Made by a program: the position numbers and the translations under genes. DNA of 64,000 bases from Vicugna vicugna. Lineage: Eukaryota. The notes under the pieces were generated by a model. The model was not told the origin of the DNA, searched no databases, and was given only the letters and a program-made list of their open reading frames with translations. Where the stretch lies: the NCBI GenBank assembly GCA_013265495.1, contig MU057801.1, positions 1,295,879 through 1,359,878 of the forward strand, in the 5' to 3' direction. Of this stretch, positions 1-64,000 are shown piece by piece; the first letter of the stretch is position 1, and each line of letters starts with the position of its first letter.

Positions 1-979
1 TTACTTTGCTAATAATATTTTGAACATGCAAAACTTTTTGATTTTTATTTTTAGGTAATGAATATATTTCTTATTCTGCCTGGATTTTTCAGCCACAGCC
101 TCACTCCCAGGTTATAGAAAAACCCATCGTGTTTTTTCTAGTATTTGCCGGTTTCGTATTTTTTATGCTGGAATTGTTCATCCATTTCGAGTTTACTCTG
201 ATGCATGGTGTGAGGAAAAGATCCCATTGTAGCTTTTTCCATACGATTGTCTAGTGGTCCTTCTGTGCCTTCTAATTTCTGCTAACGCAGCTCACATGCT
301 GTCCTCATGATGCGCTGAATTTCCACGTGCAGTCGGCTCTGTGTTTGTCCTTTTAGAGAAGAGTATGTGACGGTGTATTTGGGGCCTCTGTATGACAACT
401 CTGTGTGGCCTTTACAAATCTTCACTTGTTGCCGAGTCTTTGGTTCACAGCCTTTCCCCTTAGTGTCTGCAGACACTTAGACCCTGGTGTCAGCTGTGCA
501 GAGAAATCTGGGGCCAGGCTCATTTTTGGTACTTTGTAGATAACCATTTTTTATGACTGAAATATAGGAGTTTTTGGTCTTTATAATTTAAAGTTGCTCT
601 TAGATTTTTGCCACGTGTGGTTTTCTTTTCACTGATTATTTTGATCTGTGTTGCCTTGATCTTTTTTCAGCTTTAGGAAGTTGGTTTTTTACATCTTTGG
701 CTTTTCCTGTTTAATTTGGTCTAGTCTCTCAGAGGCAGCAGTTTCCCACAAATTGACTTTCCAGTCTCTTTCTTCCATTTCCATCGCCTTCTTCCTCCTT
801 CATTTTGCTCTTTGTTAGCCGCTCAGCTTGCACCATGGGAGAGTGTCTTCATTTTGTCTATGTGTCAGTGTGATTTTCCACATCATCAGTCCAACGCCGG
901 TCCTCTACACTAGTGCGTTTTAATAACTGCGTTTTTAGTTTCCGTGCAATTACCCTTTGGTCAACCTGTCTGTCATGGG

Positions 980-1173
980 CACTAGAGTCAGACAGACAGA
1001 CGGACCTGGATTCAGATCACTGCTGTGACATTTACAGCTCTTCGTCTTGAACACGTTACTTCACTTCTTGAACCCTCAACTGTCTGACTGACAATAGGAT
1101 GGCTTTTAGGAGTGGACAGACAGTGTATACACTGTGTCTGGCATACAGTAAGTGCTCAATAAATGATAGCTAT
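980..1173 (+). mobile_element. MIR SINE
   Basis: gagtcagacag...acctggattca..., tggcatacagtaagtgctcaataaatg. Confidence 0.75.
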
Positions 1174-3739
1174 GATCAAACCTTTATCCCACTGCCTGTT
1201 TAGCTCTTTCTAAGTGGCCTTTTAATCTCAGCCTATTATTTCCACACAGAGTTCTACCACCATCTCTAAAGGTAGTATCTTCTCGCACAGCAACAAAATC
1301 TTACTAAAAGTTCTTTTCCTTATCCTGAACTATGTCACTTCCAGAGAAAGAACCTTCTTGTGGGTCATGTAGAAACAGCATTCCTTCCCCTCCTTAGTTG
1401 GGGTGCGGGTCCTTCACTTCTGTTTGGACGAGGCGAGCTGCGTTCTGTCTGATGTGCCGAGCGGACGGTGTGAGTTGCGCCCTGGCTGGGCCCCTGTCCC
1501 CCTTCCGAGGCCCAGTGCAGCTCTCAGACTAGGTCCAGTGCCCCTTGTCCTCCTGTGAAGTAGCGTCACCTTTGTCCCACAGCTCCTGGTCCTCTGTGAC
1601 TCCGAGTGGTTGTGTCCGCAGAAGCGAAGAAAGCCATGAATCAGAGAGCACTGTCACGGAGCCGCCTGCGGGCTTCCCACCCGGCTCGCGAGGGAAGCTC
1701 ACCCTGCGGCCCGCTGGCCTCTCCCTTACCCCTTTCCTCCAGCCACCCTTCCTGAAGATGCTTTTGTTAAAATCACCTTCTTTTTAAAAAGATATTAAAC
1801 AGCATTAGTTTATTTATTCTTCCATAAACATTTCACATACTTTATTGTACTTTTCTTATGAAAGTCCTTGCTTCATAACAATGGAAGTTCCTTGTATATT
1901 TGGCTCCCTTTCCTAAATTCTCTGCACCTGGAGGGCAGGATCCCGGTTTGAATTAATTGTGTAATTCCCACAGCCCCCTGGGGGGCAGAGGGGCAGCACT
2001 GAGCCCAGTGGGGACCTGCTTAGCGAGTCACCGTTTTTGGACTTCCTTCTTTTCTCCCTTACTTCCCGGCCTAGCGTGCTTTCCTGGCTCACCTCCCTAT
2101 AAACCACTTGCACTGAGATCCTTGGCTCAGGACCAGCTTCCGGAGGAACCCAAACTGAAACATCTGTTAATGCTTAATGGCATTTACTGCAGGGTGAGGG
2201 CGAGAAATCGTCACACTAATGGTCATGTAATAAAGTCATACTGAGCATCAATGATGTCCTGTCTGTGACTGGATGCACTTCCCTTACGTGCTGTGAAGAC
2301 ATTTTATTTTGGAAATGGCTCATGCATTGTTTAGAAGATTCTTTTTTTTTTTTAATAAAAGCACTTAACACATGCCGAATGTAAGAAATAGGGAAAATCT
2401 TACATAAGCTACAGGAAAGTTCCTATTAAGTACGAGTGAATCTAAAAATAGTTTGTCTTCTTTGATTTTTGAATTCTAAAGAAGACAAAACAAACACAGA
2501 CATACAGGGAGGTTTGAATATAAATAAATTTTAGTCACTGCTTTCTCTGTGTTGTACTTTTATGCTCAGAAAACACCTGAAAATTGTAGTTGCTTATACA
2601 GTCAGTCGCTTGACAATAATCCCGGAAAATCATCCTTATCTTTCTTTTATAAGGCGTTCCAGGAACAATCAGGTCAATGGAGAGTCCTAGGTGCTGCTGA
2701 GAACCACCAATTTTGTGACAATCATTGAAATTGTGCTGCATTCCAGCTGCTTTGAGGACAGACAAACAAAGCAGGATGTAAATAACTCTCTTTATTTTTC
2801 TCGTTTCAGCTTTGTTTTCCATCTCCATGTTAATCAAATCCAACGTTACTGAAGACGATGTGGCACAGAAAGCTCGGTCTGGTTTTTCCCAGGCGGTTGT
2901 TATTTTACAATAATCTGGCAAAATAAGGGCCAGTATTTATTCAGTGTCAGTGCTCGTCTGCGAGACATTGTCCCTCTGCGTTACTTACAATACGTGAAAA
3001 CCTACTTAGCACACGTGGAGAAATACAATATATTCAGCAATCAAAGACTGGAACATGACTGCCGGGTACTAAGTAAGTGAGCGAGGGCTGTGAAATGGCC
3101 TTTCAGGGGGCACTTCTGGCAGCCCTGAGCGATGGTACAGGACCCTCTCCCCCAGGGGCAGCGTCCAGCGGCGAGAGCAGAGCTCCCGGAAGGCTGCTGC
3201 CCTCTGCCTGAAGGACCTTCGGCAAGTCTGTTCATCTCCTTGCGTCTCAACTTTCTTATCTGCGCGTTGAAGGGTTTCTGCCAGATGCTCCGTGAGTTCT
3301 CACTAGGAGCTTAAAGTCAGTGTCTGTTTAACCGACAGAGTGACCCAAAGTACTTACAGCACGGCTCACCTGGCAGGAGCTGGGTTATGGGGACAAAAGA
3401 ATAGAACGGCGAATGAAGCGAATTGAGCGGTTCCTTCCACCCATCCTTCCACGTCAAGGTGTGATCCCAGCTCCGCAGCAGCTCAGCCCCAGAGAGGAGG
3501 ACAGGGAAGCGGAAGGTGGGGCCTCAGACAGCGCAGTATTCAGGGCTGGCAGAGGGAAGCGCCGACCTGGAGGCCAAGGCCTTACGCATGGAGCCAAAAA
3601 TGGGCAGTTGAGAAAGGAGTGAAGAGCTGTAAGAGGGTAACGGGGCTCCCAACAAAGGCACTCCAAAAGAAGAGCCACCGCCTTCGTTAGAAGTGTCTCG
3701 GGGCAACCACCATAACTGCAGCAAGCAGAGATGAGCGTC

Positions 3740-4045
3740 ACTGAGCCATCTGTTGCGAGCCTACCACGTGCCTGGGAGCTCCTGCAAGTCACACATGGGT
3801 CATACGTAGCGCTGCCTCCCAGGAGTTTACAGTCTGGAGGCACAGGTATGTGCACCATTAATTGGCTCTGCTCTAGTCTGCAGATCACATGAAAACAGGT
3901 GTCTCAGTCAAGTGCCGAGGGGGTGCAGAGAATTAAATCTGGCTCAACTAAACGGGGAGGGTTAAGGAAAGGCTTTGGAATGGAAGCGACTTTTACCCGG
4001 GCCTTGAGAGATGAGTAGGGTTGTCAGGTGGGGATGACGGAAGAG
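3740..4045 (-). mobile_element. L2 3' fragment
   Basis: gagcctaccacgtgcc...ggagtttacagtct...aggaaaggcttt...ggccttgagagatgagtagg. Confidence 0.5.
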
Positions 4046-4051
4046 CAGAGG

Positions 4052-5375
4052 ATTATTGCATTCTTTTCACAGCTGAGTAAGATTCCATTGTATAATATAC
4101 CAAACTTCTTTATCCAGTCATCTGTCGATGGACATTAGTCTGTCCCCATGCCTTGGCTGTTATAAGTAGTGCTGCTGTGAACACTGGGATGCAGGTGTCT
4201 TTTGGAATTAGAGTTTTCTCAAGATATTATGACCAGGAGTAAGATTGCTGGATCATATGGTAAGTCTATTTTTAGTTTTTTAAGAAACCTCCATGCTGTT
4301 TTCCACAGTGGCTGCACCAAACTGCATCCCCACCAGCAGTGCAGGAGGGCTCCCTTCTCTCCACAGCCTCTCCAGCATTTGTCGTTTGTGGAGTTTTCAA
4401 TGATGGCCATTCTGACTGGTGTGAGGTGGTGCCTCATTGCAGTTTTGATTTGCATTTCTCAAATTATGACTGATGCTAAACATCTTCTCAAGTGCCCCTT
4501 GGCCATCTGTGTGTCTTCTTTGGAGAACTGCCTGTTTTGTCCTTCTGCCCATTTTTTGACTGGATTGCTTGTTTTTTTCATATTGAGCTGTACGAACTGT
4601 TTGCATATTTTGGAAATTAAGCCAGTGTCAGTTGCATCTTTTGCAAATATTTTTTCCCGTTCTGTAGGTTGTCTTTTCATTTCATTCATGGTTTCTTTTT
4701 CTGTGTGGAAGCTTTTAAGTTTAATTAGGTTCCATTTGTTTCTTTTTGCTTTTGTTTCCAGTGCTGTAGGAGGTGGATCCAAAAAAATACTGCTGTAATT
4801 TTTGTCAAAGAGAGTCCTGCCTGTGTTTTCCTCTAGGAGTTTTATAGTGTCTGGTCTTACATTTAGGCCTTTAGTCCATTTTGAGCTTATTTTTGTACAT
4901 GATGTTAGAGAATGTTCTCATTTCAGTCTTCTACAGACAGCTGTCCAGTTTTCCCAGCACCGCTTATTGAAGAGACTGTCTTTTCTCCACTGTATATTCT
5001 CGCCTCCTTTGTCATAGATTAATTGACCGTAAGTGCGTGGGTGTATTTCTGGACTTTTTATCCTGTTCCATTGGTCTGTGTGCCAGCACCACGCTGTTTC
5101 GATTACTGTAGCTTTTTGTAGTGAAGTGTGAAGTCAGGGAGTGTGAGTCCTCCAGCTTCAGTCTTCTTTCTCAGGACTGTCTTGGCTATTTGGATTCTTT
5201 CGTGTTTCCATACAGGTTTAATAATTTTTTGTTCTGGTTCTGTGAAAAACGCCACTGGTAGTTAGGCAGGGACTGCACTGGTCTGTCGATTGCCTTGGGT
5301 AGTGTGGCCATTTTAGCAATACTGAGTCTTCCAGCCCAGGAGCACGGTGTGTGTTTCCATCTCTTTGTGTTGTCC
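4052..5375 (-). mobile_element. L1 fragment (3' part of ORF2), frameshifted
   Basis: Minus-strand peptides [19 protein letters not shown]...[23 protein letters not shown] and PCSWAGRLSIAKMATLPKAI are typical L1 ORF2p segments. Confidence 0.95.
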
Positions 5376-5749
5376 AGTAGCACATCTTTCAATAAGCTAT
5401 GCCCCCTGTGGAAAGGCAAGGTGAGACCTGTGATCCAGTTGAAATAAGCAGCACTCTCCGTTCTTTCCCTTTTGTCTGAAATATCCATGTAAACGTCGTT
5501 TTGGTCTTGAATTTGTTTCTTCATTATATTTTGCCTGTACAGATAGAGCCCAAAAGAGACAATTAGAGGCTACATTATTGAGATTAAAATAGACAAAACA
5601 CACGTGCAAGCCGACTGGGAAAGAAAGTCAACCGGCCCTTCTGAAAGCCGGAAGGCTATTCACGTGATGTCTGAAAATATTGCAGATATTAAAGTAAAAG
5701 ATAAATCTCTAATCTTCACAAGAAGTCTCAGCAGTGAAACAGAAACATA

Positions 5750-6300
5750 AAGGAAGCTTCAAATAAATAAAGACACTTGTGTTTCCGGGAAGGATGGCTA
5801 ATGGCTGTGAGTAATGAGACCTAATTCTTCTCAAATTAGATATTTATTGAAGGCAATTCAAGGTTTGTTTTGGAGGACTTTGAGAAAATAATTCTAAAGT
5901 TTATCTGAAAGAGATAAAAGGCAGGTATTTACAAGCCAGTGATAGGAGATCTCCTATAAAGTATGCTTTGAAGCTACGCTACTTAAAACAATGTGATTAA
6001 GGCATAAAAACAGACAACTGTAGCAGAATTGTTAGTTACGTGATTGTTAATTATACACGAAAAACATTTGGCAAGAGAGGCATCACGGATCAGGAGGTAA
6101 AAGATAAATAATTTAGTAAGTGTTTTGAAATTCCTAACCCTCGACAGTATCAGAAAAGTCAGTGTGTGAACCGTATGCTTGCATCGCATCCATTAACACA
6201 AAATATATGCCTCTGTCACGTGAGAGATTTGTGAAATCATAAACTTGACATTGACACTTTTCACTGTATTTTTATTGTATACAGATATGAACACAAAAAG
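5750..6300 (+). mobile_element. Ancient degraded L1 (L1M/L1ME-like) ORF2 remnant
   Basis: A-rich sequence with L1-like phrases (aattctaaagtttatctg; ttaaaacaatgtg); a similar remnant resumes at ~7500-7900. Confidence 0.5.
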
Positions 6301-6532
6301 AAAGAGGTAAGAAAAAATTACCCTTAGACAACGATGGAGAAAATGACATTTTAGTCACAACCTTCTCCTCTGACAAGCCCACCTCTTCCCCACCGACACT
6401 GACCAGATAACTGGCCAATCCAGGATGTCAGGTGCTGGTTGGGTTCCAGGCGGAATGTTGGTGTGTCCCCGGGGGCTTGTTGTGGCTGGCGGAGCCACGG
6501 CAACTGGGCAGAGCCCTGGGTGGGTCAGTGCC

Positions 6533-7345
6533 ATGGAGGGGCTGCTGTCCTCTGTGGAGCTTGGCTTCATGGCTTCGGGCCTTAGGTTGCTGAGTGCGGT
6601 CCTGGTGGTGCTGCTGCCCAAAGGCCTGTGTTCTCAGCTCACGTTCCAGAGCCTCCCCTGGGAGACAGCGTTGAGTCCGCCTGTCCTCACCTTATTGCTC
6701 AGTATTTTATTTACTTTCAGACTTATTCAGTCTCTTACAAGTCAAGTTAATAGAAGACATGAAAAGCAACTGGCAAAAACACTGGCTGCACAGATCCAGG
6801 AGAACTGCCACCTCATCGACCGGCTTTATGTGGCTAAACAGGAGTGTGCCAGGGTGGAGACAACTCTAAAGGATGCCAGGCTAGGGATGAGCCAGTAAAT
6901 ACACCATGCCTCGCTGACGCCTACAGAAAGGTGATGACGGCCAACCTGAGCTTGAGGAAGGAAATCAGTTTTCTCGTCCGAGAACTGAAGAGAGTGCGAC
7001 CCCTGCAGTCTATACGAGAAGAGATGGCGGAGATGCTAAAGGTGCTCAAGTTCCTGGAGGAGGTCACGAGAATCAGCACATCACAAGGGGCTTTTACACA
7101 CCAACTAGGGGACCGAGCACTGAGTCCTGATGGCCCCCCTCCCAGGAGTGGGCCCTCGTGTTAAAGCCATGCTGTGCCCTCCCCTCCACTCAGGCCTCCC
7201 AAGCGGCCGGGCTACATTCACTCAGTCAGGTCTCTGCCTGAGCTGCACCGAGGCCAGTGGATGGAGGGCAGTCCCTCCTCTGGACCAGAGTCCCTCCAGC
7301 TTTGCCAGTGAGCACAGCAGTGAGCTCCTTCGTGGTCAGCATCTC
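6533..7345 (+). pseudogene. Processed cTAGE5/MIA2-family retrocopy, frameshifted and internally deleted
   Basis: GCCATGG start at 6533. LPKGL...LPWE...hydrophobic segment...RRHEKQLAKTL...VETTLKDA resembles recalled cTAGE5 LPEGM...FPWE...TM...GREKKLALML...VESSLKDA. Similarity continues in the next frame (NLSLRKEISFLVRELK...EEMAEMLK) and then resembles the start of the proline-rich region (ALSPDGP, AMLCPP, PLDQ). No introns. Confidence 0.8.
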
Positions 7346-9062
7346 TCACCTAAAATATACTGGGATTCCCAGAGCACACACACACAAAATGTTTTGGAAA
7401 AGTTGGCAAGCTATTTTGGGGGAAAATATAGATTTATCCTTTTCTTCCAAAACCTTATTTAAATTTCAAATAAATTTAGAATTATATACAAGAAAATTAA
7501 GTAATAGTATTTGAAATTTTAGGGATAAATATATAACTGATCTCTAGAGGAAAAGATACATTCTAAACATAATGAAAAAAATCACAAAGGAAAATGTTAG
7601 TACTTTTGACATAAACTTCTCTCTCTATGCTTAAGAAATGATAAAATACTGTAAAAGTTAAAACATATGAAAAAATATGACTTCCAAATATGGTGGCTTC
7701 AAATAATAAAAATTCATACGTTAGAATCCCTACAGATATGTGGGCAAAGAACAAGATTCAGGAATATTGTGAAATAAACATAAATGAAAAATAAATTGGT
7801 GAAAATATTCAGACTCACCTGTAATGAAAGAAATGCCATCAAAACAGCTACGAGACACCGTTTCGCTCATGAAATCAGGAAAGACTGAAAGGCGATGGTG
7901 CCGTGGAGGCTGTTAGGGCTGGGCTGTCACGCGCTGGTAGGAGCGGGAGGGAGCCGGTGCCGGTCACGGAGCAGGACCCCTCCCGGTAAGTCCTCTTCCA
8001 GGACAGCCTCCCGAGAAGCCGGCCGCCCTGCAGGCAGAGACGCAGAGCTGTTCACAGCCATCTCACCTCCACTGTCATGTTGACAAGTTTTAAAAAAATT
8101 TGATGGAACTTAAGAGTACATAGGGTGTCACAGCGATCATTTCTAAAAAGTGTATTATTTCCCGTTTGCCCCTTCCTTTGGATTTTGTCTGTAAGCAGAG
8201 GTGGGAGAGGGTAGGTGTGGTGGATAAATACCTTCCGCTCCCTCAGCTCCCCGCTGGAAGTCAGAGGGCCCCGGGGCCCAGATAACGTGGCTTTAGAGGG
8301 CAGCTTCCCCGGGCGAAGAGCCGAGGAGAGGAGGGTGGAACTTGGGGCCAGGTGGCGGCCCCCCGGAGGATCAGAGCAGGAGGCTGAAGGGCACCGACAG
8401 CCCCCCTGCAGAGGAGCCCAGGGGCTGCCCCTTTCTGCTCCGCTGCACGGCTCCGGCCGCGTTTCTCGTCGCGCGTGGCAGACAGATGGCCCGCACCTGT
8501 GACCCCTGACCTCCACGTCCCCCTCCCGCCCCCCGCGTATTTTGGAGGCTTGTGCTGTGGCACGGGGGGTGGGGTGCAGTGACACGCCGGGGATTTGCTT
8601 TAAAACACTGCAGCAAGAAGAAAATGGTTCTAGAGCAAAGGTCAGCTGAAGTGAATGTGTCAACATCCAGTGACTGGAATATGGCGCTGTCCGGGGTGGG
8701 GAGGGTGCTGTATATTCTTTTGAATGCTTGAAATTTGTCATCATAAACTTTGCTTTAAAACTGTATAACATACCAAAAAAACTGCATGACAGCAGTTGCC
8801 ATGGCAACATAAGTGATGGCCTCACCCAAATAGACGTGTGTGCAGACCTCCCAAAGCTCCCAAGTTCCTGGCCCGCTGCCCCCCTCCCAGGCCTCCACGC
8901 GGAGGGCATGACCGCCCCCCAGCACGGGGTGCGCTACTGGAAAACGTGCTGCCCCGTGTTTCTCCGGGTGGCCCGGACAAGGATGGAGGTCGCTGTGGTC
9001 ATGCACTTCACCTGGAACTTTAAAATTAAAAGAAAAGGAGTTATCTGAGGCCCCTCAGAAGA

Positions 9063-9250
9063 AACTGGACCTGGGGTCGGACATGGCTTCAAATACCAGC
9101 TCCACCCTCAGCAAGCTCTTAACTTTTCTGAGCCTTGACTTCTTTGGCTGTAAAAATAGTAGTGTCCATCTTTATCCAAAAAGGATTGATGTGAAGATGG
9201 AAAGAAATGGTGTGTGTGGTCCCCCCAGCACCTCGCCTGGGTGTGGCATG
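9063..9250 (+). mobile_element. MIR SINE
   Basis: ttcaaataccagctccacc...gcaag...cttaacttttctgagcct...ctgtaaaa core. Confidence 0.6.
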
Positions 9251-11221
9251 TGCTCCCCTCTTTCCTCCTCTGTCCCAGAGGAGAGAGTCCTCGGCAGCTT
9301 TGGCTTCAGGTGTGCATTCTGTGGGCAAGAATTCCTTTCTTCTTAGGCTATAAACGCCCTTTCCAAGAACCTTGGGCCACCCATCTGCTTCTTGCTCACT
9401 TGTGGTCTGAGGACTTTGATTCCTGCCCTCTGTGGCCCCTCTGGACTTTTTCTCTGGGAGGATTCTGTTTTTAACCACCCCGAGTCCACACCTGGTGAAT
9501 TCCACCTGCCCCCCAGTCCCGGCCCCCAGGACGGGCCCTCGCCCCGAGGCCGCCGCTCTCCCAGGACGCGCTCTCACGCTGCCCGGGGAGGGCTGGCCTC
9601 CCGACCGCAGGAGAGGAGTTTTCCAGGTGAAAAGCCACCTTGCTGCCGTCTGAGTTTCACTATCCAGACCTTCCAGCGGAAGCCTTGTGAGGTCTCTGTG
9701 TGAGCTTTTTTTCCTCTATTTTAATTTTTTTAATTTACAATGTGTCCATTTCTGGCGTGTGATCTCGGTACCTAACGGCTTGTGAGAGACCAGGGGATTC
9801 TGAAGGGCAGACCAGCTTGAAATTTAAATCTGATTTTCTCCAGCCACAACTTCGGGGGCAGCAAAATACTCAACCTTCGGCCTCATGTCTGCATAAAAAC
9901 GTGACACACACAATATGCATATTAACTCGTGTGATTCTGTGTTCACAGGAGTTCATAAACAGGAGGGGTGGCCTTGGCTGGAATAGGCAGGGATGGCTTC
10001 AGGGAGGAGGTGGCCTGGGATGAAGGGGAACCTTGGAGGTTGAAAAGAATTGAGATGAAAGAAAAGAAGGAAGGATGGGAAGCATTCATGAGCTCGACCT
10101 GCTAGGCTATCTTTATAATTTGTAATCAGAAACCAGAAAAGCTGTCAGATGGATTCGTTTCAGAGTGAGCTGAAAAAAGGGTAATATTGGAAAACTCAGA
10201 GCACAGTCGAGTGTGATTTCTGAGTGTGTGTGACGGTAGCCCACAGCCCCTGGCACACGAGCCCCGAGGAGGTGGCTCTCACTGTGCGGAGGGTGAGCGG
10301 TGACCTGACGCCCCAGCCTTTGGCGCAGGGCCGGGCAGCTGAGGCAGCGAAAGCTCTCCAGTGGAGCCAGCGTGTGGCCGAGGCTGAGAACCTCTGCTCT
10401 AAACGTCAGCACGGCCGTCCTGCCTGAGCCTGCTGTTTGAGAAGTCAGCCAGCCGTCTAGGGCGGAGCCCAGGGATCCCGACATCCCGCCGTGCGGTGGG
10501 CCGGCCCGGGCACTGGTGCTTTTAAAACGTGCTCCAAAATGATTCAAATGAGCCCCCAGCGTGGGAACCACTGTTCTGATTTCAAAGAGGGCAGCCAGCG
10601 TCCTCCGAATCCTGGTCCCGGAAGGGGCGCAAGGAGCTCAGCAGACCCTGCGGCCAGCAGCCCGGCCGCTCCTCACCTCCCGCCTTGAGTGCTCTGCGAG
10701 GAGGGGAGGGTGGGTTTGGGGAAGGGAGATGTTAGCAGAGTCAGGGTTCCCTCTTCCTTCCCTGCCCGCGGCCAAGCAAGGAGGAGGTGACCCGAGGGTG
10801 ACAGAGATGGGGTGCAAGCAGGGAGAGTGACAAGCAGTCCCAGCGGAGTGGCTCCTCTGCACCCGGGGGCTCCCCGAGGAGGTGCTGCTGCCCGGCGTCT
10901 CCCAGGTCCCCCGAGTGCCCCGTGAGAGCGGGCGCACCTGCCTGCCTCACTCGGGGCCTCCGGCGCAGGTGTCTCAGCCAGCGAGCCACCACGGGGAGGA
11001 GAGCGTGCCGGGAGCTGCCAGCTGAGGAAGAGAAGCCATCCTCCCTTCTCCCTCTATCCCGGCATCCTTCCCCCACGCTGTGGACCCCATGCCCCCGCCC
11101 CCGACCCTGTGCCGTCAAGGTCCCTGCTGAAGCCCATTCTGGGGACAGGAAGAAATGAGATTTCAGTAGAATTCTACCTACTGAGTTTAATAACCAAAAG
11201 CAATTGGGGAGGTCCCCCCCA

Positions 11222-11950
11222 CCCCTGAGATGTAACTGACATAGACACCGTGTAAGGTGAAGGTGCACAGCGTGTTCATTTGATACTCTTATATATTGTA
11301 ATATGACTGCAGCTGTAGCTTCAGCTGAACACCTCCATCACATCGCATAATTATCATCTCCTTTTGTTGAGAACATTTAAGACCTGGTTTCTTAGCAACT
11401 TTGAAGAGTATAATACTGTCTTGTTGACTCTAATTATAATGCTGCTCATTAGACCTCCAGAATATATTCACGTTATAGATGGGAGTTTGTGCCCTCAGAA
11501 CCAGTCTCCTCGAGTCCCCCACCGCCCCCAGCTCCTGGTAACACCATTCTACTCTATTTCTGCAAGTTGGGCTTTTTCAGCGTCCACGTTTAAGTGAGAT
11601 CGTGCAATAGTTGTCTTTCTCTGTCTGATGTAACTCACCTACCATAATGCCTTCAAGGTCCGTCCGTGCGTCTGCAAATGGCAGCCTGCTCTTTGTTCTC
11701 CTGGTTGAATAATATTCCATTGTGTGTGTGTGTACCACACCTTCCTTGGCCACTCACCTGCTGACGGACACTTGGTCGTTTCTATGTCCTGGCTGTTACG
11801 AGTAACGCGGCAGTGAACGTGGGAGGACAGATACCCTCTGATGTCCTGTTACTTGGCTGTGTACCCAGGGTGGGACTTCGGGTCGCACGGTAGTTCTACT
11901 TTTAACTTTTTGAGGAACCTCTGTACTATTTTCAACAGTAGCTGAACTAG
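11222..11950 (-). mobile_element. L1 3' end (older L1MA/MB-like)
   Basis: Typical antisense L1 3' phrases: gttgaataatattccattgtg, tttttgaggaacctc, ttgtctttctctgtctg. Confidence 0.85.
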
Positions 11951-13783
11951 GAAGTTCTGTGATGGACCTAAGATGTTAGGGACTAGAACAGAGGCATTGC
12001 CGCAGCCCAGCTGAAAGCAGAGGCTGGAGTAAAAGAAGTTTCTGTCGGTGGCTACTGAAAAGGGACTGTGCGAGCATCAGTTACACGTGCACCGCGCCCC
12101 TCCACCAGATTCTAGGGTCCCCGAGGGCTGGGGAGGAGCCCAGTGCTCTTGGAGCAACGAGGCCGGCTCTGTGCAGCGCAGAGAGCAGGACCTTCCGGAC
12201 GTGGACGCTTGCCCGGGTGTCCACCGCCGGGTTCCGCCCTGCTTCCTGGGTGATCGCGGTGGCACAGGTTGTTTGTTTTAAACGAGGGACTTCTCGTCTC
12301 TGGAAAGGGGGAGGTTATTATAAAATAAATACGTTTCTCAGCGAAGGTGTTACGATACTTGAGCAACAACAGAAAATGGGCGGTTTTACCATCGCGGAAG
12401 GCCGTGTCTGACCGCGAGGCCGCTCGCCTGTGAGTCCCCAGACGGCCCCTGTCCCCGGCCCTTGGTGCTCCTAACACTTGGGGCCTGCGGGTGTCGTGCT
12501 GCCGTGTTGACCCTCGAAGTCCGGGCAGCCCCGGAGGCCTGTGTTCCTCTCTTGAGTCAACCGGCCGCTCTCTATTCAGAGCGCTGAAAGGGCTCCAAGG
12601 CGGACGGCTCTTCACTGTGGAACAGACGCTGCGGTAGCACGCCGCGCGGTCACTGCGCTGAGGAACTGACTGGATGGAGCGCTGCGGGGCGCGTCACCGC
12701 CTAAACTCTCCGGTGTCGGCCTTTGTTTGGAGAATCTTGGAGGTTCCCTGGAGTAGGATGGAGGGGCTCCTACACTTTGTCGCCCACAAGTCAAGAGGAG
12801 AAGCAAGTGTGCTGCTCTGAGTGCCGACACAAGGGCTGATACAAACGTTACTCTTCCGTTCCCACCGATGGTCTGACGAACAATCTGAAAACACGGCCGC
12901 AGGGAGGAGGGTTGCCAAGAATGCCAAATGTGTAATAAAGTAGCTTCATATGCGGAAACTGCTTCCAAGCTCTGCTAGCTGGTGCTTACTGAGGAAAGCA
13001 GTTATTCTTAAGATTGTACCATGCCTCCTTCCTATATCTTTCTCTCCCTTTTTTTTTATAAAAATGTTAATCTTCATGGTATATTTCCCTAGAGTCTTTT
13101 TCATACTCATTTTACAAGGATATAAATCACCAAATATATACAACTTTTCATTTTCTCTTCGTTTAATACACAGCATAAGTGTTTTCATGTTATTATTTTG
13201 ATGCCCGTAATCCTAACTGCTGAAGAATATTTTGTTAGGTAATTTACAATTATTATTAAATATAACCTAGTGCAAGAATTTGTGTTTGCTTCTAATTGTA
13301 TCATTATAAAAATGCCATTTTTGCTATTGTCAAAATGTACTTTTGTGGTGTGCCTTTTATTATTTTGAATTGCTTTGAATCGGAGTAGCTTCCCTGAAGT
13401 GAAGCTTTGGGGAGCAATGTTTGAGGTCTTTTGGTCCTTTTTTAATTGAAATACACTGGTTTACAATATTATATTAGTTTCAGGTGTGCAACAGTGAGTG
13501 GTTCAATATTTTTATAGATTCAACTTTTGGGTTTTTGATAAAATGGCCAAATGCCTTTCCAAAGTGGTTATCAATGCCTGATTCCACCGTCTCCAACCTT
13601 CTTTTTTATGGTCTCATGAACGTCTCCTTCTGCTCACTGAGAGAAGGGTGCAAGGCCCTTGTTTGGTGATATGCTTGGTAGCCCCCCAGAGATGGCCCCA
13701 AATAAAAGTGGAATTTGCACACATTTGTAGAGAAAGGAAAAGGTGGAGAAATACGCTATCAGAAGCGCGCCACAGCGTGCCTG

Positions 13784-13822
13784 GGTGTGCCCGTGTGTGT
13801 GCGTGTGTGTGTGTGTGTGTGT
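13784..13822. repeat. Imperfect (GT)n microsatellite
   Basis: Read directly. Confidence 0.9.
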
Positions 13823-15039
13823 GGTGGGGCTTAATGTACCTAACAAGAGATGGGTCTTTTGCCTGAAAACGAGGCTGAGCTGACCAGATGGTGAGTGGGG
13901 TGAAGTCACTTTCCTACCATTGTGTGCAGGGTTTCGAACTCTTTGTCATCACTCTGTCCTTAGGCAGCAAAGTCAATGGGGATGGCTCCTTGCATATGGC
14001 AGGAGGCAGAAGCCATTTCCGCCTTAATTCGTCACCACTTGCTCAAAACCTATTCATCTAGACTTTTGTCTTTAACACACGTGTTCTGCGTGGGTAATAC
14101 CGTACGTCTTTTCCCCCACTGGTCTCTCTGGCGTGGTCACGATGGGCACGGATGTAAGGGGCGGGGTATTCCTTCATTTGGGTCTCTCTTTTATTCTTTT
14201 AATTCTCAACTGCTGCTCTTCCTGAACGAGGACTGTGTTACAAAAGAATGGAATTTTCCAGACAGTGTTTAGTACATAAGAGTTTTAAGAGGCTTCATGT
14301 TTGCAAGAGAGAAATTAAGCATCCTCCTCTAACATGCAGACAACATCTGTCACACAAAGTCACCATTAATGGTGACACCGGGGTCTCCTTTGTGGCTGGT
14401 TTTCATCCAGCTGCACCTACCCATAAAAGGCGCCGGCAAAGAGGGCTACGCCTTTCTCTCCCAGCTCAGAACGACTTTGGAAAACAGCACATAAACCCAG
14501 AGCGAGTCTTTGTTAACCTCTGAAGTCCAGGCCTCCGTAAATCACTGCAAAGTCTTGCTTACGAACTCCTCACAGCCAGCTCAGCACCTCCATTTGGTGT
14601 TTTCTAAGATGCTCCCAACTTGGAACTGGCACCACAGAGGAAAACCACACACCCAGAAATGCAGCACAGGGTCCCACCTGTAAAGGGACCGACGTGCCCC
14701 CTTGCCCGTCAGTTACAAGTCCTCCCTCCAGAGCTTCATGCAGACAGGGCTCCTGTTTGTGCCTAAACAATCAAAACCCTGCAAAACCCTTGATGGGGCT
14801 ACTTAGCCATGGCTCAGGGTCTGACTTGACGAATTGTCCTGATTTACTTTGCTACTTTTAATCAAGATTCTTAAAGGAAAGCCACCCAGGAGACGAGTGG
14901 GAGGGGCCCACTTTCTTCGCAGGAATGAGCGGTATAAAATCTCTCTCCCCTACAGTTCGGTCGTGGCTTGTGTTCCGGCATGTTTTCTTCTCTGGGTTTC
15001 CCTGTGGACGTGTATCTTCTACTGGAACGTCTCAGATGA

Positions 15040-15500
15040 CTCACTGAACGCCTGCTGAGTGCCCGCGGTTTCAGGCTGGCTGCTGGATGCCCAGATGCCC
15101 CGGGGGACGGGATGGAGTCTCTGCCCCCTGGTAATCTTAGCCCCAGAGGGAGAGAGAAATAACAAATGGCGACAATTACAAATAAGGCGAGAGGGGTTGA
15201 GCGGTGGCACGTTAAATGAGGTGTTCAGAGAAGGCCTCTGTTTGTACAGAATTTTAAACGAAGCAAGGGAGGGCGCAGAGTGAATGTGCAGGAAACAGAC
15301 AGCCCAGGCCAAGGGAGCAGGCCGCATGCTCGGCAGGTCCCGGCAGCGGTGTGGAAGGCCGCGTGGCCGGGTGCAAGGGGCAAGGGAGAGGGAAGCAGGC
15401 TGTGAGGTGGGCAGGGCCAGTTCTCGGAGGGCCTGGGAGGCCAGGGGAAGGGGGGGACTTTACAGCACGTGCAGGGGCGCCTCAGGGGGTCTCAGAGCAA
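15040..15500 (-). mobile_element. L2 3' fragment
   Basis: Degenerate L2 phrases (tcagagaaggcctct, gcaggaaacagacagcccaggccaagg). Confidence 0.55.
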
Positions 15501-17262
15501 ACCCAGCCAAATGTGTAAGTTTCACACCAGCTGGAAGGTCTTGAAACCTCAAGAAACCATAATGTAACTCAGTTTCCTCACCTGCCACAACGGGAAGGCT
15601 GCCCTTAAAACTTAGGGATTTTACCCAAAGCTGACGGTTTCCAGGGGCTCACAGACGCTTGTCACACGCTGTGCGCTCATGCACGTGTGAAGTGGACTCC
15701 GGACGTCGGGAAGGCTGAGGACCGCTGGTCTGACGACCCCAAGTTAACAGAGTTCCAGCTGTACTGTAACTTGACCCCCCGGCCCTAAATATCGCTGGCC
15801 GTCTTCGACTTTTTTTTTAATGTGGGACCTAGTTTTTCATCGACTCATTTCCTTTCGCCATTGTTGATCAGGGGTCCATTTCCCAGTCTCTGTTCCATCT
15901 GGCAGATTGCATCCCATGCTGTGTCCCTTTCTGGACCTGTGTTCCTCGCCGTGCAGCCCCGCGGGGCAGCCTGGGCTTCCGTCCACCTTGCCTCTGCTCG
16001 GACGACTTGCTCTGGCCGACGGGATGTCAGCAGAGGTGGCACACGCCCAGTCCTGGACAGCGGTCTTGAACTCTTGCTCTTTTGCTTCCGCCAGCATCAC
16101 GAGAAGGATCTGCCTGTCCCTGGGGGACACTGAAAGTCTTGCGGGACAGCTGAGTCTGCCAGCCACATGCAGGCTCAGCTGATGGGTGCCCGGACACGCG
16201 GACGTGCAGCTAAATGAGTGCTCGCTGTGTGTGCGGCTGAGCCCTTTCCAAGCACGTTTCTTATGCGTCGGGTTCCCTGATGCGCTGTATGGCTGACATA
16301 CGTGTCTTCTTTCTAAAAACATCAAATTGGAGGTCCCGGAAATTATGTTCATTTATACCCATTTGGGCTTTAATTCAAAACTGAACCCCTAGCTTCAAAT
16401 TTCCTAACTGTGTTGATCAGCCTGGTTGTTTACACCTCCTTGCTGGCGCCGTCTCTGGTTTTGCCTTCAGAAACTGGCGCAGCTGCTCCCAGAAGCCAAG
16501 TCCTAGAGGGTTCCACCAGTGGCAGAAGGGTGAAGTTTGCAGCCCTAATCTCATAATTCTGTGACAGCCTGACAGTGGTACAGGCCGCAGCGTCCCAGCC
16601 TGATCCAGGCTGCTGATGCAGGCTGCGAATCCTCGGCCAGAGGCGGGGCGCGCGCTGTGGAACCTTGCTGAACGTCTGTGATGAATGTAAACCGCGGCCT
16701 ACCGGCTGAACCTTGGGAGATGCTCAGTTGCCCAGGGAAGGCTTAACCTTCAGCCCTGCCGGTGGCCGGGGGATTACTTGTCTTCGGTGAACTCAGCTGA
16801 GAGTTGAAAGTAAATTTGCTTAAATGGTAGAGTTTAGAACAGGCGTCACAGAAGAATCACAAGTAACTGCTGGTGAGAAGTAAACTGCAGGGAACCTCCG
16901 CCTGCACTTCGTCTAACCGGGGCCCGCCCGCCTCCTAGGAAAGGGGAGCATCAGCACCTCTTGATTTATTTTAGGCTTTTATTAAACTGCAGTATGAGGT
17001 ACCAGGGGACGGTGGGCTCCCTCAGAAGTAACAGGCATCACCCAAGCAACGTGTCCTTCAGCCCAAGGTCACATTTCCCTGCAGGAGAAAGTGGGGAGAC
17101 AGGAGGATTTTTTTCGATACTGAGCTTCAGTGTTATCAATACTGTTATCAGCGTGATGGTCCAGCTGTAACTCTGCAGACTCAGCTTAAGTGCAAAACCA
17201 TTATGAGCAGCTTTTCCAAATGTGGGCTGCCAGAAAGAGTTTTAAAAATATAACTAACTAGA

Positions 17263-17368
17263 GGGGAGGGTGCAGCTCAGTGGGAGAGTGTGTGCTAGCA
17301 GGCACGAGGTCCTGGGTTCAATCCCCAGTCCCTCCATTAAAAAAAAAATATATATATATATATATAAA
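17263..17368 (+). mobile_element. tRNA-derived SINE, Vic-1 (camelid) type
   Basis: GGGGAGGGTGCAGCTCAGTGG (A box)...GGTTCAATCCC (B box)...CCTCCA followed by A/(TA)n tail. Confidence 0.85.
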
Positions 17369-17494
17369 ACTCTATTAACAGATAAGAATATGTGTTGAGG
17401 AAATTACTGTAAACTGTTCATCCACATTGGCTTCTGCAGAAGACGTTTGTTTGCCTACCATGAGCCTCTTCCCTGCCCTTTTTCTAAAAGACGC

Positions 17495-17780
17495 TCAGTT
17501 TTACTGAGGACAAACGTGATCCATGGAAGGGCTGCATTTCCCAGCTTCTCAGGTGGGTGTGGCCATGTGACGAGGTTTGGGCTGTTGAGTTGGAAGTGGA
17601 GGTGCTGTGTATGGTCCCTTTAAGAGCAGAGGCACATGCTTCTTTGTCCCTTACCCTGCCAGCTGGCTCAGAACTTGGACATGAGGGTGGGCCTGCGACT
17701 GCCATCTTGGGTCCTGAGGACAGGATCATGCAGGGACAGGAGGACAGAGAGCCCCAGAAGCCTGGGCTCCATGTGACTTG
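17495..17780 (+). mobile_element. ERVL LTR (LTR33/LTR16-like) fragment
   Basis: catttcccagc...gtgtggccatgtgac motif typical of these LTRs. Confidence 0.5.
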
Positions 17781-19399
17781 GCTCCCCCACCCCCGTCTCC
17801 TCCTCTAACGGCCTCTCTAATCTCCCCCTCCCCACCTCCCCGACCACACCTGCCTCCTTCTTGGAAGGTGGAGAGGAGTCCCAGACTTCAGTTCCTCCTT
17901 CTTTCTTCAAACTCCCGTGGCTCCTCCTTCAGCAGGTCTCAGTGGGCTTTTCCCTGCCCCGGGCTCTGCTGAGCCGGGAGTGAGGCCCCAGGCTGCGGTC
18001 CCTCCCGCCCCAGCTCCCTGGTGGTGATGCTCCAGCTGCTCCTCTCGCATTTACCCCCAGGAAAACAGCCAGCCACACCCAGCCGCGGCCAGGGCTGCTG
18101 GTCTCCGTCCAAAGACCGCAGGCTCCCGTAAGGAAGGCACATTCGCTCCGGTGGCACTGCGTAACCCTCCTCTTGTCCGTAATGATCCAGGATAATTGTA
18201 TTAAAAGGCCTTTTGCCACTTTGAGGCTCATTTTCATCAAAAGAGCTGGGACTAGTTGTGTCTCAGGCAAGCCTGTACTGAGGTGTGAACATGCCCCTGT
18301 GCGTCAGGCCTCAGCGTGGCCCGGAGGACCTGTCTGCTCCCGGTGGGCGTGCACGCAGCTCGTGCGACACAGTTGTAACAGCCAAACTGGACTTCTGAGG
18401 GATAAATGGCATTGCTGGAGGTTTTCTAAGCATCCTCCCCGACACTTCACAGGATAAAAGATAACATTCGCCTTGTTTTTATTACGTGATGAGCCACTTC
18501 TGTGGCTTGCAGAGCAGGAAGGTTCAAGTACCACCTCTGACTCCTGATGGCGTGGATTTGAACCCAGGTCTGCCGTTTACTGTGCAGACTGGTGAGTAAC
18601 TGAAACGGCCCCAGGAGGTGGTTTTCCCGTCTGTAAAGTGGGAGCACGAAGGAGCACCTCCCACGTTGCGACGGTGCAAGGATTAAACAAGTTGCTCCCT
18701 ATGAGCCACCTGAAACAGGGCCTGAGCAGAGTGAATACGAAACACATGTGATGTGTGATTACTAAAATTCATTTTCTTTCAAAGAGCAGTTGTCATCTCA
18801 GATTGACTTGTGACCTCACCACACTTCACCCCAAAGACTGTAGAAGACACAGCCCCTCCCCAGTGCTGGAGTTCAGATCAGCACCCCTGTCACTCCCCTT
18901 CTTCAGTGTCAAGAACTCACCTGGCCGGGAAGGACCACTCTGACAGCAAGAGGGTACGTCAAAACCAAGACTTTGGATTTCAACGGAGCAAATCATGTTT
19001 TGAAGAGCCCTTTTCTCAATCCCCTTTGTTTCCAAATATCTGCTCATGAGGATCAAAATCACCTTTAGTTTACCTGTGGTTCTGAGTAGCTCAAAACACA
19101 TCTTTTCTCATAAAGCTTTTTGTATTTCCGCGTGGAAGCTGGCCTATCCCCATCTCCTGGGCAAACAACCCTCGGCCCTTGGCCGCGTTTCTTGTGGGAA
19201 AGCAGTCAGAGACCAAGGTCCTCTCCTCGGGCGGGAGTCTGCACAGCCATCCTGGAAACAGGGCGGAGCAGAGGTCGGTGGCCCCCTCTGGCACCATCTT
19301 AGTTGTTTTGAGGACAAACTGCTATATCCTTTAAAAGAAGTTTTCAGCTAGTAAACACAAAAAAAATACTCAAAAATGGAGATACAAATAGCCCTTTTA

Positions 19400-19957
19400 T
19401 TGTATTTTTATTGAAGTACAGTCAGTTTACAGTTGTGTTCGTTTCTGGTGCACAGCACAGTGATCCAGTCACACACACACACATATAGGTATGTTCTTTT
19501 TCATGTTCTTTTTTGCTATAGGCTATTACAAGATATTGAATCTAGTTCCCTATGCTGTACAGTGGGGCCTTGTTTATCTGCTTTTTAGATAGCAGTTAGT
19601 ACCTGCTAATACCCAAATCCTGATTTCTGTCTCTGCTCCTTTCCCCTTTAGTAACCATAAGTTTGTTCTCTATGTCTGTGAGTCTATTTCTGTTTTATAA
19701 GTAAGCTCATTTGTGTTGTTTTTTTTTTAGATTCCACATATAAGTGATATCATATGATATTTGTCTTTCTCTGTCTGGCTTACTTCACTTAGTATGACAG
19801 TCTCTAGGTCCATCCATGTTGCTGCAAATGGCATTATTTCATTCTTTTTTATGGCTAAGTAGTATTCCATTGTATATAAATGTACCACAACTTCTTTATC
19901 CAGTCATCTGTTGATGAACATTTAGGTTGCTTCCATGTTGTGGCTGTTTAAATAGTG
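19400..19957 (-). mobile_element. 5'-truncated L1 3' end
   Basis: T-rich tail, agattccacatataagtgatatc, catccatgttgctgcaaatggc; degenerate flanking repeat acaaatagc (19384) / acaaacagc (19958). Confidence 0.9.
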
Positions 19958-20439
19958 ACAAACAGCATATTTTAAATTTACCTCATTTAAAAAGCTGGGC
20001 CTGCTTCCCCAAAGCACATGAAAATTGAGGTGGCGAGGTGAGCATCCTGGTGCTGGCTGTGTGCCCTTCCCTCTGCCCTTCTCACCATTTGGAATGTCAG
20101 TCTTGCAGCCTTTCATCTTTGGGGTTACCTTTAACACTTGATTTATCAAGACCAAACTTCCACCACGAGAAATCACAGGCGGGGTCGGAGGAGGGGAACA
20201 GACACCCAGAGCTGAACTTGGAGACAGTTTCTGAGATCATTGGAAGAAATCTTCCAGTGCATGAATTCTGTTCTGAAATACCTACATGTCTATTTGAAAG
20301 TGTCCTTGTGAACGAGGGAAATACAAAGTCACTGCTAGGTTGTCACTATAGTAAATATTGCCAAAGGCACGCTCTCTTGCTGGATGCCAAAATCAGAGGG
20401 CAGAAATGTGAGGAGAATAGTCTAAACACCTGCCCCCCA

Positions 20440-20850
20440 AGACTAATTACAAAGGGGAAAGTGGTGACCTTGTGGTGGAGACACCAGGCAGACACCAATT
20501 TATCCGAATGATCACCAGCGAAGAGACACCTCGACTTCCTGTCCCCCTGACACCAGGAACGGAGGGGACCCAGCATGGCTCTACAGTCTGCTTCCCAAAA
20601 GGCACAATTTCAATCTCATGAGAAAACACCAGACAAGCCCAGACGGAAAGACACGTACAAGGTGACTGTTTCTAAAAGTTTCAAAGTCATGGAAGACAAA
20701 GCTTGAGAGCCTGCCCAGGCTGGGGGCGTGACCCCGCCGTGGAAAGTGGGGTCCAGGAAAGGGCGTCAGTGGGAAAAGTGGTCAAATCCAAATGAGGCCT
20801 GCGGCTGTGGGTTGGGCCCCAGTGTTCGTTTCTTGGTTGTGCTGGACACA
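20440..20850 (+). mobile_element. Old L1 (L1MC-like) 3' UTR fragment
   Basis: Phrases such as atctcatgagaaaacaccagacaagcccaga resemble L1MC 3' UTR. Confidence 0.55.
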
Positions 20851-21785
20851 GACGCCACATTTCACCACGTCTCTTTTTGATTCTGCAGCTAAACTGTTTA
20901 CTCACTCAGAAAGGGCACATATTTTGAAGCTTATTAAAAGCTTGAATTTTGAACAAAATGGCACGGCATACTGCCTCACTTTTACTAAGCGGGGTTGACC
21001 CGCCACACTCGGAGAAGCAGCCTTCACTGAGGTTGCCAGCAGAAAGCTCTAAGTGTTGGTGTCTGACGTAAGGTGTGTTTTTAGTACCTGGCATGAGCAC
21101 CAACAGCCTCCTTGCAGCCATTACTGAACACGCATTAAAATATTCATGTGAATTCTATTTGAATAACTTGCATGCCTTGTAAAATCTGAAGAACCTTCTA
21201 AATGGATGTGGTGGTAGAATGTTTAAAGAAATAAATTTGCTTTAAAGACCAGCTTTATCAGAATCCATGAAGGTTACACTGCGGCATAAATGTGCATACT
21301 GTTAATGCTAGGGGGGAAAAAGGAGAAAAACAGCCTCAGGATGGACAACGTCCTGTCCGACGTGACATTTCCAGCATATTAGTCGGGACCCTTACAGAAT
21401 CACCCGTTAGCACGGCCTCCGCCCACTTTTAAGCCATGTAGTTGGACATCAGACCGTGACCTTCCAGTGCAGTCATGACAGGCAAGGATTCGGATGAGAA
21501 AGGATTGCCTTGTTTTTTCCGCACCCTTTGCATTTGAACGCTTTGGTTTACGGATGCAAGATGAGTTTTTATCCCATTTCCGCACTGGATTAATGTACCC
21601 AGCTGCGACCATTGACCATTCGCCATCCCCCTAGCGCCCCCCGCACATGCAGCCGCGCGGCCCGTCTCCGCGAGTCTCACTCCAACTGGCGGGGCGGGGC
21701 GGGGGCACTCATCATTGCCTTGTCTAATGGCACAGGTTCGGGGTGGGAAACTTTAAAAGGGTGTTTGTATCAAGAGTACTGTTTC

Positions 21786-21920
21786 GGGGGGAGAGGGCCA
21801 TGCTTGGCATGCATGAGGTCAGGGGTTCCATCCCCGGTACCTCCATTAAATAAAATAATAATAATAATAAATAGCCCTAATTACCCACCCCACCAAAAAA
21901 ATCCAAAAATTAATTTTTAA
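21786..21920 (+). mobile_element. Vic-1-type SINE lacking the A-box segment, with composite tail
   Basis: catgcttggcatgcatgaggtc...ggttccatccccggtacctcca + (AAT)n + cctaattaccc tail; TSD aagagtactgtttc (21772-21785) / aaaagtgctgtttc (21921-21934). Confidence 0.8.
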
Positions 21921-24484
21921 AAAAGTGCTGTTTCAATGAGCCTTGTTATTTCCTCCTGTTGCTGATACGGGTCTAATTTCATGACCTAGCACTGTGTCCA
22001 CAGAGGGAGTGAAATGGGGTGGGGGAGTCAGGAAGGGTCAACAAGGGAGCAGACCCTGCATTGGTCTCTGCACCCCTGGCCCGGCCCACATGCCCACCCT
22101 GCCTAGGGCAGGGTCGTCCCCACTGTCCCCACTGTCTCCCCAGGATGCATGACTTCCCTGGCACCGCAGATGGTCCTCTGCCCTCCAGGGTCACACCTTC
22201 TGGGGAAGAAGGAAGTCCCAGCTGGTCTCCTCGTCCCAGTTCCCCTGAGTGGGGAGGGGGCGACTGGCAGGAGAGGGGACAGCAGCTAAGCCAAGGGACT
22301 CGGTCCCTCTGCTGAAATGAAGCCTCTTAGCCTGCACTTTCTCGTCTCCAAGGGGCAGGGTTCTAGTTCAGTCTCATTTCCTTTACAACCTAAGTTCATT
22401 CTTCTGAGAAGGGGTCCCCAGGTTCTCAGCCTGTCTGGGAGTCTTTGGTACCCGTGAGGTTAGGGACCTGTGGGCGGGGCCCCATTCCTCCCTCCAGCCA
22501 AGGAGTGATCAGCACACCGAGCCCTCCCGCACCCCCTCCTAGCTAATCAACCAAGGCTCCTAGTATTAAAGACACAAAGCATAACCAAAAAAGACTAGTT
22601 TTTTTGTAACTGAGGGCAGAAAGAACGCGTGTGAAGAATAAACATACACTGCCACTGCCGCCTCTTCCCAACCCTTGCCACCGGGGCTGTTCACCTCAGA
22701 GTGGGCGGGAGGTTTCACAAGGGCAGCTGAAGAGCGGCGCGTGGCGGCCAGCGGCAAGGATGTTCACGAGCACTTGATCGGGAGGGAGAAGAGTTCCAAA
22801 CAAGCATTGGGGGTGGTCTAGGCCGTCCCTGTCCAGAGCAGGGGCCACTGGCCACATCCGCATGTTTTTCAATTAAAATTGAAATTAATAAAACTTAGAA
22901 TTTAAAAATCTGCTCTGCACACACACTAGCTGCATTTCCAGTGCCTGCAGGCACGGTGGCTGGCGGCCACCACACTGGCCAGCACAGACGTGGGACATTT
23001 CCCTCCCGGCAGATTGCAGCCCCTGGAGCATGGGCCTGAGATCTCATCGGCTCACCCCTCCCTCCAGAGCCTGGCCTGGGCATCTCCCTCCAGCTCCCCC
23101 CTTTTCTGCCCAAACTCCTCCGTCCTGACTCATTCGCTGCGTGTTTGATCCCCGCCTCCTGCACCTCACGAAGTCCTTTGCCAAGACAGGTGTGTGCAGT
23201 GGGTCCCCACTGGGCGTTCAGCTCCACCAGCTTCAGATGACACATTCACTGCCTCCTTGTGACGCCCTGAAATTTCTTTGTAACTGGGTGGAGACGGGCT
23301 CAGAGACAGTGTGTAACTTGCCTGAGGTTGCACGTGGACACAGTCCGTCTCCCTATTTCTGGCACCGGCTGCTTCTCACAGCAAGTGCTCTGTACCAAGT
23401 ATCACAGCCACCGGTCTCGGTTTTGGGGTGTGGATGAGCACCCCCAGTGCTGTGTGTCCCTCTCACTGAGGGATCGTTGTAGGGGGTGCGTGGGCACGGC
23501 CACCTGTCTCTGTGATCGGACAGATTCCTTCCTTCTTGGGGGCCTCAGCTTCCTCGTTTGGAGAACTCAGGACTGAATTGCTACAAAATAATGCTAAAAT
23601 GTCTTCCACGTTAACAAACAACATTTGTTTGGGGTTACTTTTTACTCAATGGTTTGATTATTTCTCAAATGATTCAAAGACCATTTTGAGTTTCCCTGTC
23701 CTTGTGTCTGGGCAGGCGCCGTCCTGATAACGTAATGGGAACGTCTGGAGCTGCCGGCTCAGCCTCGCCGCCCCAGGGAGGTTCTGCACGGCCGCGGCAG
23801 CAGCTTCAGCGCGCAGGTTAGAAGCGCGCACATCGGGCTGGGGGAGTCGGAATCTGCCTTCCACCCAGATCCCTGGGGATTCATTTGTCCTCAACGGGTA
23901 CCTCTATTCTGAGCCTGGGGAGATGAGGATTAATGCAGTGTCCACATAAGAAATCCGCCCAGGGGCCACGCAGACACGGGGCTTGTCCCCGCGCCCAACC
24001 CTTCTAGCTCCGCGGGGGTGGGAGTGGGGAGTGGTGGGCCCTGGACTCCTGCATCTGGCCCACAAACAGGAGCGCATCCAAGGAGAGCGGTCCCCTCACT
24101 TGGGGCTTCTCCGTCCCCTCTCACAGCCCTGTCCCTCCGCCTGATTAACGCTCCACCGCAGCTCTGGCTGGAAGCGGCCCTTCCACGCGCTCCCGTGGAA
24201 ACTGATGTTGGGTCCACAGGACACTCTGGAGTGAGGTGGCCTCTGGGCAGTGTGGCTGCGAGTCACTGAGTGGCCCGAGGGGCCACAGGCCTGCCAGCCC
24301 TGGGTCCTCCCGGAGGCCTAGAGGAACACAGCGTCCCTGACTGCTTGGGGAGACAGAGCAGGGTCCCGTCAGCTAGAACCTCAGGGAACGGCAGCTTCAG
24401 CCTCGAAGAGCGGGCCGGGGAGACGGCAGTCTGAGGGGGCAGGGTGGAGTTCAGGGTCAGGCTGTGAGGCTCTGAGTCTCCGCG

Positions 24485-24825
24485 TGTCACCGCCTGGCCT
24501 CCCGTGACAGAGGACCACCAATGGGGCGGGGGGTGGTGCTTAAACAGCTCTGGAGGCTAAAGGTTTGAGATCAGGTGTCAGCAGGGCTGGTTTCTTCTGA
24601 GACCTCTGCCCGGGGCTTGCAGACGGCCACCTTTCCCAGTGTCCTCTTGTGGTCTGTGCCCTAAGTTCTTCTAAGGACAGTGCTCATATTGACTTAGGGC
24701 CCACCCTGATGCTCTCATTGTAAACAGTACCTCTTTAAGGACCCTGTCTCCAAACAGTCGCTGCTACAGCCCTGGGGGTGGGACTGCAACATCTGGACCC
24801 GGGGGACTCCGTTCAGTCCATAACA
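24485..24825 (-). mobile_element. MLT1 (MaLR) solo LTR
   Basis: ctggaggct...gagatcaggtgtcagcagggctgg..., ttagggcccaccctgatg, end ttcagtccataaca. Confidence 0.75.
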
Positions 24826-25344
24826 CGGCATCTCCACCGACTCTTCTGAGGAGTGAGAGTGGCTTTTCTGCACGTGGGTGGCACACTCTGTGTCCTGTGC
24901 GCCCAGCCACAGAGTCACCACATATGCTGGATGCCAGCTGCCCATTTGGTGTTTTGGACCCGGAACTGGACCCGCGGGGACACTGCACATGGCGCGGGGC
25001 CTCCCTGGCACAATCAGATTCCCCCTCTTCGGAGGGAGGGATGTGAGCTGGGCTCAGAGAAGCTGGGAGCTCCTTTCTGATGGGAAAAGACCAAGACACT
25101 GGCCTTGAGTACGGGATGGGGGTATGAGGGCCATCGTTCTGGGTCGGCTGGGCCCGGAGGAGCCAGCGTGACAGGGCGGCTGCTGGTAAGTCTCCGTGTC
25201 CTTTGTTACACAGCCTGGCCCACTGTTCCCCTGCCACCCCAAACTCTGTACATTCCCAAGGAACACAGTGGGGAAGAGGCTACTGGGATGGGCCATTAGG
25301 TCATGGGTGACCTCTGCGAGGTTGGCCCAGGATGAACAGTGTGA

Positions 25345-25700
25345 GATCTCAGTTTGGGCTCCCCCAGGGGCAGACCCTGAGACACGTGTAAGATGTTGAT
25401 AAGGAGAGGGTCCCTGGAAGGACCCCCAGGAAGTGGGCATGTGGGACGGAAGGAAAAGAAGCCAGCTGGGATGTGCCAATGAGCAGACCACCACGGAGGG
25501 CAGGGGACGTGGGGATCCTGGAGATGGCGGGGCTCACGTGTCCCTGCTTCTCCACTCTTTCTCCATCAGCCTCCACCCGAAACTGGTGGGAAGCCGTTAT
25601 CTTCCAGCACCGGTGGCCGGGCCCTGGCACCTCCTCCTCCTCCCGACAGGCACCTGCACGTGTGGGCACAGGGAGGGCCCGGGACCCTGGGCTGCAGGCC
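25345..25700 (-). mobile_element. LTR16-like fragment
   Basis: gggctccccca...gcagaccctgagaca start typical of antisense LTR16. Confidence 0.45.
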
Positions 25701-27549
25701 GCCGGCTCACCCCTCCACCAGAGCCACAGCAGCAGGACCACAGGCCATGTCGACTCATGCTTGGGGGAGCTGGCTGTGTGAACCGGGGAGGACTGGCCAT
25801 TTCTGAAAGAGGCCTTCATGGCCAGACCATCAGGTGTCTCTCTGCCTTAGACATGGCGTCGGATCCCTTCGGCTTGACCTCTCACACCTGACCCCCGCCT
25901 CCCGTGACATTGGCCTATCCTGAGGCCACTCCTTTACGCTGTCCCAACAGAGTTATAGACACACAGAGAGGTCTGGAAGCAAACACATAAGTTTTAATAG
26001 TTCCTATAAGTCTCTCAGGGTAAGTGAACCAACGCCGTACCCAACAGAGCAGGTTAATTAATTTTGTTTCCCCCACATCGGGTAAAAGATGAGTAGCCAC
26101 TGAAAGATCAATGGACAATAGAAAATCTATTTTTCTTGTACCCTTCATCATTCTGGGGGGAGGGGAGAGGGGGTTTGGTTGTGTCCCCAAAACCAAGGCC
26201 CAGGGGTGAGAAGATTCAGATGTACCCTCGGGTGGACGCCCCCGTCCCCCTCAGTTATGGGGAACACCTGCTGGCCCAGGATGGCCACACGGTACCCAGT
26301 GGAGGGAGCTGGCGTGTGGGCTTCTCCCAAGGAGCCCCGGGGCTGGCACCACCCTGACCCGACCCAGCAGCCGGGCTGGGACCTGTGTGCTCACTGCAAA
26401 GGGGACGGGCAGAATGCTGCTCTGCAGAGAAGCCCGCCACCCAGCTGCCTCCTGCAGAACAGAAGGGGGCTTTGTGCGCCCCCAGCCCTGCCCTGCTCTC
26501 CTGAAACAGGACAGGACGCCCCTGAAATCCTCCTCCACTCTCTGGACCTCGTCTTTGCAAGAACACTGCCTTGTTCAGACACACAGGTGCTTCAATTCTC
26601 TGAGACTCAGTTTCCTCACCCGCAGGAGGACGGATGGGGTGATGGTCAGATGACGGAGGAAAAGCCCCTGGAGGGTGCTGGCCACAGCAGACACTCAGTA
26701 AACGGGGGTGGTGGGTCATGGCCTTCAGGTATGGGGCAGGGGGCAGAGAACTGGGGCTGTCTTTGTACTATTTTATGAAGAAAGGCCAAGACACCACAGG
26801 TGAATCAGGCAGCCAGGGAAAGGGTGGGCCTTTTTTCATTCTAAGTCTGTCAGTTGATGCACAAGAAGATTCTGGCTGGAGGGAGCATTTGGGGCGATGG
26901 AAACGTTCTCTGCCTTGATTCTGGCGGTGGCAGTTACCCGGGAGGCCGAGAAAGTGAGGGAAGAAGACTCGGGCGGGTCGGGAGCCTTCAGCCTCTTCCA
27001 CCACCAGCCAGGCGCCAAGGTCAAAGAGTTTTCATTTTTCTGGAATTAAGATTAAGCAACCTGTATTGCCTTCAAAGTGGGTGGACACACACTCGCCGGC
27101 CCCGGTGCAACAAGGAAACCTCGTGGAGAGGGCATCTCAAATCCTGCAGGCGTCCGGGCTGCACTCCAGGACTGTCACTCAGGACGGGCCCCGACGCGGA
27201 AGTCTTTTCTTATCCAATCGCGCCGCCCCGCGGACAACCTGGACACTGCCGCCTCTCTAACCTGACGTCGGCCCTCTGGAAAGTAAACGGATCAACGTGT
27301 GGAGCCACGAATGCCTCCGACGGGAGGCAGTTTCACCCGGGGGCATCCCCGGGAAAATCAGCGAAACAAGCTGGAACTGCGGGCCCTATTTTCGGCAGGC
27401 CGACCTAGAAGAATTTAACCCTTTCAGTCCCTGGTCGCCTGCTCCAGACCCAGCCTCTCAGAAAGGCACCAGGTCAGGCGGGGGTACAGTGGGAAGCAAC
27501 CACAATCCAGTGTCCCTTCCACTCTGGGCTCCACCTGCGTCACCGTCGA

Positions 27550-28560
27550 AGCCTCAGCACAGGGTGCTCTTAACTGGGATGGGGGGCGTTCCTGCCTCCC
27601 GCGCTCGGACCCCAAAGCCCGGAGTTGGCGCGGCGCTTCCCCCTGGTGGCCCGATGGCGCCAATGCACCGCTCGCCCGCAGCGCGGGAGAGGCGCGCGGG
27701 GCGGAGGGCTCGGTGCTCCTCTGTCCGCCTCACCCGCACCTGACTGGGACTGAGGACCAGCAGGGAGTAGCTGGAGCCCCGACTCGACGGTGGGCAAGAG
27801 GTGAGGGTCTCTCCTTCCTAGTACACCCCACCTCCGGCCCCCAACCAAAACCAGAATCCTTCTTCAGCATCATTCTCCTACTCCCCGAACCACCTAGATC
27901 CCCACTCTCCTGCCCTCACAGAACTGCCCACAGGGGTCGGTACGTAAGTGGGGACCGGTTGGGGTCGTGGAGACTTCCCAGTGGCCAGCGCGCATCTGGA
28001 CCGCAGGTGCAGTTGGCTGTTGTTTGTGCCCAAGTGTGACGGAAGTTGGGGCGGAGACGGGAGGCGGCATGTACTTGGGGGAAGAAGGATGGGGGGAAAA
28101 TTACAACCGAGGAAAACGTGTGTCCGCAAACGCACTCTCCACGCCGCCCGTGCGCCTGGCGGCCGAGGGTGGAGCGGTGGCGCCCGCCGCCGTCTGACTT
28201 GCACGCTCTAATCCTGATTCCGAGCCGCCGACTCCTCCGCGGTCCCCTCACCGGGCCGGGCTGCGCGTCTGTGGAGATGCGGTCGGGGACCTCGGGGGCA
28301 CGGCTGCCTGCTCGCGTTCTCCCGGGCCGCCGCGAGGCTGGAGCGCGGGGCCGCGGCGCCTCCTGGCGGCGGCGGCGGCGCGCGGGTCACTCAGTGTCTC
28401 CAGCCCCGGGCGGTGCATCTGCCCAACGCGGGCTCCCTGCGCGGGCGGGCGGCCCGCGGGCCTGCATTTCCCGACTTGCTCGGGTGGCGGCGCCGAGGCC
28501 CATTCGCCTCTTTATTAATAACGGTGCACCAGGAGGGAAAAAAAAGTCCTTAAAAACCAG
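27550..28560. other. Downstream CpG island
   Basis: High CpG density ~4-5 kb beyond the NKX2-2 3' end; further CpG-rich patches continue to ~32.8 kb. Confidence 0.7.
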
Positions 28561-28578
28561 ACAGGATGGGAGAGGAAA

Positions 28579-28628
28579 GTGTGTGTGTGTGTGCGCGCGC
28601 GCGCGTGTGTTTGTGAGAGAGAGAGAGA
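28579..28628. repeat. (GT)n(GC)n(GT)n followed by (GA)n
   Basis: 32 bp of alternating purine-pyrimidine at 28579-28610, read directly. Confidence 0.95.
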
Positions 28629-31600
28629 AAATTGGGGCGTTGGTGAAAGCAATAAAACTCAGATCGCTTCCTTGGAGAGATAGCGGCGGCTATAATGTGC
28701 CGGGGAATCAGGGGTTTATTTGCAGATCCTGGATAAAAGATGATATATCGATACAGTTTAGAGTGTCATTGCGCCCGGCCGCTCAGGAAGCCACAAGTAC
28801 ATATTTCCTGAAAAACCGGCCAACACAGTATCTAATCCACACGCCACTTAAGCCCGGGAGGGGAACCTCAGCGTCTCACAAGTTCGCGCCTGGTTTCCTA
28901 GTTCTGGGCGGGGAGACCTCAGCTGGGCTGGATCTGGTGCGCCCGGACGCACCCCCCCCCCCGCCCCAGCAGCCTTTGTCTTCAGTCCAAGTAATCACTT
29001 AGGCTTGGGCCTTAATAAATACGTCTGAGAACTGTCCTTATGCTCGGTAAATATTGGATTAGCTTTTCAATGACCAGGCTCTTGAAAAGGCTGGAGAAAT
29101 CCACACCAGGTCTCAAGTAAGCCCAACAGTCAATAGGTAAGGAAAAGACGCTACTTCCCTGGCTGGGGTGGGGGCAGGGGGAAGGGGCGCCTACTCTTCT
29201 TGAGTTCTGATTCTAGGAAACACGACGGCAGTGCTGGGAAAGGAGGGAGGCACCCAAATTGTGGGGGAGCTGGAATTTCCTCCATCCCCGTGTGCTCATT
29301 AAGGGCTGAGCGGCTTAGCCCTCGGTGAAGTCTGTTTTTATTTCTACAGCACTCAGCCTCAGCACGAACTCTGTTCCGCACATACATTTGTTGTTGCTGT
29401 TGTTTGGGGGCTGCTTATGGGAGTCTGTGAGCCTGCTTTTGGACGAGGTCATGACCTAAGCGATCTCTGACTGCCCGGCTAACTCAGACTGCTTAGGTGA
29501 GGCAAATCCTAGCAAATGCCTTGGAAGCTCTGCCCTGCCTCCCTGTTTGGCCGGCAAAACGATGCAGGAGACACTGAGAACTAGAGAAGGTCTTTCTATC
29601 CTCCAGAATGAGATGGGGGTGGGGGTGGGATGGTTAAAGAAGTTTCTGAACCGGTTTCCCATCGTCCCACTGAGATGCCAGTGGGATCTCGCACATCATT
29701 AGAATGACAGGGGGGTCGTGACCGAGGGGTCCGGCTGGGTGAAAGCGGCCTCAGAACCAGCCACAGCCAAAATCTAGCCGGGCCCAGGACTGAGGGCCCC
29801 TTGGCATTCCTGAGCCTTTCCTGCAGCTCTTGGAAGGGTGGCTCCGCGCGCCAGCGTGTCCGGATGCGCCCGGTGAGGGAACCAGAGGCCCGGATTTTCA
29901 TCTACCCTGGGGCTGCGAAGCCTGTGGCGTCTCAGCTTCCCGCAGGCCCTGGGCCCCTCAGGGGTCCTCCTGAGCCTGGCACTGTCTGATGGCTTCTACT
30001 CCAGGCTTCCCCCAGACAGGAGAAGGCTGGCGGCTGGCTGTGCGCTCAGAAGCCCGCAAAGTGCCCGCAAAGTGCCTGCGAGGAGCCCCAGCCCTGAACG
30101 CCAATGGTTCGCAGACCCAAGCCCGAGCCTCAAGCCGGTATTTGGTAAAGAGACAGAAGCAGAGACACAGAGAGAGAGACCCCGCTCTCAGTGTCACGGG
30201 GCCTAGGCGGGGCAGGCGCCCTCTGAAGCCATCAAAGACAGGGGTGGCTGTTTCCCCCTCCTCCAGCCTCCTCCCCGATAGATATAGCACGAATTTTTAA
30301 TGCGTCTTCCTTTCACAGACAACAATACAGGGTTTGAAAGCCGGACACAATTTGGGTTTTGTGCGGGTCCCTCCTCGCGCTCCCTCGGCCCAGCTGGCCA
30401 TATGGAATCCAGCATGGAGTCCGCGGATGACAAAGGGACCCAGTGACAGGCCCAACAAAACCCCAAGGAGACTTCTGCCTGACTCCGGGATTCACTGCCC
30501 GCGATAAGCGCGCTGAATGGTGCGGGGTGGAGGGGGGCGGAGGGCGGGCCCCTTCTCCCTCTTCCCCTCTCTGTCCCCTGCGATCCTTTCTCTGGCCCTT
30601 TTTAATATGCACGCCTCTAACATCCTCGGCTCCCAGCTCTCCCATTGTGCCGTTTTGTGCGGCCCGCTGTAGATTGGGCGAAGATAGACTGCCCAAGCGG
30701 ACCCCGCGCCGGGTGCGCTCTCAGGGCGCTGGGGTTAGGGCCACACAGGGCTTCGCGGGCGCTTTTATTGACTCCATGGGGACCCGAGGACAGAGAGAGG
30801 CGGGCGTCGGGCCCACCTCCCGGCCGCACGAGCGAGCGCACACCCTGGCTGCAGGCCCACGAGCCTGGCCACCAACCCCAAATGCGCCCTCAGCGCGCAC
30901 ACGTGAAAGCCTGCGCGAGAACTTGGACCTTCCACTTTGTCTTCTTCCTCTCCGGAGACCTAGGGGGCTCTTGTGATCATTTTTGGCCCCCAGAAGTTTG
31001 GGGTCCTGGAATAGCCCAAATCAACCGAGTCCTGGGTCTGTGCCTCAGGCGTCCTGACCACCCTACTCCAAGAGGCTCTCCCCTCCCCTCCGGCGGGTCA
31101 GGGTTACAGGGAAGTCAGGAGAGGAATGTTGAGGGGTTGGTATCAGGACAAGTTGGACGCTGGACCATCGCACGACAAATGATTTGGGGAGAACTCTGGC
31201 CTCAGGAAGAACAAGAAATGAAACCTCAAATGTTCCCAAGCCAGTGTGGGGAGCAAAGGTAGACTTTTCCACATTTAGGAAAACCTGGATGAACCCAGTT
31301 GAACCCGGAGGTGGTGGGAAAGGACACTGGGGGAAATTAGAAAGAGTCCAGCGCCCTCAGTTATCTGGGGGCCGGCGCGCCATGCGGGAACAGCGTGTGA
31401 TCACGGCCCTGCGCGTGCTGCGCTCAGTGCTGTCGACGTGTAGATTTGGTTACATGGATAATCATGTTTGCGTTAGATATTGAATTAAATCTGATCATCA
31501 GCTAGAAGGAGCGAGAAAGTCAGCTGGGACCGCTCCCTTCACTCGACCTCCTCTCCCCCGCCCCTGGCCATGAAGGTGGAGCTCGAGAGAAAATGAGAGA

Positions 31601-32823
31601 GAGTTTCCAAAGGGGGCCGATTCTATCCCCAGGCGTCTCTGAACACCGGCGGGGCTCTGAGCTACAGAGCCCCGGGTATTTTCGGAAATCCGAGAGATAG
31701 AGGAGACAGGCACCCTCCCCCCGAGTCTGCGGGGTCTCTGAGCTGCTCCCCCTGAGCGGGCAAGTATGCGCCAGCATCCTCCGGGGAGATCTTCCGGCCC
31801 CCAGGGTGGGATGGAATCAGCTCTCTACGAGGGGAGGACCAATGCGCCCTCCCCCGGGCGAACGAAGGCCGTGTGCTCGCTTCCCGTTCCCCTCACCCCA
31901 GCCCAGGAGACTGGGGCGCACCACCCCACCTCCAAATTCTTGCATTCTAGCAAGCAATTCACCCAGCTTCACGCCAAAGAGCTGGCCAAGGGGACCGCGC
32001 GCAGCCAAATGCTAGGAGGGGACGAGGCCTGGGATCCAGTCCAGGGGAAGAGGCTGGAAGCTCAGGAAGAATGGGGATGGGAGGCAGGAGGAAGGCTCCA
32101 GCAGCAGGGATGCTCTCTGACTCCCGCTCCCTGGATCTACCGACCAAAGGCCTAGGGAGGCCGCTGCATCCCCTCTGACCCAGCGCCCAGGCCCCCGCAT
32201 CCCCCCTTGCAGCCAAAGCCTGGAGCGCCCCAAGTCCGCCCCGCCCTCACCTCCTAGACGCCTCCTGTCCGCGGAGTTACAAGGGGTAGGGGTAGAGAAG
32301 CCGACCCGTCTCAACCTCTGCCTCCCCGCACCCCAGCACGAGGTAAATCAAATTCAAGAGAGTGGAAGTCACTGCGTGTAGTGGCTTCAACAGCTTCTCA
32401 GGCTGAAGGAGCCTCTCGTAGATTTGGGCGATCAACTGGGGCTTGTCTTCTTGCCTTTGCGTCTTTCAGTCACTTCCTCCCGAGCCAGGATGCCGCCGCC
32501 CGGATTCAGGCCGCGCACAAGGCCGGGACACAGGCCGGGAGAGGGCGGGCGACCCCGGGTGGCGGGCCGACCACTCGCAGGCCTGAGGCCCAGCGCTCCC
32601 GCCCGGCGCGGGGACCAAGGCGGAGGCCTGGCCTGTCCGCCAGGGTGAGGCCTGTTCCCGGAGCCTCCCCAGAGCCCGGGGTGCCCCAGGCCCAGGGGCA
32701 GCACGGGGTGAGAGCGCGGCCAGCAGCCAGGCGGGGCTTCTTGCCCGAGGTCTCTGGCCCAGCTCAGGGCGACACAGTGAGACAAACGGGAGGGCCGGGC
32801 TTGGTTTTTTTAAACACAGGATT

Positions 32824-32829
32824 TTTATT
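32824..32829 (-). terminator. NKX2-2: Probable NKX2-2 polyadenylation signal AATAAA (3' UTR ~32805-33676)
   Basis: Plus-strand tttatt = AATAAA on the minus strand, ~850 nt after the stop, at the end of the AU-rich UTR segment. Cleavage site is inferred. Confidence 0.75.
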
Positions 32830-33676
32830 AAAATTCTTATTTAAAAAATGGAAAGCTTTCAGCACCCGGTGCTCTCGGGGAACTGCACGGAACCGCTGAG
32901 CTCCGAGTTCCGAGGCTCAGGACCCAGAGGATGGGGCAGGGGCTTCTCGCTCGCCTACACATTTTTATCCTTTTTCATTTCTGAGAAATGTTTGCACTGA
33001 ACAAAATAAAGAAGAAAGCAGGGCTAACCAAATGTAAGCAAACCAAAACAAACCACAAAGAAAGGAGTGGGGCCCCGAGGGGTACAGGCCAGTCCTGAAG
33101 GTCATTTTGGCAACAATCACCACCGATATTTACAACGAAAAGCGGAATCTGCCACCAGTTGTCAGGACGTTTACATGGCCATAAATATTTAGCATTTTCT
33201 TATAAAAAACAAAAGGAGAAAAAATCCTCTATTTTTAAAGTGTTCTCCACTTGCTTTAGAAGAAGACAGCTGACAATATTGCTACTCACACAAACATATT
33301 TTACAAAATTCACAAAAGCGAGGGTGGGGGGCGTCTTTTTCTCCTTCTCAAGTGAGGACGTTAACTCTGGGACCATTCCGTGCCCCCAGGGAGAGGCAGA
33401 GAAGCGAGGCTGCGCAAACATTCTGTAAACGGCTGATGGTTCAGCCCTCCCCAGAGGTTCAGAGGGAGAGGGCTGAGGCAGAGCTGGCTGGGTGGAATCT
33501 GCCTCTCCAAGGAGGCGCAGGCCACCTCCTGACGCCTCCCCAGTGGAGCCGAGAGTCAACTCGACTCCGTAATAATTATAATAACACAGTAACCACCGTT
33601 AAGGGCCGAGTCCTCCTTGCCTCCGCCGCCGGGGTGGGGCCTGGGCCGGGGGCTGGGAGTCTCGGAGGGGCGGCTC

Positions 33677-34239
33677 TCACCAAGTCCACTGCTGGGCCTG
33701 GACCAGGGGGTGTGCTGTCGGGTACTGGGGAGTGCTGGCCGAGCTGTACTGGGCGTTGTATTGCATGTGCTGCAGAGACTGCGCGCTGTAGGCCGAAAAG
33801 GGGATGCCCGCCTGGAAGGTGGCGGCTGCCAGGTCCTGGGCTTTAAGCGCGTGGCACGGTTTGCCGTCCCTGACCAACACGGGCACGGCCACCCGGCGCG
33901 GCGAGGGCAGGGGCGTCACCTCCATACCTTTCTCTGCCCGGGCGCGCTTCATCTTGTAGCGGTGGTTCTGGAACCAGATCTTGACCTGCGTGGGCGTGAG
34001 GCGGATGAGGCTGGCCAGGTGCTCCCGCTCGGGCGCCGACAGGTACCGCTGCTGCCGGAAGCGCCGCTCCAGCTCGTAGGTCTGCGCCTTGGAGAAGAGC
34101 ACCCGCCGCTTCCGCTTCTTGCCGGCGTCCCCCCCGCCGCCCGGGGTCTCCTTGTCATTGTCCGGTGACTCGTCGGCCGAGGGCTCCGGGGACTTGGAAC
34201 TCGAGTCCTGGGGCGCCGCGCCGGCCGCCAGCCCGTGCA
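33677..34239 (-). CDS. NKX2-2: NKX2-2 coding exon 2 (563 nt): homeodomain, NK2-specific domain, C-terminus ...QAQQWTW*
   Basis: Acceptor tctctttccccAG|TG (AG at 34241-34240). Homeodomain [12 protein letters not shown]...[11 protein letters not shown] has the NK2-class Tyr54; NK2-[21 protein letters not shown] at 33679-33677. 259+563=822 nt = 273 aa + stop; junction codon C|TG = Leu (QYSLHG). Confidence 0.98.
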
Positions 34240-35148
34240 CTGGGGAAAGAGATGCCCGTCAGGCGCTGGGAGGCCGCGCGAGGCTGGGCCTGACCCCGCG
34301 CGCCCCGGATCCTCCGTGCGCCCCCGGCCCTCTGTGCCCTGCAGCCCGGCCCCGCTGCCTTCGCCCTCACCCTGGCCCTGCTCCACGCCGGAGGTAGCCG
34401 CCGGCGTCCCTCCGGGAAAAGAGGAGACGGGACAGGAGTGGGGGCTTGGGGCTCTGGTTTCTGGGGGTTCGTGCAGTGTGGGTGCGCATTTGGGGGGGCG
34501 GCGGCGCGCCGAGAAGATCGTCGCGGGTTAAGGGCTCCGGCCCCCTTAAGCAGTTTCCTCTCCGGAGAGACGTGGGCAGATTTTTAAAAGAAAACCCCCA
34601 CAATCCCGGCATTGATAGACTCGGCCATCCAAGGCAGATTTTTGGGGGCTTTCGTTTCTACTTCCCGACTTGCTGGACACCCTCCGCACGGCACAAAGCG
34701 TCCTCTATGAAGCGCAGGGGGCAGGGTGAGCTATTTATACCCGGGCCACCCTCTCCCCGAACCCCGAGGCTGGCTGGCTCGCTCCAGTGCTCCAGGCCAG
34801 TCCCTCCCGGCGGTCGGAATGGGGGAGGGGGCTCCGGCTGGAGCCGTCAGTCTGGGTTGACGTCTGTAACCGGCCCTTGGGAGGTACTCCCCTCCCCCTC
34901 TTCCTCCTAATTTCTCTCTTTGGAAGAAATATCTGAGAACGAGTCTTTTTCCCAGACTCGGGGGGGGGGGCTTGACGAGGAGGAAAGAGTTAGGGCGCCG
35001 TAAACAAGCGTTAAAAATCTTGCCAGGAGCGCAGGGTTGGGGGTCGGCTCACAAGACTCCTTCCCCTTCCTCCCCCAGGGTCCGGCCCGGGCTGCGGCCG
35101 CGGGAACGGAGACGGTCACAGCCACGGCGGCCAAGTTTCGCTACTTAC
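34240..35148 (-). other. NKX2-2: NKX2-2 intron (909 nt, GT-AG)
   Basis: GTAAGT donor and pyrimidine tract + CAG acceptor; splicing restores the reading frame. Confidence 0.96.
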
Positions 35149-35407
35149 GGGAGTACTGCAGGCCCTCGGTGCTGGCCAGCCAGCGCGTGTATGGGTTGTC
35201 GCTGCTGTCGTAGAAGGGGTTCTTCAGGGGCAGGCTTTGCACCGTGTCCAGGGCGCCCTGCCCCAGCGGCCCGGCCCTCTTGGCGGGCTCCGGCCCCTCG
35301 CTCTCCTCCTCTGGCCCTTCGGCCACCGAGCCTTCCTCATCGTTGGTGTCCGGCAGGTCCAAGATGTCCTTGACCGAAAACCCCGTCTTTGTGTTGGTCA
35401 GCGACAT
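35149..35407 (-). CDS. NKX2-2: NKX2-2 coding exon 1 (259 nt; [19 protein letters not shown]...EGLQYS), includes TN/eh1 repression motif
   Basis: ATG at 35407 (plus-strand cat 35405-35407). Translation matches the recalled NKX2-2 N-terminus including FSVKDIL. Ends at canonical donor CC|GTAAGT (GT at 35148-35147), phase 1. Confidence 0.98.
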
Positions 35408-35447
35408 GGCCGGGGCCCCGCAATTTATGCCGCAAAGTTGTAGCTTC

Positions 35448-35476
35448 NNNNNNNNNNNNNNNNNNNNNNNNNNNNN
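35448..35476. other. Assembly gap (29 N) inside the NKX2-2 5' UTR
   Basis: Run of N in the sequence. Confidence 0.99.
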
Positions 35477-35738
35477 GGGGGATGGGCTGTATTTATGGAT
35501 ATTATTATTTTTAAAAAGGAGAAGGAAACTCTGGGAAAGGGGAGGGTGGGGGGAAAAGCCCAACGCGGTGCTTGCGTCCTCTCTGCAAGCACGCGGAAAC
35601 GGACGCGGGGAGCCGGGCGGCCTGCGCGCCGAGCGCCGCGGGCCGGGCCCGAGTTTGTAACTCCAGGAGGGGTGCCAAGGCGGCGTCAGCTCGGGCTCCA
35701 GCGGCCGCTCGGCGCGCGGTGGCGGCTGGTGGCGAGGG

Positions 35739-35777
35739 AAAAATGGGCCATTGCCCGAGCGATCAGTCCATATAAGG
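35739..35777 (-). promoter_or_regulatory. NKX2-2: NKX2-2 proximal core promoter: TATA-like TTATAT (35775-35770) and Inr CCATTTT with predicted +1 A at 35744
   Basis: The TATA-like element starts 31 nt upstream of a YYANWYY initiator, canonical spacing. TSS is inferred, not measured. Confidence 0.65.
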
Positions 35778-35919
35778 CTGGGCTCCACTCACGAACCTGG
35801 GGAGAGGGGGGAAGAGGGGGAGAAAGAGAGGGAGGGAAAGAGAGAGGGAGGGAGGGGGAGCGAGAGAGGGAGCGAGGGAAGGGTGGAAAAAAGGAGGGGG
35901 GAGACATTAAAACGCAAAG

Positions 35920-36120
35920 GTTGGACACGTGTGGGCGGGTCTTGGAAGTCAAGTGGATGAAGACTGTATTTGCAGATGTGAAATTGTGGGTTTTGGGGAG
36001 CTCCGCGCTCCCAGCCAACGGCCCTCTAGAGCAAGATGAGAGGTGTAACGTGTCAATTAATTGCAAAGACGGGGCGAGCCCTTTTTTTTTACCCAGTATT
36101 TACATACAAAGGACCACCGC
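35920..36120. promoter_or_regulatory. Proximal promoter motif cluster
   Basis: CACGTG 35926-35931, GGGCGG 35933-35938, NK2 site TCAAGTG 35949-35955, forkhead-like TGTATTTGC 35965-35973 overlapping E-box CAGATG 35973-35978, forkhead TATTTAC 36097-36103. Confidence 0.6.
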
Positions 36121-37529
36121 GTCGCTCGCGAGTCCACACACTTGAAAGGGCCGTTTTAACAAATTGCATCTTTAAAAAAATAAAAGCAGGGGAGGAGGAA
36201 AGAAAACAAAACAGAAACCCGGAGGTGGAGGAGAAAAAAGAATCCTCCTTAACATTCACCGGTTCCTACCTCCCCGCCCCCGAGCGCTCGCCCCCAGCAA
36301 GCCGGAAAATTGGCGATTTGTGGCGCCTTTGGAAAAGGGGGAGGGGGCGAATGCTGAGCCGCGGAAATCTCTCCTTCCCATCGCGGGCAGTTCCCTAAAC
36401 AAGATCCGGTTCAAATGGCAAGAGCCCAACTTCTGTAAGCCTCCTAGGTCAATATTTTGGTTGAGGCTTAAGGATGAGCACTAGAAATGACAAGGCAAGT
36501 AATTGATTCTAGTCAGCGCCGAACGAGCCCGAAGCCCAGGAGAGGGATCGGCTCGGGCCGGCCAGAGCCACCGCCGAGCGACACCTCCTCCCACCCTCCC
36601 CGCTCCGCCCCGCCACCCTTTATTTGCTAAAGACATTTATTTCCTTCAGCCAGCCTCCCCCTCTCCCCCTGCAGCTCGGGGCGGCCGAGCGGGACCGCGC
36701 AGTTCACTTTCTGCTTTGCGGGCGCCCGGGGAGGGGCGGTGGGGGTGGGGAAGGCTCGCCCGGGCGGCGACCGGCCGGGGCCCCGCCGCCTCCCGGCCCC
36801 GCGGGCCGCGCTCTCCGGGTGGAGGGAAGGGCAGACGGCCCCGCGCCCTTCCTGCCCCCTATTATGCCTCCCTCTCGGGCCTCCAGCGGCGGTGGAGCGG
36901 CGGGAAGCGAGAGGGGAGGGGGCGGGGCGGGGGCGCCGTCTCCAGCCCGGGTGAGGACCCCGAAAACCGCGGGGGAGGGGGTCGCAGGGCGGGAGGTGCA
37001 GCTGCATTTTCTCTGGAGTTTTCTTCCCAGAGAGCCCTTTCGGACGCCTCAGGGGCGCGTCCGAGGACACTCCCCAGGCTCCCAGCTTGCGTGAGGCTTG
37101 CGTGCGGGTCCCAGCCCCTCGCCCGCCTGGGAACTGAACTTTCCCGGAACGGCACCTCCTCCTCGGCGCCGGCAGGGAAACGTCCGCGCCGCACTGCCCG
37201 CCCCTCCTCCCGGGATTGCTTTTTCGGGGGAGGAGGGAGAAGGTTTGCTACCTGACGCTCGGGCACCCCAGAGGAGCATCAGGATGGCGCCTTGCCTGGG
37301 GGCGGGGAGGGGCGGGAAGGGCCGCCGCGGGGGTCAGGGCTGGCCACCCCCAGCCCTCCGCCGGGGCCGCCTCCTCGCCGGCCGGGCGCAGCGCGCGGGC
37401 GCCGGTCCTCCCCGCGCACAGCTGCGGCCGCCGCGCCCCGGCCGCCCCCGAGTTGCCAGCGCCCGGCGAGGGCGCCTCTCCCCGAGCCGCTCGGCGGCTT
37501 TCTGCAGCCCTTGCCGCCTGGCCCCCAGT

Positions 37530-37800
37530 ATGTGACGTGGGTGACAATGGCCCAGGTTAGAGCGAGCCCCTCGTCGGCGCGTCCTGGGTGGTCGGACCCG
37601 GGCAAACACAAATACAAACCGATTGCTAAGCTGCGGACAATGAGCGAAATGTAGACAAATGTCCCGCTCCCGTTGGAAGCCTTTGTCCCCGCTCGGTTTT
37701 TGCATTTATTTCAGTGGCGAAATAATACATGATTGACGCTCTCTTTCAATGTGTCCTAACTGTTTGGAATAAATCTAAGGTTGTTCCTAGTTGTCATGGC
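37530..37800. promoter_or_regulatory. Shh/GLI-responsive neural enhancer of NKX2-2 (likely ortholog of the known upstream CRM)
   Basis: Perfect GLI consensus TGGGTGGTC 37585-37593; Sox-type ACAAT at 37544 and 37637; CCTTTGT 37680-37686; forkhead-like GCAAACACAAATAC ~37602. Position ~1.8 kb upstream of the predicted TSS fits the established mouse Nkx2-2 Gli enhancer. Confidence 0.8.
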
Positions 37801-40800
37801 ATTCAACCCTTTTCAATGGACTATCTCTTCATTCATTTCTGAATCCGTCCACAATATTAAGGAAACCCCTTCATGTGGACGCTCCCCAGTCCTCTGTTTC
37901 TCCTCCTCCTTTTCCTTTTCTCCTTTCCCCCCTCCTTTCCCCTTTCTTCCCTGCAAGAATTAGAAACTGGTTTGAATCGTGTTCCTCGAACCCATTACTT
38001 TTCGTGCTCTTTTCCCCCCTCTTTCTCTTCCCAGCCCGTCTTTCCCAGCCTCCCTCCGCCTTGTCCCCCCTCCCCCCTTCCACTCGGGAGCTCCCGGGCC
38101 CCGTCCAGTCCGAGGAGGGAAGTTGGGTCTCCAGGCGTCTCAGAGGCCCAGAGTTTGGAAACAGAGGCTGCCGGGCCTGCCCCAGCCATTGTTACTCAGC
38201 TGCTAAATAAATAACCAGCGAGGAAAAGTTCCTCAACCCAAGCTTTGCAGAAAAAAAATCCTTCTTCCTGGTCCCTCCTCTTATTCCTGTCCCAAGGGAG
38301 GGGTGACTCTTGGGGACCAGGGTAGACTCCGGGAATGGGGAAGGGCCCGAAACGATTCTGGGTGGGCCAGGCCAATTCCTGGGCTGGGTGAGAAATGGCC
38401 TTTTTGGCAAGAAGTGTCCCTTTTGCATATCCCCAGAGCCATCTTTGGGAGGGGTGTCCTCAGACCCCTCCACGGGGCCTGGTCATGTCCTCACCTCGGA
38501 ACCACCTATTTCCACCTGGCTCCCAACTTCTCCCTTCCCCCAACATAGTGGCCTTTCTCCCAGGATCGAATCAGCGCTGCCACGGCTGATAACGTCCCCT
38601 CCCTCGCATCTGGCAGAGCACCCGGGACACGACTGCTGTCCTACCCAGGGCTCCAGGCTCCTGGGAACTGATCCTGGAGAGGGAGCCTCTGCTGCCAAGG
38701 GAGGTCCCGGCCCAGTTCACAGGGGCGGGGCGTGGCCCCACACCTGCCGGATGGTCTCAACGAGCGGCAGCTCTTCCACACCTGAGGTTGCAGGGTCCCC
38801 TACCAGGAGCACTTGCGGGGCCACCCAGCCTCCGCCAGCACAGGCCGCGGTCTGGGTCTCCACTCCCTCCTCACCCTCACCTGGCTGGTTTTCCCTGCCC
38901 CTGGCCTTGGGGCCAAGGAGCTGGGAGAGAGCTGTAGGGAGGCTCCGCTAGGCTCCTCAGCCCCGCTCAGTGCCCCGGGGAGCTGAGCCCACTGTGCTCT
39001 GTGTCTTCCTCCTAGGACCTCGTGAATCCATTTTGCCCAGCACTTGGTCGACCGTGTGGTTCCCGCATATGCTTCCAAAGCGCTGACATTTGCAATTGAA
39101 AAGGCCCAGGGAGACCACTGGGAGGCCCATAATTGAAGGGGAGAAACTCGGCTTGTTAGAGGAAGATCATAAAATGCAAGTCCCCCAGGAGTGGCCTGCA
39201 GGGGACCAGCTGGCGGCCAGGGACAGGTCCAGTGCCCAAAGCACGCTCCAGGGTCTCCTGGGTCTCCTGGGTCTCCTGCAACCCAAAGAGCGGGGCCAGG
39301 CACCAAAAGCACTTATCCACACAAATTAAACAGGTGATTGCCCCTGGAGGGCTCCGCAAGAGGTCTTGCTGGGAGCAGCACAGCCTGGCCTTTTCCAGCT
39401 GGGGGTCTCCTGCCTGGCGAGGTCCTGCACACCCAGCAGGCTGACAGGGCCGAGCCCCGTGCCCCTGGCCTGCTCCAGAGCCCTCCATTAATGTCTCTGC
39501 TATCCCCACCCTGTCAGCTCTGAACAGTGTCCTCTGGCATCAGGTCAGCTGTAGGATGTGCTCTAGTCTCCTTATCTTGGGATTCTTTAGTAAATCCTTT
39601 CCAGGTTCCATCTTGCAGCCAGGAGAGGACAGTGTGCTGGCTTCCATCATGTTTGGCTTTGGGTCTGGGCTCTGCGTAAGGCGTCGGGGGAGGGTCAGAG
39701 TGCTCAGACTTGGTCCTTCCGCTGCGAACTTGGGAAGAAGTTTAGACGGGCGCTGAAGTTTGATGGCAGCTGTTCTGCGCCAGAGGGAGACACGTTTAGC
39801 TCTCTTGGCTGTGCGACCACCACCTAGTACCCCTGCCAGAGTCACCCGAGTAGACAGAGGTCCCCTGCCACAGATTTTTATCCTCAGTGTTGGGGCTCCA
39901 AGTTCCTTACAAATCTCTAACATCCCTTCTTCCTCGGTTCAGGACTAGCGCAGAGGGAGTCACAGGCCCCTAGGAGCGGTGGGGGAGAGCAGGAAGGGAG
40001 TCTCCCTCCCTGGAGGTTGGAAGGAACCTTCTTAGGAGGCCTCTCAGGCCACTAAGCTCATCTGCCCCTCCGGGTTCCCGAGGGATGGAAGCGCAGGCGC
40101 CGGGGAGGGCGCGGAGAGCTCAACCGCCGCTAGAGGCCCAGGCGGGAGGCGAGTGTACACAGGCTAAGTGGCCCCACTCCAGGACAAGTGGCCCTCCAAG
40201 TCTGCCCAGTGTTTACCTGTTTACTTTCCCAGGTGGCTCAAACACGAACGCCTTTTCTGAGCTCCGGAACATGGGGGCGGCCCCAGGCGCCCCTGGCCCA
40301 GTCCCAAGCGTCCTCACCCTGGGCTTCACGACCCCTGTTGGGGGCGGGGGGTCTCTAAACCGCAGCGGACAAGGCAAGACAGGAAGGCACTTTGGGAAAG
40401 TGAGGAGAGGCCTGGGCACACCCCACTTGTGGGAGCCTGCCTTGGGGTGCCTGTGGGTGAGGCGGGCGTTCCAGGGTGCACCTAGCACCCCCTTGCCCCA
40501 TCAGTCTATCCCTGAAGGCCTCTTGGCTTGGAGGCCTCTTGGGAGGCACTCTGCTCACATCTTTCTCCTTTCAGCCTGGTGAGACCTTGCTGGGTAGGTG
40601 TCTCCTCCAGAGGATTTTGGGGGCAGGAAAAGCCCTGGGGAGGGCACCTTGAGGGTCCACTGTAAAGGGGCGGTGGCCTTGAGGAACCTGAAGCCTCGGC
40701 GGCGCCCCTCATCCTCCCCACCCACAAAAGCGCTTCCATCATTAAAAATACAAGGTCTTTCCCATTATTTGGAAAGGCTGATTTGACTTCCTTTCGTTTC

Positions 40801-42549
40801 TTTCTTTTTTGGAATGAAAAGAGGCTGAAAAGAAACTCCTTCCCTGGTGCAGTACGTGGCTGAGCTCTCGCCCCCTTCCCCCTCCCATCTCAGATAACAG
40901 CCTTCAAGTGGATTAGTTTATTGTCTGGTTAGCGCCAAGGTGCAAGCGTTTGTCTTCATTCACTCCAGAGACAAAGCGCGTTGCACCTTCCTTCTCCGCG
41001 AGGATTAGCAGCGGACACAAAGGTTTTGTTGGAGGAGGTTTATTTTCTCTCGGGTGTGGAGGCTGACATGCACTCGAAATCAGTGGGGAAGGAAAATGTC
41101 GCCCAATCTGGTCCGAGAGCTCGGCTATAAAGACGCCCACCTTTAAGATTCGCTCCTCCGAGGCGGCCCACGGTGGCTCCAACTTCGGGGAGGGGGGCGC
41201 TACAAAAAGCAAGGGGTGCCAGATGAAAGAATTCAGGAGTATGGCCTAGGGTGCCACCCCAAGCAGCACCTTTCCCACCTAGAAAATGAAAGGCAGGCTA
41301 GTCTCTGGTAGGTCCTAGCACCAATTGGCATCACCTTCTGCCCCCGGAGAAGGAAGCAGAGGTCCCTGGAAGTCCCTGCGGCCTGGGGGAGGGCGTGTGT
41401 GACAGAGTGGAGTGGCTGGGTGGGGGAGGCCTACAGCCCTGTGTGAGGCCAGATCAGGACAGGTGCAAGTCTCTGGCAGAAGAGACACGCAGCCATTGGA
41501 CAGATGGACCAGAAGGTAGAGACTGGTGAGAAGGGAAAGGAAACCCCAGCCCACAATGAGTTCAAGCCTAAGGTGAGTTTTTTTTTTCTTTCTTTGATTT
41601 ATATTGTGTTAACACAGCACGGGAAGAGTGAGGGCACCCTCTGGGACAGCCCACCCAAATCGCCAAGAAGATGCTGGGCGGAGAGGTTCTCCAGGCCCAG
41701 AGGCAGAGCTCAGTCCTGCATCTCAGAACCCTCTCCCACACCTTCCCCCAAGCCTCAGGAGCTTTCTAAAGCCTTGGAGAGAAGAATTGGTCTTGGGACC
41801 CAGAGCCTGGAGCCCCCCTGCAATTAACTGTGGGTGCAGGATGCAGGCACCCGGGCAAGCTATCTCCCCCCTATTCTTCTTCAAGGTGAAATACACAACA
41901 CTTTCCCAATTATATGCCTAAAAAAAAAAAAGGCAGACATCTCCCGAGGATATAAATTGTAATAGAAATTAGGATTTCTCTTTCTATTAATCAGCCTCAT
42001 TGTGTGGGCGTAAGACCCCGTGGACATATGCTAGGACTTTGATAAATGGGCTTTAATGAGATCTTTGAAAATGCATCCAATAAAATAAAAGGCGAGAAAA
42101 GCCGTTTAACTTTCATGGATGTTAAATTGAACACGAAATGTGGCTCGGGGCACGCTGCAAAATGGAACCGGCCTTCCTCCAATATTTTCTTTAAAAACGT
42201 AGCTCTAAGCCCCCCTTAGGCCAAATGAGCCTGTCCCAGCCAATCCATTGTCACCGGTTTATTGGGGAACCAAACACCACGTCCCCCCAGGCGAACCCCT
42301 TTGCTTTATTCGTTCGCGCGGCTCTAATGATTAAACATGTTACAAGGAGATTACGCGTCGTCAGTGTTGCCTTCGGGAACGTTCTTCCAGCCCAGCTAGC
42401 CCTTCCCCCGATTAGGGCGATTTCAAGGTAGGAGACTTGGGTTTCTCCAGGAAAGACGGCGCCGAAAGCACGTTCTTATCTGAATTTACTTAACACGTGA
42501 CAAAGCCGTACCACAGGACTTCGAAAAACAAGAGGCCTCTCCTAACGGG

Positions 42550-44750
42550 TTAGTATCCGGCACCTCAAGCTGGGCCGGGGGGCGATGGGGGGGGCTCATG
42601 TAGCCTTCGCCCGCGCAAGGCAGGCGCCCTCCCAGCCTGCGCGGAACCTGGGAGCCGGGGCCGGGAGCACGAGGCGCCGACCCGCGAGGGCTCTCGGGCA
42701 CCAGAGGGAGGGTGTTCCCTCTTGTTTCTCCCGTATGAGCACCGGAGGTCCACAGCCCTCCTCCAGACGCAACGCCCCCTTTCCATCCTCCGAGCGCCAC
42801 CAAGATCGAGAAGGCGCGAGAGGCGCGCCAGAGGGCCTCCTTGCAGTGTGTGTGTGTGTCCGTGCGCGCGCGCGGGGTGGGGGGAGCAGAGGGGGCGCCC
42901 CTCGGAGACCAGGGCTTCTGCAAACCCACCGAGGCCCATTCCTGATCCTCTGGCGAGCTCTACCGACGCAAACGAGAACTGTCCGGCTCCCCTCCAAGTC
43001 CAGGCTTGAGCCGCCTCCCCAGAGACCCCCGACCCTGACTCGGGCCCCAGCCCTTGCCCTTCCTGCCTGCGACTCCCGCTCCTTACCCTCCTCCTCGCCC
43101 GAACCCCGGGGCCCAGTTCCGCCCGAGGAGAACCGCTTTCTCCAATAGGCGCCATCGCCAAATTACCTTTGGGATCTCGCCTCTGCCTGCAACCCCCATC
43201 CCGAGCGCCCGCGCCCACCGGGGAGACTTACCCGGCAGAAGGGGTGCCGGGCTGCGCCCTTCCAGGCAGCGGCCCGGGCGGCCCGGGAGGCCCCGGAGCC
43301 TCGGGAGCTGGCAGCGGGGAGGGGCCCGAGGCGCGTGGCGCGCCCGCTCCGCCTCCCACTCCCGGCGCTGCGGCGACAGCCCCGCCGCATCTCCGGGCGC
43401 GCCTTTATCTAGTCCCCCACCTACCCGGACCCCCCTTCCAGCGCTCCCCTCCCCCGCCGCGCCCTCCCGGGCGGGGCTCCAAGCCCTGGCGCGCCGCTCC
43501 TCCCCGCGCTCCCCGCTGCCCGCACCTGCCGGCCCCCGGCGGTCCGGCTCCCCGGGTGCGCGGCGGCGGGAGCACCTGGCCTGGGCCACAGGTAAAACTT
43601 TTCCCGGCTGCGGGCGCGGCGGGCGGGGCCCGGCCCCTCCCCGAGCTCCCCTCTCGTGACCAGCGGAGCCGCTGGCGGACTTGAGACGCCCGGCACTTGC
43701 CCACCTGCTGCTTCCAAACCCCGCGGCCGGGCGACCGAGCCGAGGCAGGAGCCGCGAGAGGGAGCAGCGCAGGCGGGCGCGCGGGGACGCCGAGCCCGGC
43801 ACACCCGGGCGGGGCCGGCGGGACCCCAGACCCCTCTCCCCCGGCCCGCCGCGGGGCCCCGGCCCCGAGCGCGTTCCGGTCCCCGGCGGCTGCGGAGGCC
43901 CGCGCGGGGCTGGGGCTGCATCGAGGGGGAGCGAGGGTGCGCGCCGACAGCCGGGGGGTGGGGGGGAGACGCCGGGCTCCGGTGCGGCTCCCCGCGCAGC
44001 CGCGCGCCCAGCACTCGGAGACCACCCCCGGCCGCGCGCGCGAGCGGCAGGCTCACCTGGAGCGCGGCTGCGCCGGGAGCCCCGGGCCCGCGAGCGCGTA
44101 GATCCCCGTCCGCTCTTTATCCTGAGCTGCGGGCGGCTGCGGAGCCGCGGGCGCTCGGGCAGTGGCGCGGCGAGCTCTCCCCCTCCCGGCTCCGGCTCCC
44201 GGCCCGGTGGCCCCACCCTCCCCGCTCCGGCCCCGCGGCCGCCGCGCAGCCCCAGCGGAGGGGGCCGCTCCCCCGCGCCGCGCGCTCTGTTTGTTTTCCT
44301 TGCCCGACTGACGTGAGTCAAAATATTGGCCATATGTTCAGCGGTAATAAATTGGGTATGAGCGCAAACACACTTGGGCTTCGATGGCTCTTTCAGCTGC
44401 CACATGGCCCGCTTGGAGGTAGGGGGGCTGCCACCTTGCCGCGGCCGCCACCCTAAACAGAGGGCAGGTCCCTCTCCTGAGCGCCCCTCCCGAGCTGGAG
44501 ATCTGGGATCCCTGGGCTCTCCCGTCCGTCGCCCCTCCGCCGTCCCCAGCCACGCCTCGGACCTCGCAGCTCCAGGCCAGCCCGGGCTGCTGCCTAACAA
44601 GGTCGCCATCTATAAATTGCTCGGTCGCTAAGACGCCATAAAATCGAAGGGCCAGATGTGGCACGTTATTTATGTGTGAAACCGCGTTTACTCTAGATAT
44701 GCCATCCAAGGCTGATAGCACGGCTTGGCGGGAGGTCACGGACCTCTCGC
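42550..44750. other. Upstream CpG island (candidate distal promoter region)
   Basis: Extremely GC/CpG-rich stretch with CRE/AP-1/CCAAT motifs at ~44309-44329; boundaries by eye. Confidence 0.8.
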
Positions 44751-47429
44751 CCCAGGCTCCTGGCTCCTCCCCCCGCACCCTCCCCTCCAGATCCAGGGAT
44801 GTTGGTCTTTCTGGGAAAGGGATTCAGCTCTGCCACCTAGGAAGAAAGTGATTTCAGTGCACTTGTGCCAAGGTGCCACCTGTCCAAGGATTGGAAGCAG
44901 CCTCTGGGATTTATTTCTGGAGTTTTCTGTTCTTTTTTTTTTTCTTCTTCTATAGGGCCTGTGAGGCTGGTTTATTTTCCAGACAGTTGATGTGTCCCAT
45001 GGGACTGTGGTCTGAGCGAGAGGTGGTATTTGAAAACTGAAGTTGCTCAACCCTGCAGCTGGGTGGGATGTAAGGGTGAGGCCTCCTGACCCCCTAGGGA
45101 GGGATTTTTTGTTTTTTTGAGAAGAGGCAGAGCTGGAAGTGGGAACAGATCACCTGGCTGAGGGAGCACCTGGGATCATCCCTGCCTCATGCCTGACTGT
45201 GCACTCCAGTGTCACATGTCACCCACCTTATTCAAATCAAATGGCAGGCAAGGCACTCAGACAGAGGCCATCGTGCCTTGGATGTGAAACCCGAGCCGCC
45301 CTGTGTGATTCTGGAAAGAGAGGCCAACACTGTGGAGTAATAGAAACAATTGTTTCATTTTTCTCCTCCAGAAGGCGGCCTCCGGACTGCACGTCCCCAA
45401 ACTGGTCACCTCACATGAATTCATTAAGAGTCATTGTCTCTCCTGTGCCATTACTTTACTATTTCTTGAAGTGAACCAAATTCTCTCTGTGGTTAATAAG
45501 CACTGAGCTGGGCCCCCTACCTTCCTTTTCATCTTCAAAACACCTGGGGTTCCCTGAATGACATCTTCCATCTGGCCAAGGAAAATCAGAGATGAAAAAT
45601 GTTGCCCTACTGCCGGGAAAAACATAAGCATTTGGCACCACTATTACAAGTTACCCTGGGTCTGTGTTCACTGGATAACTGTCCTTAGTGGCAGGTAAGG
45701 GGGGGGGGAATGATGCTGTTGAAAAGGGTGGGAGAGAAGAAGAGAAAGGATGTGGGGTGAGGGAGGAGGAGGGACCTATTCAACAGGTGCAAAAAAGAGC
45801 TATAAAATGTACCTCTTAACCCTAAGTGCTGAGCACCAACCGTGCCTCTCCAGATCCGCTCTCCTGGGCCTTAGAGCGAGCTCCCAGAAATCCTCAGTTA
45901 CCACGGAGAAACCTGGGGCTCCACTCAAGCCTGCAGGAGCTGTTAATCTTGGAAAATTACTACTGCATTGCACTCTTGTTTTTTTCTTGGATTTTAAGTC
46001 TTTATTTACGGTTCAAAACAAAATCAAAGTGCAGTTTGCAATTCACATCACCTCCCATGTAAACTCTGTGATCACCGGTAAAGCACGTCTTTGGGTGAAA
46101 CTGTTGCTTTGTGCTCCAAACTGGACAAGGGGATTTGAAGACAACCTTCATCTGTGTAGTTCTCCCTGGGAGGGGCAGCTCTGTCTGACGAGTGCCCCAC
46201 GGACAGGCTCGTGCTCTCCCCCTGCCCATGTCACTGATAACGGCTATGCAGTGAGCAGGGACATGAGCTTAGGAAGTCGGTGTTTGGTGGTCTCATGTGG
46301 AACACTAAGAGACATGAAGCAAAGGGTACATCGAAGTCAGTCTTTATGTAATTCCCTTTTGGAGAAAAATTAAAAATAGCAAAAGTACCAAGGCACCAAC
46401 TAGGTAATTGAAAACAAAAACCTGTTACTAAGGCGATGCGGCGGAGGGCACGATTTAGGTGAAGCACACTTGCTCAGGTGAACGCACCCGTGCTCTCTCT
46501 GGGCTTAGCTAGCGATCCAGTGCTGAGCTCCAAGCATCCTTAGACCTGAACAGATTTCAAACAGTGACTTTTCTTAGTTCCATGATCTTTATGCTATTAT
46601 TACTTCAGAGACATTCCTGTTCTACCCATGGACTCAAAATTCATGGGCTTTGTCGCTGGAAAAGCTTTCCTCCACACAGTTCCCCAGCGGTACCACTAGC
46701 TGCCAGGTGCTTGTTTTGTTTCCCTCTGGGAGTAAGCAGTTCTCGGAACTTACAAGTAAAACATCAACCAAAACCAAACCTTGAGACTGCTTTGGCCCCG
46801 GCTAGGAAGGGTGTAGTTGCATTGTCTTGAGGAGAGTTACACAGTGGTTCCCGCGGAGGGAGTTCCTTCCTCTTCCCAGCTTCTTGGGCCACTACGAGGT
46901 CCGGTCAATCAAGGAAGGCAGGTGCCTTGTTTGTGCTTTCCTCGGGCATCCTGCTTGGTGGCCAGAGGAGCCCAGGGGAGGTGAGAGCCAAGATGCACAT
47001 GGAGGGAGGTCAATGCCCCCCACCCCCGACAACGGGGGCTGTCACAAAGTGTGGTGCACCTGCAAGTATCATCATAATGCAAATGGAGTGTGGAAGAGAC
47101 TCTGTAGATGGTGATGCCCCTTCCAGGACCTTCAGCAAGTGAAAGGGTCACCTGAGCTCTTCCGGCATGGAAGCCTGGTCCACTTTATCTGAAACCAGAC
47201 TGGCTTCTTTCCCTCCATGCATCCATCAGCAGAGCCAGAGGGCAGAAACCATGGTGTAATGAGGCTCTTGGGTTCCCAGAGGCTGAGAATGACACCAGCT
47301 CCCTCCCATCTCCTGCAGAGAACCGGGGAGAGCAAACACAGCGGGATGCGGAACATTTTGTTAAAAGCATTGGCAGCGGCCAAGGAATTTGGTGCCATGT
47401 GTCAGACCTTCAAGAAGTAAAAATCAAGT

Positions 47430-47665
47430 GCATCTAGAGATAGAAAGCAGACCAGTGGCTGCCTGAGGCCGGGAGGCACCGGGTATCCTGGGGGGTGATG
47501 GCTAAGCGGTGTGAGATTTCTTTTTGGGAAAATGACAGTGTTCTAAAAATGATGGTGGTGATGACCACACAACTCTGAATACACTAAAAGCCACTGACTT
47601 GTGCACACTAAATTGGGTGAATTGTATGGTATGTGAATTGTATGTCAAGAAAGCTGTTCAAAAAA
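47430..47665 (+). mobile_element. Old L1 (L1MB-like) 3' terminus
   Basis: gggtgaattgtatggtatgtgaattgtatgtcaagaaagctgtt followed by an A-run matches the recalled L1MB 3' end. Confidence 0.8.
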
Positions 47666-48247
47666 TCAAACTTATCTCTTTTTTCACCCAGGCTAGAAGG
47701 TGCTGGGCTAGAAGGCAGGAGAGAATGTGGGAGTTTGTGGAAGACAGGTGATCCTCAAAGCTGTTTCTCGTCTTCCCAATTTTCATTCTGAGTATTTTCA
47801 AACATACACAAAAAGTTGAGAGAGCAAACATTTGTATGCCCTGGACTTGGATTCAACAATTGTTCGCATTTTGCTACATATGATTATCACTCTATATAAA
47901 TGCATTTTTTTGGTTGAACTAGTTGGAATTAAGGTTGTAAACACCATAATACTTTTTTCCCCACTGAATATTTCAGCATGCATCGCCTAAGAATAGACAG
48001 TCTTCAACATAATCACAATACCATTACCACGCTTCAGAAAATTAGCAATAATTGCATCATTTATCTGATATTTATTCCTTATTCAAATTTCTTGAATTTT
48101 ACCACCCCCAAAATACATTTTCATAGCTAGTTAATTTCTTCCAAACCCAGGACCTATTCAAGGTTCATGTCCTGCACGGCTGCATTTGATTTTTTTTATT
48201 TTAGTTTTTTATGTCCTAATTCTCTTAACTTACAATAGTCTTTTTTG

Positions 48248-48350
48248 TCTTCCTCCCTCCCTCCTTCCCTTCATTCCTTCCTCTCTCCCTCACTCACTCA
48301 CTTCCTTCCTTCCTCCCTTCCTTCCTTCCTTCCTTCCCTCCCTCCTTTCT
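48248..48350. repeat. CT-rich low-complexity repeat with (CTTC)3-CTCC-(CTTC)5
   Basis: Read directly at 48301-48336. Confidence 0.9.
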
Positions 48351-49179
48351 GGCATTGACTTTGGAGAACCCAGATCATTTGGAGAACGCCCTCCTCCCCT
48401 TCCTGGACTTCCCAGACTGTTTTCTCCTGGTGTCATTTCCCCTGCTCCTCTACCCCCTTCACAGCCACAAACTGGATGCTAGATCTGGAGTCTGGATTAG
48501 GTCCATGCTTTGCATTCGTGATGGGAATGCCACGTGGCTGGTATGCCACGTTGCATGTTGCTTGGAAGCACAGCACATCCCTCTATTAGTGAGACTAAAT
48601 TTGATCACTTGGTTGAGGTGGTGATCGCCGTACTGTCCTGTGTGAATTAATACAAGACGAGTCAGTAACCTTAGGGGTAAGCGATGCTTCCGCACAGTTT
48701 CAGGGCTCTTTGTCACTGTGTCCCCACAACCTGCATCCGGTGGGTTTTAGCGCCCGTTGCCTGGATTCTATTGCTCTGTTGGTATTTTTCTGAAAGAAGA
48801 GCTTTCTTTCCTTCAGCCCATGGAAGGAAAGGAAGCTCAAGGAGTGAACAATTTCAATGTTGTAAGCAATTAACACCGTTCTTTTGATGCTTAGATTATC
48901 CCAACTGTCCAGGGCGCAGCAGTGGGAGAAGTCAGACAAAGAAAATGAGGAGGAACGTGGAGGAGACCATGAGCCTGCAGAATTAGTGGGCTTTGGTGGT
49001 TCTTGGCAACCCATGTCATCATGGGCGGCTTCTGTGTCTATTTCCAGCTAGCAGTGGACGGCTCCTCGCAACCACAGAGAAAGCCCACGGCTCCAGGGAG
49101 TCCAAACGTGTTCCAGCTGCAAACGACTCATATACTGAATGTACCTCAGTTACATGTGTCACCATTAAAGCAAAAGGAA

Positions 49180-49556
49180 AGAGACTGATTTTTAAGGAAT
49201 CGGTTACATGTAAGCACACAGGAATAGCAGCTTGAAGTTTCAGTTCTGCAGGGTGGGCCGGCGGGCTGGAGACCCAGGGAGAGCCGACGTTGCCGTTAAG
49301 TCTGAAACGGTCAGGCTGGAGAACCTCCTCCTGCCTCGGCGAGGGAGACACAGCCTTCGCTGTGCTCAGGCCTTGCCTTCAGCTGACTGGAGGCGGCCTG
49401 CTCCCATGGCAGAGGGCTACCTGTCTCACTCAGAGTCTACTGATTAAAAGGCCAGTCTTGTTCAAACACATCCTCACAGAAACCTCCAGACTAGTGTCTG
49501 GCCACATGTGTGGGTCCCATGGCCCAGCCAAGTTGGCCCATAAAATTAACCACCCC
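49180..49556 (-). mobile_element. MLT2 (ERVL) LTR
   Basis: ggctggagacccagggagag..., catcctcacagaaacctccaga..., ggcccagccaagttggcccataaaattaacca. Confidence 0.75.
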
Positions 49557-50232
49557 ACCCCCTGATGATGTGATGCCGGAAGTTCCAGCACCCAGGAGCG
49601 CTGGTGGAAAGTCTTAAGCTACGTTTCTGAGCAGTTCCAGCCACGTGATGCCACACAGTGCTGTGTCCTCTGCTCCAGATCTTGGCCTAACTCTTCCCAG
49701 CATCGGCCTGGCCTCTTATGGTGACATTCCTGGTAAACACTCTTCATTATAACTCGGACTTTTGCATCAGACACGAGACGCACTTCCTATAGGACAAATG
49801 CACGTGGCCAAGGGAACGCCATTTGCCGCCCGTGAAGTGATCCAGCTGTTTGCAGGTGGGAGGAAGGTCACGGGCCTGGTTTTGGCTTTGGGAGGCAAGC
49901 TGAGCCCTGACTGCAGCTGAGACCTTCCTAAAGCTGACTGCAAGAGTGTCCTGGAGCAGACCTAGCCTTGCAGGGTACTCTAGAACAAGGCTGGATTCTG
50001 TATCGCTTCTCTGATTGAAGTAAGAGGACTGGTGACATTTTTAAGGCCATGTGATTGCCTGCTTTCCTAATAGAGATGTGCAAGTTTGGGGAAAGCCAGG
50101 CTGAACACGAGCTAATACTTAGAAGTGAACGACGGAAACCATGAAATGGGGACCCGCTATAATCTGGGGCCACTTTGGGTAGTTCCCGTTTAACGTCTCG
50201 CCAGTGTGGGGGCTGCATCCTAACAGCGCGCA

Positions 50233-50580
50233 TTTTATTGAACACTTAGTATGTGCCGGACACTGTGTGAAGGTCCTTCCTGTGCAGCATTTGATTTAAT
50301 TCCCCAAATAACTGCATCAGTTAGGAAACACCAATTATTAACTTTGTTTTAAAGACACGGACACCGATGTTTAAGGAGGCTTCCCACAGATTGTGGGGTC
50401 AGGGTGTGCGGCCTGAGCCTCCCCTCCTCCGTGTGACCTCGGGCAGGTTACAGAACCTTTTTGAGCCTCACTTCCCGGCTGTGTGAAATGGAGCTCAGAA
50501 CAGAGCCGATTCTCAGTTTGTCACAAGGATGAGATGAGACTGTGTAAGTGAGGCGTCTGCTGGCGCCCGGTGGTAAACAC
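50233..50580. mobile_element. Two MIR fragments in opposite orientation
   Basis: tttattgaacacttagtatgtgcc (antisense), then tgtgacctcgggcaggttac...gagcctcacttcc...tgaaatgg (sense). Confidence 0.6.
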
Positions 50581-52176
50581 CCTCTGTCTTCTTGCTTCAG
50601 TCGCCTTCCTTGTCCTTCACTCTGACTACAGGGAGCTGGGATCCCGGCCAGGTCTGTCTGACCCTGGAAGCCACACTCTGGCCCATCACACTGTGAAGCG
50701 TGACTTGGTCACACAGCGGCAGCGGCAGAAATTTCGGAGAGGGCTTCCTTACCCCAAAGGGAACTTTCTTGTTTCCCCCCCTCCAGTCCCTTTTCTCTTT
50801 TTCGCCCTGGTACTGTGTTCTTTCTCTTCTATTCCTGGCCCGTTCTGTTGGTGGCCGTGGGGGACCCTCTCTCGGCCACCGATGTTTGGGACCACACAGA
50901 CAGCAGACTCACAGGTCCTGCGGCTTCCTGGTGAAAACCTGCAGCAAAGACCCAGTTTAACATGCAAAGTCATGGCACTTTCAGATGCCTTTGGCTTAAA
51001 GAGGTGCTGCGTTTTACATGTGAGTTAAGCCTAATGCTGGTTTCTGGTTGGAGGGTTGGTCTCCACGGGGTCTGCCTCTTAGGGACAGGAAGCCACCAGA
51101 CAGGAGCAGAACCGGGTTGAACGGGGACCTGTGGTTAGGTGGGGCCGGGCTGGCGGCAGCCTGGGGGGGGGCGGTTTGCCCCGTCACTGCGGTGCTCTGT
51201 GGGCTAACCCCTCCTCTCCGGTACGATGCCCCCACTCCCTCCTTTCTCCTGTCTCCCTCTCAGGGCTGTGAGGTCCCCGCCGCAAAGGGAAAGCCGCGGG
51301 AGGTCATGCTGCTTGGGCCCGCAGCACACAGAGGAGAGCCGACCAGCCTCGTTTCCCTGGCAGGCGCCGGCCTCCCTGCCATGCTGGAAACGAACCGCCC
51401 GGCACAGGGCACACGAGCGAGTGCGCCGGCATCCCCCAGCTATCCTGGATTCACGGTCGCCGGCCCCTCACCTGTGATCACGTCAGAAATAGGAGAGTGA
51501 AGGTGGGAAGTTATGCTCGGTGGTCCGTTCCCCATCCCGAGCGGGTCTCCACAGGCGCCGGGCAATCCGGCGGCTGAATTTCAAGTTTGCTTTGAGCCCC
51601 CTAGGGTTTTCCTGGAGAAGTTAGTGTTTCTCTGCCCGCAGTGGGCTTAGCCCTCTGGGTGATCTTTTGGGGGAAAAAAAGGTACCACAGTGAAATAAGT
51701 GACAATGTCTGGGCAATTACAGCCGTGGAGGAAGAATAAGTTACACTTGGACTCAGTCACAAAATTGTCATCTAGATCGTGGTTGTCAAATCCGACCCAG
51801 TGCTGATGCAGCTGCTGGGGAAAGAAACGGGTCACCATCCATCTCAGGGATTCTTTGACAGGTTTCAATTTCAACGGGCGGCATCGTGGAAGGGAATTTG
51901 ATAAAGGACTTGGCAATGAGGAGAATGCTTTCCTTTTCTCTCTCATCAATTTAAGGATCATCTGAGAATTTATAAATCTCGCGGGGCTTAAGGCTTCAAA
52001 TTGTTTGCGTGTGAACTATTTATATCGTGAGGATTTCACTCCAAAGGAAATAGCGTGACCACACCACCCTTCGCAGGGAGTGGAAAGACCCTCATTTCTT
52101 CTAAAATTAATCAATCAATCATCAGTCTGTCATTAACAAGCTCATTGTTTTTACTTAGACTTGTCTGATTAGCTGG

Positions 52177-53173
52177 TGTGTTTGTTGGCTGGGGCTGCAG
52201 TAACCGATGCCACAAACTGGGAGACTTAAGCAACAGAAATTTACTGTCTCACAATTCTAGAGACTGGAAGTCGGAAATCAAGCTGTCGGCAGGGTTGGTT
52301 GCAGGGGAGAGCTGGGAGGGGAGGCTCTGCCCCGTCTCTCTTCTCGGCTGGTGGACAGCTGTCTTCTCCCTGTGTCTCTTCTCCACGAGTTCTCTCTGTG
52401 CACCTCTGTCCGTGTTCCCAATCTCCCCCTTTTATAATGACACCAGTCATTTGGATTAGGGCCCACCCTAATAACCTCATTTTAACTCGATTACCTCTGT
52501 GGAGACCCTACTTCAAATGCAGTCATCTTCTGAAGTACTGGGGGCTAGGATTTCAACGTATGTTTTTTCATTTTTTTCAAATCGAAGTATAGTCCATTTA
52601 CAATGTTGTGTTAATTGCTAGTGTACAGCATAATGATTCAGTTTTACATACATAGGTATTCCTTTTCATATTCTTTTTCTTTATAGACTATTACAAGGTG
52701 TTGAATATAGTATCCTGTGCTGTACAGTAGGACCTTGTTGTTTATCTACTTTATATATGGTAGCTAGTATCTGTAAATCCTGAACTCCCAATTTATCCCT
52801 CCATTTCCCCTCTCTCCCCAGTAACCATAAGTTTGTTCTCTATGTCTGTGAGTCTGTTTCTGTTTTGTAAATAAGTTCATTTAGGTCATTTTTTAAGATT
52901 CCACATGTAAGTGATCTCATGTGGTATTTTTCTTTCTTTCACTTGGTATAACAATCTCCAGGTCCACCCATGTTGCTGCAAATAACATTATTTTATTCTT
53001 TTTTATGGCCGAGTAGTATTCCATTGTATAAATATACCACAACTTCTTTATCCAGTCATCTGTTGTGGACATTTGGGTTGCTTCCATGTCTTGGCTGTTG
53101 TAAACAGTGCTGCTACAAACATTGAGGTCCATCAGCATATCTTTTTGAAGAGGACTCAGTTCAACCTGCAACA
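52177..53173 (-). mobile_element. MLT1 (MaLR) solo LTR split by an L1
   Basis: cacaaactgg...cttaagcaacagaaatttactgtctcacaattct..., gacaccagtcatttggattagggcccaccctaat; terminal ttcaacctgcaaca resumes after the L1. Confidence 0.8.
52562..53131 (-). mobile_element. 5'-truncated L1 3' end nested in an MLT1 LTR
   Basis: ORF2 C-terminal peptide WIKKLWYIYTMEYYSAIKKN; degenerate TSD tcaacgtatgtttt (52553-52566) / tcagcatatctttt (53132-53145). Confidence 0.9.
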
Positions 53174-55214
53174 TTTGGGGTCGGTTTAGGGTGGGAGTGA
53201 TGAGGGTGTCATGTCCTGGTGATGCCGGAGTTTAGTCTGATCCTGGCGCCTGCCTCTGAGTATAAGGAACCTGGGGTTGGGTGTGAAGTGGTTGGGGGAT
53301 ACTTAAGGCATATGACTTCAAAAGGGATGAAAAAAATATTTGGAATAGCAATCCCATTGGGAATGGTATGTTAGCTCAGGAAACCGGCAGGAAGTTTTCT
53401 GGGACCGTTCTGCCTGCTGACGGGCTTCGTATAGTTCAGCTCTGCCTGCTACGCCCTGTCGTGTCTTTTTTGTCATCTATTTTCAGTATCGCAGCATCTA
53501 ATTGTATGTCTCAGATAGACATCTAATTCTCACTGAATTAATGAGGGATTTTAGGCCTTTCTAATAACTTGCAGTGAATACTGAGAGGTAATTCTAACAC
53601 CTCGATCTTTCTGTAACTTCTGACTTTTAGGCGCTCACGGCATACCAAGGATAGCCTTGTTACTGTCATCCTTTATCATCACTTGGACCTGAGTCTGCAA
53701 GTCTCACTGCTTCTATCTTGAGGGGGGAGCATCCAGGGAACAGAAGAGCAGGCTCTGTTTTCTACACCATGAAGAGGGCAGTAAGGCCGCCCTGTCCCTT
53801 TATTCTGGAGAGTTCTCTGTGTAGCTAGATCGTCTTCCAAAGCAGTCCTTCTGGTCTATTTTAGCATCCCTGTGTACACTGGCTGGTGTCTGGGGCAGGA
53901 GCAGTTCTGGATGAATTGAGAAGAAAGCCAACAAGACTTCTATTATAATGCACTGTTTATTATTGGATCAATATGATTGATGTCCACCTGTCAGATCTGT
54001 AACATTATCTGGGAACCAGCAGATGGAGCTGTTACAGATAGCATTCAGCGGTTTGTTTATTCTCCTGAGCACGTGCTTCCATCCTGAGGGAAATGCCGCT
54101 TCATTGTTCGAGCGGTGGGGTTGTTTGTACCCAGATGTTGACCACGCCTTTCTCTTGGCTCAGGCCCACGTCTGTGGAGCGGGAAGGTCGTTTAGGTTGG
54201 GGGTGGGGGCAAGGTTTTCATGTGGAAAAGGTCCGATGGCAGTCTCCCGCCACCTCCTGTAGGCCTCTGCATGGCAGGAACGGGAGCTTGGGGCGCACGA
54301 GGAGGAAATGAGACATGCTGCTTTCGGGCAGCCCGACGCTTAGAACCACAGAAACGTTTACATCGGGCAGACTCGGGGGGAGAGGGAGACGGCTTGATGA
54401 CGACTCATTTCATAAACAGAGCACCAGTGTTGATAGACTCCGAAGGGTGCATATGCAGAGCGTCCCTTGGGATCTGCAGGGACTGCTGGTCCAGGAGAAG
54501 ACGCGGTTCTATTCGCTCCAGCCGGCTCGACAGATGCCTCTTACAGATGTGTTCTGGAGGGTGGGGGTGGTTGCTCGTCACCCGGGGCTTTTGAGGACAC
54601 TCAGAAACACTTCAAAGGTATCCATGTTCTCTTTTCCAATGGAGGGCTTCCTTTCCTGGGGGACGCTTAGCACACGCAAGGCCACCAGAGCAAGGATGGG
54701 ACTTCTGCTCTCCTCGGGGAGGCCAGAAGGAGAGGGAGTTCATCTGGGGCCGGGATCAAGGGCGTGGAGTGACAAGGTGTTCCAGCAACAGTGTCCTTTT
54801 CCTCCAGAGTGGTCCATGAATACCGATTTGGAAAATGATGTACGAAGACCCCCAGGTGCCATAAGCGTGAGACAACGTGGGGGAAAATGAACACCCTGCG
54901 TGATGGCTTATGAATTACAGGTTTTTGAAACCTACTTGTTGGTTTTCCTGAGGGAAGACAGTGCGGAGTTAACCAATCAACTACTTTTTGAAATGTTTAG
55001 AGCTTAAAAAAATGTTTTTTTCTTTTTTAACCCAAACTAGAAACAATTAGTGGGATTTGGGACCATGTGTTCACTTTATTCTTTTCTAAGTTATGTCACT
55101 TGTAGAGTAAACATTTAAATCACAATGAATGCTTGAGGAATGAGGCTTCCATGGTTACAACACTTACAATTTAATTTAGAGCTAATATAATTTTTTTTAC
55201 TGAAAACATGACCT

Positions 55215-55790
55215 TATTTTATTTTATTATTTAAAATAATTGGAGTATAGTCAATTTACAATGTTGTGTTAGTTTCTGGTGTACAGCACAGTGATTCAGT
55301 TACACATGCATAGACATATATTCCTTTTCATATTCTTTTTCATGACAGGTTATTAGAACATATTGAATACAGGTCCCTGTGCTCTACAGTAGGACCTTGT
55401 TGTTTATCTGTTTTATATGTAGTAGTTAGTATCTGCTAATCCAGAACTCCCAGTTTATCCCTCCCCACCCACCCCTTTCCCCCCTGAAAACCATAAATTT
55501 GTTTTCTATGTCTGAGAGTCTGTCTCTGTTTTGTAAATAAGTTCATTTGTGTCCTTTTCTTTTTTGATCCCACATTAAGTGATATCATGTGATATTTGTC
55601 TTTGTCTGACTTACTTCACTTAGTATGACATTCTCGAGGTCCATCCATGTTGCTGCAAGTGGCATTATTTTATCCTTTTTTATGGCTGAGTAGTGTTCCA
55701 CTGTGTATATACACCACAGCTTCTTTGTCCACTCATCTGCCAGTGGACATGTAGGTGTTTCCATGTCATGGCTGTAGAGCTAATACATAT
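55215..55790 (-). mobile_element. 5'-truncated L1 3' end
   Basis: Same family as the 19.4 kb and 52.6 kb copies (tttacaatgttgtgttagtttctggtgtacag; catccatgttgctgca). Confidence 0.9.
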
Positions 55791-55800
55791 ATAAAGGTAT

Positions 55801-55847
55801 TATATGTATGTGTGTGTGTGTGTGTGTATAGATAGATAGATAGATAG
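55801..55847. repeat. Compound microsatellite (TA)/(TG)n/(TAGA)n
   Basis: Read directly. Confidence 0.95.
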
Positions 55848-58800
55848 TATCTTTCAACATAGTTGGAAGCATTTCTAGAATGTATTTGTCCAAAGTCTTT
55901 CAAAGTGTTTACAACATAGTAAAGATAATTGTGCATTTTAAGAAGCGGTCTAGGATCTTGCAATTTTTGGTGCTACTGTGCAATTTTAGGAGACAAAGGG
56001 TGAGTGGTTAGAGTGTTCTGACCTAGGGAGCAAGCTGGATCTCCCTCCTTGGAATGGGAGAAGTGGATTCTGTATCCCTGAACTGAACAGGCCATCCCTC
56101 TGATGAACAGTGCCTTTCTCTGAGAGGTGGCAGCCAAAAATCGGCTGGGGTTCTGTTAGCACAGCTCCAGTCAACTCAAGTTCCGTGGGAGTCATGGCTG
56201 TCATTTATGGTCTCACGTCTCAGAGGCTCTTTGAAGGATAATGCATTTTTCTATTTATATTTTAAAATCTATTATGACATTTCCCCCAACAAATAGAAGT
56301 AAGGATAAGTTTTGAAGAAGGATAAGTTTCTAATTTGCATGAAACCCCATTGAACAGCACTGGCCTATGTTTACACACATAAAATTACACACATATAATG
56401 CACCTATATTCACACACAGTACATCTGCATAATACTTCATATATTATATCACATTATATCACCTTTTTCCACTTACCAATATATCTTGAAGATTTTTGCA
56501 CATCTTTCTTTCATCCTTCTTAATGACTACATAATATTCCACCATGTCAATGCATCATAATTTATCTAACTTAGCTCCTCATGAGGGACATTAAGTCATT
56601 TCCAAATTTACACTGTATTAAATGGTGTATGGGATGTAACAATCTTTGAACTAACAGGAGAGAATTTGTTTAAAATAGTTTCCTAGAAGAAATTCCGAGT
56701 TAAATGGTTTACTTTGACATTTTTAAACAGACTGCCAATCTAAGGCATTTGTCTGAGCGCCCACCTGCCAGTCTATGACGTAGCTCCTGGAGTAAGTGCA
56801 TCATAAGAGAGAGGACGAATTAAGCCTTCAAGGGTTCCACACATCTCTTCATAGCATTTGAAATGAATTCTCTTACCTCCTTCTTGTAACCCTGCCAGTC
56901 GCACTTTCACTCTCCCTTCATTGCCTGGGCCAGCATTTACTAACCCCAGACAGTGTCTGGGTGCGTCTGCAGGGGATGAAGCTAATTGCTATCCACTTTC
57001 TGCGTCTCTTGGCACCTGCCCTGTGACAGCCAGTCCTACCCTATTTTGCTGGTTGGGTAAAGAGATGGCAAGAACTTTTGCTGCCCCTTCAAAGCCATTT
57101 CTTAAATGCTCCCCATGGGAAGAGGGTCTCAGGACAGTGGCGATGGGCAGATTCCACCAGGCTCAAGATCAGGTGAGGAGAGAGTTCTCCAATCATGGGG
57201 AATCCTCTGGACCAAGGGAACACAGGACGGACGGGCCCCAGGGGGCCCAGCAAGAGCGAGACGGCAGCACAGTCGGGGGACTGAGGGAGCAGGACCAACC
57301 TGGCGTGTGAGATGCTGGGAAGTGTGAGCACCCCGAGGGAGAGGTGTTTATTGGGAAGCAGGGAGCTTAGGAGATGGTACTGCACGACTTGTCAGACTAA
57401 ATAGGAGGCACCAGAAAAAAATGACAAGGGGTAAAGGCAGTGACAATTCCAGGGGAGAGGACGGTGGCAGTTCCATCATTAGCTGTGATCTGAGATCAGT
57501 ACAGCCTGTTTGGTTTGAGTTCCCTTACTCTTAACTCAAGTGCTGCTCCAGTGTCATCTATCGGCAGGCTTTTTACCTGGGCACAGATACCCTTCACAGT
57601 GTGCAGCATGGGGTGTGTGTGTGTGTGTGTGTCTGCGCATGCTCACACATATACTGTCCTGGAGGATTGTTTCAATACAAGATTTGTGAGTAACATTGGA
57701 TTCTCAAAACACAGTAATGCCGAGAGAAGAGGAACGGCTTGAATGCCGACTCCGAGAGGCAGCACCAGCTGTCTGCACCAGCGGCCAGCTTTCCAGAGTT
57801 CCAAAGATGTGCATACACAGGGCATCTTGCCAGGTCCACAGCGAAACAGGTAAAGGAAGCGCCTCTCTCCCCTTATGTTAGAATATTGGTAACATTTAAA
57901 TTTTTTAAATTGATGTATAATCAGTTACAATGTGTCAATCTCTGGTGTAACATTATTTTTTGATATGAGCACTGCGGATCTAAGGTGGAGTGCAGGACAG
58001 AATTCATGTGACTTTTCATGATGAAATATAAGCGATTGGGAATTTCGCACCTGCTGCTGGTTGCCTCAAACTACACTAGCCAAATAGACCAGAAAGTTTA
58101 CTTTCGTGTGCTTCAAACTCTGATTTTTCATCATCTTTCTCACCTTGAATGTCAGGCGGGGCACCCGGACTACCTTTCTTTCAGAAGGACGTAATCATCA
58201 ACATGCCTGTCTTTGCCGTTTCAAAACAAGGGTCCATCCCTGCACGCTTTATGGAATTTCGTACTTTCTTACTGCACGGCTTCTGCTGGCTCAGACATGT
58301 TTCTTTAAAGAAAATCAGGAGAAGACCAACAGCCTGAGAACCTTGGAGATCTGTTGACTCTTGAATTTTTTCTGAAGTTGGCAGGACACTTGCCCTCCTC
58401 TCTGCCCATCACTTAGGTGGGGATGTCCACGAAGGCACCAGACCTAAAGGAAAGGCGACTCTGGATGAGTCTGTGGCTTCCTGGGCATGGAACGCCCTTC
58501 TCCAGGAGCAGACACAGCCCGCCCTCGGCCAGGTCTGGACTCACCAGGACTGAGTCATTTCAGGTGGACACGCTTGTTTGTCCCGGGCACAAACACACAA
58601 AGGCACCCTGTTCCCAAGTGGCGCAGGATGACACGGGAGTGCCTGGCACAAAACCACACTCCTCGGCCACCTGGAAGTCACTTGCGATGGTGGAAACCAA
58701 ACAGAAGCTGAGGCACCAGCCTCCCTTCCCGCAGCTCAGCGGGCTGGGCGGCGCCGCGGAGCACACGCTCCCGGGCGCGGGGGACGCTGCCCGGAGCTGG

Positions 58801-59708
58801 TGCCATCCTGCAGTCTGGCTGCGTGGCAAGCTGAGCTGGTGAGGGCAGCTGTTAAACAAGGGATGGTGTGCCCCCCGCAAAGGACTCCACCACCTGGCTC
58901 CTTGTCACAGAGGCAGTGAGGACAGCGGGGATTTTTCAGAAGCAGTGATTTATGCAATGAAACTTAGCGGCCGATTTCCAGGGCGGTGCCTGGTGCCTGG
59001 TGCCTGGTGCTTGTTCGTGCTTCCTGTTGGGAGCGTACTGGAGGACGGCCTCTGCTTGTGGGCATCTTGGGTTTCCATTGCTGACAGCAGCCAGAGCTGC
59101 CATCTGCACACATGAAGACCGTCTCTCTCTCTCTTTAATTTGTCACGTCCAAAAAGTATGACTACTCTGCAAAATCATTTGGATGAATGAGGTCTGATTG
59201 ACAAGCACACAGCCTGTGTGTGAGAACTTTGGGGCTGAGGTGACGAGAAGCTCCTGGAAGGTTATGTTAATTCTTAACATGCAAAGACGGCCACAAGTTG
59301 GAAGCTAATACTTTACAGTGAAGCTGAAATCTATTATTATTTCAGGGTATTAGCATTGTTTGGCATAGAATAACTTAACCATAATGACACATTGAGAAAT
59401 CAATATGACACGGGAGCCAGGGTGCATTTTCTTAAACATGAATTGGCTGATGGCTTTAGCAAGGTTTTAACAGAAGGAGTAAGCAAATTTCAAAAGTAAA
59501 TGAATCAGAAACTGATGAGCAAGTAATACATCTGTAGCACATAAATGATTTTGGCTTAGCTTGTGATTATCGCCATATTGTTCTAGAAATACATGTTACT
59601 CTCTTTTGCTTTGTGTTCAAATTATTCCATGTGTCCCAGAGTTGCACACATTTGATATATTTTAGGAACTTGTTACTCATCAGCAAGAAACTCAAATGAC
59701 CTTTTCTT

Positions 59709-60362
59709 TTCTTTTTTTTTTAACATTTTTTATTGATTTATAATCATTTTACAATGTTGTGTCAAATTCCAGTGTAGAACACAATTTTGCAGTTATACAT
59801 GAACATGTATATATTCGTTGTCACATCACAATATCTCTTCCCGCCTTCTGCGCCCTTGGCAACCACAAGTTTATATTCTATGTCTGTGAGTCTATTTCTG
59901 TTTTGTATTTATGCTTTTTTTTTTTAGATTCCACACATGAGCGAGCTCATATGGTATTTTTCTTTCTCTTTCTGGCTTACTTCACTTAGAATGACATTCT
60001 CCAGAAGCATCCATGTTGCTGCAAATGGTGTTATGTTGTCGGTTTTTATGGCTGAATAGTATTCCATTGTATAAATATACCACATCTTCTTTATCCAGTC
60101 ATCTGTTGATGGACATTTAGGCTGTTTCCATGTCTTGGCTATTGTAAATAGTGCTGCTATGAACATTGGGGTGCAGGTGTCATCCTGAAGTAGGGTTCCT
60201 TCTGGATATATGCCCAGGAGTGGGACTCCTGGGTCATACGGTAAGTCTATTCCTAGTCTCTTGAGGAATCTCCATACTGTTTTCCACAGTGGCTGCACCA
60301 AACTGCATTCCCACCAGCAGTGAAGGAGGGTTCCCTTTTCTCCACAGCCTTTCCAGCATTTG
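59709..60362 (-). mobile_element. Young 5'-truncated L1 with perfect target-site duplication
   Basis: Uninterrupted ORF2 C-terminus ([20 protein letters not shown]...YTMEYYSAIK...), poly-T tail, identical 17-bp flanks tcaaatgaccttttctt at 59692-59708 and 60363-60379. Confidence 0.96.
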
Positions 60363-61091
60363 TCAAATGACCTTTTCTTAAGAGACACTCAATTGAGTAT
60401 TGCTCAGCAAGGTGGTATGAAACATTGAAGATGGTGCGAAAGATGGCTGGATTTTTTTAGTGACAGAAAGAGAAAATAATGTTCTCCCCTAAAATTCCCT
60501 GCTCTTTTTCTCAACATGGAAATCAGTGACATTTTTTTTTTGCAGCTAACTATGAGAAAGTCAAATACTTGTTGAAAGTAATTTAAGTAACACAAAGTAA
60601 TAGGTGAAGGCGACTCTCTAATTCTACTCAGAGGTTACAACTGACAATAACTTGACACATGTACTTCTCAATTTTTAGATGCATAGATACAAGCAAATAC
60701 ATGCAAATAAGATGAATGGGGTTACCCAGTGTCTGCTGCTCCGTAAACTGCTTTCCCGCGGACTAGCTCTCTAGGACGGTAAACGCAGATCCGGCATGAA
60801 GAGAGATGCTCCATCATTTATTTCACTAGTCTCCTGCCGACAGGTGTTTAGTTGGTTCCAGTTTTCTACTTTCATAACCAGCATTTCAGCCACTATTTTG
60901 TCTCTACGTCAGTGCATATTTTTCAGGTGTGTTCTGAGGGTAAATTACCTTGGGTGCTATTGCTGCTATTTTTTTTTTCTAAAAAAATTTAAGCAAATAC
61001 TTAGGTTTTTGGGTATAAACTCTAAAACCCTCTTGATTATCCACATGGTGAGACTGAATTCCAAGCTGAATTTCTCTTGTCATCCGGGGTT

Positions 61092-61610
61092 TTGTGGGCA
61101 GAATTCTAAGGTAGCCCCCAAGATGCCAGCCCCCTCCCCCTGCTGTATGCCCCATGTGATCCCTGCTGCTGAGTGGGGGGAAGACTGTGAATATGGTGGG
61201 GTATCTCCCCTGCGGTCACATCACTAATTGGTTGAGTTTGAGTTAATCATAGGGGAGATCGTGGGTGGGCCTGGCCTAACCAGGTGAGCACCCCCTGCTG
61301 GCCGGGAAGGAAGCCAACAGCCATGTTGAGAACTGCCTAGTGGCCGCATGGCCAGAAACCTTGAGTGGCCTCTAGGAGTGGAGGTGGGTCCCTGGCCAGA
61401 GGCCTCCGCCCTATAACCAGAAGACATTGAACTCTTCCAGTGAATTAGGAAGAAGACCCTGAGTCTCAAATGAGAATTGCTGGCACCTTGATCTCAGTCT
61501 GGTGAGTCCCTGAGCAGAGGCCCCAGCCAACCTGCACTTGAGTTACATCTGTCTTGTTTATGCAGCTACGTTTGTGGTGACTGATTATACAGAATAAAAA
61601 ACCAGTATCA
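61092..61610 (+). mobile_element. MLT1E/F-like LTR
   Basis: Starts tgtgggcagaattctaaggtagccccca; ends with cagctacgtttgtggtg...tatacag. Confidence 0.7.
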
Positions 61611-62614
61611 CAATGAACGGAGGCCGGGCACTGCCGGGGTGGTCTAGACTTTTTCTGTGGCTATCAGGCCCGGGGACATGGACCCTCCCCAGTACCCACC
61701 CTGCACAGAGACTCGGTGGGCCAGTTTGAGCTCTCGGCTGGGGCCTTCTTCCTGGAGGCCAGAGCTTGGCACTCAGGCCACAGTCCTGCCCTTCAGGAAG
61801 GCTCTTCTGGAGAAGAGACACCCAGCTTTCCTCTCTCAGCGCTGGGGCTACCCACAGGGCCACATGAGAGATCCTTGTTCGTCTAACAGTTTTAAATGAT
61901 TTAACTGGCTTTTCCTAAGGTGCAAGGAATTCCCGGCTGTCACTTTGGGCTCGTGTAGTCCTGTTTTATTCAAAGGACTGTAAGCTGTTACTGTCAATCA
62001 TTTTGATGCTCAGATTGTCATAGGTGTTCCCAGTGGGTGGCCCTTCAGGCTGTCTCCTGTGTCCTTCTGATCCATCCCATCACTGAGCACTTATTTCTGT
62101 GTTCTGACACAACAAGATATTCCACGTTCATCCCGTGCCTTCCCTGGAATCAGCCATTCCTACAGGGAACCCTTGTTCCTTTTTGTGGCGAATGGTATTT
62201 AGAAACCAAGATCTGGGCTGTAGAGGTGCTCACAGCTCCTAGGGTCTCCCGAGCTGAGAAACTGCTTTTCTCCCTCCTTCCCTGACTCCTTTTTCTTCTC
62301 TCTCTCTCTCTCCATCCATTTATGTTAAAAACCCTAAGTTCATGCTGAACTCATTTGCTTCATTTGGGATAGAAGTTCAAAACAAATACTATGAGTTTGT
62401 TGAAATTGTTGAAAGATCTTTTCTTCCATTCCTAAAAAAGTGACCTTTGTGGACTGGTTTCTGTACTGTCGTGTTATTAAGGCCAAACTAGAAACAGTCT
62501 AACTATACTTTCTGTGCTGGGAGTAGAATTGTCAATCCAACCTGGGTCATGTTTGTGAACAAGAGAGGAGAAGGCTCATGTGTCATGTTAAAAACTTTGA
62601 ATATTTTGTGTAGT

Positions 62615-63100
62615 TTTTGTTTGGGTTATCTATTACTAAACTGCCCCCTAAGCCGAGTGGCTTAAATACAACCACATTGCATCATATGTCATGAATGTTC
62701 ATGATGGGAATTCAGACCTAGCTCAGCTGGGCACATCTGCTTTACCTGGACGCTGCCTGAGGTTACTGGGTGCTGTTCAGCCACTGGCCGCTCTGGTCTG
62801 GAAAGTCCAAGATGTGCCTGGTGCCTTGGAGGGTGTGGCTGGGACACTGGACTGATTCTGTGGACTCAGGGGCTCTCTTCACAGTCTTTCCCACAAGGTC
62901 TATGTGGTGGCTTGGGTTTCCAAGAGTGTGTGTTCCAAGACACAGGAAGTAGGATTTTCCCTCTCTTGAGGCTCAGGCCTTGAAGATGGTGCATTGTCAC
63001 TTGCCCCACATTCTCTGGGTCAGTGTTGTCACAGAGCCTGCTCAGACAAATGGGGAGGGTACAAGTCCCACCTGCCCAGGGAAGGGTGTCAAAAAACGTG
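62615..63100 (-). mobile_element. Old MLT1 (G-J-like) LTR
   Basis: agtggcttaaatacaacc..., ggaattcagacctagctcagctgggc..., gtctggaaagtccaagatg. Confidence 0.55.
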
Positions 63101-64000
63101 CGGCCCAGACGAAATGCCCTTGATTTCAGCTGCCGAGCAGCAAGGACTCACGGGTGCCACTGCCATTTTAGACGGCCGCCTTGACACTCCTTCAGAAGAA
63201 CGTGCCCAGTTCTCAGCATTCTTTTACTTCCCATGATGCTGGTTTTGATCGTGTTTATTGAAATGCAGTTTTCTCTCTGATTAATCTAAAAAAGAAAATC
63301 TGGGCTTATATTTTGTTTGTCTTTTTTATTTTATCTTCTGATAATTCGTTGTTACTGTATTTTACAAAAATACTGGTCTGAGGCTGATTGGGAACTTAGA
63401 AAAACCTGGTCTTCCCCCTCAGATGCTTTGAGAAGCGCTGTGACAGAAGACTGGGTTCTCAGAGTTTGTGCGATCTAAGCGGGTGGACCCACGGGTGAGC
63501 TGGGGCAGTGGCGCAGGGTGGGGAGCTGGGTCCAGCCTCTCCTCCCATCCCACGCTGGGCTCTTTGGAACCCGGGTGTCCATTCAGTGAAGGAAGAACTT
63601 TTTCTTCTCACAGATGTGAGATTCCCGGGAAGCCTGCCGGCAGCTTCCTGCCAGAGGGACAGCTGTCTGTCCACGGACGAGCCATGCGCCCAGCCAGGAG
63701 GGGAGCCAGTTCCAACCGAGGCCCCCAGAGACTCCTGGTGGCATGAATCAGGGCCCCCAAAGGTCTTCTCTATCAGGAACATCAAAGGAAAGGGTATTTA
63801 GTGTCCAATGTAAAGGCTTACATCTGGATAGTCACAACCCAGCCACACAAGTGTGGAGCAAAAATGACACATGAGAAAGGGGTGTGGTTGATCCTCAGTA
63901 AGGCCAATTGAAGTCACTAAGCCAAAAACAGAAGAATTAAATTAAATTTTAAAAAGAATGTTTCTAGATTCCATTCATGGGAATTCATATCTGGTCCAAA

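What the first reader, a model, noticed from the sequence alone, without database searches (positions are those of the whole stretch)
6533..7164. cTAGE5/MIA2-like retrocopy is one G away from an intact 210-aa ORF
Seen: a strong Kozak ATG (GCCATGG, 6533) opens 121 codons to TAA 6896-6898. The similarity continues stop-free in the -1 frame to TAA 7162-7164. Adding one G to the run in CTA GGG ATG (6884-6886) gives ...LGDEPVNT... and a 633-nt ORF. Established: cTAGE5 is a single-pass ER-exit-site protein that binds TANGO1 through coiled coils. Inference: the protein is very diverged from cTAGE5 yet has no in-frame stops on either side of the shift, which is unexpected for a long-dead copy. It may be a retrogene that is still intact (homopolymer assembly error) or only recently lost, encoding a TM + first coiled-coil-only protein.
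Basis: partly seen in the sequence, partly recalled or inferred. Interest (0 to 1): 0.7.

Follow-up and report, generated by a model that had tools for sequence, protein, structure and literature searches.

The report
Dead retrocopy of short cTAGE5 family
This is a genuinely broken, reverse-transcribed copy of a small unnamed mammalian gene family derived from the front quarter of the ER-export gene cTAGE5; the copy is ordinary, but the family is present in many copies and keeps an intact protein in several mammal groups.

Summary
The coordinates hold (121-codon ORF, stop-free -1 frame to 7164), but the reading does not. The lesion is real: a short-read contig at single-copy depth matches the window across it. 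Intact relatives also have three Gs (CTA GGG AAG GAG), so this is no homopolymer error. The parent is not cTAGE5 (about 30% identical) but a natively ~210-aa family with the same start and stop, found in camels, canids, bat, squirrel and tree shrew; in camelid-type runs it has about 50 times single-copy depth. Against that parent, no stop codons is expected (20-47% at 2-6% divergence). The unit (about 6124-7389) has a 5' inversion, an A/AC tail and unique flanks, the marks of L1 retroposition. The copy has lost family-conserved residues, including the lysine matching cTAGE5 K89, needed for Sec12 binding. No copy-specific expression was seen in one RNA run. The scan met this family before on other DNA and read it as gene loss or DNA duplication; the high copy number, inversion and conserved Sec12-contact residues are added here.

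The parts
6118..6130 (.). candidate left target-site duplication (suggestive only)
   Evidence: 11 of 13 letters match 7387-7399 at boundaries set by the inversion and tail; 16 of 327 and 28 of 327 flank windows score as well; an unanchored search was not significant
6124..6220 (-). inverted 5' segment of the unit (twin-priming type 5' inversion)
   Evidence: L001 1186-1269 matches window 6207->6124, 71% over 84 bp, E 1e-6; score 48 vs 28 at most in 1000 shuffles; by eye it extends to about 6220
6225..6532 (+). upstream/leader part carried with the unit; MYB-like (6408), CCAAT (6415) and CRE-half-like (6425) motifs; in-frame ATGs at 6425 and 6455
   Evidence: 80% identical to L001 over 285 columns; multi-copy depth at 6250-6532; motifs are recalled consensus patterns scanned with no chance control
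6533..6898 (+). 121-codon ORF: N-terminal half of the family protein, ending 4 codons after the lesion
6668..6739 (+). transmembrane segment (about residues 46-69)
   Evidence: hydropathy windows starting at 46-51, at the same place as in cTAGE5 and P0080
6719..6883 (+). equivalent of cTAGE5 61-115 (Sec12-binding region); this copy has Y71N and K89N (AAC at 6803-6805)
   Evidence: all laid contigs in 4 of 4 runs have A or G at 6805, i.e. Lys; residues from PMC4927275 passages
6887..6888 (+). frameshift lesion: AT in place of the relatives' AAG
   Evidence: tables 3, 4, 7 and record 5
6889..7164 (+). C-terminal half in the -1 frame, ending at the family's own stop
   Evidence: 70% identical to dromedary P0006 down to the last residue; 15 of 97 family proteins end in the same motif
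7165..7370 (+). 3' UTR shared with other copies; AATATA at 7354-7359 as likely polyadenylation signal
   Evidence: matches L001 to 7359; multi-copy depth falls to flank level after about 7390
7371..7389 (+). A/AC-rich tail, likely a decayed poly(A)
   Evidence: sequence; an X16 contig leaves the window at 7379 (record 16); L001 has a similar A-rich run at the same place, so part may be inherited
7387..7399 (.). candidate right target-site duplication, start of unique flank
   Evidence: single long contigs from 7319 on, 0 differences, depth 12.2/10.9/34.8 in 3 of 3 DNA runs

Best explanation
A processed pseudogene. Early in placental mammals the first ~193 codons of cTAGE5 gave rise to an intronless ~210-aa gene (TM + Sec12-binding segment + part of coil 1 + short new tail). 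Source copies of this gene keep an open frame in many lineages and spread within each. In the camelid-type lineage an RNA of one source, beginning at least 410 nt upstream of the ATG, was copied by L1 machinery with twin priming (5' inversion) into the region ~27 kb downstream of NKX2-2. The copy then took a frameshift (AAG to AT) and lost conserved residues, so it makes no full-length protein. Shown: sequence, lesion, family, multi-copy depth, inversion, unique flank. Inferred: L1/twin-priming origin, which copy is the inverted one, non-function. Function of the intact family (speculative): a membrane-anchored Sec12/cTAGE5-contacting piece lacking coil 2 and the Sec23-binding PRD, i.e. a modulator or decoy at ER exit sites.
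For: Lesion real: X1 record 5 (104 bp, 6858-6961, 0 differences, 0 gaps, depth 11.6 vs 12.2 for the unique flank). Family: 24 of 97 short-family proteins span the full ~210 aa; named ones from Camelus, raccoon dog, wolf, bat, squirrel, tree shrew; the window groups with C. ferus P0003 and P0007 at 100/99, apart from cTAGE5/TANGO1. Multi-copy: 364-465 contigs laid per DNA run; median depth 46-55 times the flank over 15 of 30 bins. Retroposition marks: inversion, tail, flanks unrelated to L001 in 4 of 4 comparisons; PMC2912911 passages describe such inversions for L1 and mRNA retrocopies. Decay: 11 of 38 family-conserved columns broken (one is a gap at the lesion) vs 0-11, median 2, in 26 members; K89N where 25 of 26 have K and one R; 10 non-synonymous vs 2 synonymous majority differences. 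No stops expected. No in-frame slippery heptamer.
Against: The target-site duplication is not significant. The inversion is symmetric between two copies; that the window is the inverted one rests on its edge coinciding with the candidate TSD and on my recalled reading of L001's upstream DNA as continuous old L1. Record 5 has 29 letters left of 6887, two short of the tool's 31-letter bridging rule (met for 6889), and X1 may be the source sample. In X2 and X5 only the intact-junction contig was laid at 6886. Summed contig depth is not a copy number and overlapping contigs inflate it. Members define the consensus, so their low break counts are biased; P0020 (11) and P0029 (9) break about as many. 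Only one RNA run (contigs) was laid.
Confidence: 0.75

Rival explanations
1. A dead copy made by DNA-level duplication, or an old locus of the family lost in this lineage, not a fresh retrocopy (the reading of earlier scan notes on other DNA).
For: Wolf has several copies on one 123-Mb contig; TSD weak; the A-rich 3' run is partly shared with L001; a small inversion can arise without twin priming.
Against: Depth drops to single-copy right after the tail in 3 of 3 DNA runs; flanks are unrelated to L001; the inversion sits at the 5' edge and joins the forward part almost without loss; only one copy in the 64-kb window.
Confidence: 0.12
2. A recently lost or still polymorphic functional copy: the locus is intact in related species or individuals and broken only here.
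For: In X2 and X5 the only contig laid at 6886 has the intact junction; the locus is present in organisms A, B and C (identical 3' flank).
Against: The same intact-junction contig type occurs in X1 at depth 28.9 beside the window allele at 11.6, so it is most likely a paralogue; contigs drop variants; the window allele is at full single-copy depth in X1; K89N and Y71N; window alleles absent at most diagnostic sites in RNA run X16.
Confidence: 0.08
3. The 121-aa truncated product (TM + Sec12-region only) is made and used.
For: Strong Kozak context; single exon; the stop falls just after the cTAGE5 61-115 equivalent; upstream promoter-like motifs came with the copy.
Against: The K89 equivalent, whose single mutation reduces Sec12 binding, is Asn; excess of non-synonymous changes; no copy-specific RNA contig in X16.
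Confidence: 0.03
4. An intact 210-aa retrogene; the assembly dropped a G in a homopolymer.
For: One base restores an ORF with exactly the family's start and stop.
Against: Short-read contig identical to the window across the site at single-copy depth; intact relatives have the same three Gs; the lesion is a two-letter difference outside the run.
Confidence: 0.02

Closest known systems
cTAGE5 (short isoform of MIA2), ER exit-site scaffold
   Same: Co-linear from Met1 to residue ~193 (34% for intact P0004 vs raccoon dog P0046); TM and the Sec12-binding region 61-115, with R61, E75 and K89 kept in 26, 25 and 25 of 26 members.
   Different: The family is ~210 aa, lacks coil 2 (direct TANGO1 binding) and the PRD 651-804 (Sec23/24 binding); intronless; fast-evolving; S97 kept in only 5 of 26; this copy is frameshifted.
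Primate CTAGE retrogene family
   Same: cTAGE5-derived intronless copies expanded within a lineage (PMC4949931 and PMC2394760 passages).
   Different: That family began in the Haplorhini ancestor and grew by DNA duplication; this one is short, lies on a long separate branch, spans Laurasiatheria and Euarchontoglires, and this copy shows retroposition marks.
L1-mobilised mRNA retrocopies with 5' inversion (twin priming)
   Same: Inverted 5' segment joined to the forward segment, A-rich tail, 13-bp candidate TSD overlapping the inversion edge (PMC2912911 passages).
   Different: The donor is itself a retro-derived single-exon gene, the unit includes 400 nt upstream of the ATG, and copies reach SINE-like numbers in one lineage.
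Short cTAGE5-like copies noted earlier in this scan (e1-7852267, e1-625976, e1-7801663)
   Same: Broken intronless copies of an old mammalian cTAGE5 offshoot.
   Different: Those notes read them as gene loss or DNA duplication; one is a 503-codon form; I did not see their DNA.

Membership tests
cTAGE5/MIA2 (TANGO1 family) | Homologous TM + juxtamembrane coiled coil | tested here: met
   Atlas neighbours include TANGO1-like clusters; long helices in a low-confidence model, pLDDT 56
cTAGE5/MIA2 (TANGO1 family) | Coil 2 (TANGO1 binding) and C-terminal proline-rich domain (Sec23/24 binding) | tested here: not met
   homology ends at cTAGE5 ~193-195; the family stops at ~210 aa
cTAGE5/MIA2 (TANGO1 family) | Sec12-binding residues E75/K76, K89, S97 | tested here: inconclusive
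   family keeps E75 (25 of 26) and K89 (25 of 26) but not S97 (5 of 26); window copy has E, K, then N at 89 and Y at 97; binding untested
cTAGE5/MIA2 (TANGO1 family) | Localisation to ER exit sites | not testable with these tools
   needs cell work
Unnamed ~210-aa cTAGE5-derived family | Shared start, C-terminal motif and stop, and shared upstream and downstream DNA | tested here: met
Unnamed ~210-aa cTAGE5-derived family | Open ~210-codon frame | tested here: not met
   frameshift confirmed in run X1
L1-made processed retrocopy | No introns relative to the parent mRNA | tested here: met
   continuous match to cTAGE5 1-195 over 6533-7090; that cTAGE5 is multi-exon is recalled
L1-made processed retrocopy | 3' poly(A) tail after a signal, unique flank beyond it | tested here: met
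   AATATA 7354-7359, A/AC run 7371-7389, depth falls to single copy; tail is decayed
L1-made processed retrocopy | Target-site duplication | tested here: inconclusive
   11 of 13 match; 5-9% of flank windows score as well
L1-made processed retrocopy | 5' truncation or inversion | tested here: met
   84-bp inversion against L001, above 1000 of 1000 shuffles; polarity inferred
Primate CTAGE retrogenes | Haplorhine origin, close to cTAGE5 in sequence | tested here: not met
   about 30% identity, separate clade, non-primate members
Programmed -1 frameshift gene | Slippery heptamer in frame before the stop | tested here: not met
   none in 6536-6895

The most novel reading that the evidence does not exclude
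The copy is a fossil of a protein-coding, non-autonomous retroposon: a ~1.3-kb cTAGE5-derived unit that carries its own promoter region, so copies can seed further copies through L1, has radiated separately in camelids, a suid-like clade, carnivores and bats, and whose source genes encode a TM-anchored Sec12/cTAGE5-contacting decoy that tunes ER export in reproductive tissue. Supporting hints: tens of copies by depth, lineage-specific clades, 400 nt of upstream DNA inside the unit, family RNA contigs in a reproductive-tissue run, more invariant columns than a neutral model gives, and a model that pairs an intact member with cTAGE5 coil 1.
Probability: 0.25. Interest if true: 0.7.

Novelty: new variant of a known kind. 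Interest (0 to 1): 0.35.

Why it matters
The copy itself is a pseudogene and matters little. The family behind it is unnamed in the protein databases (no Pfam match; mostly 'hypothetical') and I found no paper on it in eight searches aimed at it or its kind. It keeps a ~210-codon frame across mammals while evolving at near-neutral speed and multiplying within lineages. If its sources are translated, it is a natural cTAGE5 truncation that keeps the Sec12-binding segment without the TANGO1- and Sec23-binding parts, a ready test of modular control of ER exit sites, and a case of a coding gene spreading like a SINE. It also explains repeated 'nearly intact cTAGE5 retrogene' flags in this scan.

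Tried and rejected
Homopolymer error: rejected. Programmed frameshift: no slippery site; six GT..AG pairs could restore the frame on paper but have weak contexts and no read support. Pfam: 0 families for 3 of 3 queries. Rfam: none in 5500-8000. Foldseek against PDB with the pLDDT-56 model of P0072: no match at E<=0.001. Aligning the flanks to a younger L1 in the window: not above shuffles in 4 of 4 tests, so 'inserted into old L1 ORF2' stays a by-eye impression. Unanchored TSD search: 64 of 120 control windows score as well. dN/dS window vs L001 (200 codons, both copies broken): 0.68-0.94 depending on kappa, intervals include 1, so no clear purifying selection from DNA. No whole genome is held, so no copy list or synteny. 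The metagenome scan gave 1 locus from 142 pattern matches. Scan look-ups by sequence and place returned nothing. The species of the window was not determined beyond 'camelid-like'.

Full report
Observation. The ATG in GCCATGG at 6533 opens 121 codons to TAA 6896-6898. The -1 frame is open from 6838 to TAA 7162-7164. The span is 632 nt, one short of 210 codons plus stop. NKX2-2, recognised from recalled motifs, lies on the minus strand at about 33.9-35.4 kb, so the copy is about 27 kb downstream of it. No whole genome is held.

The parent is not cTAGE5 itself. The two halves match raccoon dog cTAGE5 (P0046, 806 aa) at only 30% and 31%. Much closer relatives exist: 4 hits among 73 candidates, 50 representatives at E<=0.001, and 34 and 18 profile hits among 8000 scored candidates each. 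Of 113 proteins held, 97 besides the window's two halves fall in a short family by a score rule; 24 of the 97 span the whole ~210 aa and 15 end in the same C-terminal motif; the other 73 are partial or broken, and many entries are redundant cluster members. Dromedary P0006 matches the window's second half at 70% down to the last residue. Named members come from Camelus ferus, bactrianus and dromedarius, raccoon dog, wolf, the bat Phyllostomus, the squirrel Ictidomys and tree shrew; most are unnamed, many on 0.9-1.5 kb contigs. An intact member aligns with cTAGE5 from Met1 to residue 193 and no further. In a 48-row tree of the N-terminal half, cTAGE5 and TANGO1-like rows form a 99/99 clade apart from the family; the window groups with C. 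ferus P0003 and P0007 (100/99), and other well-supported clades (9 rows with the L001-like protein, 9 unnamed rows, 4 rows with the bat) point to separate expansions; the backbone is unresolved.

The lesion is real. Fourteen DNA runs from six coded organisms hold 0.46-0.53 of the words; three of them and one RNA run were laid on 6250-7450 at 90% likeness. In X1 a 104-bp contig (6858-6961) equals the window with no difference and no gap at depth 11.6, against 12.2 for the unique flank. It has 29 letters left of 6887, two short of the tool's bridging rule, and X1 could be the source sample; either way short reads agree with the assembly. The nearest intact-junction contigs, in 3 of 3 DNA runs, read CTA GGG AAG GAG, and loose ends show CTA GAG AAG GAG. 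The G run is therefore three long in intact copies too, and the window has AT for AAG. In X2 and X5 only the intact-junction contig was laid there; since the same type sits beside the window allele in X1 at 28.9 and contigs drop variants, I read it as a paralogue, but the state of this locus in organisms B and C is open.

It is one of many copies. 364-465 contigs were laid per DNA run. Summed depth over 15 of the 30 bins (those without extreme spikes, 6619-7356 less three) has a median of 46, 48 and 55 times the flank, range 6-132. The tool warns that this is no copy number; 'tens of copies at 90% likeness or more' is my reading. Depth falls to single copy after about 7390, where 1.9-4.4 kb contigs with no difference take over, so the locus is shared by organisms A, B and C. 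The listed paralogous pieces differ from the window by about 4-10%, with near-identical pieces that may be the locus itself. In a neutral simulation the chance of no stop in both halves is 0.47, 0.27 and 0.20 at 2, 4 and 6% divergence, and one frameshift is the expected load under an assumed indel rate.

How it arrived. The metagenome scan gave one DNA relative, L001 (1 of 142 pattern matches), a broken copy (stop at codon 63 and a frameshift) whose SINEs look suid-type to me (recalled). It matches window 6225-7268 at 72% and 7309-7359, well beyond the ORF on both sides, and L001 1186-1269 matches window 6207->6124 inverted (score 48 vs at most 28 in 1000 shuffles). The inverted piece abuts the forward piece at the same L001 position, the geometry of twin priming, which PMC2912911 describes for L1 and mRNA retrocopies, with short microhomologies and TSDs peaking at 14-16 bp for some classes (passages seen). 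The 3' end has AATATA at 7354-7359 and an A/AC run at 7371-7389. Flanks are unrelated to L001's in 4 of 4 comparisons. A 13-bp candidate TSD (6118-6130 / 7387-7399, 11 of 13) sits at these boundaries but 5-9% of flank windows score as well. That the window rather than L001 is the inverted copy is inferred. The unit includes about 410 nt upstream of the ATG with CCAAT, MYB-like and CRE-half motifs (recalled patterns, no control), so copies may inherit a promoter.

Signs of decay. Against 26 members, the window breaks 11 of 38 conserved columns (one a gap at the lesion); members break 0-11, median 2, though they define the consensus. PMC4927275 (passages) maps Sec12 binding to cTAGE5 61-115 and names E75/K76, K89 and S97 as critical, K89A alone reducing binding. 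The family keeps E75 and K89 in 25 of 26 each but S97 in only 5; the window has Asn at 89, and all laid contigs covering 6805 encode Lys. Among 33 typed of the 40 shown (69 in all) difference rows, 22 are majority differences, with 10 non-synonymous and 2 synonymous in the ORF. RNA run X16 (reproductive-system label) gave 231 family contigs, mostly 90-95% alike, lacking the window's letters at most diagnostic sites. This hints that the family is transcribed; DNA carry-over is not excluded, and nothing shows this copy is.

Is the family under selection? dN/dS between the window and L001 is 0.68-0.94 with intervals that include 1, and the coding part has diverged more than the leader. Yet open frames with one start and stop persist across groups, where a neutral frame at 28% divergence would survive stops 0.3% of the time. 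Among 13 chosen members, 5% of 180 columns are invariant and the spread of conservation is 0.229, against at most 3.6% and 0.192 in 25 neutral star-tree runs at slightly higher mean identity; the 7 invariant residues listed all equal cTAGE5's. Identity to cTAGE5 peaks in 61-97 (0.50 vs 0.25-0.36 outside the 61-115 region), a region the searches also favoured. Weak constraint on the juxtamembrane helix is the fair reading.

Likely function of intact members (inferred). cTAGE5 binds TANGO1 directly through coil 2 and Sec23/24 through its PRD (PMC3128532 passages) and Sec12 through coil 1 (PMC4164946, one passage). The short protein keeps the TM and the Sec12 segment only, so it could bind Sec12 or cTAGE5 without linking to the coat. 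A predicted complex of intact P0072 (60-186) with cTAGE5 (58-200) scored 0.73 against a best control of 0.00; the mark was reached by 51 of 78 solved complexes and 2 of 108 mismatched pairs, on eukaryotes by 39 of 65 and 2 of 126; the runs agree in at least 2% of contacts, one of three scored 0.00, and partner pLDDT is at least 53. Both chains are coiled coils and relatives of each other, a case the calibration did not test, so this is a weak hint. The modelled interface includes residues 124-184, which the window's truncated product lacks.

Literature and earlier notes. Searches (listings and abstract starts seen) found no description of this short family; one search was for cTAGE5 function. 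The library lacks most subscription papers, and no supplements were read, so gene lists there could name it. The known CTAGE expansion is primate-specific and DNA-based after one retroposition (PMC4949931, two passages citing a primary paper I did not see; PMC2394760, two passages). Three earlier scan notes on other genomes describe copies of what appears to be the same family; I saw them after forming my reading and did not check their DNA.

Verdict. A real, ordinary processed pseudogene (0.75). The intact-gene reading is about 0.02. The interest lies in the unnamed, high-copy, frame-conserving family, whose retroposon-like spread and Sec12-decoy role are plausible but unproven (0.25). Interest 0.35.

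Noticed in passing
window 6386-7349: Majority differences from the camelid-type paralogues run 14 AT-to-GC against 6 GC-to-AT (6 of the 14 in CpG), the reverse of plain decay; could be GC-biased gene conversion or CpG loss in the paralogues (33 of 69 rows used).
   Followed up: partly
window 6414-6495 and 6537-6577: Depth spikes of 30,000-119,000 in the DNA runs, the first also in the RNA run, from short contigs of something extremely abundant; unexplained.
   Followed up: no
window 6497-6612: One RNA contig (X16, depth 107) skips 114 nt including the ATG, with non-GT/AG ends; probably a deleted paralogue.
   Followed up: no
window 6567-6590: The window has 3 extra bases and a local rearrangement here (in frame) that other copies lack; no contig with the window's letters at 6569-6579 was laid in any run.
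   Followed up: partly
window 7121: All laid contigs in 4 of 4 runs read C where the window has T: a private variant or an assembly error.
   Followed up: no
P0003, P0005, P0006, P0032: Camel gene models of the family are odd: P0003 repeats its first 50 residues, and the others splice in an unrelated GC-rich stretch, suggesting chimeric transcripts or models.
   Followed up: no
P0025, P0102: Wolf has at least five accessions of a diverged member on one 123-Mb contig, a likely tandem or ampliconic array.
   Followed up: no
P0019: A 1606-aa predicted protein made of three tandem ~530-aa cTAGE5-like units.
   Followed up: no
window about 35,440-35,470: The window's run of N letters lies just upstream of the NKX2-2 start codon.
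   Followed up: no
window about 4200-5300: A younger L1 ORF2 fragment on the minus strand, recognised from its translation (recalled likeness).
   Followed up: partly
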